Source: an uncultured Bacilli bacterium (lineage in GTDB: Bacteria > Bacillota_I > Bacilli_A > RF39 > UBA660). From it: a stretch of DNA of 64,000 nucleotides. The notes under the pieces were generated by a model. That model ran no database searches and had not been told where the DNA came from. It saw only the letters and a program-made list of their open reading frames with translations. A program made the position numbers and the translations under genes. Positions 1 to 64,000 of this stretch are shown piece by piece (the stretch's first letter is position 1; the number at the start of each line of letters is the position of its first letter). The DNA lies in assembly GCA_934097015.1 (NCBI GenBank), contig CAKONF010000003.1, positions 630 to 64,629 on the forward strand, read 5' to 3'.

Positions 1-20
1 AGTTTATTTAGGAGGACGTT

Positions 21-2576
21 ATGGAACTAAAGGGACTAAATGATGAAGAAGTAAAGATAAATAGAAAAAAATATGGAGATAATATAGTTAGTGAAAGTAA
101 ACAAAATAGTTTTTTATCACTTTTAATTGAATCTTTAGGTGATCCTATAATTAAAATTCTTTTAATAGCACTTGCTGTTAAAGTTGTGTTTTTGTTTAGA
201 AATTTTGATTGGTTTGAAACGTTAGGAATATTAATAGCAATATTTTTAGCATCCTTTATATCTAGTATTAGCGAATATGGTAGTGAAAAGGCTTTTAAAA
301 GATTGCAAGAAAAAACATTAGATATTATGACTAAGGTTAAGAGAAATGGAAATTTAACTAATGTTAATATAAAAGATATTGTTGTTGATGATATTGTATA
401 TTTGGAAAGTGGGGATTTAGTTCCTGCTGATGGTATTGTTGTTTTCGGGGGCGTTAGTGTTGATGAATCTGCATTGAATGGTGAAACTAAAGAGGCCTTA
501 AAAAATATTAATGAAGAAGTTTTAAAGGGAAGTATTATTAGTGAAGGTACTTGTTATTTGAAAATCAAAAGAGTTGGTAAGAATACTATTTATGGTAATA
601 TTGAAACAGAGGTAATGTCTAAAACTATTGATAGTCCTTTAAAAAGTAGATTAAGGGACTTAGCTAAAGTTATTAGTAGAATAGGTTATGTTGGTTCTGT
701 TTTAGTAGTTATTAGCTATTTATTTTCTGTTATTGTAATTAAGAATAATTTTGATATTAATTTAATAATTGAGACAGTCACTAATTATAGATTGATGATA
801 GATTATTTGATTTATTCTTTAACTTTATGTGTTACTGTTATTATAGTTGCTGTTCCTGAGGGTCTTCCTATGATGGTTGCTTTAGTATTATCAAGCAATA
901 TGAAAAGAATGTTAAAAAATAATGTTATGGTTAGAAAAATGGTTGGTATTGAAACTGCAGGTAGTTTAAATATATTATTTACTGATAAAACTGGTACTAT
1001 TACTAGTGGTAAATTAAATGTTAATAAACTAATTAATTATAAGGGATTAGAATGTACTAATAAGAAATATATGGATATATTTAAAAGTAGTATTTTATAT
1101 AATAATCAAAGTGAATATAGTAATGGTAATGTTGTCGGTGGTAATACTACTGATCAAGCAATTATGAGATATTTAAAGTTAATAAGACAAGAGGATTATG
1201 AACACGTTGTTTTATTTAATAGTAAAAATAAGTATTCTGTTACTAAGATGGTTAATAATAATTTATATTATTTTAAGGGTGCTAATGAAGTTATTATAGA
1301 TAATAGTGAATTTTATTTAGATGAATTGGGTTATAAACAAATTCTTAGAGATAAAAATAAATTGTATGAGGTCGTTAAGAAATTAACTAAAGAAGGCTTG
1401 AGGGTAATTAGTGTTGCATATAAAAATGGTAATGAATCTTTAGATGGTTTATGTTTTATAGGTTTTGTTGTTATTAAGGATGAAATAAGAGAGAATGCTA
1501 AGGAAGGAATTAATAGAGTAAGGGATGCTCATATTCAAACTGTTATGATTACTGGTGATGATAGAGAAACTGCACTTAGTATTGCAAGAGAAGTTGGACT
1601 TGTTAAAAGTATAAATGATATTGTGTTAACACATGATGAGATGGAGAAGATGACTGATGATGCAATAGCGCATATTATTAGCAATTTACGTGTAGTTGCA
1701 AGGGCTCTACCAACAGATAAAAGTAGGTTAGTTAAGATATGTCAGAAGTGTGATTTGGTTGTTGGTATGACAGGTGATGGTGTAAATGACGCTCCTGCTT
1801 TAAAAATTGCTGATGTGGGTTTTGCTATGGGGAGTGGTACTGAGATAGCAAAAGAGAGTAGTGATATTGTTATAATGGATAATAATCTAATTTCTATTGC
1901 TAACGCTGTACTCTATGGTAGAACAATATTTAAAAGCATTAGAAAATTTATTATATATCAATTAACTGTAAATTGTTGTGCTTTAGTACTTAGTTTTGTT
2001 GGACCATTTATTGGTATACCTACACCGATTACTGTTATTCAAATGTTATGGATTAATATGATAATGGATACTTTAGCAGGATTAGCTTTTAGTTATGAAG
2101 CACCTTTAAAAGAGTATTTAAAAGAAGAACCTAAGAAACGTAATCAAAGTATTATAAATAAATTTATGTATACTGAAATATTAATTACTGGTGTTTATTC
2201 ATCTTTTGTTTCAATATTTTATTTATGTAGTCCTTATATTAAATCATTGTTTAGAGTTGATAGAGATAATGTGTATTTTATGACTGGTTTCTTTGCATTA
2301 TTTATATTTATGGGTATATTTAATGCATTTAATGCTAGAACAACTAGAATAAATTTGTTAAGTAATATTAGTAAAAACAAAGTATTTATTATATTATTTA
2401 TGTGTATAAGTATAGTTCAAATGTATTTAATTTATTTTGGTGGAAGTTTATTTAGAACATATGGGCTTTCTTTTAAAGAATTAATGATTGTGTTAGCTAT
2501 GGCATTTACTGTTATTCCTGTAGATATATTTAGAAAATTATTATTTAAAAGACGTGGTGTAATTGATTATATATAA
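21..2576 (+). CDS. P-type (P2) cation-transporting ATPase, Ca2+-pump-like
   Basis: 851-aa ORF with phosphorylation motif DKTGTIT, hinge motif TGDGVNDAPALK and TM helices at both ends. GGAGG lies 5 nt upstream of the ATG. Confidence 0.9.
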   Translation: MELKGLNDEEVKINRKKYGDNIVSESKQNSFLSLLIESLGDPIIKILLIALAVKVVFLFRNFDWFETLGILIAIFLASFISSISEYGSEKAFKRLQEKTLDIMTKVKRNGNLTNVNIKDIVVDDIVYLESGDLVPADGIVVFGGVSVDESALNGETKEALKNINEEVLKGSIISEGTCYLKIKRVGKNTIYGNIETEVMSKTIDSPLKSRLRDLAKVISRIGYVGSVLVVISYLFSVIVIKNNFDINLIIETVTNYRLMIDYLIYSLTLCVTVIIVAVPEGLPMMVALVLSSNMKRMLKNNVMVRKMVGIETAGSLNILFTDKTGTITSGKLNVNKLINYKGLECTNKKYMDIFKSSILYNNQSEYSNGNVVGGNTTDQAIMRYLKLIRQEDYEHVVLFNSKNKYSVTKMVNNNLYYFKGANEVIIDNSEFYLDELGYKQILRDKNKLYEVVKKLTKEGLRVISVAYKNGNESLDGLCFIGFVVIKDEIRENAKEGINRVRDAHIQTVMITGDDRETALSIAREVGLVKSINDIVLTHDEMEKMTDDAIAHIISNLRVVARALPTDKSRLVKICQKCDLVVGMTGDGVNDAPALKIADVGFAMGSGTEIAKESSDIVIMDNNLISIANAVLYGRTIFKSIRKFIIYQLTVNCCALVLSFVGPFIGIPTPITVIQMLWINMIMDTLAGLAFSYEAPLKEYLKEEPKKRNQSIINKFMYTEILITGVYSSFVSIFYLCSPYIKSLFRVDRDNVYFMTGFFALFIFMGIFNAFNARTTRINLLSNISKNKVFIILFMCISIVQMYLIYFGGSLFRTYGLSFKELMIVLAMAFTVIPVDIFRKLLFKRRGVIDYI

Positions 2577-2616
2577 AAAAGTGAATTAATTTTGTTTGTT
2601 TTAATTCACTTTTTTG
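2577..2616. terminator. Bidirectional intrinsic terminator between convergent genes
   Basis: AGTGAATTAA / TTAATTCACT inverted repeat flanked by an A-run and a T-run. Confidence 0.6.
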
Positions 2617-2621
2617 TTGTT

Positions 2622-3488
2622 TTATTTATTAGATTTTGTTTCGTCATGTTTTATATCTTTTATGATTTTATTTAACTCTTCTTCTTTTAAATTAGTTAAT
2701 TCCATTATTTCTTTCTTTGGATAATTTTTGCTTAACATATTTTTTATTATTTCTTTTTGATTTTTTAAAATGCCATCAATTTCACCTTGTTCGTAAGAAA
2801 CTTCTTTCATGTATTCGTCGTAGTCATAATATAATTGTTTATCTAAATCTTCTATGTCTATATTAAATATTTTACTAATATCTCTCATTAAACCATTACC
2901 ATTATAAATATTATCTAGTAGTTTTTTATCATTACAAACAAAGAAATATAATAACTTTTCTAGATTATATTCATTCCCTTTCTTTATTTTATTATAGTCT
3001 ATATTGGATAAAAAATCTAGATTAATATCTATTACTCGAAGCATATTGTCTCTTAATATATGATGTTTCTTTTCTATCATCATGGAATCATATACAAATT
3101 CTCCTTTACCAAATAAATCATAATTATTTATGTTTATTTGTATTACACCTTTGACGTTTTTATAGTCATCACTTCTATGTACTTGTCTTAATATAGAGTT
3201 ATACATGTAAATATTATTTTTTACTATTGCAATAGGAACATTATTATAATTTATTTCTATGTTGTAATAGTTTTCATTATCTTTAACCATAACATCACTA
3301 ACACTATTAACGTAATTAGAATTGCTATTAATATTGGGAGTAATTAATTCTATGCTATCTCTTAATTCATGAACATCTATACCAGTAGAGGCACTAATTA
3401 ATCTAACTAGATATTCACGGCATGTAGGATTTTCACTATTAAGTAATTTTTTAACAACTTTATCTTTTAATAAAACACGTTCTCGCAT
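2622..3488 (-). CDS. PD-(D/E)XK nuclease family protein (Rpn/YhgA-like putative transposase family)
   Basis: Layout resembles Rpn-type nucleases: D...E-I-N core (DVMVKD...YYNIEINY), a conserved mid region and a C-terminal helical tail. GAGGTGA lies 7 nt before the ATG at 3488. Recognised by eye only. Confidence 0.45.
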   Translation of the reverse strand: MRERVLLKDKVVKKLLNSENPTCREYLVRLISASTGIDVHELRDSIELITPNINSNSNYVNSVSDVMVKDNENYYNIEINYNNVPIAIVKNNIYMYNSILRQVHRSDDYKNVKGVIQININNYDLFGKGEFVYDSMMIEKKHHILRDNMLRVIDINLDFLSNIDYNKIKKGNEYNLEKLLYFFVCNDKKLLDNIYNGNGLMRDISKIFNIDIEDLDKQLYYDYDEYMKEVSYEQGEIDGILKNQKEIIKNMLSKNYPKKEIMELTNLKEEELNKIIKDIKHDETKSNK

Positions 3489-3585
3489 TATCAATTCACC
3501 TCGCTTTCTATTTGGATTATTGGGCCCAAAATAACCATAACAAAATAGGGAAAATAATGCAAAAACGAGATTATTAAAATCTGCA

Positions 3586-3637
3586 TAAAAAAACGCACAG
3601 ATTTTTTAGATCTCCCTAGGGAAATCTTAAAATCTGC
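3586..3637 (-). terminator. Intrinsic terminator of the DUF1003 gene
   Basis: On the minus strand, GCAGATTTTAAGATTTCCC / GGGAGATCTAAAAAATCTGTGC forms a long hairpin followed by a T-run. Confidence 0.6.
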
Positions 3638-3687
3638 ACGATTTTTTTAACCAATTTTTAAAATCATATAAATTTAATTTTTTTTAA

Positions 3688-4212
3688 TTATTTTTCTAGT
3701 TTTTTTATTATTTCTTTTTGATTTCTTAGTATTGTATCCATTTTATCATGTAATTCTTCTAGTATTAATTCACTTTTTAAATCTATTCTATAATCATTTT
3801 GATTTCTAATGCTGTCTTTTTTTGCTTGTCTATTTTGACTCATCATAATAATTGGTGCTTGGATAGCAGCAATACATGAAAGTACTAAATTGAGTAATAT
3901 AAATGGATATGGGTCTATTTCTTTACCGCTTGTTAAAATCATTGTATTTATTACAATCCAAATAAGTAAAAATAATATAAACATTATAATAAAGAACCAA
4001 CTACCTGCTATTTCTGAAACTTTATCTGCAACTCTATCACCAAAAGTCATTGTACTATCTTCTAATTTGTCTACATCAATACTAATGGGTTGATCTACTA
4101 ATAAATCCAAAAGTTCTTGTTCATCTTGAATATTTAATTCTTTATTTTTTAATAACATTTTAACTATATCTTTTTTTGTTAATGTTGTTTCTTTTGTATC
4201 TTTCTTCTTCAT
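3688..4212 (-). CDS. DUF1003 family membrane protein
   Basis: FGDRVAD...GSW, two TM helices, then DPYPFILLNL....QAPIIMMSQNRQ. Start moved to the second ATG, which has GGTGG 5 nt upstream. Confidence 0.75.
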   Translation of the reverse strand: MKKKDTKETTLTKKDIVKMLLKNKELNIQDEQELLDLLVDQPISIDVDKLEDSTMTFGDRVADKVSEIAGSWFFIIMFILFLLIWIVINTMILTSGKEIDPYPFILLNLVLSCIAAIQAPIIMMSQNRQAKKDSIRNQNDYRIDLKSELILEELHDKMDTILRNQKEIIKKLEK

Positions 4213-4247
4213 TATTACCACCATATTGATTATAACATATTATTTAA

Positions 4248-4736
4248 TTACATATAACCATTTATTATAGTTTTTGTTTCTTTTATAGTTATGAATGCTT
4301 CATTATCTAATTTTTTTAGTAGTGTTGTTAATTCATCTAATCTTTTTTTATTAGTTTCTATTAATAATATAGTTTTATTTTTATCTTTATTTAATATTGA
4401 TACTCCGAAATTTTTATCTTTTATTTTTTTTGTATTTTTTATTTTTGTTGATATTACTATAAGTTCCATGTTTGTTTTAACAAATTTATTAATAAATGTA
4501 GTACCAAGTATTGTACCCATAGTATATCCACCTGAATAACTTATTACTATCCATAAATTTAATTCTACGTTAATTGCTGTTCTTGCAACTAATAGCCATA
4601 TAGTTATTTCTACGAATGCTATTAATGCTACTATAAAGGTTTTTCCTTTTATAACAAAAGTAGTACGTATAGTATTTAAAGATACATCTAGAATACGAGC
4701 AAAAAATATTTTAATACAAGTTAATAATAGAGACAT
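4248..4736 (-). CDS. UPF0316/DUF2179 family membrane protein
   Basis: The N-terminus IFFARILDVSLNTIRT, three TM helices and a soluble C-terminal domain are typical of this family. Confidence 0.7.
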   Translation of the reverse strand: MSLLLTCIKIFFARILDVSLNTIRTTFVIKGKTFIVALIAFVEITIWLLVARTAINVELNLWIVISYSGGYTMGTILGTTFINKFVKTNMELIVISTKIKNTKKIKDKNFGVSILNKDKNKTILLIETNKKRLDELTTLLKKLDNEAFITIKETKTIINGYM

Positions 4737-4797
4737 AGTACCACCTATTTTATAGTATGAAATAAATAAGTATAGTTATACTATTAATGGTGATATT

Positions 4798-5295
4798 ATG
4801 TATTTTTATATTAATGTATTTTTATTTTATAGTATATTTGGTAATTTATTTGAAAGATTTATAACTAGTATAAGACATATAGATTATACTAGCGGTTTTA
4901 TGGGTACTATATTTACACCTGTATATGGTGTTGCAATACTTGTTATTATTTTTATACATAATAAGATTAAAATAAATAATAAGTTTTTTAAAATATTATT
5001 AGAAATTATTATATATGGTGTTGTTTTAAGTTTATTAGAACTTTTTGGTGGAATAATGATAGAGAATACTTTTAATAAAGTATTTTGGAATTATGAAAGA
5101 TTTAAATTTAATATTGGAAAATATATAAGTTTAGAGACTGCAGTATTATGGGGTATTATGAGTGTTGTTATATTATATTTAGTACATCCTTTATTTAAAA
5201 AATTAGAAAAACATATTCCTAAATTTTTAACTTTGTTAGTAAGTGTATTTTTTATAATTAATTTAATTTATGTATTTATAGTTAAATTAACCTAG
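4798..5295 (+). CDS. Polytopic membrane protein (possibly CmpB / 'putative ABC transporter type IV' family)
   Basis: 165 aa with 4-5 TM helices and an N-terminal FLFYSIFGNLFE motif. Weak family recognition. Confidence 0.45.
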   Translation: MYFYINVFLFYSIFGNLFERFITSIRHIDYTSGFMGTIFTPVYGVAILVIIFIHNKIKINNKFFKILLEIIIYGVVLSLLELFGGIMIENTFNKVFWNYERFKFNIGKYISLETAVLWGIMSVVILYLVHPLFKKLEKHIPKFLTLLVSVFFIINLIYVFIVKLT

Positions 5296-5338
5296 TATAT
5301 TTTTTATAAATAACATAGTATAAGTTGGAGGTTATGTT

Positions 5339-5956
5339 ATGTTATTTGAACTAGATAGTGAGAATAGTGATATTCTTAATAATTTAGATTATTTTAATTT
5401 GAATAAGAATGAGATAGAAAATAAATATAAGTATATTAATAAAAAGTACGATAACGATAAATATGATTTTAAGAAATATGATAATGATAAGTATGACTAT
5501 AAAAAGTATGATAATGATAAGTTTGATTTTAAAAAATATGATTTTAATTATAATAAATATGATGTAGATTTTAATAATTATGTTTATGATAAGAATAAGA
5601 GAATTGTTAATGTAGATTTAGAGAAAGGATTTTATTTAGGTAATATATTTATTGATAGCTACGATGGATATAAGAATTATAAAGCTAAGAAAATAAATGC
5701 TTATAGTGAGCAACAAAAAATGCTTCTTAGAATATATGAATTAGATTTTATATTAAATGATTTAAATTTATATTTGGATATTAATCCTAATGATAAAAGA
5801 TTATTTGAAATGTTTAAGAAATGTGCTATGGAGTTAGATGTTTTAAAGAAAAAATATTATGAAAAGTATCAAGTATTAGAATTATGTAAAGATACTAAAG
5901 ATAAATATACTTGGATAAGTAATCCATGGCCATGGGATGGAGGTTATTATGTTTAA
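5339..5956 (+). CDS. cotJB: CotJB-like spore coat protein with N-terminal repeat extension (possible CotJA-CotJB fusion)
   Basis: The C-terminal half (LLRIYELDFILNDLNLYLDINPND...ELDVLKKKYYEKY...PWPWD) matches the CotJB pattern. It lies directly upstream of cotJC and overlaps it. Confidence 0.7.
   Translation: MLFELDSENSDILNNLDYFNLNKNEIENKYKYINKKYDNDKYDFKKYDNDKYDYKKYDNDKFDFKKYDFNYNKYDVDFNNYVYDKNKRIVNVDLEKGFYLGNIFIDSYDGYKNYKAKKINAYSEQQKMLLRIYELDFILNDLNLYLDINPNDKRLFEMFKKCAMELDVLKKKYYEKYQVLELCKDTKDKYTWISNPWPWDGGYYV
5441..5563 (+). repeat. In-frame 30-nt tandem repeat, about 3.5 copies (KKYDNDKYDF units)
   Basis: Read directly: aaaaagtacgataacgataaatatgatttt / aagaaatatgataatgataagtatgactat / aaaaagtatgataatgataagtttgatttt, then a partial copy. 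Confidence 0.85.
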
Positions 5957-6509
5957 GTACGATAAGAAACTTCCATATCCTGTAGATATTAAGAAGAAAG
6001 ATTTAAAAATGGCTAAGTATATTTTGACACAATTTGGCGGCTCTAATGGCGAACTTGGGGCAGCATTAAGATATTTTAGTCAAAAATTTAGTATGCCAAC
6101 CGAAGAAGGTAAAGCACTTTTAAATGATATTGCCACTGAAGAAATGGGACATAATGAAATGATATGTACTATGGTAAATCAGTTAATGAGTGGTGCAAGT
6201 ATAAAAGAGTTAGAAGATGCTGGGTTAGGTAGTACGTATACTGAGCATGGATATGGAATTTATCCTAGTGATTCAAATGGTGTTCCTTTTACTGCTAGTT
6301 ATATAGCAAGTGTTGGAGACCCTATTGCTAACTTAGTAGAAGATATGGCTGCTGAACAAAAAGCAAGAGTGACATATGAACATTTAATTGACTTAGCAAG
6401 TGATGAAGATGTTATACAACCATTATTATTCTTAAGACAAAGAGAAGTAGTTCATTTTAATAGATTTAAAGAATTATATGAAAAATATTTAAATCAAGGT
6501 TTTAAATAA
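5949..6509 (+). CDS. cotJC: Spore coat protein CotJC (manganese-catalase/ferritin-like family)
   Basis: N-terminus MFKYDKKLPYPV and the motifs GELGAALRY and EEMGHNEM. GGAGG lies 5 nt upstream of the ATG at 5949. Confidence 0.85.
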   Translation: MFKYDKKLPYPVDIKKKDLKMAKYILTQFGGSNGELGAALRYFSQKFSMPTEEGKALLNDIATEEMGHNEMICTMVNQLMSGASIKELEDAGLGSTYTEHGYGIYPSDSNGVPFTASYIASVGDPIANLVEDMAAEQKARVTYEHLIDLASDEDVIQPLLFLRQREVVHFNRFKELYEKYLNQGFK

Positions 6510-6609
6510 ATCTTGATTTTTTTATGTAAACAATATGTTTTTTGTAATTATGTTAATTTACTTATAAAATGTGGTGTGTTAAAATATAATTAGTGAAAGG
6601 GACTTAGTT

Positions 6610-7101
6610 ATGAAGAAAGAAAGAGTAGTACCTAAAAAGAATTATTTTTATTTATTATTAATGATTATTGGTGTAGTTGTTTTAACTTTTATTATATTTG
6701 GTTTAAATGATAAATATCAAAACAAAAAATTAGAAAGTAGTTATTTAAGTGGGTATGTAAATCAAATTAAAATTGAAGAAATTGATAATATTTTAGCTGA
6801 ACCTAATAGTGATATGTTTGTTTTAATAACTAAAACTGGTGATGATAATGTATATAATTTTGAAAATGATTTAAAGAAAATAATTAAGAAAAAAGATTTA
6901 AGAGATAATTTTATATTTATTGATTATAGTGGTAATGATAATTATGATGTAATTAATAAAAAATTTAAAAGTAATATTAAGAGTGTACCAGCAATTATTT
7001 ATATAAAAAATGGAGAATTTGTTAAAAATATTGATAGTAGTGAACATATATTAAATGTTGGTGATTTTGAAAAATTATTGGACGAATATGAGGTAAAATA
7101 A
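6610..7101 (+). CDS. Hypothetical N-terminally anchored protein
   Basis: 163-aa ORF with a single N-terminal TM helix, coupled to trmL by an ATGA-type junction. No confident family. Confidence 0.5.
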   Translation: MKKERVVPKKNYFYLLLMIIGVVVLTFIIFGLNDKYQNKKLESSYLSGYVNQIKIEEIDNILAEPNSDMFVLITKTGDDNVYNFENDLKKIIKKKDLRDNFIFIDYSGNDNYDVINKKFKSNIKSVPAIIYIKNGEFVKNIDSSEHILNVGDFEKLLDEYEVK

Positions 7102-7613
7102 TGATTAATGTAGTTTTATTTGAACCTGAAATACCTGGTAATACAGGTAATATTATGAGAACTTGTGTTGCTACTAATACTAAGTTGCATTTGATAAAAC
7201 CGCTTGGATTTAGTTTAGATGAAAAATATATTAAAAGAAGTGGTGTTAATTATATTGATAATTGTGATTATACTGTTTATGAGAATATAGAAGAATTTTT
7301 TGAAAAGAATAAAGGGACATATTATTTTTTGACTAGATATGGAAAGAAACCACATACTAGTTTTGATTATAGTAATAAAGATGAAAATATATATTTTATT
7401 TTTGGTAAGGAATCTACTGGTATTCCGCCTAAAATATTAAAACCTTATTTGGATAAATGTATGAGAATGCCAATGACTGATAAAGTTAGAGCACTTAATT
7501 TATCTAATACTGTTGCTATTATGGTATATGAAGCATTAAGACAACAAAATTATAGAGGTTTATTATTTACTGAACCTCATAAGAGTGAAGATTTTATAAT
7601 AGAAAATGGATAA
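7101..7613 (+). CDS. trmL: tRNA (cytidine/uridine-2'-O)-methyltransferase TrmL (SpoU/TrmH class)
   Basis: N-terminus VVLFEPEIPGNTGNIMRTC and ~170 aa, typical of TrmL/CspR. Confidence 0.85.
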   Translation: MINVVLFEPEIPGNTGNIMRTCVATNTKLHLIKPLGFSLDEKYIKRSGVNYIDNCDYTVYENIEEFFEKNKGTYYFLTRYGKKPHTSFDYSNKDENIYFIFGKESTGIPPKILKPYLDKCMRMPMTDKVRALNLSNTVAIMVYEALRQQNYRGLLFTEPHKSEDFIIENG

Positions 7614-7647
7614 AATTGTTTTATCTTTTTTTTGAAAGTGGTGAATT

Positions 7648-8355
7648 ATGGAAAATATTGTTATACCTAAACATGTTGGTATTATAATGGATGGCAATGG
7701 TAGATGGGCCAAAATGAAAGGAAGAAAACGCAGTTTTGGTCATTTAGAAGGAAGTAAAACATTAGAAAATATTGCCCTTTATGCAATAGAGTGTGGAGTT
7801 CAAATATTAAGTGTTTATGCTTTTTCAACAGATAATTTTAAACGTAGTAAAGAAGAAGTTGATTATTTGATGGATTTGTTTATAACTATGTTTAATAAAA
7901 AAATGAAAAAAATTAAAGATAATGATATAAAAATTATATTTTCTGGCAGAAGAGAACCTTTAAGAGAAGATGTATTAGTTTCTATGGATAAAATAGTTGA
8001 GGAAACAAAAAATAATAAAAGAGGAATACTTAATATTTGTTTAAATTATGGTGGACAAGAAGAAATTGTTGATGCTACTAAAAAAATTGTAGAGTTAGTA
8101 AATAGTGGTGAATTAAATATAGATGATATTGATAAGAATAGTTTTTATAAGTATTTATATAATGATTTACCACCATTAGATTTATTAATTAGAACTAGTG
8201 GAGAATATAGATTAAGTAATTTTATGCCTTATCAAAGTACTTATTCTGAATTTTATTTTACAGATACTTTATTTCCTGATTTTAATAATCAAGAATTTGA
8301 TAGAGCTATTGAGAGTTATAACAAAAGAGATAGAAGATTTGGTAATGCAAAATAA
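7648..8355 (+). CDS. uppS: Isoprenyl transferase / undecaprenyl diphosphate synthase
   Basis: HVGIIMDGNGRWAK, AFSTDNFKR and RTSGEYRLSNF motifs. Confidence 0.9.
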   Translation: MENIVIPKHVGIIMDGNGRWAKMKGRKRSFGHLEGSKTLENIALYAIECGVQILSVYAFSTDNFKRSKEEVDYLMDLFITMFNKKMKKIKDNDIKIIFSGRREPLREDVLVSMDKIVEETKNNKRGILNICLNYGGQEEIVDATKKIVELVNSGELNIDDIDKNSFYKYLYNDLPPLDLLIRTSGEYRLSNFMPYQSTYSEFYFTDTLFPDFNNQEFDRAIESYNKRDRRFGNAK

Positions 8356-8394
8356 AAAATCCGATTTTGGATTTTTTTGTTTATTTATATTTTA

Positions 8395-8703
8395 TTAATC
8401 TTTGCAACCACAACTACATGATTCATCGCAATTGCAGTTTTCATCACAATCACAGTTTTCTTCACAATCACAATTATCGCCACATTCACAATGTTCACAA
8501 GAACAATTATGTGAGTTGCATGAATCGTCTATTAAAATTGCACTAACAGGACAACCTTCACTTGCTTCAATTGCTTCATCAGTAACATTATCACTAATCA
8601 TACTTGCTCTTCCTTCATCATTACATTCAAAATTTTCTGGTGCAATACTAAAACAATATCCACAACCTATACATCTTTCTTTATCAAAAACTATTTTACT
8701 CAT
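8395..8703 (-). CDS. Small ferredoxin with a Cys-rich acidic C-terminal tail
   Basis: CIGCGYC....CP cluster-binding pattern in the first ~60 aa, followed by a tail of 15 Cys in 41 aa. Confidence 0.8.
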   Translation of the reverse strand: MSKIVFDKERCIGCGYCFSIAPENFECNDEGRASMISDNVTDEAIEASEGCPVSAILIDDSCNSHNCSCEHCECGDNCDCEENCDCDENCNCDESCSCGCKD

Positions 8704-8813
8704 ATTAATTCCTCCAATAAAATTATTATATACTAATAAAATATAATTATCAATTAAAAAAATGTAGAATAATGTTTGAAACTATGATATCATTAACATG
8801 ATAGGTGATTTAT

Positions 8814-9605
8814 ATGAACTCAAGAATGGATAAATATGCTGAAACTCCTAATTTAAAAAGTAGAGCAGAAAAAAATAAAGATTTATATGAACAAATAAAA
8901 ACAAGTGATATAGATAAATTTGATATTGCTAGCAATGCTACTGTTATTGGAGAAGATATAAGTAGAATAGATGTAGATAAAGTTAAGGATATGCTTGATA
9001 AAAGATATAGAGATGAATATGATAAACGTAGTTTAAAATTTAGAGAACAAGATGAAGAGATTATAGAAGATAAAAAATATGATACTAAAGAATATGATAT
9101 AAATGCTATATTAGAGAAAGCTAAGAAAACACAAAATGTAGATTACGAAAAAGAAAGATTAAAAAAAGTACATGATACACAATATGATATATTAAAAAAA
9201 TTAAATATAGATGAAACTACTGAAGAAGAAGTAATGGAAGATAGTGAAGAAAACATAGTAAATCTAATAAATACTATTACTAATTTAGAATTACAAAATA
9301 ACAAAAAAAATAGTACAGGTGCTACTACTGCATTAGATTTATTAAGTGATTTAAGTGACAATGATACTAATACTGTTTATAAAACTATGGAGTTAGATAA
9401 AGAAGAAATTAGTACAAAAACAGAAGATAACTTAGATGAAGAAGATTTAAGTATAGAAGATAAATATGATGATTTTAAAGAATTAGAGAAAGATTTAAAA
9501 TCTAATAATATTGCTATCAAAGTTGTTGGTATAGTATTTGTTATTATATTAATTATACTTGCTGTTATATTTGTTAATAAATATTTTAATTTAGGACTAT
9601 TTTAA
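8814..9605 (+). CDS. Hypothetical acidic protein with C-terminal TM anchor
   Basis: ORF with AGGTGA 5 nt upstream of the ATG at 8814. Highly charged D/E/K-rich body and a terminal hydrophobic helix. Confidence 0.55.
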   Translation: MNSRMDKYAETPNLKSRAEKNKDLYEQIKTSDIDKFDIASNATVIGEDISRIDVDKVKDMLDKRYRDEYDKRSLKFREQDEEIIEDKKYDTKEYDINAILEKAKKTQNVDYEKERLKKVHDTQYDILKKLNIDETTEEEVMEDSEENIVNLINTITNLELQNNKKNSTGATTALDLLSDLSDNDTNTVYKTMELDKEEISTKTEDNLDEEDLSIEDKYDDFKELEKDLKSNNIAIKVVGIVFVIILIILAVIFVNKYFNLGLF

Positions 9606-9636
9606 TATAGTTCTTATTTTTTTCATAAAATATATT

Positions 9637-10356
9637 ATGAAACGTTTTTATAAAATAAGAAAAATTAGATTTAGAAATATATTTATGTATGTAATTATTA
9701 TGGTTATATTTATAGATATTGTTGTGTTTAATACATTGGGTAAGAAGTTAGGAGAGAGTGTATCTTTTTTAACTAAATTAAAATTGGATGAAATTACTAA
9801 GTATTATATGAATGATACTATAAAGAAATATTTGAATGTTGATAGTAATGATTATATTAAAGTTAATTTGGTTAATAATAATATTGTAAGTGTTGATATA
9901 GATAATGTTATGTGTAATAAATTATTAAATAACATTATTGTTGATTTGGAAAGTAATGTAAAGAATTTAGAAATGGGTAAGATTAGCAATTACCATAATT
10001 TAGAAATAATAAAGGGTGATAATGGTATTGTTATATTTATGCCAGTTGGTGTTAGTTTGGGAAATAGTTTATTTTCTGGATTAGGGCCTAAGATACCAGT
10101 AAAGGTAAGTTTTTTAGAAAATATTGATGCTTATGTTGATGTTGTAGTTGAAAATTATGGTATTAATAATTCTTTAATTAAATTATATATAAATATTGAT
10201 GTTGAAGAAGTTTTAGAGATGCCTACTAAGAATAGATTTAGTAATGTTAAATATAAGTTTTTAATTAGTAGCAAATTAATTAATGGAGAAGTTCCTAGTG
10301 TATTAGGTGGGACAATAAATAAAAGTAGTAGTGTAGTAAATAGTGATGTAAAGTAA
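9637..10356 (+). CDS. yunB: Sporulation protein YunB-like
   Basis: N-terminal TM helix, size and overall pattern resemble YunB. The neighbourhood with yutD and a nifU-like gene matches Bacillus. Confidence 0.6.
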   Translation: MKRFYKIRKIRFRNIFMYVIIMVIFIDIVVFNTLGKKLGESVSFLTKLKLDEITKYYMNDTIKKYLNVDSNDYIKVNLVNNNIVSVDIDNVMCNKLLNNIIVDLESNVKNLEMGKISNYHNLEIIKGDNGIVIFMPVGVSLGNSLFSGLGPKIPVKVSFLENIDAYVDVVVENYGINNSLIKLYINIDVEEVLEMPTKNRFSNVKYKFLISSKLINGEVPSVLGGTINKSSSVVNSDVK

Positions 10357-10420
10357 GTATTTTAATATAGAATATGAATTGTAAAAGTGATATACTTTTT
10401 ATAGTAGGTGGTGATTACTT

Positions 10421-11212
10421 ATGAATAATATTTTTATTAATGATAGTATTGATGCTGGTATAAGTAATTACTTACTTATAAAACAGGGTAAAGATTATGA
10501 TAAAGCGCATATATTTGAAACATATATTATTAGATGTTTATGTAAAATATATGGTGATATTAATATATTAAATCCTTATAGAATTAATAATATTAATAGT
10601 TTTAAAGCCAATTTGATTATGTATGGATTAAGTGAAAAAGAAATGAATGAATTTATTAATTTAATGGGAGATTATTCTAAGTGGTTAAATAGTGAAAAGA
10701 ATGTTGGTAAAACTGATATAACTAGTAAAATAGAGATTGTTTTAATTAATATGATTATATATAGAAATAAGATTATAAAGTTTACTGGTAATGAAATAGA
10801 GTTTTTTGATAAATATTTCGATCCTAAGAATAATAATTTTGCTACATTACATAATTTAATTACTAAAGATATTAATATAGTTCCTATGTATTGGAATAGA
10901 AAGAAAGTATTATTAAATAATAATATTAAATTTAAAAGAATTAGAAATGATTTATTAAGTAGTAGTGTATATGATAAATATGGTATAGATAAAGATGATA
11001 TGTCACGTATGAGTGAAGAGAAAGTTAGAAATATTAACAATCGTATTTTAGAAAGTGAAAAAGATACGGAGAAGAGAAATAAAAAGTTTATACCAAAAAA
11101 TGTTATAATTACTAGCGGTAATGGATTTGTTGATACTTTGATGTTACTTAGTATTATGACTACTGAAATTATGATTGGTATTATGATAGCATTACATGTT
11201 ATGAGAGGTTAG
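10421..11212 (+). CDS. Hypothetical protein with C-terminal TM helix
   Basis: 263-aa ORF with GGTGG upstream. No family recognised. Confidence 0.5.
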   Translation: MNNIFINDSIDAGISNYLLIKQGKDYDKAHIFETYIIRCLCKIYGDINILNPYRINNINSFKANLIMYGLSEKEMNEFINLMGDYSKWLNSEKNVGKTDITSKIEIVLINMIIYRNKIIKFTGNEIEFFDKYFDPKNNNFATLHNLITKDINIVPMYWNRKKVLLNNNIKFKRIRNDLLSSSVYDKYGIDKDDMSRMSEEKVRNINNRILESEKDTEKRNKKFIPKNVIITSGNGFVDTLMLLSIMTTEIMIGIMIALHVMRG

Positions 11213-11213
11213 T

Positions 11214-11483
11214 ATGGTTATAATTGATGATAAGAAATATGATTTAATTGAAAATTATAGAGATGCTTTTAATGAAGAGGAGTTTAAAGAATATTTTACT
11301 GATTATTTTTATAAGTATGATTATATTGTTGGAGATTATGCTTATAGTAAATTGAGGTTAAAAGGATTTTATGAAAATAATAAAAAAGAGGCTAAAGAAT
11401 TAAATAAAATTAAGAATAAAGATAAGTATATTGAAGAGAATTGCGCTTATCAATGTAAATATTTTGTTTTGAAAAAGATTTAG
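11214..11483 (+). CDS. yutD: YutD-like protein (DUF1027)
   Basis: YDLIENYRDAFNEEEFKEYFTDYFYKYDYIVGDYAYSKLRLKGFY matches the DUF1027 pattern. Confidence 0.7.
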   Translation: MVIIDDKKYDLIENYRDAFNEEEFKEYFTDYFYKYDYIVGDYAYSKLRLKGFYENNKKEAKELNKIKNKDKYIEENCAYQCKYFVLKKI

Positions 11484-11538
11484 TCTTTTTTTTTATAATG
11501 TTTTATGCTACAATTATTTTAGAATAAGAGGGATATCG

Positions 11539-12594
11539 ATGAATGTTAATATAGTTTTATCAAATGGTATGAATGAAAATGTAGATTTAATATGTTATTT
11601 TACTGGTAATAATGGTAAGAATTATTTATTTTATACGAAGAATGAAACAGTACAAGATGGTTTAATTAAAATGTATGTTGCTAGTGAAACTGGAAGTGTT
11701 AGTGATGATGAATGGACTCTTTTAAAGAAAGATATGCAACAAATTATTATGGGGACTAGTACGGTTAAATTTTTAAATTATTCTAATCCTATTAGGATTG
11801 GTGAGACTAGGGCAATTGCATTAAATAATACTAATATTAATGCGATAAAAAGTGCATATAATAAAAATACTGAGGTAAGTATTGGGACAAACAAAGATTT
11901 ATTAAGTCAAAGTTTTAATGAGATTCCTAAGAGTGATGTAGCTAAAGTAGAAAATGAACCTATTCAAATAAGTTCTATTCCTAATGTACAAAATAATTTT
12001 AATATGGAAGGTAGTCCAGTTAATTTAAATACTAATCCAGAACCTGTTGCTCCTGTTATTGATCCAATCCCTAAGGTTGAATCTATTACCCCAGTTTCTA
12101 CACCTGATATTCCTGTTGTTAATGGAACAGGACCTGCGTTAAATATTAACAGTGTCAAACAACCTGGTATAGAAAGTGGATTTAAAGTTTCAAATGAACC
12201 AAATATATTTGACCAACCTAGCACTCCATTTAATATAACAGAAGAAGATATAAATAAGCCATTAGATGTTCCTGGACAAAATAATAATGTATTTATGGGA
12301 AATAATGACAATGGAAATATATTTAATAATCCTGTTATTGAACCTATAAATAAAAATACTGAAAATAATGTTTCATCAACACAAAATATAAATACTAAAA
12401 GTAATAATAAAGTTGATGTTAACAAACAGATAGAATTAAATGAAAGAAAGATAAAGTTATTTACTGAACTTGCAAACATTTATAAAGAAGAAAATGATAT
12501 GTTAAAAAGCGAAAGTGAAGTAAATGATAATACTGCATCAGATTTGTTTAATAATAATGGAACATTAGATGATTTAAAAATATTACAAGGATAA
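11539..12594 (+). CDS. Hypothetical protein: DUF1292-like N-terminus plus a Pro/Asn-rich low-complexity C-terminal half
   Basis: 351-aa ORF. The N-terminus (NVDLICYF..GKNYLFYTKNE...DDEW) resembles DUF1292. The rest is low complexity. Confidence 0.5.
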   Translation: MNVNIVLSNGMNENVDLICYFTGNNGKNYLFYTKNETVQDGLIKMYVASETGSVSDDEWTLLKKDMQQIIMGTSTVKFLNYSNPIRIGETRAIALNNTNINAIKSAYNKNTEVSIGTNKDLLSQSFNEIPKSDVAKVENEPIQISSIPNVQNNFNMEGSPVNLNTNPEPVAPVIDPIPKVESITPVSTPDIPVVNGTGPALNINSVKQPGIESGFKVSNEPNIFDQPSTPFNITEEDINKPLDVPGQNNNVFMGNNDNGNIFNNPVIEPINKNTENNVSSTQNINTKSNNKVDVNKQIELNERKIKLFTELANIYKEENDMLKSESEVNDNTASDLFNNNGTLDDLKILQG

Positions 12595-12640
12595 CTAAGT
12601 ATAATGCTTAGTTTTTTTCATATAATTTATTAGTGATAAT

Positions 12641-13531
12641 ATGAAAAATGTTATATATAATTATTATGATATATTAGTTGATGAATTAAATAAAAGTGAT
12701 AATAATTATTTTTTCTATTTTAATAATGATCTTTTTTTGTTTTATTTAGTATTAAATGATATTAGTTTAGTAGAAAATATTTACAAGTATGTAATAGAAA
12801 ATAATATAGAAAGTTTTAATATTGTATTAAATAAAGAAGGTAATTTATTTGCTGATGTAGATAAAAAAAAGTATGTTTTATTAAAAGTAAAGGGTATATT
12901 AAAATATGAAGTAAAGTTTGATGAGTTTAAATATTATCCAGTTAATTTAAATGGTGTTAATTGGGGTAATTTATGGGGAGAAAGACTTGATTATTATGAA
13001 GTACAGATTAGAGAACTTGGTATAAAGTATCAGACTGTTTTAAATTCTTTTGGTATGTTTAGTGGCCTTGCTGAAAATGCAATATTATATTTTAATATGA
13101 CGATGGAAAAATTTAATGATATGGATAGTAGTGTTGGTATTGTTCATAATAGAGTAAAGTATCCATGTTATTTAATAGATTATTATAATCCAGTTAATTA
13201 TGTAATAGATTATAGTATTAGAGATATAGCAGAGTATATTAAATCTTATGTTGTTAGTGATGATTTTGATATAGATAATGTTGTTGTGTTAATTAATAGA
13301 ATGAATTTGAATGATTTAATGTTTAATTTGTTATATGCTAGACTTCTTTATCCTACATTTTATTTTGATATATTTGATAAAGTTATATTAGAAGATGGTA
13401 AGGATAGTGATGTTGTTCCTATTTTAAATAAAGTTGATAGTTATTTAAGTATGTTAAAAAATTTATATCAAAAATTTAATAATGAATATCACATGTTTAG
13501 AATAGAGTGGTTAGATAAAATAAAAATGTAG
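12641..13531 (+). CDS. CotS/YutH-like spore-coat kinase-fold protein (catalytic motif apparently degenerate)
   Basis: Size, context and a VHNR...VIDYSIRDIAEYI segment occupy the place of the HGD..N / IDFD..D motifs of CotS-family kinases. Confidence 0.4.
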   Translation: MKNVIYNYYDILVDELNKSDNNYFFYFNNDLFLFYLVLNDISLVENIYKYVIENNIESFNIVLNKEGNLFADVDKKKYVLLKVKGILKYEVKFDEFKYYPVNLNGVNWGNLWGERLDYYEVQIRELGIKYQTVLNSFGMFSGLAENAILYFNMTMEKFNDMDSSVGIVHNRVKYPCYLIDYYNPVNYVIDYSIRDIAEYIKSYVVSDDFDIDNVVVLINRMNLNDLMFNLLYARLLYPTFYFDIFDKVILEDGKDSDVVPILNKVDSYLSMLKNLYQKFNNEYHMFRIEWLDKIKM

Positions 13532-13532
13532 A

Positions 13533-13784
13533 TTAAATTTCTACATTTATTACTCCTTTACAAGAAGGAATCTTTTCTTTTATTAGTTCATATACGTTAT
13601 CGTTTAAAGTATAATCTTGATATCCACAATGGCTACAAGCACCAAATAATTTTACATATACATAATCATCTTCATATTTAATAAATTCTATATCTCCTCC
13701 ATCTGAATTTAAGAAGGGCTTAAGGTCATTTATAACTTCGTTTATTAATTCTATGTCTTTATTATTAGTTTCTGTTTCTTTCAT
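13533..13784 (-). CDS. NifU-like (Nfu/YutI-type) Fe-S cluster carrier domain protein
   Basis: LNSDGGDIEFI....VKLFGACSHCGY pattern in 83 aa. Confidence 0.85.
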   Translation of the reverse strand: MKETETNNKDIELINEVINDLKPFLNSDGGDIEFIKYEDDYVYVKLFGACSHCGYQDYTLNDNVYELIKEKIPSCKGVINVEI

Positions 13785-13867
13785 ATTTATTCACCAGAGT
13801 ATATTATATCTAAAATATTTTACTTAGTAAATAAAATTTGATATAATAATGGGCGAGAGGTGCAATA

Positions 13868-14212
13868 ATGGAAGACTTTGAAGTTGGAAGTATTGTAAAA
13901 GGAGAGGTGACTGGAATTGAACCTTATGGTATTTTTGTTAAAGTAGGGAATACTGATGGTTTAATTCATATCAGTGAAATTGCTAATAATTATGTATCAA
14001 ATATAACTAAATATGTTAGTATTGGTGAAAGAATTTTTATGAAAGTAATTGATTATGATAAAGAAAAAAATAGATTAAGTTTATCTATTAAAGGTTTAAA
14101 TTATAAGGAATTTTATAAGAATAGAAAAGTTAAGGAATCTGTAAGAGGGTTTTCTCCTTTACAAGAAAATTTAGAAAAATGGATGGATGATATTTTAAAA
14201 GAAATTCATTAA
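13868..14212 (+). CDS. S1 RNA-binding domain protein (YugI/GSP13-like)
   Basis: GSIVKGEVTGIEPYGIFVKV....GLIHISEI S1 motif in 114 aa. Confidence 0.85.
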   Translation: MEDFEVGSIVKGEVTGIEPYGIFVKVGNTDGLIHISEIANNYVSNITKYVSIGERIFMKVIDYDKEKNRLSLSIKGLNYKEFYKNRKVKESVRGFSPLQENLEKWMDDILKEIH

Positions 14213-14214
14213 AA

Positions 14215-14245
14215 AATATAGTTATAGGGACAGCTATATTTTTTT
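14215..14245 (+). terminator. Intrinsic terminator
   Basis: AATATAG / CTATATT hairpin followed by TTTTT, right after the stop codon. Confidence 0.6.
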
Positions 14246-14337
14246 GATGTAAATGTTATAATTGCAGTTATGTATCAAGATGTAAAATAATTATATATGA
14301 TAAAAACACTAAATGGTAGTGTTTTGATATTTTTAAA

Positions 14338-14413
<76 letters not shown>

Positions 14414-14422
14414 AATAAAAAA

Positions 14423-14499
14423 TGGCGGTCCGTACGGGATTCGAACCCGTGATCTTCTGCGTGACAGGCAGACGTCATAGGCCTCTAGACTAACGGACC
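14423..14499 (-). tRNA. tRNA-Asp (GTC)
   Basis: The reverse complement is GGTCCGTTAGTCTAGAGG...CCTGTCACG...GGTTCGAATCCCGTACGGACCGCCA. Confidence 0.95.
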
Positions 14500-14501
14500 A
14501 T

Positions 14502-14578
14502 TGGTTGCGGGAGTAGGATTTGAACCTACGACCTCTGGGTTATGAGCCCAGCGAGCTACCGAACTGCTCCATCCCGCG
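14502..14578 (-). tRNA. tRNA-Met (CAT), initiator type
   Basis: The reverse complement starts CGCGGGATGGAGCAG. The anticodon stem has GGG/CCC flanking CTCATAA, and the 3' end is CCGCAACCA. Confidence 0.9.
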
Positions 14579-14596
14579 ATAAGTATAAAATTTAAT

Positions 14597-14687
14597 TGGC
14601 GGAGAAAGAGGGATTCGAACCCCCGCGCCGTTGCCGACCTCCTGGTTTTCAAGACCAGTCCCTTCAACCGGACTTGGGTATTTCTCC
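14597..14687 (-). tRNA. tRNA-Ser (TGA)
   Basis: 91 nt with a long variable arm. The reverse complement is GGAGAAATACCCAAGTCCGG...CTTGAAAAC...GGTTCGAATCCCTCTTTCTCCGCCA. Confidence 0.95.
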
Positions 14688-14711
14688 ATTTGTTCTTCAA
14701 GGAACAAGTTG

Positions 14712-14741
14712 ATTATAGCATATAAAAATAAAATTAGTCAA
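14712..14741 (-). promoter_or_regulatory. Sigma-A type promoter for the minus-strand tRNA cluster
   Basis: On the minus strand: TTGACT, 18-nt spacer, TGcTATAAT (extended -10), about 25 nt upstream of tRNA-Ser. Confidence 0.6.
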
Positions 14742-14830
14742 CAAATTTTAGAAAAAAACATAAAAAAAGTGTAATTTTTTATAAAATTTTAATTTTTTTG
14801 CTATTTTTTAAAAAAAAGTGAAAAAAAGTG

Positions 14831-14859
14831 TTGATTTAAATTAAATTTTGGGTTATACT
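14831..14859 (+). promoter_or_regulatory. Sigma-A type promoter for the plus-strand tRNA cluster
   Basis: TTGATT, 17-nt spacer, TATACT, preceded by an A-rich UP-like region. Confidence 0.6.
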
Positions 14860-14896
14860 CAAATAGTCTTAATTAATTAAGACGCCGAGTGGTGTT

Positions 14897-14985
14897 GCCC
14901 AAGTGGCGGAACAGGTAGACGCACAGGACTTAAAATCCTGCGAGATTTAACCCTCGTGCCGGTTCAAGTCCGGCCTTGGGCACCA
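14897..14985 (+). tRNA. tRNA-Leu (TAA)
   Basis: GCCCAAGTGGCGGAACAGGTAGACGC...CTTAAAA..., long variable arm, GGTTCAAGTCCGGCCTTGGGCACCA. Confidence 0.95.
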
Positions 14986-15008
14986 TTTATTTGTTTAAAA
15001 TATCTCTC

Positions 15009-15085
15009 GGGCGATTAGCTCAGTTGGTTAGAGCACCTGCCTTACAAGCAGGGGGTCATAGGTTCGAGTCCTATATCGCCCACCA
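15009..15085 (+). tRNA. tRNA-Val (TAC)
   Basis: GGGCGATTAGCTCAGTTGGTTAGAGC...CTTACAA...GGTTCGAGTCCTATATCGCCCACCA. Confidence 0.95.
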
Positions 15086-15095
15086 TTTATTTTTT

Positions 15096-15171
<76 letters not shown>

Positions 15172-15178
15172 TTTTTTT

Positions 15179-15262
15179 GGAGGGATAGCGAAGTGGTCAA
15201 ACGCGGCAGACTGTAAATCTGTTCCTTCGGGTTCCATGGTTCAAATCCATGTCCCTCCACCA
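15179..15262 (+). tRNA. tRNA-Tyr (GTA)
   Basis: GGAGGGATAGCGAAGTGGTCAAACGC...CTGTAAA..., variable arm, GGTTCAAATCCATGTCCCTCCACCA. Confidence 0.95.
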
Positions 15263-15270
15263 CTTTAGAT

Positions 15271-15346
15271 TGCCTCGTAGCCAAGTGGTAAGGCATCAGA
15301 CTTTGACTCTGACATTCCGGTGGTTCGAACCCACCCGAGGCAGCCA
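15271..15346 (+). tRNA. tRNA-Gln (TTG)
   Basis: TGCCTCGTAGCCAAGTGGTAAGGC...CTTTGAC...GGTTCGAACCCACCCGAGGCAGCCA. Confidence 0.95.
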
Positions 15347-15363
15347 TCTTAATTATAATATTC

Positions 15364-15439
15364 GTCTCGTTAGCTCAGTTGGTAGAGCATTTGACTTTTA
15401 ATCAAAGGGTCATGCGTTCAAGTCGCATACGAGACACCA
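15364..15439 (+). tRNA. tRNA-Lys (TTT)
   Basis: GTCTCGTTAGCTCAGTTGGTAGAGC...CTTTTAA...GCGTTCAAGTCGCATACGAGACACCA. Confidence 0.95.
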
Positions 15440-15515
15440 CTTTGTTTATTAACTCCTATTTTGTAGGAGTTTTTAATTGTATAAATTTTTTTAAACACTT
15501 TTTAAACACGTTTTA

Positions 15516-15544
15516 TTGACAAGTGTATCAAATACACATATAAT
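15516..15544 (+). promoter_or_regulatory. Consensus sigma-A promoter with a palindromic operator in the spacer
   Basis: TTGACA (15516-15521), 17-nt spacer containing GTGTAT-caa-ATACAC (15523-15537), then TATAAT (15539-15544). It lies 20 nt upstream of the nrtR-like ATG. Confidence 0.75.
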
Positions 15545-15563
15545 TATATTGGAGGTAGAAGTA

Positions 15564-16211
15564 ATGCAAAAAAATAATCCTTTATATAAAAATCAAGGTA
15601 TTCATTTAATTAGTTCAATATTTACTGTTGATAAAGGTGTTGTTAAAGTTTTACTTATAAGACGAAACAATGAGCCTTATAAAGATAAATGGGCTTTAGT
15701 TGGTGGAGCTTTATATAATAATGAGACTGTTCTTGATGGTATGAAAAGAGAAATAAAAGAAAAAACAGGAATAAATGCTATTGAATTATATTATTCAAAT
15801 ATGTATAGTAAAGTTGATAGATCGCCAATTATGAGAATGGTTGGATTAAGTTATATAGGTTTTCTTGATATTGAAAAAGTAAATCTTTTAAAAGAAACTG
15901 ATAAAACAAATGATTCTGATTGGTTTCCTATAAATAACATACCAGAACTTGCTTATGATCATAATGAAATATTAAATGATTCTATTTTAAAATTAAGAGA
16001 ATTAATATATGATTCTGATATATTAAAATCTTTATTTCCTAATACATTAACACTTCCAGAATTACAAAGTGTTTATGAAACTATATTAGACAAAAAAATA
16101 GACAGAAGAAATTTTAGAAAAAAATTAATAAATGATGGAGTAATTGTTGATATAAATAACGAAAAAAATTATATTGGTAAAAAACCAGCTAAACTTTATA
16201 AGTTTAGATAA
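15564..16211 (+). CDS. nrtR: NrtR-type regulator: NUDIX domain plus C-terminal winged-helix domain
   Basis: NUDIX box GGALYNNETVLDGMKREIKEKTG and a C-terminal LPELQSVYETILDKKIDRRNFRKKL...GKKPAKLYKF typical of NrtR. GGAGG lies upstream of the ATG at 15564. The ORF-track start at 15516 falls inside the promoter. Confidence 0.75.
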   Translation: MQKNNPLYKNQGIHLISSIFTVDKGVVKVLLIRRNNEPYKDKWALVGGALYNNETVLDGMKREIKEKTGINAIELYYSNMYSKVDRSPIMRMVGLSYIGFLDIEKVNLLKETDKTNDSDWFPINNIPELAYDHNEILNDSILKLRELIYDSDILKSLFPNTLTLPELQSVYETILDKKIDRRNFRKKLINDGVIVDINNEKNYIGKKPAKLYKFR

Positions 16212-16227
16212 TTTTTTAAAATAACAA

Positions 16228-16242
16228 GTGTATTAAATACAC
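16228..16242 (+). promoter_or_regulatory. Second copy of the palindromic operator box
   Basis: GTGTATTAAATACAC is a perfect 15-bp palindrome. The 25-nt context ACAAGTGTATtAAATACACATATA differs at one position from the box at 15520-15544. It lies just upstream of the RBS of the next gene. Confidence 0.65.
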
Positions 16243-16256
16243 ATATAGGAGGAAAT

Positions 16257-16811
16257 ATGATTTATTTGATGAGACATGGTTTAGATGATGAAAATTTTAT
16301 TGGCGGATGGAGTGATATTGATTTAACCAGTGATGGTAAAAAGCAAATAATTGAAAGTACTGATTTTATAATAAAAAATAAATTATCAATAAAAAAAATT
16401 ATCTCAAGTGATGTAAAACGTGCTGTTACTACTACTAATATTGTTAATAAAAAACTAAAAGTTCCAATATTTTATAGTAATAAAATAAGAGAATTGGATA
16501 AAGGTATTTATACTGGATTATTAAAAAACACTTTGACTGAAAAAGATATTTCTTTTATAAAGAATTTAACAATATATGATAAATATCCTGAAGGTGAATC
16601 AATGTTAGAATTATATAAAAGAATGAAATTGTTTTTAAGTACGTTAAAAGAGGATGATGTTCTTTTGATAACACACCGTGGTGTTATTAATATGTTTTAT
16701 TATATTTTAAATGATATTTTTGTTGATATGGATAAAGAAAAATTTTGTGTTGAACATGGTTCAATACACGAAATGAATATTGATAAAAAACTTATAAGGA
16801 GGATATATTAA
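16257..16811 (+). CDS. Histidine phosphatase (phosphoglycerate mutase-like) family protein
   Basis: N-terminal LMRHG motif and a downstream ITHRGVI His motif, 184 aa. Confidence 0.75.
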   Translation: MIYLMRHGLDDENFIGGWSDIDLTSDGKKQIIESTDFIIKNKLSIKKIISSDVKRAVTTTNIVNKKLKVPIFYSNKIRELDKGIYTGLLKNTLTEKDISFIKNLTIYDKYPEGESMLELYKRMKLFLSTLKEDDVLLITHRGVINMFYYILNDIFVDMDKEKFCVEHGSIHEMNIDKKLIRRIY

Positions 16812-17431
16812 TGATTAAAAAAATTGTTTTAACTGGAGGACCATCTGCTGGAAAAAGTAGTAGTTTAGAATTTATACATAAATATTATAGTGAATTAGGT
16901 TATAAAGTTTACATAGTAAGTGAGACGGCAACTGATTTGATGAATAGTGGTATTATACCAAATCAAAATAATTTAAGTGTGGTAGAATTTCAAGAAATTA
17001 TATTTAAATATCAATTGTTTAAAGAAAATTTGGTTTTGAATATTGTTAATAACAATAACTTTTTAAACAATATAATTATATTTGATAGGGGAGTAGTTGA
17101 TAATAAAGCTTTTATAAATGATGAAGAATTTGAGATGATATTAAAAAAATATAATTATATTGAAAATGAGTTGCTATCCAGATATGATTTGGTTATTCAT
17201 TTAGAAACTGGTGCTAAGTCTAATTATTATAGAACTGATAATAATTCTTGTAGAAGAGAAAGTGTTGATTTAGCAATAAAATTAGATAATCTTATTTATA
17301 AAGCATGGTATAATCATAATAATTTAGTAAAAATTAAATGTTATGATAATTTCTATGATAAACAAAATGAAATAATTATTGCAATTAATAAAGAAATAAA
17401 TAATAAAAAATTAGAAAGAGTGATGTTATGA
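16811..17431 (+). CDS. P-loop ATPase/kinase, AAA_28 (NadR ribosylnicotinamide-kinase-like) family
   Basis: Walker A VLTGGPSAGKSS and a hydrophobic strand-D (IFDRG) Walker B-like motif. The size and layout resemble the NadR kinase domain. Confidence 0.5.
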   Translation: MIKKIVLTGGPSAGKSSSLEFIHKYYSELGYKVYIVSETATDLMNSGIIPNQNNLSVVEFQEIIFKYQLFKENLVLNIVNNNNFLNNIIIFDRGVVDNKAFINDEEFEMILKKYNYIENELLSRYDLVIHLETGAKSNYYRTDNNSCRRESVDLAIKLDNLIYKAWYNHNNLVKIKCYDNFYDKQNEIIIAINKEINNKKLERVML

Positions 17432-18099
17432 ATATATTTATAGAAGACAAAAATAGTTTTTTTAAATATGAAGTAATTATTGATAGGGAAGGATTAGAAG
17501 AGTTAAAATATAAAATCATTGATGAATATAGTATTATTGAACATATAGAAAAAGATGATACTTTTGGTTTTCGTGATTTAAGTATTTATGCTTATTTGAG
17601 AAGAAGAAATTATAGTGAAATAAAGATAGGTGTTAGAGAATATAATGATTTTTATAGCATACCAGAAACTTTATATCATTATTCTTATGATTATTATCAT
17701 TTTCCATATTTGATAGAATTGATAGATGAAATATTAGAAGATAAAATTGATTGTTTAAGTGATATATATAATATTGATTATGATAAAGAATTTGTACCCT
17801 TAGATAAAAGAGTTGAAAAATTAAATAATGAAATTAATAGTTTAAATAATAGTGATTATAAAAAAATAGATAAACTAAATGAATTAAAAAATCTTTTAGA
17901 ACAGATAAAATTAAATAAAAATCAAAAAAATGTATATAAAGCTTATGAATTGGTTAGAAAATACATTAAATTTAGATTAGTTGATAGTATAGATAAAAGT
18001 CAGGTAAAAAATGTTGTTTCTTTCTTTCAAATTAATTATATTTTAAAAGTTGTTAGTGATAAAAAAGTTTTACAATATATAAAAAAATCTAGTATTTAA
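17428..18099 (+). CDS. Hypothetical protein
   Basis: 223-aa ORF overlapping the previous stop by 4 nt (coupled). No family recognised. Confidence 0.5.
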   Translation: MNIFIEDKNSFFKYEVIIDREGLEELKYKIIDEYSIIEHIEKDDTFGFRDLSIYAYLRRRNYSEIKIGVREYNDFYSIPETLYHYSYDYYHFPYLIELIDEILEDKIDCLSDIYNIDYDKEFVPLDKRVEKLNNEINSLNNSDYKKIDKLNELKNLLEQIKLNKNQKNVYKAYELVRKYIKFRLVDSIDKSQVKNVVSFFQINYILKVVSDKKVLQYIKKSSI

Positions 18100-18111
18100 C
18101 TAGAATAAACT

Positions 18112-18414
18112 TCAATCAACTTTTTTAATATCTATTATATCTTTTATATTTATTAATTTGTTATCAATAGTAATTAAGTTATTGTTTGTTTTGCCAATTA
18201 AAGTACATATTATTTCTTTATCTTTTAAAGTAATATTAACTTTAATTTTATAGATATAATCATTTGATTTAAATATATTATCTATTTTTTTATTAAGTTC
18301 ATATTTAGATGGTTTTTCTAATGGAGTATTATCATTTTTAATAGTAATATATTCTTCATTGTTATCAATCTTTTTATTAAAAGTATTTGTAAATAAATCT
18401 GGTAATTTTTTCAT
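18112..18414 (-). CDS. Hypothetical small protein
   Basis: 100-aa ORF filling the gap between flanking genes. No family recognised. Confidence 0.4.
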   Translation of the reverse strand: MKKLPDLFTNTFNKKIDNNEEYITIKNDNTPLEKPSKYELNKKIDNIFKSNDYIYKIKVNITLKDKEIICTLIGKTNNNLITIDNKLINIKDIIDIKKVD

Positions 18415-18471
18415 ATATTCACCCTAATAATATATATGAATAATTTTAAATAATATTTACAAAATATTAAT

Positions 18472-19530
18472 ATGAAGAAAGATTTTATTAAATATTTTAT
18501 TCCTATTATTTTATTATGTTTTATTGGTATTATATCAATATATTGTTCTAAAAGTATTGTTAATAACTATATGTATTTTTTTAAAAGACAAATAATATAT
18601 GTTGTTATTGGGATAATATTATTGTTCTTTTTTAAATGTATTAATTTTAATATAATATATAAGTATAGTTTTTTAATATATTTATTTAGTATATTTATGT
18701 TAGTTTATGTATTATTTTTTGGGGATACTATTAATGGTAGTAAGAGTTGGATTAATTTATTTGGTGTTAGTATACAACCTAGTGAGTTTGCAAAAATAGG
18801 TTTGTTGTTATGTTTAGATAAGTATGTTAAAAGTAAATATGGTTTTATAAAGAGTATAGTTTTATTATTAGTTCCTAGTATTCTTACTTTTTTACAACCT
18901 GATACTGGTACTGTATTATTTTATTTAGTAATATATTTTAGTATTTTTATATGTATGGGGTTGAAGAAGAAGTATTATATTAGTTTATTTAGTTTGTGTT
19001 TTATTGGAATAGGATTATTTGTTTATTTATATTTCTTTAATAGTGATTTGTTTATTAAAATATTTGGTACTAATTTCTTTTATAGGATAGATAGAGTTAT
19101 TAATTTTACTAAGAATGAAGGTTATCAGATTAATAATGCTTTAATTGGTATTGGAAATGGGGGCGTTATTGGTAATTTTAGTAAATATGTTATATATATA
19201 CCAGAAGCTATAACTGATTTTATGTTTGCAAATATATTAACTATGTTTGGTTTTGTAGGTGGTGTAGTTGTTGTTAGTTTGTTTTTAATTATAGATATTA
19301 TGCTTGTTAGTGACATATTTAAATTAAATAAGCATAAGTATTATGTGATTGGATTGTTTGGATTATTTTTATATCAACAAGTACAACATATATTTATGGA
19401 TATAGGACTTTTACCTATTACTGGTATAACACTTCCATTTGTTAGTTATGGTGGTAGTAGTTTAATAAGTTATTTTATATTGTTTGGTATATTATTTAAT
19501 TTAAAAAAGAAAAATTCTTTGAATTTTTGA
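18472..19530 (+). CDS. SEDS family protein (FtsW/RodA/SpoVE)
   Basis: About 10 TM helices, with QPSEFAK, NNALIGIGNGGVIG and LPITGITLPFVSYGGSS motifs. Confidence 0.85.
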   Translation: MKKDFIKYFIPIILLCFIGIISIYCSKSIVNNYMYFFKRQIIYVVIGIILLFFFKCINFNIIYKYSFLIYLFSIFMLVYVLFFGDTINGSKSWINLFGVSIQPSEFAKIGLLLCLDKYVKSKYGFIKSIVLLLVPSILTFLQPDTGTVLFYLVIYFSIFICMGLKKKYYISLFSLCFIGIGLFVYLYFFNSDLFIKIFGTNFFYRIDRVINFTKNEGYQINNALIGIGNGGVIGNFSKYVIYIPEAITDFMFANILTMFGFVGGVVVVSLFLIIDIMLVSDIFKLNKHKYYVIGLFGLFLYQQVQHIFMDIGLLPITGITLPFVSYGGSSLISYFILFGILFNLKKKNSLNF

Positions 19531-19581
19531 CTTTAATATATATGTGTGTTATAGTATCTAGACAAGTTTGGGGGTTGTTTT

Positions 19582-20298
19582 ATGATAAATAATTACTTTT
19601 ATAATATATCTGATTGTACTTCTATTTCAAGTATGCCAGAAAATTTTTCTGATTTAGATGAAGAATATATATTTTCTAAAATTAAAAATGGAGATATGGA
19701 TATACGAGATGAATTTATTAAATATAATTTAAGATCAGTAGTGTATGAAATTAATAAAACATTTTCATATTGGCTTCAACATAGTATTGTTGAAAAAGAA
19801 GATTTATTATCTGTTGGTATAGTTGGTTTAATAAAAGCAGTAGATTCATTTGATGTTAGTAAAAAATGTAAATTTATTACTTATTCAATAACTTGTATTG
19901 ATAATGAAATAAAAATGTTTATTAGAAAAATAAAAAATTATCCTTATGCTTTAAGTTTAGAAAATAATGTTTATAATGATGATGATTCAGATAAAACTAT
20001 AAATGATATATTGTCTGATGATAGTAATTTTGTGGATGATATTTTGAAGAAAGAAGAATATAAAATTATTAATAAAATAGTTGATGATTTACCTTTTGAA
20101 GAAAGAAAAATTATTAGAATGTATTTTGGCTTTGATAATAAAAGATATAATCAAACTGAATTGTCAGAATTATATGGCTTTTCACAATCATATATGTCTA
20201 GAATTATAAAAAAAATATTAAAAAAAATAGAAAGTAAATTATTAGAAATGGAAATCTACGAAGAAGATATGATAAAGAAAAATAAAAGAAGATATTAA
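19582..20298 (+). CDS. Sigma-70 family sigma factor, sporulation SigE/SigK-like
   Basis: Region 2 is NLRSVVYEI...DLLSVGIVGLIKAVDSFD...YSITCIDNEIKMFIRK. Region 4 is TELSELYGFSQSYMSRIIKKIL, resembling the SRSYVSRIEK signature of SigE/SigK. Confidence 0.7.
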   Translation: MINNYFYNISDCTSISSMPENFSDLDEEYIFSKIKNGDMDIRDEFIKYNLRSVVYEINKTFSYWLQHSIVEKEDLLSVGIVGLIKAVDSFDVSKKCKFITYSITCIDNEIKMFIRKIKNYPYALSLENNVYNDDDSDKTINDILSDDSNFVDDILKKEEYKIINKIVDDLPFEERKIIRMYFGFDNKRYNQTELSELYGFSQSYMSRIIKKILKKIESKLLEMEIYEEDMIKKNKRRY

Positions 20299-20531
20299 TA
20301 ATATCCTCCAGAAGAGTAGTTATAATATCCACCTGGTCTATAATATGGATTATTGTAGTAAGGTTGATATGGTTGATATGGGTATGGGTTTTGTGCTGGT
20401 GAGTTTACGTATACGGGTCTAGGACGAGATACTCCGACTAATCCAGCTCCTGCAAGTCCGCCTAATAAAAATGGTACAAAGAATTGTCTATCTTCATTTG
20501 GATTTTGCATTCCATAGTTATTATAGTACAT
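20295..20531 (-). CDS. Small Gly/Tyr/Pro/Asn-rich protein with one central hydrophobic segment
   Basis: 78-aa ORF in a locally G+C-richer stretch, with AGGAG upstream of the ATG. The composition resembles small spore-coat-type proteins (inference only). Confidence 0.5.
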   Translation of the reverse strand: MYYNNYGMQNPNEDRQFFVPFLLGGLAGAGLVGVSRPRPVYVNSPAQNPYPYQPYQPYYNNPYYRPGGYYNYSSGGYY

Positions 20532-20569
20532 AAAAAACTCCTTTCATAATAGTATATGAATTAGGAGTT

Positions 20570-21424
20570 TTAATTTTGGGCGTATAATCTATATAAGTTA
20601 ATACTTGGTACTGAATTAAATCTAATATCTATTCTAGTTGTTCCAATACCATTAGATACAAATATTTCTTTGTTATCTAATTTATAATAGTCATCATAAT
20701 ATGTTTTTGCACCTACTGGAGTATATATTTTTCCAATTAATGGTATTCTTACTTGACCTCCGTGTGAGTGACCTGAAAGCAATATATTAAAACTATAATT
20801 TGATATTTTTTTATATTCATCTGGTTCGTGACATAATATAAATCTATAATAATTATTTTCTTTTTCTAATACATCATAGTTTATTTTAGTTTCACTTGAA
20901 TCTGATAATCCTACTAAAGAAATAGGAGTGTTTTCTTTATAATATATTAATTTTTCTTCATTATCTAGTATTGTAAAATTAGTATCCATTATTTTTTTAA
21001 ACGTATCTAATTGTTTTATATCGTGGTTTCCAGATACAGCGTAGTTTCCTAAATTACTTTTTATTTTAGATAATGCTTTTTTTACTGATTCTGTTTCTTC
21101 ATTATTTAATGTTCTTCTTTTATCTAACATATCTCCAGTAAATACAACAATATCTGGATTTTGTTTATTAATCATATTAACTATTTTATTTAGATATTTT
21201 ATATCTACTGTACTTCCTAAATGTACATCTGAAAAATGTACTATTTTTATACCATCAAATGATTTTGGTAAATATTCATTTTCTATTTTATATTCGTTTA
21301 TTCTTAAATTATATGGTTCTATGTATTTAGAATATAAAAATAATAGTGCTACTGCTAGTATAAAATATATTAGTATGTTATTTTTTTTCTTTTCTTTAAT
21401 ATTTTTTTTATCTTCTTTTTTCAT
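20570..21424 (-). CDS. Membrane-anchored metallophosphoesterase (YkuE/calcineurin-like)
   Basis: HFSDVHLG, TGDM, GNHD and GHSHGGQ motifs, with an N-terminal TM helix. Confidence 0.85.
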   Translation of the reverse strand: MKKEDKKNIKEKKKNNILIYFILAVALLFLYSKYIEPYNLRINEYKIENEYLPKSFDGIKIVHFSDVHLGSTVDIKYLNKIVNMINKQNPDIVVFTGDMLDKRRTLNNEETESVKKALSKIKSNLGNYAVSGNHDIKQLDTFKKIMDTNFTILDNEEKLIYYKENTPISLVGLSDSSETKINYDVLEKENNYYRFILCHEPDEYKKISNYSFNILLSGHSHGGQVRIPLIGKIYTPVGAKTYYDDYYKLDNKEIFVSNGIGTTRIDIRFNSVPSINLYRLYAQN

Positions 21425-21435
21425 AATTAGCCTTT

Positions 21436-22068
21436 CTAAAATAGCAATATTACTAATATAGTAATTGTATTGTTTATTATATGTGATATTGTACTACAAA
21501 ATATATTGTTTGTTTTGGTATAAGTTATACTGAATGTTAAACCTAGTATAAAGTATGGTATAAAATATAATAGTTCTATTAGTTTAGTAGAAGATATTAT
21601 ATGTAATAAACTAAATATTGTAGATGATAATATAATAAATATAGTATTGTTTTTTATACTTTTTTTTATATTTAATCTAAATACTATTTCTTCTATATAT
21701 GGTATTATTAATGATAATAGTAATCCGTATAATAACTTATTATTTAATAATAAATCTCTATTACTTTGTTCATTATTTGATATACCATTTGGTATTATAA
21801 TATAATTTATTATATAGTTTGATAACATCATAAGTAAGAAACCTATTATGAAATATATTAGTGTTGTTAATATATTTTTTTTATTTAATTTTTTTATATT
21901 ATTTAATAATTCTTCTTTATATATTATTGTAAAATATATAGCAACAAATATATAAGATATAAACAAGTATATTATATATTCTTTAGAATTAATATTGTTT
22001 GTAAAAAATAGAGGTATTATACTTGGAAATAATATATATATTAGAATATTTATTAATGCTTTTTTCAT
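21436..22068 (-). CDS. CPBP family intramembrane glutamic endopeptidase (CAAX protease-like)
   Basis: Polytopic protein with EEIVFR, FSLLHI and SHIINN motifs. Confidence 0.8.
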   Translation of the reverse strand: MKKALINILIYILFPSIIPLFFTNNINSKEYIIYLFISYIFVAIYFTIIYKEELLNNIKKLNKKNILTTLIYFIIGFLLMMLSNYIINYIIIPNGISNNEQSNRDLLLNNKLLYGLLLSLIIPYIEEIVFRLNIKKSIKNNTIFIILSSTIFSLLHIISSTKLIELLYFIPYFILGLTFSITYTKTNNIFCSTISHIINNTITILVILLF

Positions 22069-22154
22069 ATATTCACCTTAATAAGATATTATCATATTTT
22101 ACTTTAAAAAGAAATATTAATATGTTATAATTATTGAAGATAAGGATGGTATTA

Positions 22155-22829
22155 ATGAAAAAGAATATTAAATATATATTATTTGTTGTATTTATGTTTG
22201 TTTTTATTAATAATGTTAATGCAGAATGTTCTTATCAAGATAGGAAAGATTTATTAGAAAGAGCAAAAGAAGTTGAAGTGTTTTTTGAACCTGATTTGAA
22301 TAATAAATATTTTACTTTTAATTTATATAATTTAGATAATGATTTATATGTTGATATAGTTAATGGTAAGACTAATGAGAGTAAATTAGTTTATAGTTAT
22401 GACTTAGTAGATAATCATTATAGTTTTATAGATAATAATATTAGTGATATTATTACTTATAGAGTAAATATATATTCTAGTAATAGTGAATGTTATGGTA
22501 ATAAAATGACTACTAAAACTGTTGTTAAGAAAATAATTAATAATTATTATTATATGGATATATGTAAGGGAATAGAAGATTATACTTATTGTAAACCATT
22601 ACTTAATAATAAATTTAGTATTAATGATGAAACTATTAGAAAAAATATAAGTAAATATAGAGATAGTTTGAATGTTAAAAAAGATGATAAAACAGTTAAT
22701 AAATTTGGTATAAAAGATTTAATTAATATACTTAAAAAATATTGGTATGTTGTTTTAATTATTGTTTGTATTTCTATTGGTTTAATAGTTGTTATTAAAA
22801 TCAATAAAAAAAGAGGTGAATTGATTTGA
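22155..22829 (+). CDS. Hypothetical exported protein (signal peptide plus C-terminal TM anchor), first gene of the Tad-linked cluster
   Basis: MKKNIKYILFVVFMFVFINNVNA|E signal-like N-terminus and a terminal helix VVLIIVCISIGLIVVI. The stop overlaps the next start (TTGA). Confidence 0.6.
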   Translation: MKKNIKYILFVVFMFVFINNVNAECSYQDRKDLLERAKEVEVFFEPDLNNKYFTFNLYNLDNDLYVDIVNGKTNESKLVYSYDLVDNHYSFIDNNISDIITYRVNIYSSNSECYGNKMTTKTVVKKIINNYYYMDICKGIEDYTYCKPLLNNKFSINDETIRKNISKYRDSLNVKKDDKTVNKFGIKDLINILKKYWYVVLIIVCISIGLIVVIKINKKRGELI

Positions 22830-25588
22830 TTAGTAAAAAAAATAAATTAATAGTATTTATTGTTTTTGTTGTACTTATTGGATTAAGTGTATTTTTTGTA
22901 AGTAAAAGAGAAAATACTGTTAAAAGTAATACTAGTGATAGTAAAAAGTATTTAGTATCTTATAATGGTGGAAGAAAGACTGAAACTTGTGATAAATACT
23001 TTGATGATGATGAAACTAAATTTTATAGTTATAAGAAAGTTGATGAAGGATACCCTTTATTTATTTATAGTCATTGTGCTTGGAATATTAGTGATTTAGT
23101 TAATAATGGGGAAGTAAGTGATGCTAACAAAAAAGAAGCTTGTGATGTTTATAAGGAATATGTTAGTGATAAAAGAATAAGTGATAATGATGAAGTGTGG
23201 AATTATAATGCAAATTGTGAAAAATATTTTGAAAAACCAGAAGATAAATTATATGTTTCATATTATGACCCTTATGATAAAAAAAATAAAACATGTGAAG
23301 AACTTAAGGTTTCAATTGAAAATGATTTTGTAAAATATAAATGGATTTATGATAGTGTTTATTTATCTAAGATGAAATGTCCTGATATTGATAGTTCTAA
23401 AAAATATGATGTTGTTTCAACTAGTTTTGATGCGACTGGATCTTATGGTATGAATTGTAAGATTAATGGAGTGGAGTATGCAACTGAGACTAATGTTTGT
23501 TCTTATAATTTAAAAAGAGATAATAGTGGTAATATAAGCGGTACAATTAATTTACCTGATTCGACTTCTGGTAATGATGGAAAAGGTATTATACAAAGTG
23601 GTACTTATAAGAAATTTATAGGTTGGAGTAGCGATAAAAGTTGTAATTCTATTGCTATTAGTCAAGATGATATAAAAAATGGTAAAAAAACAATTACTGT
23701 TGATAATAGCAAATATGTTTCAAGATATTATGCTTGTTTTGATCAAAGTCAAAGTGGTACAGTTGATGATTTAACTAAAGTATATAATACTTGTGATTCA
23801 GCTGGAGATTATGATGCTACTTTAACTAGTAGTATAAGAATAACTGATAAATATAGTTCTACTAATGGCATTTCTGGCGAAAGTATAAGTGGGACAAAAA
23901 GTGGGAAGAGTTATACGATAAACAAATATTGTTATATGAAATGTACTGAAACATTTAATTATACTTATCCTGCTATATTTGAAACTGTAAAGTCTGGGAC
24001 ATATTTTGAACTTTTATATACACCTCAAGTTAATGCAACTTATACTTGTACAGAAACGTTTAAATATAAGGAATGGGAACAAGATTACAATACTGCAATT
24101 GAAAATGAGAAAAAAGCTTATGTTGATTATATAAATTCTATGTCTATTAGGGGAATTTCTAGTTCTTCTCCAACTGATGAAGTGTGTTATCATAAAATAG
24201 ATGCAAAAGGTAATACTACATATTATTATTATCAAACTGTATCTACTACATATCATAAATATGATGAAACTACTTTTTTGATAAAAGATAAATATTGTGA
24301 AGAAAAAGGCGAAAGTATAGATAATTCAAAGGAAAGGTTATTATCGTCAACTGGTTTATCGCGTATTACTGATGATAGTATTTATAACAATGCAAAGAAT
24401 AATAGAAAAAATTTAGAAAAAATGAATAATGAAGTTTGTTATACTGTGTTAGATAAAGATAAGATACAAAGTGAAAATTATTATAGTGTTAATCCACAAA
24501 TAAAATTAGAATATGATGCAGATAAGACTATAAATAAATTAGATTCTAATGCTAGAAATGTTTTATTAAAATCTACCAAATACTATGAGGATGACACTGG
24601 TTCTTATAGTGAAAATAATAATTATAAAAAAATAGATAGTAAGACAAATTATCAAATTAATTATTTAGATAAAACAGATAGTTTTGATGCTTATAATTAT
24701 GGGAATGACAAAACAATTTATAGAACTAAAAAAATGAATTTTAATTTTGATACAGAGTATAATTATTATACTGAATTTTATACTGGTGCTATTTATAATA
24801 GTGAAAAGAAGAATACTATTAAGTTAGGTAATGTTTTTCCTATTACTTTAAGTAGTAGTGGGAAGAAAAATATATCTTTTGAAATAGTAAAAGATGGTAT
24901 AACTAGTGCTGTTAAAAAAGAATTAGATAGTAAAGATACTAAATATACTTGTACTTATAATGTTAGTAATGATGCTGTTATTTTAGATAAGAGTACTAAA
25001 AATAATAGTGATGATGAAAAGAAATATAAAACTTCATTTTTTGTAAGACCTATTGCTGTTAATGATGTTGACCCTAATAATAGATTAGATAGTGGTTTAT
25101 TGGGCGCTAATTGGGCTAGTAGAAAAGGTCAATTATTAATAAAAATTATTGAAAATAAATCACAAGGAAATAATACTTATAATCCAGATAATTTAGAATA
25201 TTCATTTACTTTAAATGCTGAGTCTTTAGATAAAATAAGAGATTATAATAAAAGTCATAAATATGATGAAAAAATTGATACTTATTTTGAATGTAATGGA
25301 CTAGGTATGGAATGTGAAAGTAAGTTTTTAAATGAATTATTAAAAGGCACATATGGTAATGTAAATGGAAGTATTAGTAATGGTAGAAATGCTAGAAAAT
25401 ACTATATTGGTGGTAAATGGTATAGTACTGATTCATTATTATCAAGTAAAGATTTTGTAGAAGTTTCTAGTGGTACTAAACATACTAAGAGTGAAGTATA
25501 TGGTGTTTGTAATTCATCTTGCAATGATGATGATAGTGCTTGTTATGAGTGTTTATATAAAAAAGTTAATGAGGGAGTATTACCATGA
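22826..25588 (+). CDS. Large (920 aa) N-terminally anchored, Cys-containing extracellular protein, unclassified
   Basis: Long uninterrupted ORF with a single N-terminal TM helix, translationally coupled at both ends. No motif recognised. Confidence 0.65.
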   Translation: MISKKNKLIVFIVFVVLIGLSVFFVSKRENTVKSNTSDSKKYLVSYNGGRKTETCDKYFDDDETKFYSYKKVDEGYPLFIYSHCAWNISDLVNNGEVSDANKKEACDVYKEYVSDKRISDNDEVWNYNANCEKYFEKPEDKLYVSYYDPYDKKNKTCEELKVSIENDFVKYKWIYDSVYLSKMKCPDIDSSKKYDVVSTSFDATGSYGMNCKINGVEYATETNVCSYNLKRDNSGNISGTINLPDSTSGNDGKGIIQSGTYKKFIGWSSDKSCNSIAISQDDIKNGKKTITVDNSKYVSRYYACFDQSQSGTVDDLTKVYNTCDSAGDYDATLTSSIRITDKYSSTNGISGESISGTKSGKSYTINKYCYMKCTETFNYTYPAIFETVKSGTYFELLYTPQVNATYTCTETFKYKEWEQDYNTAIENEKKAYVDYINSMSIRGISSSSPTDEVCYHKIDAKGNTTYYYYQTVSTTYHKYDETTFLIKDKYCEEKGESIDNSKERLLSSTGLSRITDDSIYNNAKNNRKNLEKMNNEVCYTVLDKDKIQSENYYSVNPQIKLEYDADKTINKLDSNARNVLLKSTKYYEDDTGSYSENNNYKKIDSKTNYQINYLDKTDSFDAYNYGNDKTIYRTKKMNFNFDTEYNYYTEFYTGAIYNSEKKNTIKLGNVFPITLSSSGKKNISFEIVKDGITSAVKKELDSKDTKYTCTYNVSNDAVILDKSTKNNSDDEKKYKTSFFVRPIAVNDVDPNNRLDSGLLGANWASRKGQLLIKIIENKSQGNNTYNPDNLEYSFTLNAESLDKIRDYNKSHKYDEKIDTYFECNGLGMECESKFLNELLKGTYGNVNGSISNGRNARKYYIGGKWYSTDSLLSSKDFVEVSSGTKHTKSEVYGVCNSSCNDDDSACYECLYKKVNEGVLP

Positions 25589-26730
25589 AAGAGTCGATGT
25601 GGGGATATTATTTAATTTTACTTGGAATAATGGTTAGTACTGTAATGATTTTAATGTCTAATATGGTTACTACGAATCAACAAGATTATTATTTGTTAAA
25701 AGAAGTGACAAATGCTTCTATGCATGATTCTATTGATTGGAGTTATTACAAGAAATATGGAGAAATGAGAATTAATACAGAGAAGTTTGTTGAAGTATTT
25801 GTACGTAGATTTAGTGAATCTGTATCTAAAACAAATACATATAAAATAGATGTTTATTCTGTATACGAAAATCCACCTAGTGTTAGTATTAGAGTGACAA
25901 GTAATACTGGAGATTTTCATATAGCAGGTGATGCTACTAATGTAGATGTTATTAATTCTTATGATGCAATATTAGAATCTAATAATAATATTTTTAGTGA
26001 TGATTGTACAGGTGATGGTTGTTCTAATGATAGTGCATTTGTCTTTTATTCTTTACCTTATGAAACATGTACTAGTGAAAATCAATATATAAAAGAATAT
26101 GATAAAGATGGTAAAGTTGTTGAAGAAAATAGTTATTGTAAGATTGCTAATAAAGTTCCTTTAGCATTAAGTGAGGAATCAAATGTTATAAACAAAATAA
26201 AAGAAAAAGTTAATAAATATTATGAAACTATGGGAGAAAGTAAAAGATTTGATATTAATAGAGTAAAGATATCTGATGTACATTTTTTAAATATTATGAA
26301 TAGTAAAAATGATATAGAAAAATATAAAAGTAATTTTACTAATGTTTATAATTATATTCCTAATACTTCTGATATATTGGAAGTTTGGAATAGTAGTTTA
26401 GGATATGATAATTCTAATTATTTAGCAAAAAATGTTAAGAATGTTAGAATTAGTGTTGTAGATGGTGATAATAATAAAAAGTATTTAGCTTTTGGATTAG
26501 ATTTTAATTGTAATGGTGTTAAAACTTATGGTGATAATGATGGTGTTAGTCAATATAGAGCTAAGTATGATGGTAATGATTATAGAAATAGTAAGCAAAA
26601 ATATATAACTAGTGAATATTATAATTCATTGAGTGAAGAACAAAAGAAGAGTTATGAATGGACACCGTATTATAATGCTTGTTTAGTAGGTATTAAATAT
26701 AAAATTGATTTTTATTACGATTATGACTAG
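25585..26730 (+). CDS. N-terminally anchored extracellular protein (381 aa), unclassified
   Basis: ATGA overlap with the upstream gene. The N-terminal helix WGYYLILLGIMVSTVMILM is followed by a soluble domain. Confidence 0.6.
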   Translation: MKESMWGYYLILLGIMVSTVMILMSNMVTTNQQDYYLLKEVTNASMHDSIDWSYYKKYGEMRINTEKFVEVFVRRFSESVSKTNTYKIDVYSVYENPPSVSIRVTSNTGDFHIAGDATNVDVINSYDAILESNNNIFSDDCTGDGCSNDSAFVFYSLPYETCTSENQYIKEYDKDGKVVEENSYCKIANKVPLALSEESNVINKIKEKVNKYYETMGESKRFDINRVKISDVHFLNIMNSKNDIEKYKSNFTNVYNYIPNTSDILEVWNSSLGYDNSNYLAKNVKNVRISVVDGDNNKKYLAFGLDFNCNGVKTYGDNDGVSQYRAKYDGNDYRNSKQKYITSEYYNSLSEEQKKSYEWTPYYNACLVGIKYKIDFYYDYD

Positions 26731-26783
26731 AAATTAGAAATAAAATATAGTATTATTATGGTATATAATATAGGAGGAATAAG

Positions 26784-27629
26784 ATGGGAAATATAATGTT
26801 AAAATTAAAAAGATTTTTAGGAAATAAGAATACTGTGACTGTACTTTGTGTACTTGCTGGTGTTGGAGTGTTATTATTTGGATATAATTATAGAGTTAAA
26901 CAAGCGGTTCAACCTGTAAATGTTCCTTATGCACTTAAACGTATGGAACCTAAAACTAAAGTAGAAGCTGATAACGTTGGGCTTATTAAAGTTAGTGGAG
27001 CTTTTGTAGAACAAACACAAGATCTAGTGACAAGTAAACAATACATAATGGCAAATGAATGGTATGTTAATTATGATACTGTTATTCCAGAAGGTGGTTT
27101 GTTTTATAAATCACAATTAGTTAAAAAAGAAGATATTCCTGATACTGCTTTTGATGATATAGATGAAGGTGCTACTATATTTAGTTTAAGTGTAAATAGT
27201 CATAGTACTTATGGTAATTCTATTATGCCTGGTAATTTTATAGATTTATATTTAAAAGCAACTGATGATAATGGTAAAGTTATTTTTGGTAAATTTATAG
27301 AAAGTATTAAAGTATTATCTGTTAGAGATTCAAGTGGTAATGATGTTTTCTCTGATAGTCAAGCTGAAAAGAGTAGTAGTGAATTATTATTTGCTGTTAA
27401 AGATAATTTATTTATGTTATTAAGTGAAGCAAGTTTCGTTGGTGGAATTGAAATAGTACCAGTACCTAGAAATGCTGCATATAGAAATGAAGGAGATACT
27501 GAAAATGGTACTCAAGTTTCTAAACAAGAATTAGTTGATTTTATACTTGCTAAAGTTTCTGAATTAAGTGATGAAGTTGATTTGAATACTACTATGAATG
27601 ATTTGAATACTAATAATAATGGAAATTAG
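26784..27629 (+). CDS. CpaB/RcpC-like pilus assembly protein
   Basis: N-terminal TM helix, a SAF-like segment, then DIDEGATIFSLSVNSHSTYGNSIMPGNFIDLY...IKVLSVRD, resembling the CpaB C-terminal domain. AGGAGG lies 6 nt upstream. Confidence 0.6.
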   Translation: MGNIMLKLKRFLGNKNTVTVLCVLAGVGVLLFGYNYRVKQAVQPVNVPYALKRMEPKTKVEADNVGLIKVSGAFVEQTQDLVTSKQYIMANEWYVNYDTVIPEGGLFYKSQLVKKEDIPDTAFDDIDEGATIFSLSVNSHSTYGNSIMPGNFIDLYLKATDDNGKVIFGKFIESIKVLSVRDSSGNDVFSDSQAEKSSSELLFAVKDNLFMLLSEASFVGGIEIVPVPRNAAYRNEGDTENGTQVSKQELVDFILAKVSELSDEVDLNTTMNDLNTNNNGN

Positions 27630-28721
27630 GTGAAAAGTATGAATGATCAAATTTTTTCACAATTAGATTTTGGACCTTTAAAAGAGTTTTTAGAGACTGA
27701 TGATATAACAGATATTTCATATAGTAATGGTGGTCAAGTATGGCTTAAATCACTTACTAAAGGTATATATCAAGTTGATAGACCTGAAATAAATAATGCA
27801 ATGATGGAAAAATTAGCTTTTCAATGTTCTAATGTAATGGGGAAGACATTTAATATGGCTTCTCCGTTCTTGGACGCTGAGAGTGCAGAATTACGTATGA
27901 ATTTTATACATGAATCTATTAGTACTAATGGTATTGCATGTGTTATACGTAAAACACCTGCTAAGATAAGACTTAATAAAGATAAATTAATAAATGAAAG
28001 ATATACTACTGTTGAAATACATGATTTTTTAATTAAATGTGTTGAGGGACATTGTAATATTATAGTTAGTGGTGAAACTGGTAGTGGTAAAACAGAACTT
28101 GTTAAATATTTAGCTAGTTATACTAAAGAAAATGAAAAAATTATTACAATAGAAGATACTTTGGAATTACACTTAGATAAAATATTTCCACATAGAGATA
28201 TAGTTGCTGTTAAAACAAATAATATTGCTAGTTATAGTGATGTTTTAGTTAGTTGTATGAGACAGAATCCTAAATGGATTTTATTATCCGAAGTACGTAG
28301 TGCAGAAGCTGTACTTGCTGTACGTAATAGTATTTCTTCAGGACATAATATTTTATCTACAATACATAGTGATAAAGCAAGTAGTATTCCTATGCGTATG
28401 TATAGTTTGATGGAAAGTAGTCAAGATATAGACCAATTTTTAGCAAGTATACATAGATATGTACAAATAGGTGTATATGTAAAAGGTTATTTTAGTAAAG
28501 AATTAAATAGATTTCAAAGAGAAATATTTGAAGTGTGTGAATTTTATGTTAATGAAAAAAATCATGCTAAGAAAAATATTATTTATAAGAAATTTATGAA
28601 TGGTAAATATCAAATACAAAATCCTACTAAATATCTTTTAGATTATTTAAGTATACAAGGTGTTGTACTTCCTGATGATACATTTAGATTAGGTAGTGTT
28701 AATAAAGGAGAAGAAGATTAG
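27630..28721 (+). CDS. CpaF/TadA-type secretion ATPase (VirB11/GspE superfamily)
   Basis: Walker A SGETGSGKT, ITIEDTLEL, Walker B-like ILLSEVR and a His box GHNILSTIHS. An alternative start is the ATG at 27639. Confidence 0.85.
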   Translation: MKSMNDQIFSQLDFGPLKEFLETDDITDISYSNGGQVWLKSLTKGIYQVDRPEINNAMMEKLAFQCSNVMGKTFNMASPFLDAESAELRMNFIHESISTNGIACVIRKTPAKIRLNKDKLINERYTTVEIHDFLIKCVEGHCNIIVSGETGSGKTELVKYLASYTKENEKIITIEDTLELHLDKIFPHRDIVAVKTNNIASYSDVLVSCMRQNPKWILLSEVRSAEAVLAVRNSISSGHNILSTIHSDKASSIPMRMYSLMESSQDIDQFLASIHRYVQIGVYVKGYFSKELNRFQREIFEVCEFYVNEKNHAKKNIIYKKFMNGKYQIQNPTKYLLDYLSIQGVVLPDDTFRLGSVNKGEED

Positions 28722-28738
28722 AAGGGTGGTTATAATTA

Positions 28739-35886: not shown

Positions 35887-37885
35887 GTATTTTATTATAT
35901 TATTATTTGTTGTATCTTTATGTTTTTTTAGAATTAATAATAATTCTATTTATAAAATTGATGATGTTAAATTTTATGGTGTTGTAATTGATTATCAATA
36001 TAAAAATGGTTATGTTAGTTTTATAATAAAAGGTAAAGAAAAATTAAAGTGTAATTATTATTTAAATAATAATGAAAAGTTTGATATTAATTATGGTGAT
36101 ATTTTATATTTGCATGGTATTTTAAAAGAACCTAATAATAATACTATTCCTAATACATTTAATTATAAAAAATATTTAGCAAATAATGATATATATTATA
36201 TATTAGAAGTAGATAGTGTTGATAAGCAAATAAGAACTAATAATATTATATATAAGTTAAAAAATATTGTTAAAGATAGAATAGATAAATATGATAGAAC
36301 AGGTTATTTAAATGCATTTATATTGGGTAATAAAAATAGTATTGATAGTGATATATATTCTAATTATTCTAAAATTGGTATTATACATATTTTTTCAATA
36401 TCTGGAATGCATATAAGTTTATTAGCATCTATTATATTAAGTGTGTTAAATAAAATAAAAAAGAGTGACAAAAATAACTTAGTTGTTATAATATTTTTAA
36501 TATTTTATTTGATTTTAACTAATTATCAAGCTAGTATAATTAGAAGTATTGTGTTTTATATAGTAATTAATTTATTTAAGATAATTAAATTAAAAGTTAA
36601 TACATTAGATAGTTTTTTTATTTCTATTTCTTTAATATTATTATTTATTCCTAAATTTATATATAATATAGGATTTTTATATAGTAGTTCTGTTAGTTTT
36701 AGTTTAATATTTTATAAAAATAAATTTAATAAGAATTATATTTTAAATTTATTATATGTTTCTTTTATAAGTTTTTTAATTAGTTTACCAATAACAATAA
36801 GTTTAAATTATCAAGTAAATGTTTTGTCTATATTTATTAATTTATTATTTGTACCATTAGTTTCTTTTATATTATATCCTTTAGCGCTTATTTCATTTGT
36901 TTTACCTTTTATTTGTACTTTATTTAATTTTTTTATTAGTATTACGGAATTTTTATCTAGTATGATAAGTAGCGTTAGTATATTTAATTTGTATATTCCT
37001 AAAATGAATTTTTATGTGTTAGTTATTTATTATTTGTTTGTATATTTAACTTTATCTAAAAATATTAGATGGTTTAGTTTGTTTATTATTTATATTTTTA
37101 TTATTAAATATATTAATGTTTTAGATAATAATTATTATATTTATTATTTGGATGTAGGGCAAGGAGATATGTCTGTAATTAAATATAAGGATGAATGTAT
37201 TGTAATAGATACAGGGCCTAGTAATATTTATGGGAGTACTTATAGGATAACAGATAATCATATAAAATTTTTACATAGTATAGGTGTTAATAATATTGAT
37301 TTATTAATAATTAGTCATGGCGACTACGATCATATTGGAGAAGCAATTAACTTAGTTAATAATTTTAAAGTAAAAAAAGTTATATTTAACTGTGGTGAGT
37401 TTAATGAATTGGAAAAAGAATTAATTAAAGTATTAGATAAAAAGAAAATAAAATATTACTCCTGTATTACAAAATTAAATATAGATAATAATAAATTATA
37501 TTTTTTACAAACAAAAGAATATGAAAATGAGAATGATAATAGTAATGTTATTTATACAGAACTTGATGGTTATAAGTTTATGTTTATGGGAGATGCAGGA
37601 GTAGAGAAAGAAAAATATATATTAGATAAATATAATATAAGTGATATAGATGTACTTAAAGTAGGACATCATGGATCTAAGACAAGTAGTGATAAAAAAT
37701 TTATTGATGAGATAAAACCAAAGTATTCCATAATTAGTGTTGGAAAGAATAATAGATATGGTCATCCAAATAAAGAAGTATTGGACACTTTAAATGATTC
37801 AAAAATATATAGAACAGATCAAGATGGTAGTATTATGTTTAAAATTAAAAATGATAAATTACAAATTGAGACTTGTAGTCCATAG
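35846..37885 (+). CDS. comEC: ComEC/Rec2 DNA internalisation channel with C-terminal metallo-beta-lactamase domain
   Basis: Polytopic competence domain (IGIIHIFSISGMHIS), then the MBL motifs YLDVGQGD, ISHGDYDHIG and VGHHGS. The start is uncertain (ATG 35846 or GTG 35834) and overlaps the end of comEA2. Confidence 0.85.
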   Translation: MFYLIELKNLLQYKYFIILLFVVSLCFFRINNNSIYKIDDVKFYGVVIDYQYKNGYVSFIIKGKEKLKCNYYLNNNEKFDINYGDILYLHGILKEPNNNTIPNTFNYKKYLANNDIYYILEVDSVDKQIRTNNIIYKLKNIVKDRIDKYDRTGYLNAFILGNKNSIDSDIYSNYSKIGIIHIFSISGMHISLLASIILSVLNKIKKSDKNNLVVIIFLIFYLILTNYQASIIRSIVFYIVINLFKIIKLKVNTLDSFFISISLILLFIPKFIYNIGFLYSSSVSFSLIFYKNKFNKNYILNLLYVSFISFLISLPITISLNYQVNVLSIFINLLFVPLVSFILYPLALISFVLPFICTLFNFFISITEFLSSMISSVSIFNLYIPKMNFYVLVIYYLFVYLTLSKNIRWFSLFIIYIFIIKYINVLDNNYYIYYLDVGQGDMSVIKYKDECIVIDTGPSNIYGSTYRITDNHIKFLHSIGVNNIDLLIISHGDYDHIGEAINLVNNFKVKKVIFNCGEFNELEKELIKVLDKKKIKYYSCITKLNIDNNKLYFLQTKEYENENDNSNVIYTELDGYKFMFMGDAGVEKEKYILDKYNISDIDVLKVGHHGSKTSSDKKFIDEIKPKYSIISVGKNNRYGHPNKEVLDTLNDSKIYRTDQDGSIMFKIKNDKLQIETCSP

Positions 37886-37897
37886 GAAGGAGTAGAC

Positions 37898-38771
37898 ATG
37901 AATTATTACAATGAGATAAAAAACAAATTAATTGATAATGAAATATATTCAAAAGAAAGGCATAAAGTTATTACATACTTTGAAGTAGGTAAATTGCTGG
38001 ATGAAGCTGGCAGTAAGTATGGAGATAATATTTTAAATGATTATTCAAATAGACTGTTTACTGAGTTTGGGAAAAAAGTATAACGAGAGAACATTGAGAC
38101 GTATTAGACAATATTATAGAATATTCAAAAATGAAAAATGGTCGCCACTGGCGACCAAATTGTCTTGGAACCATTATTCTGAATTATTATCAATTAAAGA
38201 CGATAATGAATTGATGTATTATATTAATATTGCATATGAAAGAAATTTATCTAAAAGAGAATTAAGAGAAAAAATTAAAAACAAGGAATATCAAAGAATA
38301 CCAATTGAAACTAAAAACAAAATAGTTTCTAAAGATAAAATTGAAGTAAAAGATTTAGTACCAAATCCCATACTAATTAGAAATAGAAATAATACTGAAA
38401 TAGTTACTGAGAAAGCATTATATAATTTAATTTTGGAAGATATTGAATCTTTTATGAAAGAACTTGGTAATTCATTTAGTTTTATATGTAATGAATATAA
38501 AATTAAAATAGGAGACAGAAATCATTATATTGATTTGTTATTATTTAATATAAAGTTTAATTGTTATGTAGTTGTAGAATTAAAAGTAACTGAATTTAAA
38601 GTAGAATATATATCACAAGTTCAAAAATATATGAATTATATTGATATGAATATAAAAGAACAATTTAATAATAATACTATGGGAATATTAATATGTAAAA
38701 GAGAAAATAGATTTGTAATAGAATATTGTTCAGATGAGAGAATTGCTGTTAGAGAATATGAATTGGTGTGA
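37898..38771 (+). pseudogene. DUF1016 (YhcG-like PD-(D/E)XK nuclease) gene split by a frameshift
   Basis: Two overlapping ORFs (37898-38083 and 38037-38771) join into one family-typical protein: ...LFTEFGKK / YNERTLRRIRQYYRIF...LSWNHY.... The frame change maps to the A6 run at 38072-38077. Confidence 0.7.
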
Positions 38772-38799
38772 TATAATATGTATATAGGAAGTGACCATT

Positions 38800-39513
38800 A
38801 TGGCAAAAATACTTGAAACAAATTTGTGTAGAATTAATTATTCCGATAGTTTGGAAGAATTATCTAATGCAATAGTTAAACTATTACAAAATAAGATTGT
38901 TGAATATAAGAAATTATTTAATATTGAATTTGATGAACAGATTATTGTGAATTATTTTGACGATTTAGAAGAGTTTAGAGAATTTATATATAAGATTAGA
39001 GGAGAAAGAGTGTCATTACCTAAATATGCAAAAGGTACTTATGATGATGGCGTGGTTAATGCATGCATTGAACCAGATACACAATTAAAAAGACTATATA
39101 CTGCGAGTCACGAGTTGTTTCATATTTTATATATGAAGTATATATTAAAAAATGATTATTCAAATAGAATAGTTTGGTATGATGAAGGTATGGCTCAATT
39201 TATTTCTGGGGAAAAAGATAAATATGCTGATGAAGAAAAATTTAAAAGATTTTACTTAAAGGTAAAGGAGAATACTAAAATAATACCAAATTTAAATAAT
39301 TTGAAACATGGTAATTCATTTTGTAATGATGAATATAATGGATATGATTTAAGCTATTTATCTGTTAGATATTTAAATGAAATATTAAATTCAGAAGATT
39401 TTAAAAAACTTATGTCTGATTTTTCAATTATAAAAGAGTATGGAAACAATTTAATATATAGAATGTTTGATTATTATGATTTGAAATTTGAATGTAACAA
39501 AAGAATAAAATAA
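38800..39513 (+). CDS. Putative zinc metallopeptidase-like protein (peptidase MA-like; HExxH ... EG.AQ)
   Basis: SHELFHILY followed by WYDEGMAQFISGE. AGGAAGTGA lies upstream of the ATG at 38800. Confidence 0.5.
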   Translation: MAKILETNLCRINYSDSLEELSNAIVKLLQNKIVEYKKLFNIEFDEQIIVNYFDDLEEFREFIYKIRGERVSLPKYAKGTYDDGVVNACIEPDTQLKRLYTASHELFHILYMKYILKNDYSNRIVWYDEGMAQFISGEKDKYADEEKFKRFYLKVKENTKIIPNLNNLKHGNSFCNDEYNGYDLSYLSVRYLNEILNSEDFKKLMSDFSIIKEYGNNLIYRMFDYYDLKFECNKRIK

Positions 39514-39573
39514 CATTAAAACTGCATTATCAAAAAATGTGGTTTTTTCTTTGAAAATAGCCATATTTCATTC

Positions 39574-40166
39574 GACTTACTAATTGACAATTAGCACATG
39601 GTGATAATGATCATATTGGTAATGCTAATTATTTAGTAAATAATTTTAAAGTAAAAAATGTATCTTTTAATAGTGGAGATTATAATGAATTAGAAGTTGG
39701 ATTAATTAGATTATTAAAATATAAAAAAATAAATTATTTTAAAGATATTGAAAGAAAGTATAGTAATAAAATAAAATATCTTTATTTAAATACTGAAGTA
39801 TATGATAATGAAAATGATAATTCAAGTGTAGTATATTTAAAAATATATAAATATAATTTTCTTTTTATGGGAGATGCATCTATAGTAAAGGAAAAAGATA
39901 TATTGAAAAAATATAACATTGGTGGTATTGATTTTCTTAAAGTAGGGCATCATGGGTCTGATACTAGTAGTAGTAAAGAATTTATAAATAGTATTAAAGT
40001 TAAATATAGTTTAATTAGTGTTGGTAAAAATAATAGGTATGGGCATCCTAAAGAAAGTGTGATTAATATTTTAAAGAGTAGTAAAATATATAGAACTGAT
40101 TTGGTTGGAAGTATAGAAGTAAAGATAAATAAAAATGGATATAAAATTAAAATTTATAATCCATAG
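39574..40166 (+). pseudogene. Truncated, frameshifted second copy of the comEC 3' end (MBL domain fragment)
   Basis: It translates to HGDNDHIGNANYLVNNFKVKNV...FMGDASIVKEKDILKKYNIGGIDFLKVGHHGSDTSS...NNRYGHP...IYRTD...YNP, collinear with residues ~490-683 of the intact ComEC. There is no start, an in-frame TGA at 39585, and a frame offset upstream. Confidence 0.8.
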
Positions 40167-40423
40167 AGACAAGGTCTAATGTATAAAAATTATTTATTTT
40201 ATTTAAAATATGAACTATTTTATGCTTTGTTTCATATTATATTATATACATTATAATGTTTTAAATATATTTTTGTATGAATTTGTACTTGTAAAAATGA
40301 GCATTTTTATATGCTTGTTTTTGCTTGTAATAAATAACTATTGCAAAATAAGTGTTTTAATTTTATAATAAATATGTAAGTAATTAGAAGTATAAATTAT
40401 TTATTAGATAAATGGAGGAAATT

Positions 40424-41977
40424 ATGGGATTAACGACAACTTCCATAATAACTCTTATAATTGGTTTATTTGCAGGTGGCGCTTTAATATATGTTGTAGT
40501 AGTTATAACTGGTGCTGGTGCAGGTAAAAAAGCAGAAAAATTATTAGCTGATGCTAAAAAAGAAGCAGAAAAACATAAAAGAGATACACTTTTAGAATTA
40601 AAAGAAGAAAGTTATAAATTAAAAAATGAAACTGATAAAGAAATAAAGGAAAAGAAACAAGAGATTCTTGCTAGTGAAGATAGATTATTAAATCGTGAAA
40701 AATCTTTGGATAAAAGAGAAGAAATGCTACAAGATAGAGATAATAGATTAGTTGAAAAAGATAATAATTTAAATGCTTTAAGAAAACAAATCCAAGATAA
40801 AGAGTTAAAGATGGATGAACTTTTGAAACAAGAAATGGAAAAGTTAGAAAATATTGCAAAATTTTCTAAGGAACAAGCACATAAACAAATACTTGAAAGA
40901 GTAGAAAATGATATGTCAAGAGAGATTGCTGAATATATTAAAGAAAAAGAGGCAGAAGCTAAACTTGAAGTGGATAAAAAGGCAAAAAATTTGCTTGTAA
41001 ATAGCATGCAAAGGTATTCGAATGATGTGACAAATTTACAAACTGTGACAACAATTAGTTTGCCTAATGATGATATGAAGGGTAGACTTATTGGTAGGGA
41101 AGGAAGAAATATTAGAACTATAGAAGCAGTTACTGGGGTGGATTTGATAATTGACGATACACCAGAAGCAATAGTTATTTCTTCATTTGACCCATATAGA
41201 AGAGAAATTGCTAAAGTGACTATTGAAACTTTAATAAAGGATGGAAGAATACATCCTACAAGAATTGAAGAAATATATGATAAAACTTGTAAAGATATGA
41301 ATGCTAGAACTATTGAGCTAGGTAATGATGCTATTGTTGAATTAGGATTAACGAAGTTTGATCCAGAACTAGTTAAATTAATTGGTAAACTTAATTATAG
41401 AACTAGCTATGGTCAAAATGCTTTACAACATTCTAAAGAAGTAGCTCATTTATCAGGCTTAATGGCTGCAGAATTAGGTGAAAACATTAATTTAGCAAAA
41501 CGTGCAGGTTTATTACATGATATTGGAAAATCTATAGATTATGAAATTGAAGGAAGCCATGTTGATATTGGTGTTGATATTGCTAAAAAATTCCATGAAG
41601 ATAAAGTAGTAATAAATGCTATTGCTTCTCATCATGGAGATACTGAACCTAAGAGTGTTATAGCAATATTAGCTCAAATTGCTGATACTTTATCTGCTGC
41701 TCGTCCAGGTGCTAGAAGCGATTCAATGGAAAATTATATTAAGAGACTTGAAGAATTAGAAAGTATTGGAAATAGTTTTTCTGGTGTTGAAAAAACTTAT
41801 GCTATGCAAGCTGGTAGAGAGGTAAGAGTAATTGTTAAACCAGAAGAGATAGATGATTTAACAAGCTTTAAAGTAGCTAGAGATATAAAAGATAAAATAG
41901 AAAATGAAATGCAATATCCTGGTACTATAAAAATAACAGTTATTAGAGAAACGAGAGCTGAAGAAATTGCAAAATAA
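40424..41977 (+). CDS. rny: Ribonuclease Y
   Basis: N-terminal TM helix, coiled coil, KH domain ([15 protein letters not shown]) and HD domain (LLHDIGK). GGAGG lies 5 nt upstream of the ATG at 40424. Confidence 0.9.
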
Positions 41978-41994
41978 AATTTAGGAGATTAAAC

Positions 41995-43113
41995 CTAAAT
42001 TTTTTTTAATATATCAAATTCATTCATAAAATAATTATCTGTCATACCAGCAATATAATCTATAATTATTCTTTCATTTGAATTATTATTTTTATATTCT
42101 TTCGTCATTTTATTTAAGAAACATTTATAAATATTGTAATTCGAAAGTTTGTTTTCTAAAATATATAAACATTTATTGAATATAACATTAAACATAAATT
42201 TATACATTTCTATTTCATCTTTACTGTTTGCTACTAAATAAATATTTTCATAATTAAATTTTATTAATTCATTTAATGCATTATAAACGTCATCTGATAA
42301 TTTTATATAATTTTTGTTATAAGAATTTTTTATAATATCTAAAATTAGTGTATTTACAATATTAGTATTATTATCTCCTAAGTTGTTTACGATATTTTTA
42401 GGAATATCTTTTCTTTTTATTTTTCCAACTTCAATTGCATCTTCTAAATCTCTTCCAATGTATCCAATAATATCGCTAATTCTAACAACACAGGCTTCTA
42501 GTGTCATTGGAAATAAATTTCTTGCAATTTTTTTATCTTTATATGAGTTGTTATAATCATTTATAAAATCTTGTTTAGTTTTTTCTTTGTAAGTGTATTT
42601 TTTTAATAATTTTTCTCCATTATGACATAGTATTCCATCTAATACTTGAATCGTAATATTTTTTCCAAGTCCATTATTTTCTACGCTCATTAGATTTCTT
42701 ACACTTTGTATATTATGCATAAAATATCCTTCGTTATGTTCTAAAGATATTTCATTTAAAATCGACTCACCAGCATGACCAAATGGTACGTGTCCTAAAT
42801 CATGTCCTAAACTTATTGCTTCTATCAAATCTTCATTTAATTTTAGAGCTCGTCCAATTGTTCTAGCGATTTTACTAACTAATTGTACATGTATAATTCT
42901 ATGTGTTATATTATCATTTTGATTATTGGAAAATACTTGAGTTTTATCACTGTACCTAGTATATGATAAACTATGTATTATTCTATCAATATCTCTATAA
43001 TATTCTCCTCTAATATCTTCTTTTATTTTATCTAATCTTATAGCATCTTTATTTTTAGAAGCATATTCGTTTAAATTATTTTCATAAATTAACATATTAT
43101 CTTTTATATTCAT
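41995..43113 (-). CDS. dGTPase-like HD-domain triphosphohydrolase
   Basis: YYRDIDRIIHS..Y.RYSDKTQVF, HRIIHVQLVS and GHDLGHVPFGHAGE motifs. Confidence 0.7.
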   Translation of the reverse strand: MNIKDNMLIYENNLNEYASKNKDAIRLDKIKEDIRGEYYRDIDRIIHSLSYTRYSDKTQVFSNNQNDNITHRIIHVQLVSKIARTIGRALKLNEDLIEAISLGHDLGHVPFGHAGESILNEISLEHNEGYFMHNIQSVRNLMSVENNGLGKNITIQVLDGILCHNGEKLLKKYTYKEKTKQDFINDYNNSYKDKKIARNLFPMTLEACVVRISDIIGYIGRDLEDAIEVGKIKRKDIPKNIVNNLGDNNTNIVNTLILDIIKNSYNKNYIKLSDDVYNALNELIKFNYENIYLVANSKDEIEMYKFMFNVIFNKCLYILENKLSNYNIYKCFLNKMTKEYKNNNSNERIIIDYIAGMTDNYFMNEFDILKKI

Positions 43114-43182
43114 AATACCACCTATTTAATTGTATCATGACTTTGGTTATTCTCATATAATAAAATTGTAAAAGGAGAATTT

Positions 43183-44166
43183 ATGAAAAAAATTATAATT
43201 AGTATTGTTATTTTAATTATTATTATTTGTAGTCTATTGATTATATTTAATAAAAAGGGTTCTAATAATAATTTAGAACACGTTACTGTTGCGGAGGTTA
43301 CTCATTCAGCATTTTATGCTCCATGGTATGTTGCAATAGAAAAAGGATATTTTAAAGATAATGGAATTGATATTGATGTAGTATTAACAAGTGGTGCTAA
43401 TAATGTTGTTGCAGCAGTATTATCTAATGATGTAAATATAGGATTATGTGGTCCAGAAGCAACTATTTATATCTATAATGAAGGTGAAAAAGATTATGTT
43501 AAAACATTTAGTGGACTTACAAAAAGAGATGGACAATTCATAGTTGCTAGAAAAGAAAATAAGAATTTTAAAATTAGTGATTTAAAAGGTAAAGAAGTTT
43601 TAGCAGGTAGAATTGGTGGAATGCCTGAATTAAATTTTGAAAATGCTTTAAGAAATGGTGGAGTGTCTGTAAGTGATGTTAATATAAACACAACTATAGA
43701 TTTTGCGTCACTTAGTGGAGCATTTATTTCTGGAACAGGTGATTATGTAAATCTATTTGAACCAAATGCAATACAACTTGAAAAATTAGGATATGGATAT
43801 GTTGTGTCTTCAGTAGGTGAATTATCAGGTGAAATGCCTTATACAGCTTTTAATGCAAGAAAAAGTTATATAGAAAAAAATGAAAAAATAGTAAAATCTT
43901 TTGCAAAATCTATTAAAGAAGGATTGGATTTCGTTCATAATAATAGTGCAGAAGTTATTGCTAATACAATAATAAAACAATTTCCTGATACATCAAAAAA
44001 TGACTTAATAAAAATAATAGATAGATATAAAGAAAATGATTCTTGGCTTAAAACACCTTATATTAGTGAAGAAAGTTTTAAAAACTTAGAAGACATTATG
44101 ATTAAATCTAATCAAATAAAAGAATATGTAAATTACAATGATTTAATCATTAATTATTATGAATAA
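43183..44166 (+). CDS. ABC transporter substrate-binding protein (NMT1/THI5, NitT/TauT-like)
   Basis: N-terminal anchor/lipoprotein-like helix with Cys, then AFYAPWYVAIEKGYFKDNGIDI pattern. Confidence 0.75.
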   Translation: MKKIIISIVILIIIICSLLIIFNKKGSNNNLEHVTVAEVTHSAFYAPWYVAIEKGYFKDNGIDIDVVLTSGANNVVAAVLSNDVNIGLCGPEATIYIYNEGEKDYVKTFSGLTKRDGQFIVARKENKNFKISDLKGKEVLAGRIGGMPELNFENALRNGGVSVSDVNINTTIDFASLSGAFISGTGDYVNLFEPNAIQLEKLGYGYVVSSVGELSGEMPYTAFNARKSYIEKNEKIVKSFAKSIKEGLDFVHNNSAEVIANTIIKQFPDTSKNDLIKIIDRYKENDSWLKTPYISEESFKNLEDIMIKSNQIKEYVNYNDLIINYYE

Positions 44167-44902
44167 TGTAATTGACATTAAGAATTTGTCAAAAACATAT
44201 TATACTAAATTAGGATGTGTTGAAGCCTTAAAAGATATAAATATTAGTGTTAAAAACGGAGAAATTCTTGGAATAATAGGTAATAGTGGTTGTGGTAAAA
44301 GTACCTTACTTTCAATACTTGCAAAATTAGATAAATGTAGTAGTGGAGAAATAATATCTAAAAAGAAAGATTACATTGTTGGTTATATGCTACAGAATGA
44401 TGCTTTATTTCCTTGGTTAAATATATTAGATAATGCAACATTAGGTTTAAAAATAAAAGGTATCAAAACAAAAGAAAATATAGAGTATACAAAAAGATTA
44501 TTAGAAAACTATGGTTTAAAAGATTTTATGTATAAGTATCCTAATAGTTTATCTGGTGGTATGAAACAGAGAGTAGCTTTAATCAGAACACTAGCAATAA
44601 AACCAGATATATTGCTTTTGGATGAACCATTTTCAAAATTAGATTTAATTACTAGACTTGATATAAGTGATGACGTATATAAAATTATAAAAGATATGAG
44701 TATAACGACAATTATTATAAGTCATGATATAGCAGAATGCATAAGTTTATGTGATAGAGTAGCGGTTATGACAAAAAGACCTGGTACTATAAAAAATATA
44801 CTTAAAATAAATTTATTAAATAAAAATATTCCTTCAAAAAATAGATGTGATGAGAAATTTTATTATTACTATGATATTTTATGGAAGGAGATAGATAAAT
44901 GA
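44159..44902 (+). CDS. ABC transporter ATP-binding protein
   Basis: Walker A GNSGCGKST, signature LSGGMKQR and Walker B LLLDEP. Confidence 0.9.
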   Translation: MNNVIDIKNLSKTYYTKLGCVEALKDINISVKNGEILGIIGNSGCGKSTLLSILAKLDKCSSGEIISKKKDYIVGYMLQNDALFPWLNILDNATLGLKIKGIKTKENIEYTKRLLENYGLKDFMYKYPNSLSGGMKQRVALIRTLAIKPDILLLDEPFSKLDLITRLDISDDVYKIIKDMSITTIIISHDIAECISLCDRVAVMTKRPGTIKNILKINLLNKNIPSKNRCDEKFYYYYDILWKEIDK

Positions 44903-45675
44903 ATTCTTTTTTAAAAAAAATTAAAAGAGAGAATAGAATTATTAAAATTATACAAATTATAATGGGATTATCTTTTATAATATTATGGGAACTTTTAAGT
45001 AGATTTAATATAATTAATGGTTTTATATTTTCTAGTCCTTCTAAAATTATTATTACTATTATAGAATTATATAAAAATAATAACTTATTTAATAATATAT
45101 ATGTTACTTTATTAGAATTATTTGTTTCATTTATATTAGGTAGTATGTTTGGTTTTATAATAGCAATTATATTTTATAAATTTGATTTTGTAAAAAAAAT
45201 ATTTGATCCTTATTTAACATTACTTAATAGTTTACCTAAAGTTGCTTTAGGACCTCTATTAATTATTTGGATTGGTGCAAATAATAAATCTATAATAGTT
45301 ATGGCGCTTTTAATAAATTTGATTGTTTCGATAGTTGGATTTTATGGAGGTTTTATTAATACGGATCAATATAAAATAAGATTGATTAAATCTTTTGGCG
45401 CTAATGAAAAACAGATAATTTTTAATTTAGTAATACCAGAGTGTATGGAAAATATATTTTCAACATTAAAATTGAATATATCTATGTCATTGATAGGTGT
45501 TATAATGGGGGAATTTTTATCTAGCAAAGCTGGTATTGGTTATTTAATACTTTATGGTACACAGGTATTTAATTTAAATTTAGTTATGGCCGGAATAACA
45601 CTTTTACTTATACTATCATATTTGTTATATTTAATAATAAATACGTTAGAGAAACGTGCATTAAAACATATGTAG
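44899..45675 (+). CDS. ABC transporter permease
   Basis: About 6 TM helices, coupled to the ATPase gene. Confidence 0.8.
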   Translation: MNSFLKKIKRENRIIKIIQIIMGLSFIILWELLSRFNIINGFIFSSPSKIIITIIELYKNNNLFNNIYVTLLELFVSFILGSMFGFIIAIIFYKFDFVKKIFDPYLTLLNSLPKVALGPLLIIWIGANNKSIIVMALLINLIVSIVGFYGGFINTDQYKIRLIKSFGANEKQIIFNLVIPECMENIFSTLKLNISMSLIGVIMGEFLSSKAGIGYLILYGTQVFNLNLVMAGITLLLILSYLLYLIINTLEKRALKHM

Positions 45676-45704
45676 AAAACTTAAATATTTAGGTTTTCTT
45701 TTTA
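45674..45704 (+). terminator. Intrinsic terminator
   Basis: AGAAAAC...GTTTTCT hairpin followed by TTTT, overlapping the stop codon. Confidence 0.55.
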
Positions 45705-45855
45705 TATATAAAATTAATTTAAATTAAATAAAAACTGACGTACTAAATTAAATTTAGCTGTCAGTTTTAAGCTATAGGAATATCTATAGCATTATTATTA
45801 TATATTATAATCATTGAAATATACATAAATTATTTTAAAAATATATATTGTACTA

Positions 45856-46608
45856 TTATCTGCTTCTTCCTTTTTTATTTTCTAAGTTTTTATTTTTTCC
45901 TGTTAAAAGTGCTTTTAAATCATTGATATTTGCATGTTTAAAATTAGACATTGAAACTATTTTGTCAGCATTACTCATTATTTTTCCTTCTTTATAATTA
46001 CTAGGTGCAAGTGATACTGGGCCTATATCATTTCTATTAGAAGAATTTGTTAATATTTCTTTATTTGTATCATTTAATAATTTTGTTTTTTCAAAGTTTT
46101 TTAATTCAAGAGGATTATTAGGATTATCTCTAAATGATGTGACAGGGAGTGGGTACATATGATGAACTACACCATCGATTATTTTTTTTGCATCATCTTT
46201 AGCTTCAAAAATTTCTGGATACCAAGCATTTCCATTTATTACGGCTTCAATTGGATGTCTAAATCCATGCCTATTAAAAAAGTGTTCGACGTCTGCTTTT
46301 GGGTTGCTTTGCCAAGGCAATTCATATAAGTCGTGTATCATAGCTATTCTTAAAGCAATTTCCATTTCAAAAGTTGGTTCATTTCTATGTTTTTTTGATA
46401 ATAAATATGTAATAATTGTATCCTCTAAAATATGTTCGCCTAGTGTTATTTCACCATGATGAGGAAATTCATTAGTCATTCTTTTTTGAAATTCGTCATG
46501 TAAGAATATTGAGTTTATAATGTTATATATTTCATTTTTTTCATCTAATGATAAATTATATTTGTTAAATATATTATTTAGTTTTTCTTTGTTTTCATTT
46601 GATATCAT
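45856..46608 (-). CDS. HD-domain phosphohydrolase
   Basis: H...HD pattern (GEHILED...MIHDLYE) in 250 aa. Confidence 0.6.
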   Translation of the reverse strand: MISNENKEKLNNIFNKYNLSLDEKNEIYNIINSIFLHDEFQKRMTNEFPHHGEITLGEHILEDTIITYLLSKKHRNEPTFEMEIALRIAMIHDLYELPWQSNPKADVEHFFNRHGFRHPIEAVINGNAWYPEIFEAKDDAKKIIDGVVHHMYPLPVTSFRDNPNNPLELKNFEKTKLLNDTNKEILTNSSNRNDIGPVSLAPSNYKEGKIMSNADKIVSMSNFKHANINDLKALLTGKNKNLENKKGRSR

Positions 46609-46764
46609 AATTTTTTCTCCAATATATATTTATTATATCATGAATTAGAATACTTATGATTTTTTTGTTATAGTTGTAGAATATAAAAATGTTAAAAATT
46701 TTTTACATTTCATAAAAATTACACATAAGTTATGGTATAATTGTTTTAGTTTAGGAGTGTTTAT

Positions 46765-47901
46765 ATGATATATTTAGATTATGCAGCTAATACACCTGTA
46801 GAAAAAGATGTTTTGAAAGATTATGTTAGTGCTACAACAAAATATATTGCTAATCCAAATAGTCTTCATCCACTTGGAATTGAGGCAAAGGAAGCAATTG
46901 ATGAAAGTAGTAATATTATTTCAAAATATTTTGATATTAGAGAGGAAAGTATTATATATACTAGTGGTTCTAGTGAATCAAATAATTTGGTTATAAAAGG
47001 TGTAGCAGAAATGAATAAAAATAAAGGGAAACATATTATTATATCTGCTATAGAACATTCTAGTGTAATAGCTCCTTGTAATTATTTGGCTAGTAAAGGA
47101 TTTGAAGTTTCAGTTATACCTATATTAAAAAATGGGCAAATAGATTTAGATGAATTAAAGAATACTATTAGAGATGATACTATTTTAGTTAGTATATGTT
47201 ATGTTGATAGTGAACTTGGTACTATACAACCAATAAGTGAGATTGCTCATATAGTTAAAGAATATCCGAATGCTTTGTTTCATACTGATGCTACACAAGC
47301 TATTGGGAAAATAAAAGTGAATTTTAAAAATGTTGATTTTGTGACTTTTGCACCTCATAAATTTTATGGTTTAAATGGTATTGGTGTTCTTTTAAATATA
47401 AATAATAATAAATTGATGCCTTTGATTCATGGAGGAAAATCTACAACTATTTATAGAAGTGGTACACCTAATGTTGCTAGTGTTATTGCTTTAAAAAAAG
47501 CTATTATATTAGCTTTAGATAATTTGGATTTTAGATATGATTACGTATCAGGATTAAATAGTTTTTTAAGAAATGAATTAAGTATATTTAGCAAAGTTCA
47601 TATAAATAGTCCTAAAAATAGTATACCTAATACATTAAATTTTAGTTTAGTTGATATGAATGCTAAAAAGTTCGTTAAAAAACTTGCTGATAATGGAATA
47701 TATTTATCTACAACTTCTGCTTGTAGTTTAGGAAGTACTCCATCTAAGTCTGTTTTTGCTATTACTAATGACTTAGAATTAGCAAAGAATAGTATTAGGA
47801 TTAGTTTAAGTCATTTAACAAATATGGATGAGTTGAAAGAATTTATTAAAGTATTTAAAAAAATATATGATGAGGAGTTAAAATATGATGAAGATAATTA
47901 A
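46765..47901 (+). CDS. Cysteine desulfurase (class V aminotransferase, NifS/IscS-like)
   Basis: IYLDYAANTP, SGSSESNN, DATQAIG, the PLP lysine in FAPHKFYG, and the active-site loop SSTSACS. Confidence 0.85.
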   Translation: MIYLDYAANTPVEKDVLKDYVSATTKYIANPNSLHPLGIEAKEAIDESSNIISKYFDIREESIIYTSGSSESNNLVIKGVAEMNKNKGKHIIISAIEHSSVIAPCNYLASKGFEVSVIPILKNGQIDLDELKNTIRDDTILVSICYVDSELGTIQPISEIAHIVKEYPNALFHTDATQAIGKIKVNFKNVDFVTFAPHKFYGLNGIGVLLNINNNKLMPLIHGGKSTTIYRSGTPNVASVIALKKAIILALDNLDFRYDYVSGLNSFLRNELSIFSKVHINSPKNSIPNTLNFSLVDMNAKKFVKKLADNGIYLSTTSACSLGSTPSKSVFAITNDLELAKNSIRISLSHLTNMDELKEFIKVFKKIYDEELKYDEDN

Positions 47902-48148
47902 AATAAATGCTATGTGGTGTCCTGGATGTTTAATATCAAAAAGTATTTGGTCTGATATAGAAAAGATGTATCCAAATTTTGAATATGTTAGTTTAGATTA
48001 TGATTTAGATGAAGAAGAAGTTTCAAAATATAATGTTGGTGATATTCTTCCTGTAGTTATAATTTTAAAAGATAATGAAGAGTTAAAAAGAATTATTGGG
48101 GAAAAAACTAAAAAAGAAATATTAGAGGAATTGAGTGATGTATTGTGA
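47885..48148 (+). CDS. Small thioredoxin-fold protein (WCPGC)
   Basis: WCPGC active-site motif in 87 aa, overlapping the upstream gene. Confidence 0.75.
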   Translation: MMKIIKINAMWCPGCLISKSIWSDIEKMYPNFEYVSLDYDLDEEEVSKYNVGDILPVVIILKDNEELKRIIGEKTKKEILEELSDVL

Positions 48149-49326
48149 AAAAAGTATCTATTGTAATAGTTTCATTACTTTTTTTATTACCAATTAATGT
48201 ATTTGGTTTAAGTAGGGATTATCAAGATGTTGTAGCGAATGTGGTTAATGAAAAGATTGAAGAAGATAAAATTAATATTTATTTATTTTATAGTTATACT
48301 TGTCCTCATTGTCATGACGAAATAGAATATTTTAAAGTGTTAGAAGATAAATATAAAGATAAAATAAATATTTATAAATATGAAGTTATGAAGGATAAAG
48401 ATAATCTTGCTTTGATGAATGCTACTAAAAAAATATTTGATGTTTCAAGTAATGGAGTTCCTTTTACGATAATTGGTAAGGAGTATATATTGGGATTTAG
48501 TGATTCTACTAAAGATGAATTTGATTATATTATAGATAGTTATCTTGATGATAAAGAGAGAGTAAATAATGAAAATGTAGAGAAAACAATACCTATTTTA
48601 GGTAAGATTGATGCTAAGAAAACAAGTTTAACTTTGGTTGGAATTGTGCTTGGTTTTATAGATGGTTTTAATCCTTGTGCTATGTGGATATTACTTTTAT
48701 TAATTAATATGACTTTGGGTATGAAAGATAAGAAAAAAATGATAATGATTGGGTTAACTTTTATATTGACGAGTGGAATAATTTATTTTTTTAGTATGTT
48801 AGGTATGAGTGTTATATTAGATTTAACATTAGTTAGTGTAGTTAGAGATTTAATTGCAGTTGTTGCGATAGTGTTAGGTGTATATAATTTATATGTTTAT
48901 GTAAAAACTAGAAAAGATACTGGATGTCATGTTGTTGATAATAAAAAAAGGAAAGGTATTATAAAGAAAATTAATGAAATAATTTCTAAAAAATCTACTA
49001 TACTTGCAATAATTGGTACTATTTTACTAGCAAGCAGTGTTAATTTGGTTGAATTAGCTTGTTCTTTAGGTTTTCCAACAATATATTTAGAGTTATTGAG
49101 TTTAAATAGTATTCATGGACTAACTAAGTTATTTTATTTGATTATATATATTTTCTTTTACTTAATAGATGATTTAGTAGTATTTTTGATTGCTGTATTT
49201 ACATTAAAATCTAAAGGAATAAGTACTAGGTATAATAAGTTTGTTAATTTAATTGGTGGATTATTAATGATTTTGATGGGTATCTTATTAATATTTAAAC
49301 CTGATTGGGTAATGCTTAATTTTTAG
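48145..49326 (+). CDS. Exported thioredoxin-fold (CPHC) domain fused to a polytopic membrane domain with an NPC motif (DsbD/CcdA-like)
   Basis: Signal peptide, YSYTCPHCHDE, then ~6 TM helices beginning GFIDGFNPCAMW. Confidence 0.55.
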   Translation: MKKVSIVIVSLLFLLPINVFGLSRDYQDVVANVVNEKIEEDKINIYLFYSYTCPHCHDEIEYFKVLEDKYKDKINIYKYEVMKDKDNLALMNATKKIFDVSSNGVPFTIIGKEYILGFSDSTKDEFDYIIDSYLDDKERVNNENVEKTIPILGKIDAKKTSLTLVGIVLGFIDGFNPCAMWILLLLINMTLGMKDKKKMIMIGLTFILTSGIIYFFSMLGMSVILDLTLVSVVRDLIAVVAIVLGVYNLYVYVKTRKDTGCHVVDNKKRKGIIKKINEIISKKSTILAIIGTILLASSVNLVELACSLGFPTIYLELLSLNSIHGLTKLFYLIIYIFFYLIDDLVVFLIAVFTLKSKGISTRYNKFVNLIGGLLMILMGILLIFKPDWVMLNF

Positions 49327-49388
49327 TTTTCAAACTTGACATTTTATATATAAAATTATAAAATTAAATTGTAAGAAGGGTGATATTC

Positions 49389-49715
49389 ATGTATAATGAA
49401 AAATTTTATTTGACTACTCAAGATATTTTAGATAAGGAATTTAAGATAGATGCAAGAGGTTATAGACCTCAAGAAGTTGATAAGTTTTTAGATATGGTAA
49501 TAAGAGATTATACGGAATTTATGAATATCATAAAAAAATTAGAAAAAGAGAACAGAATTTTAACAAGTGATTATAATAAGTTGAAAGGTGAATATAGAAA
49601 GCTAAGAGATAATATTGAGACAGCTAGTGAAACTTCTAATGGAAATGTTAATAATTTAGATCTCTTAAGAAGACTTAGTAATTTGGAAAAAACTGTTTAT
49701 GGTAGAGATAATTAA
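49389..49715 (+). CDS. gpsB: GpsB / DivIVA-domain cell-cycle protein
   Basis: LTTQDILDKEFKIDARGYRPQEVDKFLDMVIRDY followed by a coiled coil. Confidence 0.8.
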   Translation: MYNEKFYLTTQDILDKEFKIDARGYRPQEVDKFLDMVIRDYTEFMNIIKKLEKENRILTSDYNKLKGEYRKLRDNIETASETSNGNVNNLDLLRRLSNLEKTVYGRDN

Positions 49716-50056
49716 ATCTTAGATAAACGCTGCATATTATTATGTAGAGGAAAGTCCATGCTCGCACTAACCTGAGATGGTAGTAGTGTTCGTGCTAGAG
49801 GAAAAAATAACTCTAGGTAGTTTTAACTAACGGCTTTGAAATAACCTTAACTGGTTAGACTAGATATAAAAGTGCCAAAGAGACGAGTGTATTTGGAAAC
49901 GAATATAGTGGAACGTGGTAAACCCCGCGAGCGAGAAACCCAAAATTTGGTAGGGGAGTTTTTACGAAAGAATTTGAATGGAGTAAAAAACAATTTTGTT
50001 GTAGATAAATGTTTATCACCTAGAAATAGGTACAGAACATGGCTTATTAGATTTAA
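49714..50056 (+). ncRNA. rnpB: RNase P RNA (bacterial type B)
   Basis: Conserved GAGGAAAGTCCATGCTCGCAC near the 5' end and ACAGAACATGGCTTA near the 3' end. The P1 helix forms between 49714-49726 and 50044-50054. The position downstream of gpsB matches Bacillus subtilis. Confidence 0.85.
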
Positions 50057-50082
50057 TTATTTTTTAAAAAGGAGTGAGAACT

Positions 50083-50550
50083 TTGATTGAAGTTGGTGAT
50101 ACTTTAAAAAATTCTAGAGAAGTATCAGGGGTGACTTTAGAAGAAGTTAGTAAAGATTTAGATATTCCGGTAATTTTATTGGAACAAATTGAAGATGGAA
50201 ATATTGGTGCATTTAGTGATATTTTTAAATTAAAAGAGTATATAAGAAAATATTCTAAATATTTAGGAATTGATTCTGATGATATAATGAATACTTTTAA
50301 TACGTTTATGTTTGAGAAAACTAGTAAAATTCCAATGGATAAGATAGAAGAAGCTACTAAAGAAATGATATTAGAAGAAGAAAAAAGTAATAGAATTGCT
50401 TCTCCATATACTAGGGCTATACCTAAAATAAAGACAACACCTTATGTTGTGGCAATAATTATTGCGTTTATAATAATGATTATTGCAGTGATATGGAGTA
50501 TTAGACAAATTACAATAATGAATACAACAGATTTTATAATATTTAGATAG
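50083..50550 (+). CDS. RodZ-like HTH domain membrane protein
   Basis: The N-terminal HTH (LKNSREVSGVTLEEVSKDL) and a single TM helix near the C-terminus. It lies upstream of pgsA as ymfM/rodZ does in Bacillus. The TTG start at 50083 is 7 nt after GGAG. Confidence 0.6.
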   Translation: MIEVGDTLKNSREVSGVTLEEVSKDLDIPVILLEQIEDGNIGAFSDIFKLKEYIRKYSKYLGIDSDDIMNTFNTFMFEKTSKIPMDKIEEATKEMILEEEKSNRIASPYTRAIPKIKTTPYVVAIIIAFIIMIIAVIWSIRQITIMNTTDFIIFR

Positions 50551-50562
50551 GAGAGATGTAGA

Positions 50563-51159
50563 ATGAATTTACCTAATAAAATTACAATGTGTAGAATAGT
50601 GATGGCTATTATAGTTTTAATATTATTGATGTTTCCTTACGGTAGTGTTGGAGTGAGTATGCCAATTTATAAAGTTGGTGCCAATATTACAATTAGTTTG
50701 AATTATATAATTGCTGGTGTTTTATTTGTAATTGCTAGTATTACTGATTTCTTAGATGGAAATATTGCAAGAAAGAATAATTTAGTTACTGATTTTGGAA
50801 AAGTTATGGATGCTATTGCAGATAAAGTTTTAGTTAATGGAGTTTTAATTATTTTGGCTTATAATGGTAATATTCCTTTAATTATTCCAGTTGTTATTAT
50901 TACTAGAGATACTGTTGTTGATTCTATAAAAATGGTTGCTGGTAAAAAAGGTAATGTTGTAGGCGCTAGTATTGCTGGTAAAGTTAAAACTATATGTATG
51001 ATGGTTGGGTTATCTTTAGTGTTATTTTCTAATTTACCATTTGAACTAATTGGTATTAGATTAGATTATATATTATTAATAGTTGCAACTATATTATCTG
51101 TTTATTCAGGTATTCAATATTTTGTAGTAAATAAAAAGTATTTTTTAGAAGATAAGTAA
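50563..51159 (+). CDS. pgsA: CDP-diacylglycerol--glycerol-3-phosphate 3-phosphatidyltransferase
   Basis: NLPNKITMCRI and DFLDGNIARK....FGKVMDAIADK (CDP-alcohol phosphatidyltransferase motif). Confidence 0.9.
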   Translation: MNLPNKITMCRIVMAIIVLILLMFPYGSVGVSMPIYKVGANITISLNYIIAGVLFVIASITDFLDGNIARKNNLVTDFGKVMDAIADKVLVNGVLIILAYNGNIPLIIPVVIITRDTVVDSIKMVAGKKGNVVGASIAGKVKTICMMVGLSLVLFSNLPFELIGIRLDYILLIVATILSVYSGIQYFVVNKKYFLEDK

Positions 51160-51216
51160 TTTATCTTTTTTTTTACAAAAATTAAAATTTTGTAATACAT
51201 TTGTTCGTAAAAAGTG

Positions 51217-51245
51217 TTGACAAACTTTTTTATTGTTGCTACAAT
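51217..51245 (+). promoter_or_regulatory. Sigma-A promoter of recA
   Basis: TTGACA (51217-51222), 17-nt spacer, TACAAT (51240-51245). Confidence 0.65.
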
Positions 51246-51271
51246 TAATGTGTAAGGGAGATATGATTTAT

Positions 51272-52303
51272 ATGAAGACTGTTAAAGATATAACTGATAA
51301 AGATAAAGCTTTGGAACAAGTATTAGCCGATATTGAAAAACAATTTGGTAAAGGTTCTATTATGAAACTAGGTGGAAATGAACATATGGAGATTGCTACT
51401 ACTTCAAGTGGTTCATTGGGACTTGACATAGCTTTAGGTGTAGGAGGTTTTCCTAAAGGAAGAATAATAGAAATTTATGGTCCAGAAAGTAGTGGTAAAA
51501 CTACTATTGCATTGCAAGCTGTTGCTGAAGTGCAAAAGGCTGGTGGAAGAGCTGCTTTTATTGATGCAGAACATGCGCTTGATCCTGTATATTCAAAACA
51601 ATTAGGAGTAAATATTGATGAATTATTATTGTCGCAACCTGATACTGGAGAACAAGCTCTTGAAATTTGTGAGGCTTTGGTAAGAAGTGGTGCCGTTAGT
51701 GTTGTTGTAATAGATTCTGTAGCTGCTTTGGTTCCTCAAGCTGAAATTGAAGGAGAAATGGGAGATAGTCATGTTGGTTTACAAGCAAGGTTAATGAGTC
51801 AAGCTTTACGTAAATTAAGTGGAACTATAAATAAAACTAATACTACTGCTATTTTTATTAATCAACTTCGTGAAAAGGTTGGTGTAATGTTTGGAAATCC
51901 TGAAACTACTCCAGGTGGAAGAGCTTTAAAATTTTATTCAACTATAAGATTAGATATAAGAAGAGGAGAACAAATTAAGATTGGAGATACAATTATTGGT
52001 AATAAAACAAATATAAAAGTTGTTAAAAATAAAGTTGCTCCTCCATTTAAAACTACTACTGTAGATATTATGTATGGAAAAGGTGTTTCTAAATCTGGTG
52101 AGATAGTTGATATTGGAAGTAATATTGATATTATTGAAAAGAGTGGTGCTTGGTATTCTTATAAGGGAGAAAAAATAGGACAGGGTAGAGAAAATGCAAA
52201 AATTTATTTAGAAAATAATCCTAAAATTATGAATGAAATAGAACATAATATAAGAGTACATTATAATTTAATTAAAGATAAAGAAACAAAAAAAGAAAAA
52301 TAG
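51272..52303 (+). CDS. recA: Recombinase RecA
   Basis: [22 protein letters not shown], Walker [10 protein letters not shown], and [11 protein letters not shown]. The start is at the ATG 10 nt after AAGGGAG. Confidence 0.95.
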
Positions 52304-52320
52304 TATATTAATTATAAATT

Positions 52321-52347
52321 GGTCAAATTTGTAAATTTGACTTTTCT
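52321..52347 (+). terminator. recA intrinsic terminator
   Basis: GTCAAATTT / AAATTTGAC inverted repeat followed by a T-rich run. Confidence 0.6.
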
Positions 52348-52356
52348 TCTATATTA

Positions 52357-52426
52357 TGGTACAATTTATTTGTCAATGGGGGTTGAAAATAATATGATAT
52401 AACTAACTCCATTGTTGGAGTTTTTT
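52357..52426 (+). promoter_or_regulatory. Short transcription unit: extended -10 promoter followed by a terminator with a competing upstream pairing
   Basis: TGgTACAAT at 52357-52365. The terminator AACTCCA-ttgt-TGGAGTT+TTTTT is at 52405-52426. The upstream CAATGGGG can pair with CTCCATTG, which overlaps the 5' arm of the terminator. Confidence 0.4.
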
Positions 52427-52431
52427 GCCAT

Positions 52432-52460
52432 TTGACAAACATTTAGAAAAATGTTAGAAT
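52432..52460 (+). promoter_or_regulatory. Sigma-A promoter
   Basis: TTGACA (52432-52437), 17-nt spacer, TAGAAT (52455-52460). Confidence 0.6.
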
Positions 52461-52518
52461 ACATTACGACTTCAGAGTTTAGTACAAATTAATTCTTAAG
52501 AGAAGGGGGAAATGATTT

Positions 52519-53928
52519 ATGTACGAAGAAACAAAAAGTTCAATTGATTGGAAAGGAATATTTTTAAAAGTTATTATTGCTTTTTTAGTAGTTTTAATTG
52601 CTGTTAAAGGTTATACTACTTTAAAAGGTGATAATAGTACTAAAAAAACAACAACTGAAACTATATCAGAATCTAAAAGTTCATCTACTTTTACAGAAAA
52701 TATTGAAAAGTTAAAAGCTGCTGGTGAAAAATATTTTACTGATAATAAAGACAAATTACCAAAAAATGAAAATAGTACAACTATGGTGACTTTAAATGAA
52801 TTAATTAAAAGTGGTAATATTGATTCTTTATCAGATGCTGATGGAAAAAATTGTGATGGAGAAAGTAGTTATGTAACTGCAATGTTAGAAGGTACAAAAA
52901 CTAAAATTAAAGCTAATTTAGTTTGTGGTGGTGCTTCAAGTTATTCATTAGTTTACATGGGTGAAAATGATAGTGTTATTAATGAAACAAAAACTTCAAG
53001 TTCAAGTTCTACTAGCAATAGTACAAGTAATAATACTAAATCTAGTGCTACTGCAAATAAATGTAATTCTTCAAGTTGTAGTACACCTAATGTTAATGTT
53101 AATACTGAAACTAATATAGATCAAAAAATTACTTTAAATGATACAAGTAAAAATAGTTCTAATAATTCATCAAATAAAAATAATAATAAAACAAAATATA
53201 CTGTTAGTTTTGATAGTAATGGTTCATCTGATACTTATTCTTCACAAAAAGTTGCAGAAAATGACACAGCAACAAATCCTGGAAGCCCATATAGAAGAGG
53301 TTATACTTTTAAATATTGGAAATTAAATGGTAATAGATATTATTTTAATGAACCAGTAAACAGAAATATTACTTTAGTTGCTTGTTATGTTAGAAATGAT
53401 AGTAATTATGATTATGATTACGATTATGATAATGATTATAATAGAAGAAATCGTTTAGTAGAGGATAGTTATCAAACTTTCGTTTATACAATGGGTTGGG
53501 ATACTAAAGGTACTGATTATATAAGCATTGATCATACTTTAAAAGTTCCTTATGAGGTTCAAGAATATGATCCTGTTAATGTAAAAATTTCTAGTATTTC
53601 ATTCTCTAGATCTATGAAAAATCAAGATGATATGAGTAATTATTATGGTAATCATTCAAATACATTCTTCTATACTAAAAATAGATGGGATTCAAATAAT
53701 CGTTCAGTAAATTCTTTAGGATATATAGTATCTCGTGATGTTTCATTTAGTTATGATAGAGGTTATAAGAATATAGATGATGCTTTATCAAATGGTTTTG
53801 ATGTCAATTGGACTGCAGATAATATTAATAAACAATGTAGAAATACAATTAGTGTTAATGGTGTTGATAATATCTGTCAATATGGTATTATTTACTCAAT
53901 TAAATGGACTTATCAATATTATAGATAA
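52519..53928 (+). CDS. Membrane-anchored surface protein: pilin-like head segment, Ser/Asn-rich linker, Listeria-Bacteroides-type repeat, unique C-terminal domain
   Basis: N-terminal TM helix, ...KYFTDNKDKLPKNENSTTMVTLNELIKSGNI..., and YTVSFDSNGSSD...GYTFKYWKLNG...ITLVACY (Flg_new-like repeat). Confidence 0.6.
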   Translation: MYEETKSSIDWKGIFLKVIIAFLVVLIAVKGYTTLKGDNSTKKTTTETISESKSSSTFTENIEKLKAAGEKYFTDNKDKLPKNENSTTMVTLNELIKSGNIDSLSDADGKNCDGESSYVTAMLEGTKTKIKANLVCGGASSYSLVYMGENDSVINETKTSSSSSTSNSTSNNTKSSATANKCNSSSCSTPNVNVNTETNIDQKITLNDTSKNSSNNSSNKNNNKTKYTVSFDSNGSSDTYSSQKVAENDTATNPGSPYRRGYTFKYWKLNGNRYYFNEPVNRNITLVACYVRNDSNYDYDYDYDNDYNRRNRLVEDSYQTFVYTMGWDTKGTDYISIDHTLKVPYEVQEYDPVNVKISSISFSRSMKNQDDMSNYYGNHSNTFFYTKNRWDSNNRSVNSLGYIVSRDVSFSYDRGYKNIDDALSNGFDVNWTADNINKQCRNTISVNGVDNICQYGIIYSIKWTYQYYR

Positions 53929-53947
53929 GAGTAAAAATTTGTATTTT

Positions 53948-53976
53948 AAAAAGCCAGATTTAGTTATCTGGTTTTT
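53948..53976 (+). terminator. Intrinsic terminator
   Basis: CCAGAT-ttagtt-ATCTGG flanked by AAAA and TTTTT. Confidence 0.6.
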
Positions 53977-54019
53977 ATTTGTTTAAAAATATATTTATTA
54001 AAAAAAGAACTTTTGGTTC

Positions 54020-55138
54020 TTAATTTGTTATTTTTCTAATTTCTTTACTCATACCATTTACTACATATGGATTTTCTTCACTTCCATCACCTGATACATT
54101 TGTGTTTTCACTAATATTTATAACCATTCTTGCTAAACCAGAATTATTAGCACTTGTTGAAATAGCTGTGGTATTTATTTTGAATACTTTATGCGTATTA
54201 TCTTTGTCTGCTGTTAAAGTCCAATATGATTGAGATAAATCTGCTAAGTAATTGTAATTACTACATGCATTTGATTCAACGTTAGTACAATTTTGATCTA
54301 AACTTGCAATTATATATTCATTAAATTGTAATAATCCAATATATTGATTGTCTAGTCTATTAGAGCATTCGATTGATCCATCATTTATTGTGTCTGTAAT
54401 ACTTCTTTTTCCTATACATAATGATGTTTCTTTAATAAATCCTTTAGCGTCTTTAGTTAATATATCATCTTTATTATATATGTTATCTAAATCATCTTTT
54501 ATTCTACTATTTATGTCATTTTCAAAATAATTATTTATACCTGTTGTTGATTCAGTTGTCGAATTATATCTATCATCCCAAATTGAAGATTCTCTTCTAC
54601 CAGCTTCTATTAATCTTATTGAACCATCATTGTTTATTTTAGTTATTTTCCATAATAGACCATCAAATATAATATTGTTGTTAACTTTATCACCTTTAAA
54701 ATAATAACTATCTCCAATGCTATATAATCCATTTCCAGAATTAACAATATTTTTTAATAATTCTTCTTTTAAATTAGTACTATTATATGTTTTATCATTG
54801 CTAGTACAATTTAAAAGTGGTGAATACATATAATAGTTATTATTATTTTCAATAGTTAGTGTTCCAGAACATGTTGTATTTTTTTCTAATAATTTATCTG
54901 GATCTTTTATTATACCTTTTGATGCTAGGTCATTTAATGATAATGTTAATATACCGTTTTTACTAGGTAATTCATTTTCATTATTACTATAGTATGATTT
55001 TGCTTTTTCTACAATTTTTGTTTCTAATTTTTCTGGCGTTATTCTTGAAGAACAAGATGATAACATTATTAGAATAAGGAAAAATAGTACAAATATTCCT
55101 AATACAATGTAAATTACTTTTTTTAATTTTTCATCCAT
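54020..55138 (-). CDS. Membrane-anchored/lipoprotein-like surface protein, paralogous to the C-terminal two thirds of the 30770-32350 product
   Basis: TM helix ending in LSSCSS, pilin-like head segment, YYFKGDKVNNNIIFDGLLWKITKINNDGSIRL, and C-terminus ...YWTLTA...SGDGSEENPYVV. Confidence 0.6.
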   Translation of the reverse strand: MDEKLKKVIYIVLGIFVLFFLILIMLSSCSSRITPEKLETKIVEKAKSYYSNNENELPSKNGILTLSLNDLASKGIIKDPDKLLEKNTTCSGTLTIENNNNYYMYSPLLNCTSNDKTYNSTNLKEELLKNIVNSGNGLYSIGDSYYFKGDKVNNNIIFDGLLWKITKINNDGSIRLIEAGRRESSIWDDRYNSTTESTTGINNYFENDINSRIKDDLDNIYNKDDILTKDAKGFIKETSLCIGKRSITDTINDGSIECSNRLDNQYIGLLQFNEYIIASLDQNCTNVESNACSNYNYLADLSQSYWTLTADKDNTHKVFKINTTAISTSANNSGLARMVINISENTNVSGDGSEENPYVVNGMSKEIRKITN

Positions 55139-55248
55139 TAATTATCAACTCCTAGAAAAAGTATAGCATGCTTATTTTTTTATTTCAATAATTTTGTCTT
55201 TTAATATCTTTCTATTTGTGATATTCTTTTAGTAGGAGTTGATAATTA

Positions 55249-56334
55249 ATGGAAAAAGATAAAACAAAATCAGATAAGATAAAAATGCCAAAAACTAAAA
55301 AACAAAAATTGAAGTTGAAACATAAAAATTTGTGTTTTATAATTGGAGGTTTAATTATTGTAGTTATTTTACTTTTTGTTTTTGGAAATAAACCAAAAAA
55401 AGATTTGAAACCAAATAAAGTTAAGAAAGATATTCCAAAGAGTGAAATAAAAATTGTTAATCCTAATACAACATCTAGACCTTTTGCAGTGATGATAAAT
55501 AATGTTGGTGTGGCAAGACCTCTTCAAAGTGGTTTACAAGATGCTTATATAATGTATGAAATTATTGTAGAAGGTGGTATTACTAGATATTTAGCATTAT
55601 TTTTAGATGCTAATACAGAGAGAATAGGTTCTATAAGAAGTGCTAGACATTATTATTTAGATTATGCTTTAGAAAATGATGCAATTTATGTTCATCATGG
55701 ACAAAGTCCACAGGCACAAAGTGATTTTTCAGCTTTGGGTGTTGATAGAATAGTGGTTGATAATTCTAAAACTGGTTGGAGAGATAAATCTTTAAATGTT
55801 GCAAGTGAGCATACTTTATTTACGAGTATAGAAAAATTAAATAATGGTATAGGTAATAAAAGAACAGAGAGAAAAAAAGATTTACTACTTAATTATTCTG
55901 CTGATCCAATAGATTTATCTTCTATAAGTGATAGTGTAGTTGCAAATGCTGTCGTTATACCATATTCTAGTTATAGTACTACTTCATATAAATATAATTC
56001 AGATGAGAAAGTATATTATAGATTTGTTAATGATAAAGAACATGTTGATTACTCTACTAAAAAACAATATACATTTAAAAATATTATTACATATAAAGTT
56101 AGTAATTATACTTTAGATGATGCTGAAGGTAAAGGACGTCAAGGAATTAATAATATTGGTAGTGGAGAAGGTTATTATATTACTAATGGTTATGCTACAA
56201 AAATTAATTGGAAAAAAGATTGTAGAGAATGTCAAACTGTTTATACATATTTAGACGGAAAAGAAATAACTGTAAATGATGGCAATACATTTATTCAAAT
56301 ACAACCTAGTAATCAAGAATTAACTATAGAATAA
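55249..56334 (+). CDS. DUF3048 (YerB-like) domain protein
   Basis: N-terminal anchor, then RPFAVMINNVGVARPLQSGLQDAYIMYEIIVEGGITRYLALF. Confidence 0.7.
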   Translation: MEKDKTKSDKIKMPKTKKQKLKLKHKNLCFIIGGLIIVVILLFVFGNKPKKDLKPNKVKKDIPKSEIKIVNPNTTSRPFAVMINNVGVARPLQSGLQDAYIMYEIIVEGGITRYLALFLDANTERIGSIRSARHYYLDYALENDAIYVHHGQSPQAQSDFSALGVDRIVVDNSKTGWRDKSLNVASEHTLFTSIEKLNNGIGNKRTERKKDLLLNYSADPIDLSSISDSVVANAVVIPYSSYSTTSYKYNSDEKVYYRFVNDKEHVDYSTKKQYTFKNIITYKVSNYTLDDAEGKGRQGINNIGSGEGYYITNGYATKINWKKDCRECQTVYTYLDGKEITVNDGNTFIQIQPSNQELTIE

Positions 56335-56343
56335 GGTGATTTT

Positions 56344-56583
56344 ATGCAATATATTTTAGAAAATTATATGATAATAATTTTTGTTGGTTTATTTTTTGTT
56401 TTTGCTTTAATTGGATATTTAGTTGACATGTTAAAAAATAGTAAAGAAGAAGATAAAGTTGACATGCCAGAGGTTATAAAGCCAATAGAAATAAAAGATA
56501 TAAAAGATGATAAAAATACTAAAGATTCTAAAGAAATTGTTGATACAAAAGATGATTTGTTAGAAAATTATAATGATAAATAA
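56344..56583 (+). CDS. Small membrane protein
   Basis: 79 aa with one TM helix and an acidic tail. Confidence 0.45.
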   Translation: MQYILENYMIIIFVGLFFVFALIGYLVDMLKNSKEEDKVDMPEVIKPIEIKDIKDDKNTKDSKEIVDTKDDLLENYNDK

Positions 56584-56595
56584 TGTAAAGAATAA

Positions 56596-56625
56596 AAAAG
56601 AAGATTTAAATTGAGTCTTCTTTTT
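56596..56625 (+). terminator. Intrinsic terminator
   Basis: AAAAGAAGA...TCTTCTTTTT hairpin and T-run. Confidence 0.55.
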
Positions 56626-56680
56626 ATAGATTAATTAAAAAAAATTTGTTATAATATAATATATTGTAAGGAGTGATAGA

Positions 56681-57493
56681 ATGACTTTTACGGCAATTTG
56701 GAATGTTTTTACTAAAATTATAGATATTTGTCTAGTATGGATTATGTTTTACTTTATTTTTAAAAACATTAAAAATAATGTAAAAATGGTTTTAATTTTT
56801 AAGGGAGTATTAATAATATTATTAATAAAAATTTTAAGTAATATTTTAGATTTATATACTATTGGTATGTTATTAGAATATGTTTTATCTTGGGGACCAA
56901 TAGCAATTATAATAATATTCCAACCTGAAATTAGAAATGTCCTTGAAAGTATTGGAAGAAGTCAATTATTAGGTAGACACAAAGTATTGACTGTAGATGA
57001 GAGAGAAAAGATTGTTTTTGAAATAATGACCGCTGTTGAATATTTGAAGAAGAATAGAATAGGTGCTTTAATTGTTTTAGAAAGAAATATGTCTTTACAA
57101 GAATATATTGAACCTGCTAATAAAATATATTCTGATATAACTGCACCACTTTTAGATGCTATTTTCTTACCTCCAAATCCACTTCACGATGGTGGTGTAA
57201 TAATACAAGGTGATAAGTTAACTTGTGCTGGTGCAGTATTTAAAACAAGTATGAATCCTAATGTTAATAAAAAATTAGGTACGAGACATAGAGCTGCTCT
57301 TGGCGTAGCTGAAGAAACTGATGCTATTGCATTAGTAGTTAGTGAAGAGACTGGAAGAATTTCTATTGCAGTTGATAATCATTTATATTACAATCTAACT
57401 TTAGAAGAATTTAAAATAAAATTGTTAGATGAATTAAAACCTAAAAATGATGTTTTCTATGATGCTGATGAGGAGGATGATATAAATGAATAA
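56681..57493 (+). CDS. cdaA: Diadenylate cyclase CdaA
   Basis: Three N-terminal TM helices and a DAC domain with GALIVLER, PLHDGGVII and GTRHRAALGVAEETDAIALVVSEETG. Confidence 0.9.
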   Translation: MTFTAIWNVFTKIIDICLVWIMFYFIFKNIKNNVKMVLIFKGVLIILLIKILSNILDLYTIGMLLEYVLSWGPIAIIIIFQPEIRNVLESIGRSQLLGRHKVLTVDEREKIVFEIMTAVEYLKKNRIGALIVLERNMSLQEYIEPANKIYSDITAPLLDAIFLPPNPLHDGGVIIQGDKLTCAGAVFKTSMNPNVNKKLGTRHRAALGVAEETDAIALVVSEETGRISIAVDNHLYYNLTLEEFKIKLLDELKPKNDVFYDADEEDDINE

Positions 57494-58850
57494 GATTTTT
57501 AAACCTTTTATTGCATTATTTACATTTATTTATAAAATATTAGATACTTTAATAGTTTCTCCTATTAGTAGATTGATTTATAGAATTAGTAAAATTGGTA
57601 AAGGTAATACTAGTAAAATTGAAAAAATATTAAATAGACCTATTGTATTATTATATGTTTCATTATTTTGTGCTATTGCAGTATTTTATTTAGTTGATTC
57701 TAAAGTTATTTCTTTAGTTGATAATGAAGCTGAAATAATTAATGATCAAAAAGTTAATGTAATATATAATGAAGAAAATTATGTTGTCGAAGGTGTACCT
57801 GATACAGTTGATATTACTTTAATTGGTTCAAAAAGTAATTTGTATTTGGCTAAACAAATTGGAGATCATAAAGTAGTATTAGATTTAACTAATTATGAAC
57901 CAGGCACTTATAAAGTAAAACTTAAATATAATCATTCAATGAATAATATTAGTTATAAATTAGATCCTTCTACTGTATCTATTAAAATTAGTGAAAAAGA
58001 AAGTGAAGTATTTAATTTATCTTATGATTTAGTAAATGAAAATAAATTAGATAAGAAATTAAATATTAATAGTATTTCATTAGATAAGAGTGAAGTAATA
58101 GTTAAGGGTTCTAAAGAAACTTTGGCAACTATAGCTAATGTTAAGGCTTTAATTGATTTAGAAGCTGCTAATTTAACTACTAAGGGTGAATACACAGTTG
58201 ATTCTATAAAATTAGTTGCATATGATAATAATGGAAATAAAGTTAATAATGTTGAAATGGTTCCAAGTAATATAAGCGCAAAAATTAAGATTGATTCTTA
58301 TTCAGTTGATTTACCTGTTAAAGTTATTACTAAAGGTAATATAACTACTGGTTATGCATTAAATAGCATTACTTCATCAGTAAGTAAAGTAACTGTTTAT
58401 GGAGAAAAGGAATTACTTGATACATTAACTTATGTTGAGGCTCCTATAGATGTGACAGGATTAAGCACAGATAAGACATTTAATGGTGTTAATCTTACAA
58501 AACCAAATGGAGTTAGATATATGAGTAGTACTACAACTAGTGTGACTGTGACATTAGATCAAGAAAGTAGTAAAGAATTTGCTGGTATTGTAATTGAATC
58601 TAGAAATTTAGCAAATGGATATTCAGCATCTGCTCTTTCAGAAAAAGATAGAACTATTACTGTTCTTGCTAAAGGTGTAGTTAGTGCATTAGATAATTTA
58701 GATCCATCTAAGATTAAAGCATATATTGATTTAACTGGTTATACTGAAGGCACTTATGAAGTTGAGGTAAAACTTGAAACTGATGATTCTAGATTTACTT
58801 TGGTATCTACAAGTAATAAGGTTAATATAAAAATATCAAAAAGTAGTTAA
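57486..58850 (+). CDS. cdaR: CdaR (YbbR-domain) regulator of CdaA
   Basis: It overlaps the cdaA stop. There is an N-terminal TM helix followed by repeated ~90-aa beta-rich YbbR-like modules. Confidence 0.7.
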   Translation: MNKIFKPFIALFTFIYKILDTLIVSPISRLIYRISKIGKGNTSKIEKILNRPIVLLYVSLFCAIAVFYLVDSKVISLVDNEAEIINDQKVNVIYNEENYVVEGVPDTVDITLIGSKSNLYLAKQIGDHKVVLDLTNYEPGTYKVKLKYNHSMNNISYKLDPSTVSIKISEKESEVFNLSYDLVNENKLDKKLNINSISLDKSEVIVKGSKETLATIANVKALIDLEAANLTTKGEYTVDSIKLVAYDNNGNKVNNVEMVPSNISAKIKIDSYSVDLPVKVITKGNITTGYALNSITSSVSKVTVYGEKELLDTLTYVEAPIDVTGLSTDKTFNGVNLTKPNGVRYMSSTTTSVTVTLDQESSKEFAGIVIESRNLANGYSASALSEKDRTITVLAKGVVSALDNLDPSKIKAYIDLTGYTEGTYEVEVKLETDDSRFTLVSTSNKVNIKISKSS

Positions 58851-58869
58851 TTTGTGACTACTTTTTTTT
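58842..58869 (+). terminator. Intrinsic terminator after cdaR
   Basis: AGTAGT...ACTACT hairpin followed by a run of eight T. Confidence 0.6.
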
Positions 58870-58904
58870 GTTATATTATGTTAGAATTATTGTAGGGTGT
58901 TCGT

Positions 58905-59351
58905 ATGAATAAAGGATTTACGTTAGTTGAACTTATTGCTGTTGTTGTAATTTTGAGTTTATTAGCAATTATTACTACGCCTGCTTATACTAGTGTCAGT
59001 AATAATATTAAAACAAGAAATTATACATCTAAAAAAAATACAATAAAAAAAGAAACTTTGTCGTATGTAGAAAAATATTTAAAAAATGAAGCGTATAATG
59101 GAAATCAAAATAAGACATTATGTTTTTCTATAAATTATTTAATTAGAAATGGAATTATATCAAGTGATAATGAAAAAGATGAATATATTGAAAATAATAT
59201 TACTGGAGAAAAATATAGAGAAAAAGAAATTTTTATAAATATTTATTATGATACAGACCAATTAAAATTAATTGGCATTGTAAAAGGTGATAACGGTTTT
59301 AACTCTGAATGTGAAGATAAAGATAATGAAAGATTTATAAAATATGAATAG
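58905..59351 (+). CDS. Type IV prepilin / pseudopilin (N-terminal cleavage-methylation domain)
   Basis: MNKG|FTLVELIAVVVILSLLAII is the classic class III signal: G-1, F+1, E+5. Confidence 0.85.
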   Translation: MNKGFTLVELIAVVVILSLLAIITTPAYTSVSNNIKTRNYTSKKNTIKKETLSYVEKYLKNEAYNGNQNKTLCFSINYLIRNGIISSDNEKDEYIENNITGEKYREKEIFINIYYDTDQLKLIGIVKGDNGFNSECEDKDNERFIKYE

Positions 59352-59365
59352 AGGAATGATAAAGG

Positions 59366-60880
59366 ATGAAAAAGACAATTTTATTAATAATGGATGGTTT
59401 TGGTTATAGAGAAGAACCGCATGGAAATGCTATAATTGATGCACATATGGAAACATTTACTAATCTTTGGAATAAATATCCACATAGTATTTTAGAGGCA
59501 AGTGGTAGTTATGTTGGACTTCCTGATGGACAATTTGGAAATAGTGAAGTTTGTCATACTGCAATAGGAATTGGTAAAAAAATAAAACAAGATATTACAA
59601 TAATAAATGAAAGTGTGGATAGTGGTAAAATAAAAAAAATACCAGAATTGTTAGATTTAGTAGAGCATATTAAAACTAATGATTCTACATTACATTTAAT
59701 GGGGCTATTAAGTGATGGTGGAGTTCATTCTGATATAAATTATATGAAAAATTTAATTCCTGAATTAAAAGAATTAGGAGTAGAGAAAGTTATTTTTCAT
59801 GCAATAACTGATGGTAGAGATACTGATAGTATGTGTGCTTTAAAATTTATAGATGAAATGACTGAAGTTTTAAATCAAAATAATTTAGGTCATATTGGTA
59901 CTGTATGTGGTAGATTTTATGCTATGGATAGAGATAATAAATGGGAAAGAACAAGAGTTTATTCTGATTTAATTATAAATGGGAAAGGTCTTAAAATATT
60001 AGATACTAATGTTGCTATAAAGAATTGTTATAAAAGAGGATTGACTGACGAATTTTTACCTCCTTTAATACTTAATCCTGAATTTAAAATAAATGAACAT
60101 GATGGCTTGTTGTGGCTTAATTTTAGAAGTGATAGAGCTAGACAAATTTTAAAAAGTTTAACAGATCTTGCTTTTAATGAATATCCTATAGGGCATGTAA
60201 ATAATTTAAAAGTTGTTAGTCTGTTTCCTGTTCCAGAAGTTGAAGCTCCTACATTATTTGAGAAGGATTTAAGTGATATATATAGTATAGGTAGATATTT
60301 TAGCGATTTGGGTATGACTCAAGCTAGAGTTGCAGAAACTGAAAAATATGCTCACGTTACATATTTCTTTAATGGTGGTATAAATGATAAATTAAAAAAA
60401 TGTGATAATTATTTAATACCAAGTCCTAAAGTTGCAACGTATGATATGAAACCTGAGATGAGTATAGAAGATGTTGTTAAACAAGTGCTTAAATGTATAG
60501 ATAAGGATTATGATTTTATACTAGTTAATTTTGCTAATCCAGATATGGTTGGACATACTGGAAATTATGAAGCAGCAGTTAAGTCTTTATCATTTGTTGA
60601 TGATGGATTGAAAAAAATATATGATAAAGCTATGGATAATTTTTATGATTTATTAATTACAAGCGATCATGGAAATATAGATACTATGATAGATTCTCAT
60701 GGTGTACCTGTGACAACTCATTCTTTAAGTCCAGTTCCATTTATATTTTGTAATCAAAATGTTAAACTTAAAGAATATGGTGATATTACTATGATTGCAC
60801 CTACATTATTAAAATATATGGATATAAAAATACCTAGTAGTATGGAAAATACTCCATTGCTATTTAAAAGGGAGGATTAA
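59366..60880 (+). CDS. gpmI: 2,3-bisphosphoglycerate-independent phosphoglycerate mutase
   Basis: LIMDGFGYRE, GNSEVCHTAIG, DGRDT and NPDMVGHTG motifs in 504 aa. Confidence 0.9.
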   Translation: MKKTILLIMDGFGYREEPHGNAIIDAHMETFTNLWNKYPHSILEASGSYVGLPDGQFGNSEVCHTAIGIGKKIKQDITIINESVDSGKIKKIPELLDLVEHIKTNDSTLHLMGLLSDGGVHSDINYMKNLIPELKELGVEKVIFHAITDGRDTDSMCALKFIDEMTEVLNQNNLGHIGTVCGRFYAMDRDNKWERTRVYSDLIINGKGLKILDTNVAIKNCYKRGLTDEFLPPLILNPEFKINEHDGLLWLNFRSDRARQILKSLTDLAFNEYPIGHVNNLKVVSLFPVPEVEAPTLFEKDLSDIYSIGRYFSDLGMTQARVAETEKYAHVTYFFNGGINDKLKKCDNYLIPSPKVATYDMKPEMSIEDVVKQVLKCIDKDYDFILVNFANPDMVGHTGNYEAAVKSLSFVDDGLKKIYDKAMDNFYDLLITSDHGNIDTMIDSHGVPVTTHSLSPVPFIFCNQNVKLKEYGDITMIAPTLLKYMDIKIPSSMENTPLLFKRED

Positions 60881-60882
60881 TA

Positions 60883-62241
60883 GTGATTGATGTAAGTGTA
60901 TTAAGAGAAAATGATATTAGAGGAGTTTATGGTAAAAATATCACAGATGATTTTGCTTTAACTTTAGGTAAAGCTTTTGGTACTTATTTAATTAATGTTA
61001 ATAAATTAGAATGTGTTGTTGGTTATGATAATAGAGTAAGTGGAGAGGCTTTAGTTTTAAAATTGATTGAAGGATTAAGAAGTACTGGTATAAATGTTTT
61101 ATTTGTTGGTAAATGTACAACACCGTTATTAAATTATTCAACTATAAAAACTCATTTAGAAGCTGGTATAATTGTGACAGCTAGTCATAATCCTGCTAAT
61201 GAAAATGGATTTAAGTTATTTGGAGATAATTTTTTACATTTAAGTCATGATGAATTAGAAAAAGTTTATGATTTAATACAAAATGGTAAATTTGTAACTG
61301 GAAATGGTAAATTTGAATATAAAAATTTTAGTGATGATTATGTAGAAATGTTATCGAACTGTATAAAACCTTCTAATAAAAGGATTCGTATGGCAATTGA
61401 TCCTGGTAATGGTACAACTTCTTTATTTATTAATGACATTATAAGTAAATTTGAGAATATAGAAGCAATTTTTATAAATGATTATAGTGATGGTACTTTT
61501 CCAAATCATAATCCTGATCCAAATAGTGATAAGAATTTAACTGAATTAAAAAAGGTAGTTGTTTTAAATAATTGTGATTTTGGTGCTGCTTATGATGGCG
61601 ATGGAGATAGAATTGGAATAGTAGATAATTTAGGAAATACTATTGAAAGTGATAAGTTAATTGCTATATTTGCGAGAAATATTATACCAAATACAAGTAA
61701 TAAAAAAGTTTTGATGGATGTTAAGTGTTCTAATGCTTTAAAAATAGATGTTGAGAGATTAGGTGCTCGAGCTATAATGGTTAAAAACGGAAGTGCTTTT
61801 ATTGAAACTGAAATGCATGATTTAGATGTTTTAGTTGGTGGAGAGTATTCAGGACATATTTTCTTTAGAGACAGATATTATGGGTATGATGATGGTATTT
61901 ATGCAAGTTTGAGAATGTATGAATTGTTGAGTAATACAGATAAACGTTCTAGTGAATTACTTGATTGTTATACACATTATTTTAATACTCCTGAAGTACG
62001 TGTTAAAACTACAGATGATAAAAAATGGGATATATTAAATCTTGTAAAGGATTATGTTAAGAGTAAAAAATATAATTTTATAGATATTGATGGTGTTAGA
62101 GTAGTTTTTAATGATGGTTGGGCTTTAGTTAGATGTAGTAATACAGAACCTAGTATAACTATGAGATTTGAAGCTGAAACTGAGTTAAGATTAAATGAAA
62201 TAAGAAAAGAATTTGAAGATTTAGTTAACAGATTAGTGTAA
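60883..62241 (+). CDS. Alpha-D-phosphohexomutase (PMM/PGM-type motifs; GlmM-like position after cdaA-cdaR)
   Basis: Active-site loop TASHNPANENGFK, the Mg loop AYDGDGDR, and GGEYSGHIFF. GTG start. Confidence 0.75.
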   Translation: MIDVSVLRENDIRGVYGKNITDDFALTLGKAFGTYLINVNKLECVVGYDNRVSGEALVLKLIEGLRSTGINVLFVGKCTTPLLNYSTIKTHLEAGIIVTASHNPANENGFKLFGDNFLHLSHDELEKVYDLIQNGKFVTGNGKFEYKNFSDDYVEMLSNCIKPSNKRIRMAIDPGNGTTSLFINDIISKFENIEAIFINDYSDGTFPNHNPDPNSDKNLTELKKVVVLNNCDFGAAYDGDGDRIGIVDNLGNTIESDKLIAIFARNIIPNTSNKKVLMDVKCSNALKIDVERLGARAIMVKNGSAFIETEMHDLDVLVGGEYSGHIFFRDRYYGYDDGIYASLRMYELLSNTDKRSSELLDCYTHYFNTPEVRVKTTDDKKWDILNLVKDYVKSKKYNFIDIDGVRVVFNDGWALVRCSNTEPSITMRFEAETELRLNEIRKEFEDLVNRLV

Positions 62242-62270
62242 AGTTTTTCTGTTAACTATTTCTTTTATTT
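62224..62270 (+). terminator. Probable terminator overlapping the end of the phosphohexomutase gene
   Basis: GTTAACAG...CTGTTAAC 8-bp inverted repeat followed by T-rich sequence. Confidence 0.45.
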
Positions 62271-62292
62271 TTATATGTGTTATAATTAAAAT

Positions 62293-62466
62293 ACCTAGAG
62301 GATTGGTATACTTCATAAAACCGACTAAAGTGTGATATTGGGAGTCTAATTGATATGTGGTGTCGAATACTAGACCATTAAGTGAACTAGGATCCTAAAG
62401 CATATTATGTGATGCCCACCTGGCGAGAGCGGGTTTTTTATCACCTATACTGATTTCTGGGTTTTT
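62293..62466 (+). ncRNA. Candidate ~174-nt rod-shaped small RNA, 6S (SsrS)-like
   Basis: TGtTATAAT extended -10 at 62278-62286. The 5' arm 62293-62325 pairs with the 3' arm 62428-62462 (about 17 of 20 pairs in the closing stem, then AUAAAACC/GGUUUUUUAU). An asymmetric internal bubble lies at 62326-62339 versus 62418-62427. The structure has a further stem and apical hairpin, then a terminal U-run. Confidence 0.5.
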
Positions 62467-62481
62467 ATTTTGGAGGAAAAT

Positions 62482-63150
62482 ATGTTTGAGAGAGTAATCA
62501 GTTTAGTAGGAAATGAAAAATTTGAAAAATTAAAAAATATAAAGGTTTTAATTGTTGGTTGTGGTGGTGTAGGAGGTTATGCTTTAGAAACATTGGTAAG
62601 AAGTGGTATAAGCAATATTGATATAATTGATTTTGATAAGATTGATATTACTAATTTGAATAGACAAATTATTACTAATAAAGATAATATTGGATTAGAT
62701 AAAGTTGATGAAGCAAAAAAAAGAGTATTAAGTATTAATCCTGATATAAATATAAATGTTTATAAAATATTTTTAAATGACAATAATATTGATGAGATTC
62801 TAAGTAATAATTACGATTATATTATTGATGCTTGTGATTCTGTAGATACTAAAATAGAATTGATGAAAAAAAGTATTAGTAATAATTTTAAATTAATTTC
62901 TTGTATGGGTACTGCAAAAAAAATTGATCCTACAAAACTTTCAATTACTACTTTAGATAAAACTAATTATGATAAACTTGCTAAAGTCATTAGGAGAAAA
63001 ATAAGAGATTTAAATATTGCAAAAAAAATTGTAGTTGTTTCCAGTACAGAAGAAATTATTAAGTCTGATATACTTGGTAGTTTTATGATGGTACCTGCAT
63101 CTGCTGGAATACTTTGTGCTAAATATGTAATTAGTGATGTTTTAATATGA
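62482..63150 (+). CDS. tcdA: tRNA threonylcarbamoyladenosine dehydratase (ThiF/MoeB-fold, TcdA/YrvM-like)
   Basis: VLIVGCGGVGGYALETLVRSGI...IDFDKIDITNLNRQ. GGAGG lies 5 nt upstream of the ATG at 62482. Confidence 0.75.
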   Translation: MFERVISLVGNEKFEKLKNIKVLIVGCGGVGGYALETLVRSGISNIDIIDFDKIDITNLNRQIITNKDNIGLDKVDEAKKRVLSINPDININVYKIFLNDNNIDEILSNNYDYIIDACDSVDTKIELMKKSISNNFKLISCMGTAKKIDPTKLSITTLDKTNYDKLAKVIRRKIRDLNIAKKIVVVSSTEEIIKSDILGSFMMVPASAGILCAKYVISDVLI

Positions 63151-63204
63151 TTTGCAATTATTTATAAAATATATTATAATACAGCTTACAAAAGAGGGGA
63201 TTTT

Positions 63205-63915
63205 ATGAATATTTTATTTAGTGATTATGATGGTACTATAAAACCATTTGAAGATAATGCTAGTTTATATAAAAAACATGTATTTAATAAAAATATAAAA
63301 GCTATAGAAAATTTTATGAAAAATGGGAATAAGTTTGTTATTACAACAGCAAGAAATACATCTTCAATAAGTAGAGAAGTGTCAAAATATAATATATGTT
63401 TTGATTATTTAACTTCTTATAATGGTAGAGTTATATTAGATAAAGATGGTAAATTAATTCATTCAGATTGTATTAGTGTAGAATTATTTAAAGAAATAAG
63501 AGAAATATTAGAGAAGGTTAATATTAATAATGTAAAGTTATATGGACCTTTAGATTATGTTGATTTAGAACATATAGTAATATTTAAAATTAATGGTATT
63601 GATAGAATAGCTATATCTCTTTTAAAAAAATTATTAGAAAATTATCCTGATATTAAATTAAAAGTTAATTTTGATAACGATACTATATATATTTCTAAAA
63701 ATATTAATAAGAGTCATGGAATTGAAACTTTGTTAAATATTGAAAGTATTAATGTTGGTAAGAATAATGTTTATACAGTTGGTGATGGTTTTAATGATAT
63801 TGATATGCTAACTCATTATAATGGTTATAAAATGAGTAATTCTCATCCAGATGTTGATTATAGTATAGAAAATTCTACAAATACTTTATATAAATTGATT
63901 AAAAAAATTAAATAA
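63205..63915 (+). CDS. HAD-superfamily hydrolase, Cof-type (IIB)
   Basis: N-terminal FSDYDGT motif and C-terminal GDGFNDIDM motif. Confidence 0.8.
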   Translation: MNILFSDYDGTIKPFEDNASLYKKHVFNKNIKAIENFMKNGNKFVITTARNTSSISREVSKYNICFDYLTSYNGRVILDKDGKLIHSDCISVELFKEIREILEKVNINNVKLYGPLDYVDLEHIVIFKINGIDRIAISLLKKLLENYPDIKLKVNFDNDTIYISKNINKSHGIETLLNIESINVGKNNVYTVGDGFNDIDMLTHYNGYKMSNSHPDVDYSIENSTNTLYKLIKKIK

Positions 63916-64000
63916 AATATAATAATTATTATTTATTAAAATACTAGTATTTCTAGTATTTTTTTATATTGTAATTTCAACCGCACCACTTAATTTAATT

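What the first reader, a model, noticed from the sequence alone, without database searches (positions are those of the whole stretch)
37298..40166. comEC carries a replacement 3' end: a diverged, frameshifted copy of its last ~590 nt lies 1.7 kb downstream with foreign cargo in between
The intact comEC ends at 37885. Region 39574-40166 encodes a collinear second version of the same MBL-domain end. It reads HGDNDHIG...FMGDASIVKEKDILKKYNIGGIDFLKVGHHGSDTSS...GKNNRYGHPKESV...IYRTD...YNP, against SHGDYDHIG...FMGDAGVEKEKYILDKYNISDIDVLKVGHHGSKTSS...GKNNRYGHPNKEV...IYRTD...CSP in the intact copy. Both run to a stop at the equivalent position.

The downstream copy lacks a start, has an in-frame TGA at 39585-39587, and shows a frame offset at its 5' edge.

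Between the copies lie a frameshifted DUF1016 PD-(D/E)XK nuclease gene and an HExxH protein gene. This is the footprint expected when an element integrates into the 3' end of a gene and brings its own substitute end. Here the integrase is gone and the copies have diverged strongly.
Basis: seen in the sequence. Interest (0 to 1): 0.6.

Follow-up and report, generated by a model that had tools for sequence, protein, structure and literature searches.

The report
Phage-site gene cassette behind comEC
A 2.3-kb integrase-less cassette, carrying its own copy of the last third of the DNA-uptake gene comEC plus two accessory genes, was inserted at the attachment site of a serine-integrase phage inside comEC and pushed the older gene end downstream; the same process recurs in related uncultured gut bacteria.

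Summary
Window 37316-37885 (end of intact comEC) and 39597-40166 are collinear: 73% nt identity, 58% aa over 189 residues, no gaps, E 2e-70.

The "frame offset" and in-frame TGA at the 5' edge are not decayed comEC. They belong to a 27-nt sequence (39570-39596) that is one half (P arm) of a phage attP. Free phage L068 carries the full 56-nt palindromic attP 28 nt after a 473-aa large serine recombinase gene. Its centre is the CA of the first His codon of HGDxDH. attL and attR occur in lysogens.

The cassette (37316-39596) comprises a new tail, a frameshifted DUF1016 nuclease gene (PADLOC PDC-S02), an HExxH gene, a terminator region and the P arm. It has no integrase. None was seen in about 60 related loci.

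A Hadza gut MAG (L174) shares the HExxH-to-P-arm end at about 98% nt up to CATGG, then abuts a different tail. The N-terminal and tail trees disagree. G001 has the cassette-free locus and G004 a deletion derivative.

This is a new variant of site-specific accretion (SCC and CIME-like elements; the e14/icd replacement end). This scan saw the same kind of array before in other genomes.

The parts
35834..37315 (+). comEC N-terminal part (DUF4131, Competence channel domain, first MBL motifs). Vertically inherited part of the gene.
   Evidence: Pfam. The N-part tree recovers the genus, with G004 as sister at 100/100. The 60 nt before 37316 shown are 59/60 identical to G004; the last 150 nt are 93% identical.
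37316..37317 (+). CA of the His codon CAT (HGDYDH). Crossover dinucleotide of the attB-type junction between the N part and the imported tail.
   Evidence: It is the centre of the 56-nt attP palindrome in phage L068. Identity to relatives switches exactly here: G000/G004 93% to 60%; G000/G024 36% to 93%.
37316..37885 (+). Imported comEC tail 'Ca' (MBL domain from HGDYDH to the stop). Now the expressed 3' end.
   Evidence: Nearest relatives are tails in other genera: 84% aa to G018, 83% to G024, 80% to G017, whose N parts are only 33-36% identical. 90% nt to L158, 'Clostridium sp. CAG:524'. Tail tree.
37898..38771 (+). DUF1016/YhcG PD-(D/E)XK nuclease gene, inactivated. Two frames (37898-38083 and 38037-38771) plus a 6-codon deletion.
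   Evidence: Pfam YhcG_C + DUF1016_N. The intact 296-aa homologue matches PADLOC PDC-S02 at 1.6e-59. 96% nt to G004, where it carries an in-frame stop. It is intact in G010, G002, G018 and G017.
38791..39513 (+). HExxH protein gene (240 aa, intact). Second cargo gene.
   Evidence: Weak Peptidase_M9/MA_2 hits. No PADLOC or PHROG hit. 98% nt identical to G018 (another genus) and to L174.
39514..39569 (+). Cassette 3' spacer with a T-run (terminator-like region of the cargo).
   Evidence: Sequence. With the P arm it is 98.7% identical over 76 nt to L174. Equivalent cargo ends in other loci finish in a hairpin plus T-run just before the P arm. The simple terminator scan did not call it.
39570..39596 (+). 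P arm of a large-serine-recombinase phage attP (ATTCGACTTACTAATTGACAATTAGCA). With 39597 onward it forms an attR-type junction. Contains the TGA at 39585-39587.
   Evidence: Consensus ATTCGACTTACTTTTTGACAATCACCA precedes displaced comEC tails in G010 (two sites) and G009, and a related form precedes one in G017. The motif occurs in 10 of 121 family genomes and at about 55 sites in genome contigs. It is identical to the P arm of attP in phage L068. The G000 copy differs at 4 of 27 positions. The same variant, with one further difference, occurs in L174.
39597..40166 (+). Displaced older comEC tail ('REM'). 189 open codons from HGDNDH to the stop, no start codon.
   Evidence: It groups 100/100 with the expressed tail of same-genus G002 (74% aa, 80% nt) and with the G009 remnant.
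40167..40411 (+). Spacer to rny. The conserved right flank of the locus.
   Evidence: 91-92% nt to G004 and to G001, where it directly follows the comEC stop.

Best explanation
The segment 37316-39596 is a 2.28-kb integrase-less cassette. It consists of a comEC tail, a DUF1016 gene, an HExxH gene, a terminator region and a 27-nt phage P arm.

It was inserted by large-serine-recombinase (LSR) site-specific recombination at the CA of the first His codon of the HGDxDH motif of comEC. That position is the attB of a group of temperate phages of these gut Bacilli. Because the cassette starts with a complete tail, the N-part/tail joint is a regenerated attB and comEC stays intact. The tail that was resident at the time now sits behind an attR-type joint (P arm + CA + tail) as a promoterless, start-less copy.

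The recombinase is supplied in trans by the phage. The cassette rides on the phage's att chemistry. Possible routes are attL x distal-attR excision with the phage, or a cassette circle that recombines with a lysogen's attL.

Homologous recombination between the repeated tails and between DUF1016 genes then reshuffles and collapses the arrays.

In G000 the element is a fossil. The P arm has 4 changes, the DUF1016 gene is broken, and no cognate recombinase was found in the 87%-complete assembly.

Shown: the att identity, the junction position, the mosaicism and the recurrence. Inferred: the route of mobilisation and the trans action of the phage enzyme.
For: 1. The P arm directly abuts CATGG of the remnants in G000, G010 (two sites) and G009, and a related form does so in G017. 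It does the same in 10 of 121 sampled family genomes and at about 55 sites in uncultured gut and rumen Bacilli MAGs.
2. Phage contig L068 has the complete site ATTCGACTTACTTTTTGACAATCACCA-CA-TGGAGGTATGTGGTTAGTAAGTCGAAT. Its outer 12 nt are a perfect inverted repeat, and it lies 28 nt after a 473-aa Resolvase + Recombinase + Zn_ribbon protein gene.
3. attL (comEC N end + CA + P' arm + recombinase gene end) is present in L190 and in IMG/VR contig L206. attR with the phage's own flank is present in L198 and L067.
4. Identity switches exactly at CA in many pairs.
5. L174 shares the DUF1016 3' part, HExxH, the terminator region and the variant P arm with G000 at about 98% nt up to ...TTAGCA|CATGG. 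After that the tails differ. The P arm therefore travels with the cassette.
6. The tail tree is discordant with the N-part tree.
7. No recombinase or phage gene lies in the cassettes of about 60 loci. The cargo is DUF1016 (PDC-S02) or a Bro-N/DinD-like protein (PDC-S13), plus 0-1 extra gene.
8. L192 and L214 show comEC, a cassette, a full attP and a further element. This is the product expected from attL x attR(circle) recombination.
9. G001 has the same flanks without a cassette. G004 is a 1.33-kb deletion derivative and its tail is a chimera.
Against: No phage genome carrying a cassette was found. IMG/VR holds only 3 contigs with these arms. The profile search of IMG/VR gave only distant MBL proteins.

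No close homologue of the L068 recombinase was found in 200 sampled family genomes or in G000.

Canonical LSR rules allow attP x attB and attL x attR only. The origin of the first cassette, and any direct attB x attR exchange, would need non-canonical or illegitimate events.

The nearest relatives by N part (G001, G003, G004) carry a third tail type (Cx). REM is therefore 'older at this locus' but not demonstrably the vertical tail of the clade.

Confidence: 0.7

Rival explanations
1. The cassette is a decayed prophage or integrative element that once carried its own integrase and its own substitute comEC end. The integrase and the rest of the element were later deleted.
For: LSR phages do integrate at exactly this site. 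The right end is a phage P arm. Elements that bring replacement gene ends are known (e14/icd; my own knowledge).
Against: The one phage with a complete attP (L068) has its recombinase gene, not a comEC tail, on the P' side. Its integration splits comEC (attL in L190 and L206). The left joint in G000 and in all arrays is a clean attB with no P' arm. None of about 60 cassettes keeps any recombinase or phage structural gene fragment. Sequence upstream of the P arm differs between cassette types and differs from the phage flank.
Confidence: 0.15
2. The arrangement arose purely by homologous recombination. Natural transformation with DNA from relatives shuffles tails and neighbouring genes, and the tandem copies come from unequal crossing-over or an old duplication. 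No site-specific step is needed.
For: The organisms encode comEA and comEC. Clear homologous-recombination breakpoints exist inside tails and inside DUF1016: the G004 tail is a chimera that switches about 150 nt before the stop, and the L174/G000 identity begins inside DUF1016.
Against: This cannot explain a non-comEC 27-mer identical to a phage attP half-site in front of nearly every displaced tail. It also cannot explain the abrupt identity switch at one dinucleotide in many independent pairs.
Confidence: 0.07
3. DUF1016 is a free-standing homing-type endonuclease. It cuts comEC at the HGDxDH codons and spreads by repair, co-converting the tail. Remnants would be end-joining scars (Ku/LigD lie upstream).
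For: A PD-(D/E)XK nuclease gene sits 13 nt after the tail's stop in many genomes. Ku and LigD lie at 32905-34513.
Against: Cassettes with a Bro-N gene instead of DUF1016 have the same junction. The junction is a phage att half-site, not a variable end-joining scar. DUF1016 is broken in G000 and G004, yet the structure is stable.
Confidence: 0.03

Closest known systems
Prophages Phi1207.3 / Phi10394.4 and Tn1207.1 in comEC (celB) of streptococci (PMC4260502)
   Same: Serine-recombinase elements that integrate at one specific dinucleotide inside the comEC coding sequence.
   Different: They split comEC and bring no replacement tail. They are 7-59 kb elements with their own recombinases. No stacked integrase-less cassettes are reported there. 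Their crossover dinucleotide is GA, whereas here it is the CA of the HGDxDH His codon. I did not test whether the two positions are equivalent.
SCC / SCCmec composite islands and tandem SCC-like defence cassettes at rlmH (PMC11470126)
   Same: Large serine recombinases act on a site at the end of a conserved gene. Cassettes without recombinase genes are stacked in tandem, are enriched in (candidate) anti-phage genes, and are moved in trans.
   Different: The recombinase there is Ccr, carried by one of the cassettes, not by a phage. The duplicated gene end is a few codons, not a 570-nt domain. The target gene is rlmH, not comEC.
CIMEs and site-specific accretion / cis-mobilisation with ICESt1/ICESt3 at the 3' end of fda (reviewed in PMC5704250)
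   Same: Elements that lack integration genes but keep att sites. An incoming element integrates into an att site of the resident one. The composite can excise and transfer, which captures genes.
   Different: Those use tyrosine integrases and conjugation. CIMEs are viewed as decayed ICEs. No replacement of a whole protein domain is involved.
e14 / phage 21 at icd of E. coli (my own knowledge, not checked here)
   Same: The element carries an alternative 3' end of the target gene, so the gene stays intact. The old end remains as a pseudo-copy at the far side.
   Different: It uses a tyrosine integrase encoded by the element. The duplicated end is about 165 nt. There are no arrays.
Orphan C-terminal modules of rhs and cdiA loci (my own knowledge)
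   Same: The architecture matches: a full gene, then displaced start-less 3' tips, each with a partner gene, all beginning at one conserved motif.
   Different: Those tips are unrelated toxins with immunity genes and are thought to move by homologous recombination. Here the tips are homologous MBL domains and the joint is a phage att site.

Membership tests
attR-type scar of a large-serine-recombinase phage | The sequence next to the host half is identical to one arm of a phage attP. | tested here: met
   23 of 27 nt match the P arm of L068 attP in G000. The match is 27/27 in most related loci.
attR-type scar of a large-serine-recombinase phage | The junction lies at the central dinucleotide of a roughly 50-nt imperfect palindrome next to an LSR gene. 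| tested here: met
   The site is 56 nt with outer 12-nt perfect inverted repeats, and its centre is CA. The LSR gene (Resolvase + Recombinase + Zn_ribbon_recom) ends 28 nt away.
attR-type scar of a large-serine-recombinase phage | Matching attL and attR exist in real lysogens at the same host position. | tested here: met
   attL in L190 and L206. attR with the phage flank in L198 and L067.
attR-type scar of a large-serine-recombinase phage | The recombinase actually recombines these sites. | not testable with these tools
   Needs an in vitro or in vivo recombination assay.
   No recombinase lies in 37316-39596 or in about 60 related cassettes. G000's five serine recombinases are elsewhere and unrelated (34% identity in the catalytic domain only).
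   comEC is open across the joint. The tail is of foreign type.
Cis/trans-mobilisable integrase-less cassette (SCC-like / CIME-like accretion) | Tandem arrays of cassettes are bounded by the same att-derived repeats. | tested here: met
   Arrays in G010, G057, G097, L148, L200, L201 and others. G000 has a single cassette.
Cis/trans-mobilisable integrase-less cassette (SCC-like / CIME-like accretion) | The same cassette is found at the same site in different backgrounds, with the break at the att core. | tested here: met
   G000 and L174 are about 98% identical up to CATGG, followed by different tails.
Cis/trans-mobilisable integrase-less cassette (SCC-like / CIME-like accretion) | Excised circular form, or excision junction, can be detected. 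| not tested
L192 and L214 (cassette followed by a full attP) are indirect hints only.
Diversity-generating retroelement (TR/VR pair) | A reverse transcriptase is nearby and the copies differ at adenines only. | tested here: not met
   No RT lies in the locus. Differences involve all bases over 570 nt.

The most novel reading that the evidence does not exclude
Gut Bacilli of this family (the matching MAGs carry names such as 'Clostridium sp. CAG:524' and 'Mycoplasma sp. CAG:877') may host an integron-like exchange system run by phage large serine recombinases. In it, minimal cassettes consist of a spare comEC nuclease-domain tail, one or two candidate defence genes and a single 27-nt att half-site. 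These cassettes would circulate between genera as circles or as passengers of comEC-targeting phages. They would insert so that competence is preserved, and they would stack, giving a shuffled reservoir of defence genes and of alternative ComEC nuclease domains.
Probability: 0.4. Interest if true: 0.75.

Novelty: new variant of a known kind. Interest (0 to 1): 0.62.

Why it matters
It shows how a phage attachment site inside an essential competence gene can become a landing pad for small recombinase-less gene cassettes. Each cassette repairs the gene it enters by bringing a whole replacement domain.

This links three topics that are usually treated apart: prophage control of competence, accretion of mobile cassettes at serine-recombinase sites, and the spread of candidate anti-phage genes (DUF1016/PDC-S02, Bro-N/PDC-S13).

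It also gives a defined attB/attP pair and a recombinase from an uncultured group of gut bacteria, which could be tested directly.

For genome annotation, it explains recurrent 'comEC pseudogene' fragments and contig breaks at comEC residue ~494 in MAGs of this family.

Tried and rejected
1. Alternative genetic code (TGA=W). Reading with table 4 opens the remnant only 12 codons further and changes nothing else. The TGA is part of the P arm. Rejected.
2. Homing-endonuclease model for DUF1016 with end-joining scars (my idea). Dropped when the junction proved to be a conserved phage att half-site and Bro-N cassettes showed the same joint.
3. Ancient tandem duplication of comEA-comEC. The two comEA genes are 42% identical, but the comEC tails have different phylogenetic origins.
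4. IMG/VR search for phages carrying comEC tails. The single-protein query found nothing. The profile query returned 63 distant generic MBL proteins. Uninformative.
5. Search for the cognate recombinase in 200 family genomes, in G000 and in five att-bearing genomes. Only homologues of 33% identity or less were found.
6. Metagenome scan for an intact attP gave one contig, L214. It is chromosomal, not a cassette-carrying phage.
7. Read-level test for excision.
8. Literature. No paper holds both comEC and DUF1016. One irrelevant paper holds comEC + serine recombinase + attB.
9. Promoter and terminator scan of the region gave nothing above shuffles, except the palindrome inside DUF1016.
Full report
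**1. The observation**

The intact comEC runs 35834-37885 (683 aa; DUF4131, Competence and metallo-beta-lactamase domains). Its last 570 nt recur at 39597-40166.
- A local alignment gives 73% nucleotide identity over about 585 nt.
- The translations are 58% identical over 189 residues without a gap, E 2e-70.
- Both copies stop at the same position.
- The downstream copy has no start codon. It is open for all 189 codons and keeps the HGDxDH, HHGS and GHP motifs.

Between the copies lie a DUF1016/YhcG PD-(D/E)XK gene split into two frames and a 240-aa HExxH protein gene. The genome is a 1.19-Mb, roughly 20% G+C, 87%-complete MAG. It uses the standard code.

**2. The same thing recurs in relatives, always from the same residue**

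A search of 40 relatives with ComEC found extra partial copies starting at residue 493-495 in G010 (two), G009 and G005. G030 has a contig break at that residue. G017, G014 and G024 hold partial copies that start further in.

Mapping the window's proteins on these loci showed that the tail (residues 493-683) has a different history from the rest of the gene:

| Compared with G000 | N part (aa identity) | Tail (aa identity) |
|---|---|---|
| G004 (sister) | 78% | 61% |
| G018 (other genus) | 36% | 84% |
| G024 (other genus) | 35% | 83% |
| G017 (other genus) | 33% | 80% |

- The flanking genes of G004 are 91-97.5% identical to those of G000.
- Maximum-likelihood trees agree. The N-part tree recovers the genus. 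In the tail tree the expressed G000 tail sits with G018, G024 and G017. The remnant pairs 100/100 with the expressed tail of same-genus G002 and with the G009 remnant.

**3. The edge of the homology is a phage attachment half-site**

Lining up the 75 nt before each copy showed that the remnants in G010 (two) and G009 are preceded by ATTCGACTTACTTTTTGACAATCACCA. G000 has a 4-change variant and G017 a more diverged related form. This sequence abuts CATGG, the His-Gly codons of HGDxDH. Expressed genes have ordinary comEC codons there.

In G000 the 27-mer is 39570-39596 (ATTCGACTTACTAATTGACAATTAGCA).

The motif occurs in 10 of 121 sampled genomes of the family (one genome per genus). It also occurs at about 55 sites in public MAGs labelled uncultured Bacilli, 'Clostridium sp. 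CAG:524', 'CAG:762', 'Mycoplasma sp. CAG:877' and the like. Nearly all of these sites are followed by a comEC tail or a decayed stub of one. They are preceded by unrelated cargo ends that typically finish in a hairpin and T-run.

I tested that here.
- **attP.** An exact search of IMG/VR found phage contig L068. A 473-aa protein with Resolvase, Recombinase and Zn-ribbon domains is followed 28 nt later by ATTCGACTTACTTTTTGACAATCACCA-CA-TGGAGGTATGTGGTTAGTAAGTCGAAT. This is a 56-nt imperfect palindrome whose outer 12 nt are perfect inverted repeats and whose centre is CA.
- **attL.** MAG SIG200 contig L190 and IMG/VR contig L206 carry the comEC N end, CA, the P' arm and the end of the recombinase gene.
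- **attR.** L198 and L067 carry the phage's own flank, the P arm, CA and the comEC tail.

The remnant joint in G000 is therefore an attR-type joint. The expressed N-part/tail joint (CA at 37316-37317) is an attB.

**4. The insertion was site-specific and the P arm belongs to the cassette**

I compared 150 nt on each side of CA for 39 expressed genes. Identity flips at the dinucleotide:
- G000/G004: 93% before, 60% after.
- G000/G024: 36% before, 93% after.
- Many other pairs behave the same way.

The strongest single result is L174, a Hadza gut MAG. From inside DUF1016, through HExxH, the terminator region and the variant P arm, it is about 98% identical to G000 up to ...TTAGCA|CATGG. Identity then collapses because a different tail follows. 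The same cassette end, with its idiosyncratic P arm, thus abuts two different resident tails.

**5. What the cassettes are**

Across about 60 loci the unit is a tail followed by either DUF1016 or a Bro-N/DinD-like gene. An optional extra gene may follow, then a terminator and the P arm. Units are stacked one to three deep.
- No recombinase or phage structural gene was seen in them.
- Intact DUF1016 matches PADLOC candidate PDC-S02 (1.6e-59). The Bro-N protein matches PDC-S13 (2.7e-97).
- HExxH has no hit in PADLOC or PHROGs.
- About half of the displaced tails (31 of 64) are still full-length open frames. The rest form a decay series. The intact frame of the G000 remnant is therefore not in itself evidence of function.

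**6. History of this locus**

G004 keeps the first ~45 nt of HExxH and the last ~15 nt of a remnant. It is therefore a 1.33-kb deletion derivative of a G000-like arrangement.

The G004 tail is a chimera. Its first ~430 nt are of a third type (Cx), and its last ~150 nt plus DUF1016 are 93-100% identical to G000. This is the product expected from homologous recombination between tails at the conserved GKNNRYGHP region.

G001 has the same right flank (91% nt) directly after a complete Cx tail, with no cassette. However, its tail is neither of G000's two types.

REM is therefore the older resident at this position in the G000 lineage. Which tail is 'native' to the clade cannot be settled, because tails turn over too fast.

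The G000 cassette is itself a mosaic:
- tail, 90% nt to 'CAG:524';
- DUF1016, 96% to G004;
- HExxH and P arm, 98% to L174 and G018.

G000 has five serine recombinases, none related to L068's beyond the catalytic domain. With a mutated P arm and a broken DUF1016, the element is a fossil here.

**7. Mechanism**

*Shown:* the att identities, the junction position, the mobility of the cassette end, and homologous-recombination reshuffling.

*Inferred:* the phage recombinase moves the cassettes in trans. Two routes use only canonical reactions.
- **(a)** In a lysogen of an array-bearing host, attL recombines with a distal attR. The phage leaves with [attR-tail-cargo]. It integrates in a new host and later excises with the proximal attR. 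This leaves N-attB-tail-cargo-attR-resident tail.
- **(b)** A cassette circle with an attR-type joint recombines with the attL of a resident element. This gives N-attB-tail-cargo-attP-element.

L192 and L214 have exactly the structure predicted by route (b). An attP x attR event would give the same structure.

The origin of the first cassette is unexplained. No cassette-carrying phage was found.

**8. Comparison with known systems**

- Serine-recombinase prophages in streptococcal comEC are known (PMC4260502), but they split the gene.
- SCC-like defence cassettes moved in tandem by Ccr recombinases (PMC11470126) are the closest in logic, as are CIME/ICE accretion systems (PMC5704250).
- e14/icd is the classic replacement gene end (my own knowledge).

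The combination seen here is, as far as my searches go, undescribed in papers. It comprises a phage-borne enzyme, cassettes with a single half-site, a 570-nt replacement domain and arrays behind comEC.

This scan has noted the same kind of array in several other genomes. The present window adds a full attP/attL/attR set, the L174 comparison and the two cassette-attP structures.

**9. Limits**

All genomes are MAGs, and contig breaks at the repeat are common. Taxon labels of some att-bearing contigs (Treponema, Muribaculaceae, Saccharibacteria) may be binning errors.

Noticed in passing
window 34574-37315 versus L033 (G004): The DNA-uptake genes are far more diverged between G000 and G004 than their flanks. 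comEA1 is 79%, comEA2 64% and the comEC N part 78% aa identical, against Ku 96.5%, RNase Y 97.5%, the HD protein 91% and the next ORF 97%. This suggests allele replacement or fast evolution of the surface-exposed uptake machinery.
   Followed up: partly
L192 (JAIKYM010000035.1) 1-3316; L214 (Ga0129307_1000331) 2174-7711: In two chromosomal contigs an intact comEC plus cassette is followed by a complete attP (P arm-CA-P' arm) instead of an attR. In L214 two further genes and a decayed attR plus tail stub follow. This fits a cassette circle recombining with the attL of a resident element, or an attP x attR event.
   Followed up: partly
L144, L177, L214, L164, L192 (P' arm flanks): The P' arm occurs with at least three different inner flanks: the recombinase gene in L068, L190 and L206; TAAAAATTAGTTTATT... 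in L144, L177 and L214; and ATAAATTGGCTCAC... in L164 and L192. Several element types therefore share this att site. Some of these contigs are binned as Treponema, Clostridia or Oscillospiraceae.
   Followed up: no
window 38139-38157: A G+C-rich 19-nt perfect palindrome (TGGTCGCCACTGGCGACCA) lies inside the DUF1016 coding sequence. It is the only terminator-like hit in the region and is called on both strands. An earlier first-reader note (e1-3594345) also flagged it.
   Followed up: no
G000:C2:26170-26910 (L003): A stand-alone 332-aa MBL protein is 38% identical to the comEC tail region. It is present in most relatives as a separate conserved paralogue and is not part of the cassette system.
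   Followed up: no
window 32905-34513: A minimal Ku plus ligase-only LigD pair lies directly upstream of the comEA genes. I considered it for an end-joining model of the remnants and then set it aside.
   Followed up: partly
G030:C13/C14, G009:C2/C25, G001:C15, G007:C19: Assemblies of relatives often break at or just after comEC residue ~494 or shortly after the comEC stop. This is probably because of the repeated tails. Such breaks could serve as a cheap indicator of cassette arrays in MAGs.
   Followed up: no
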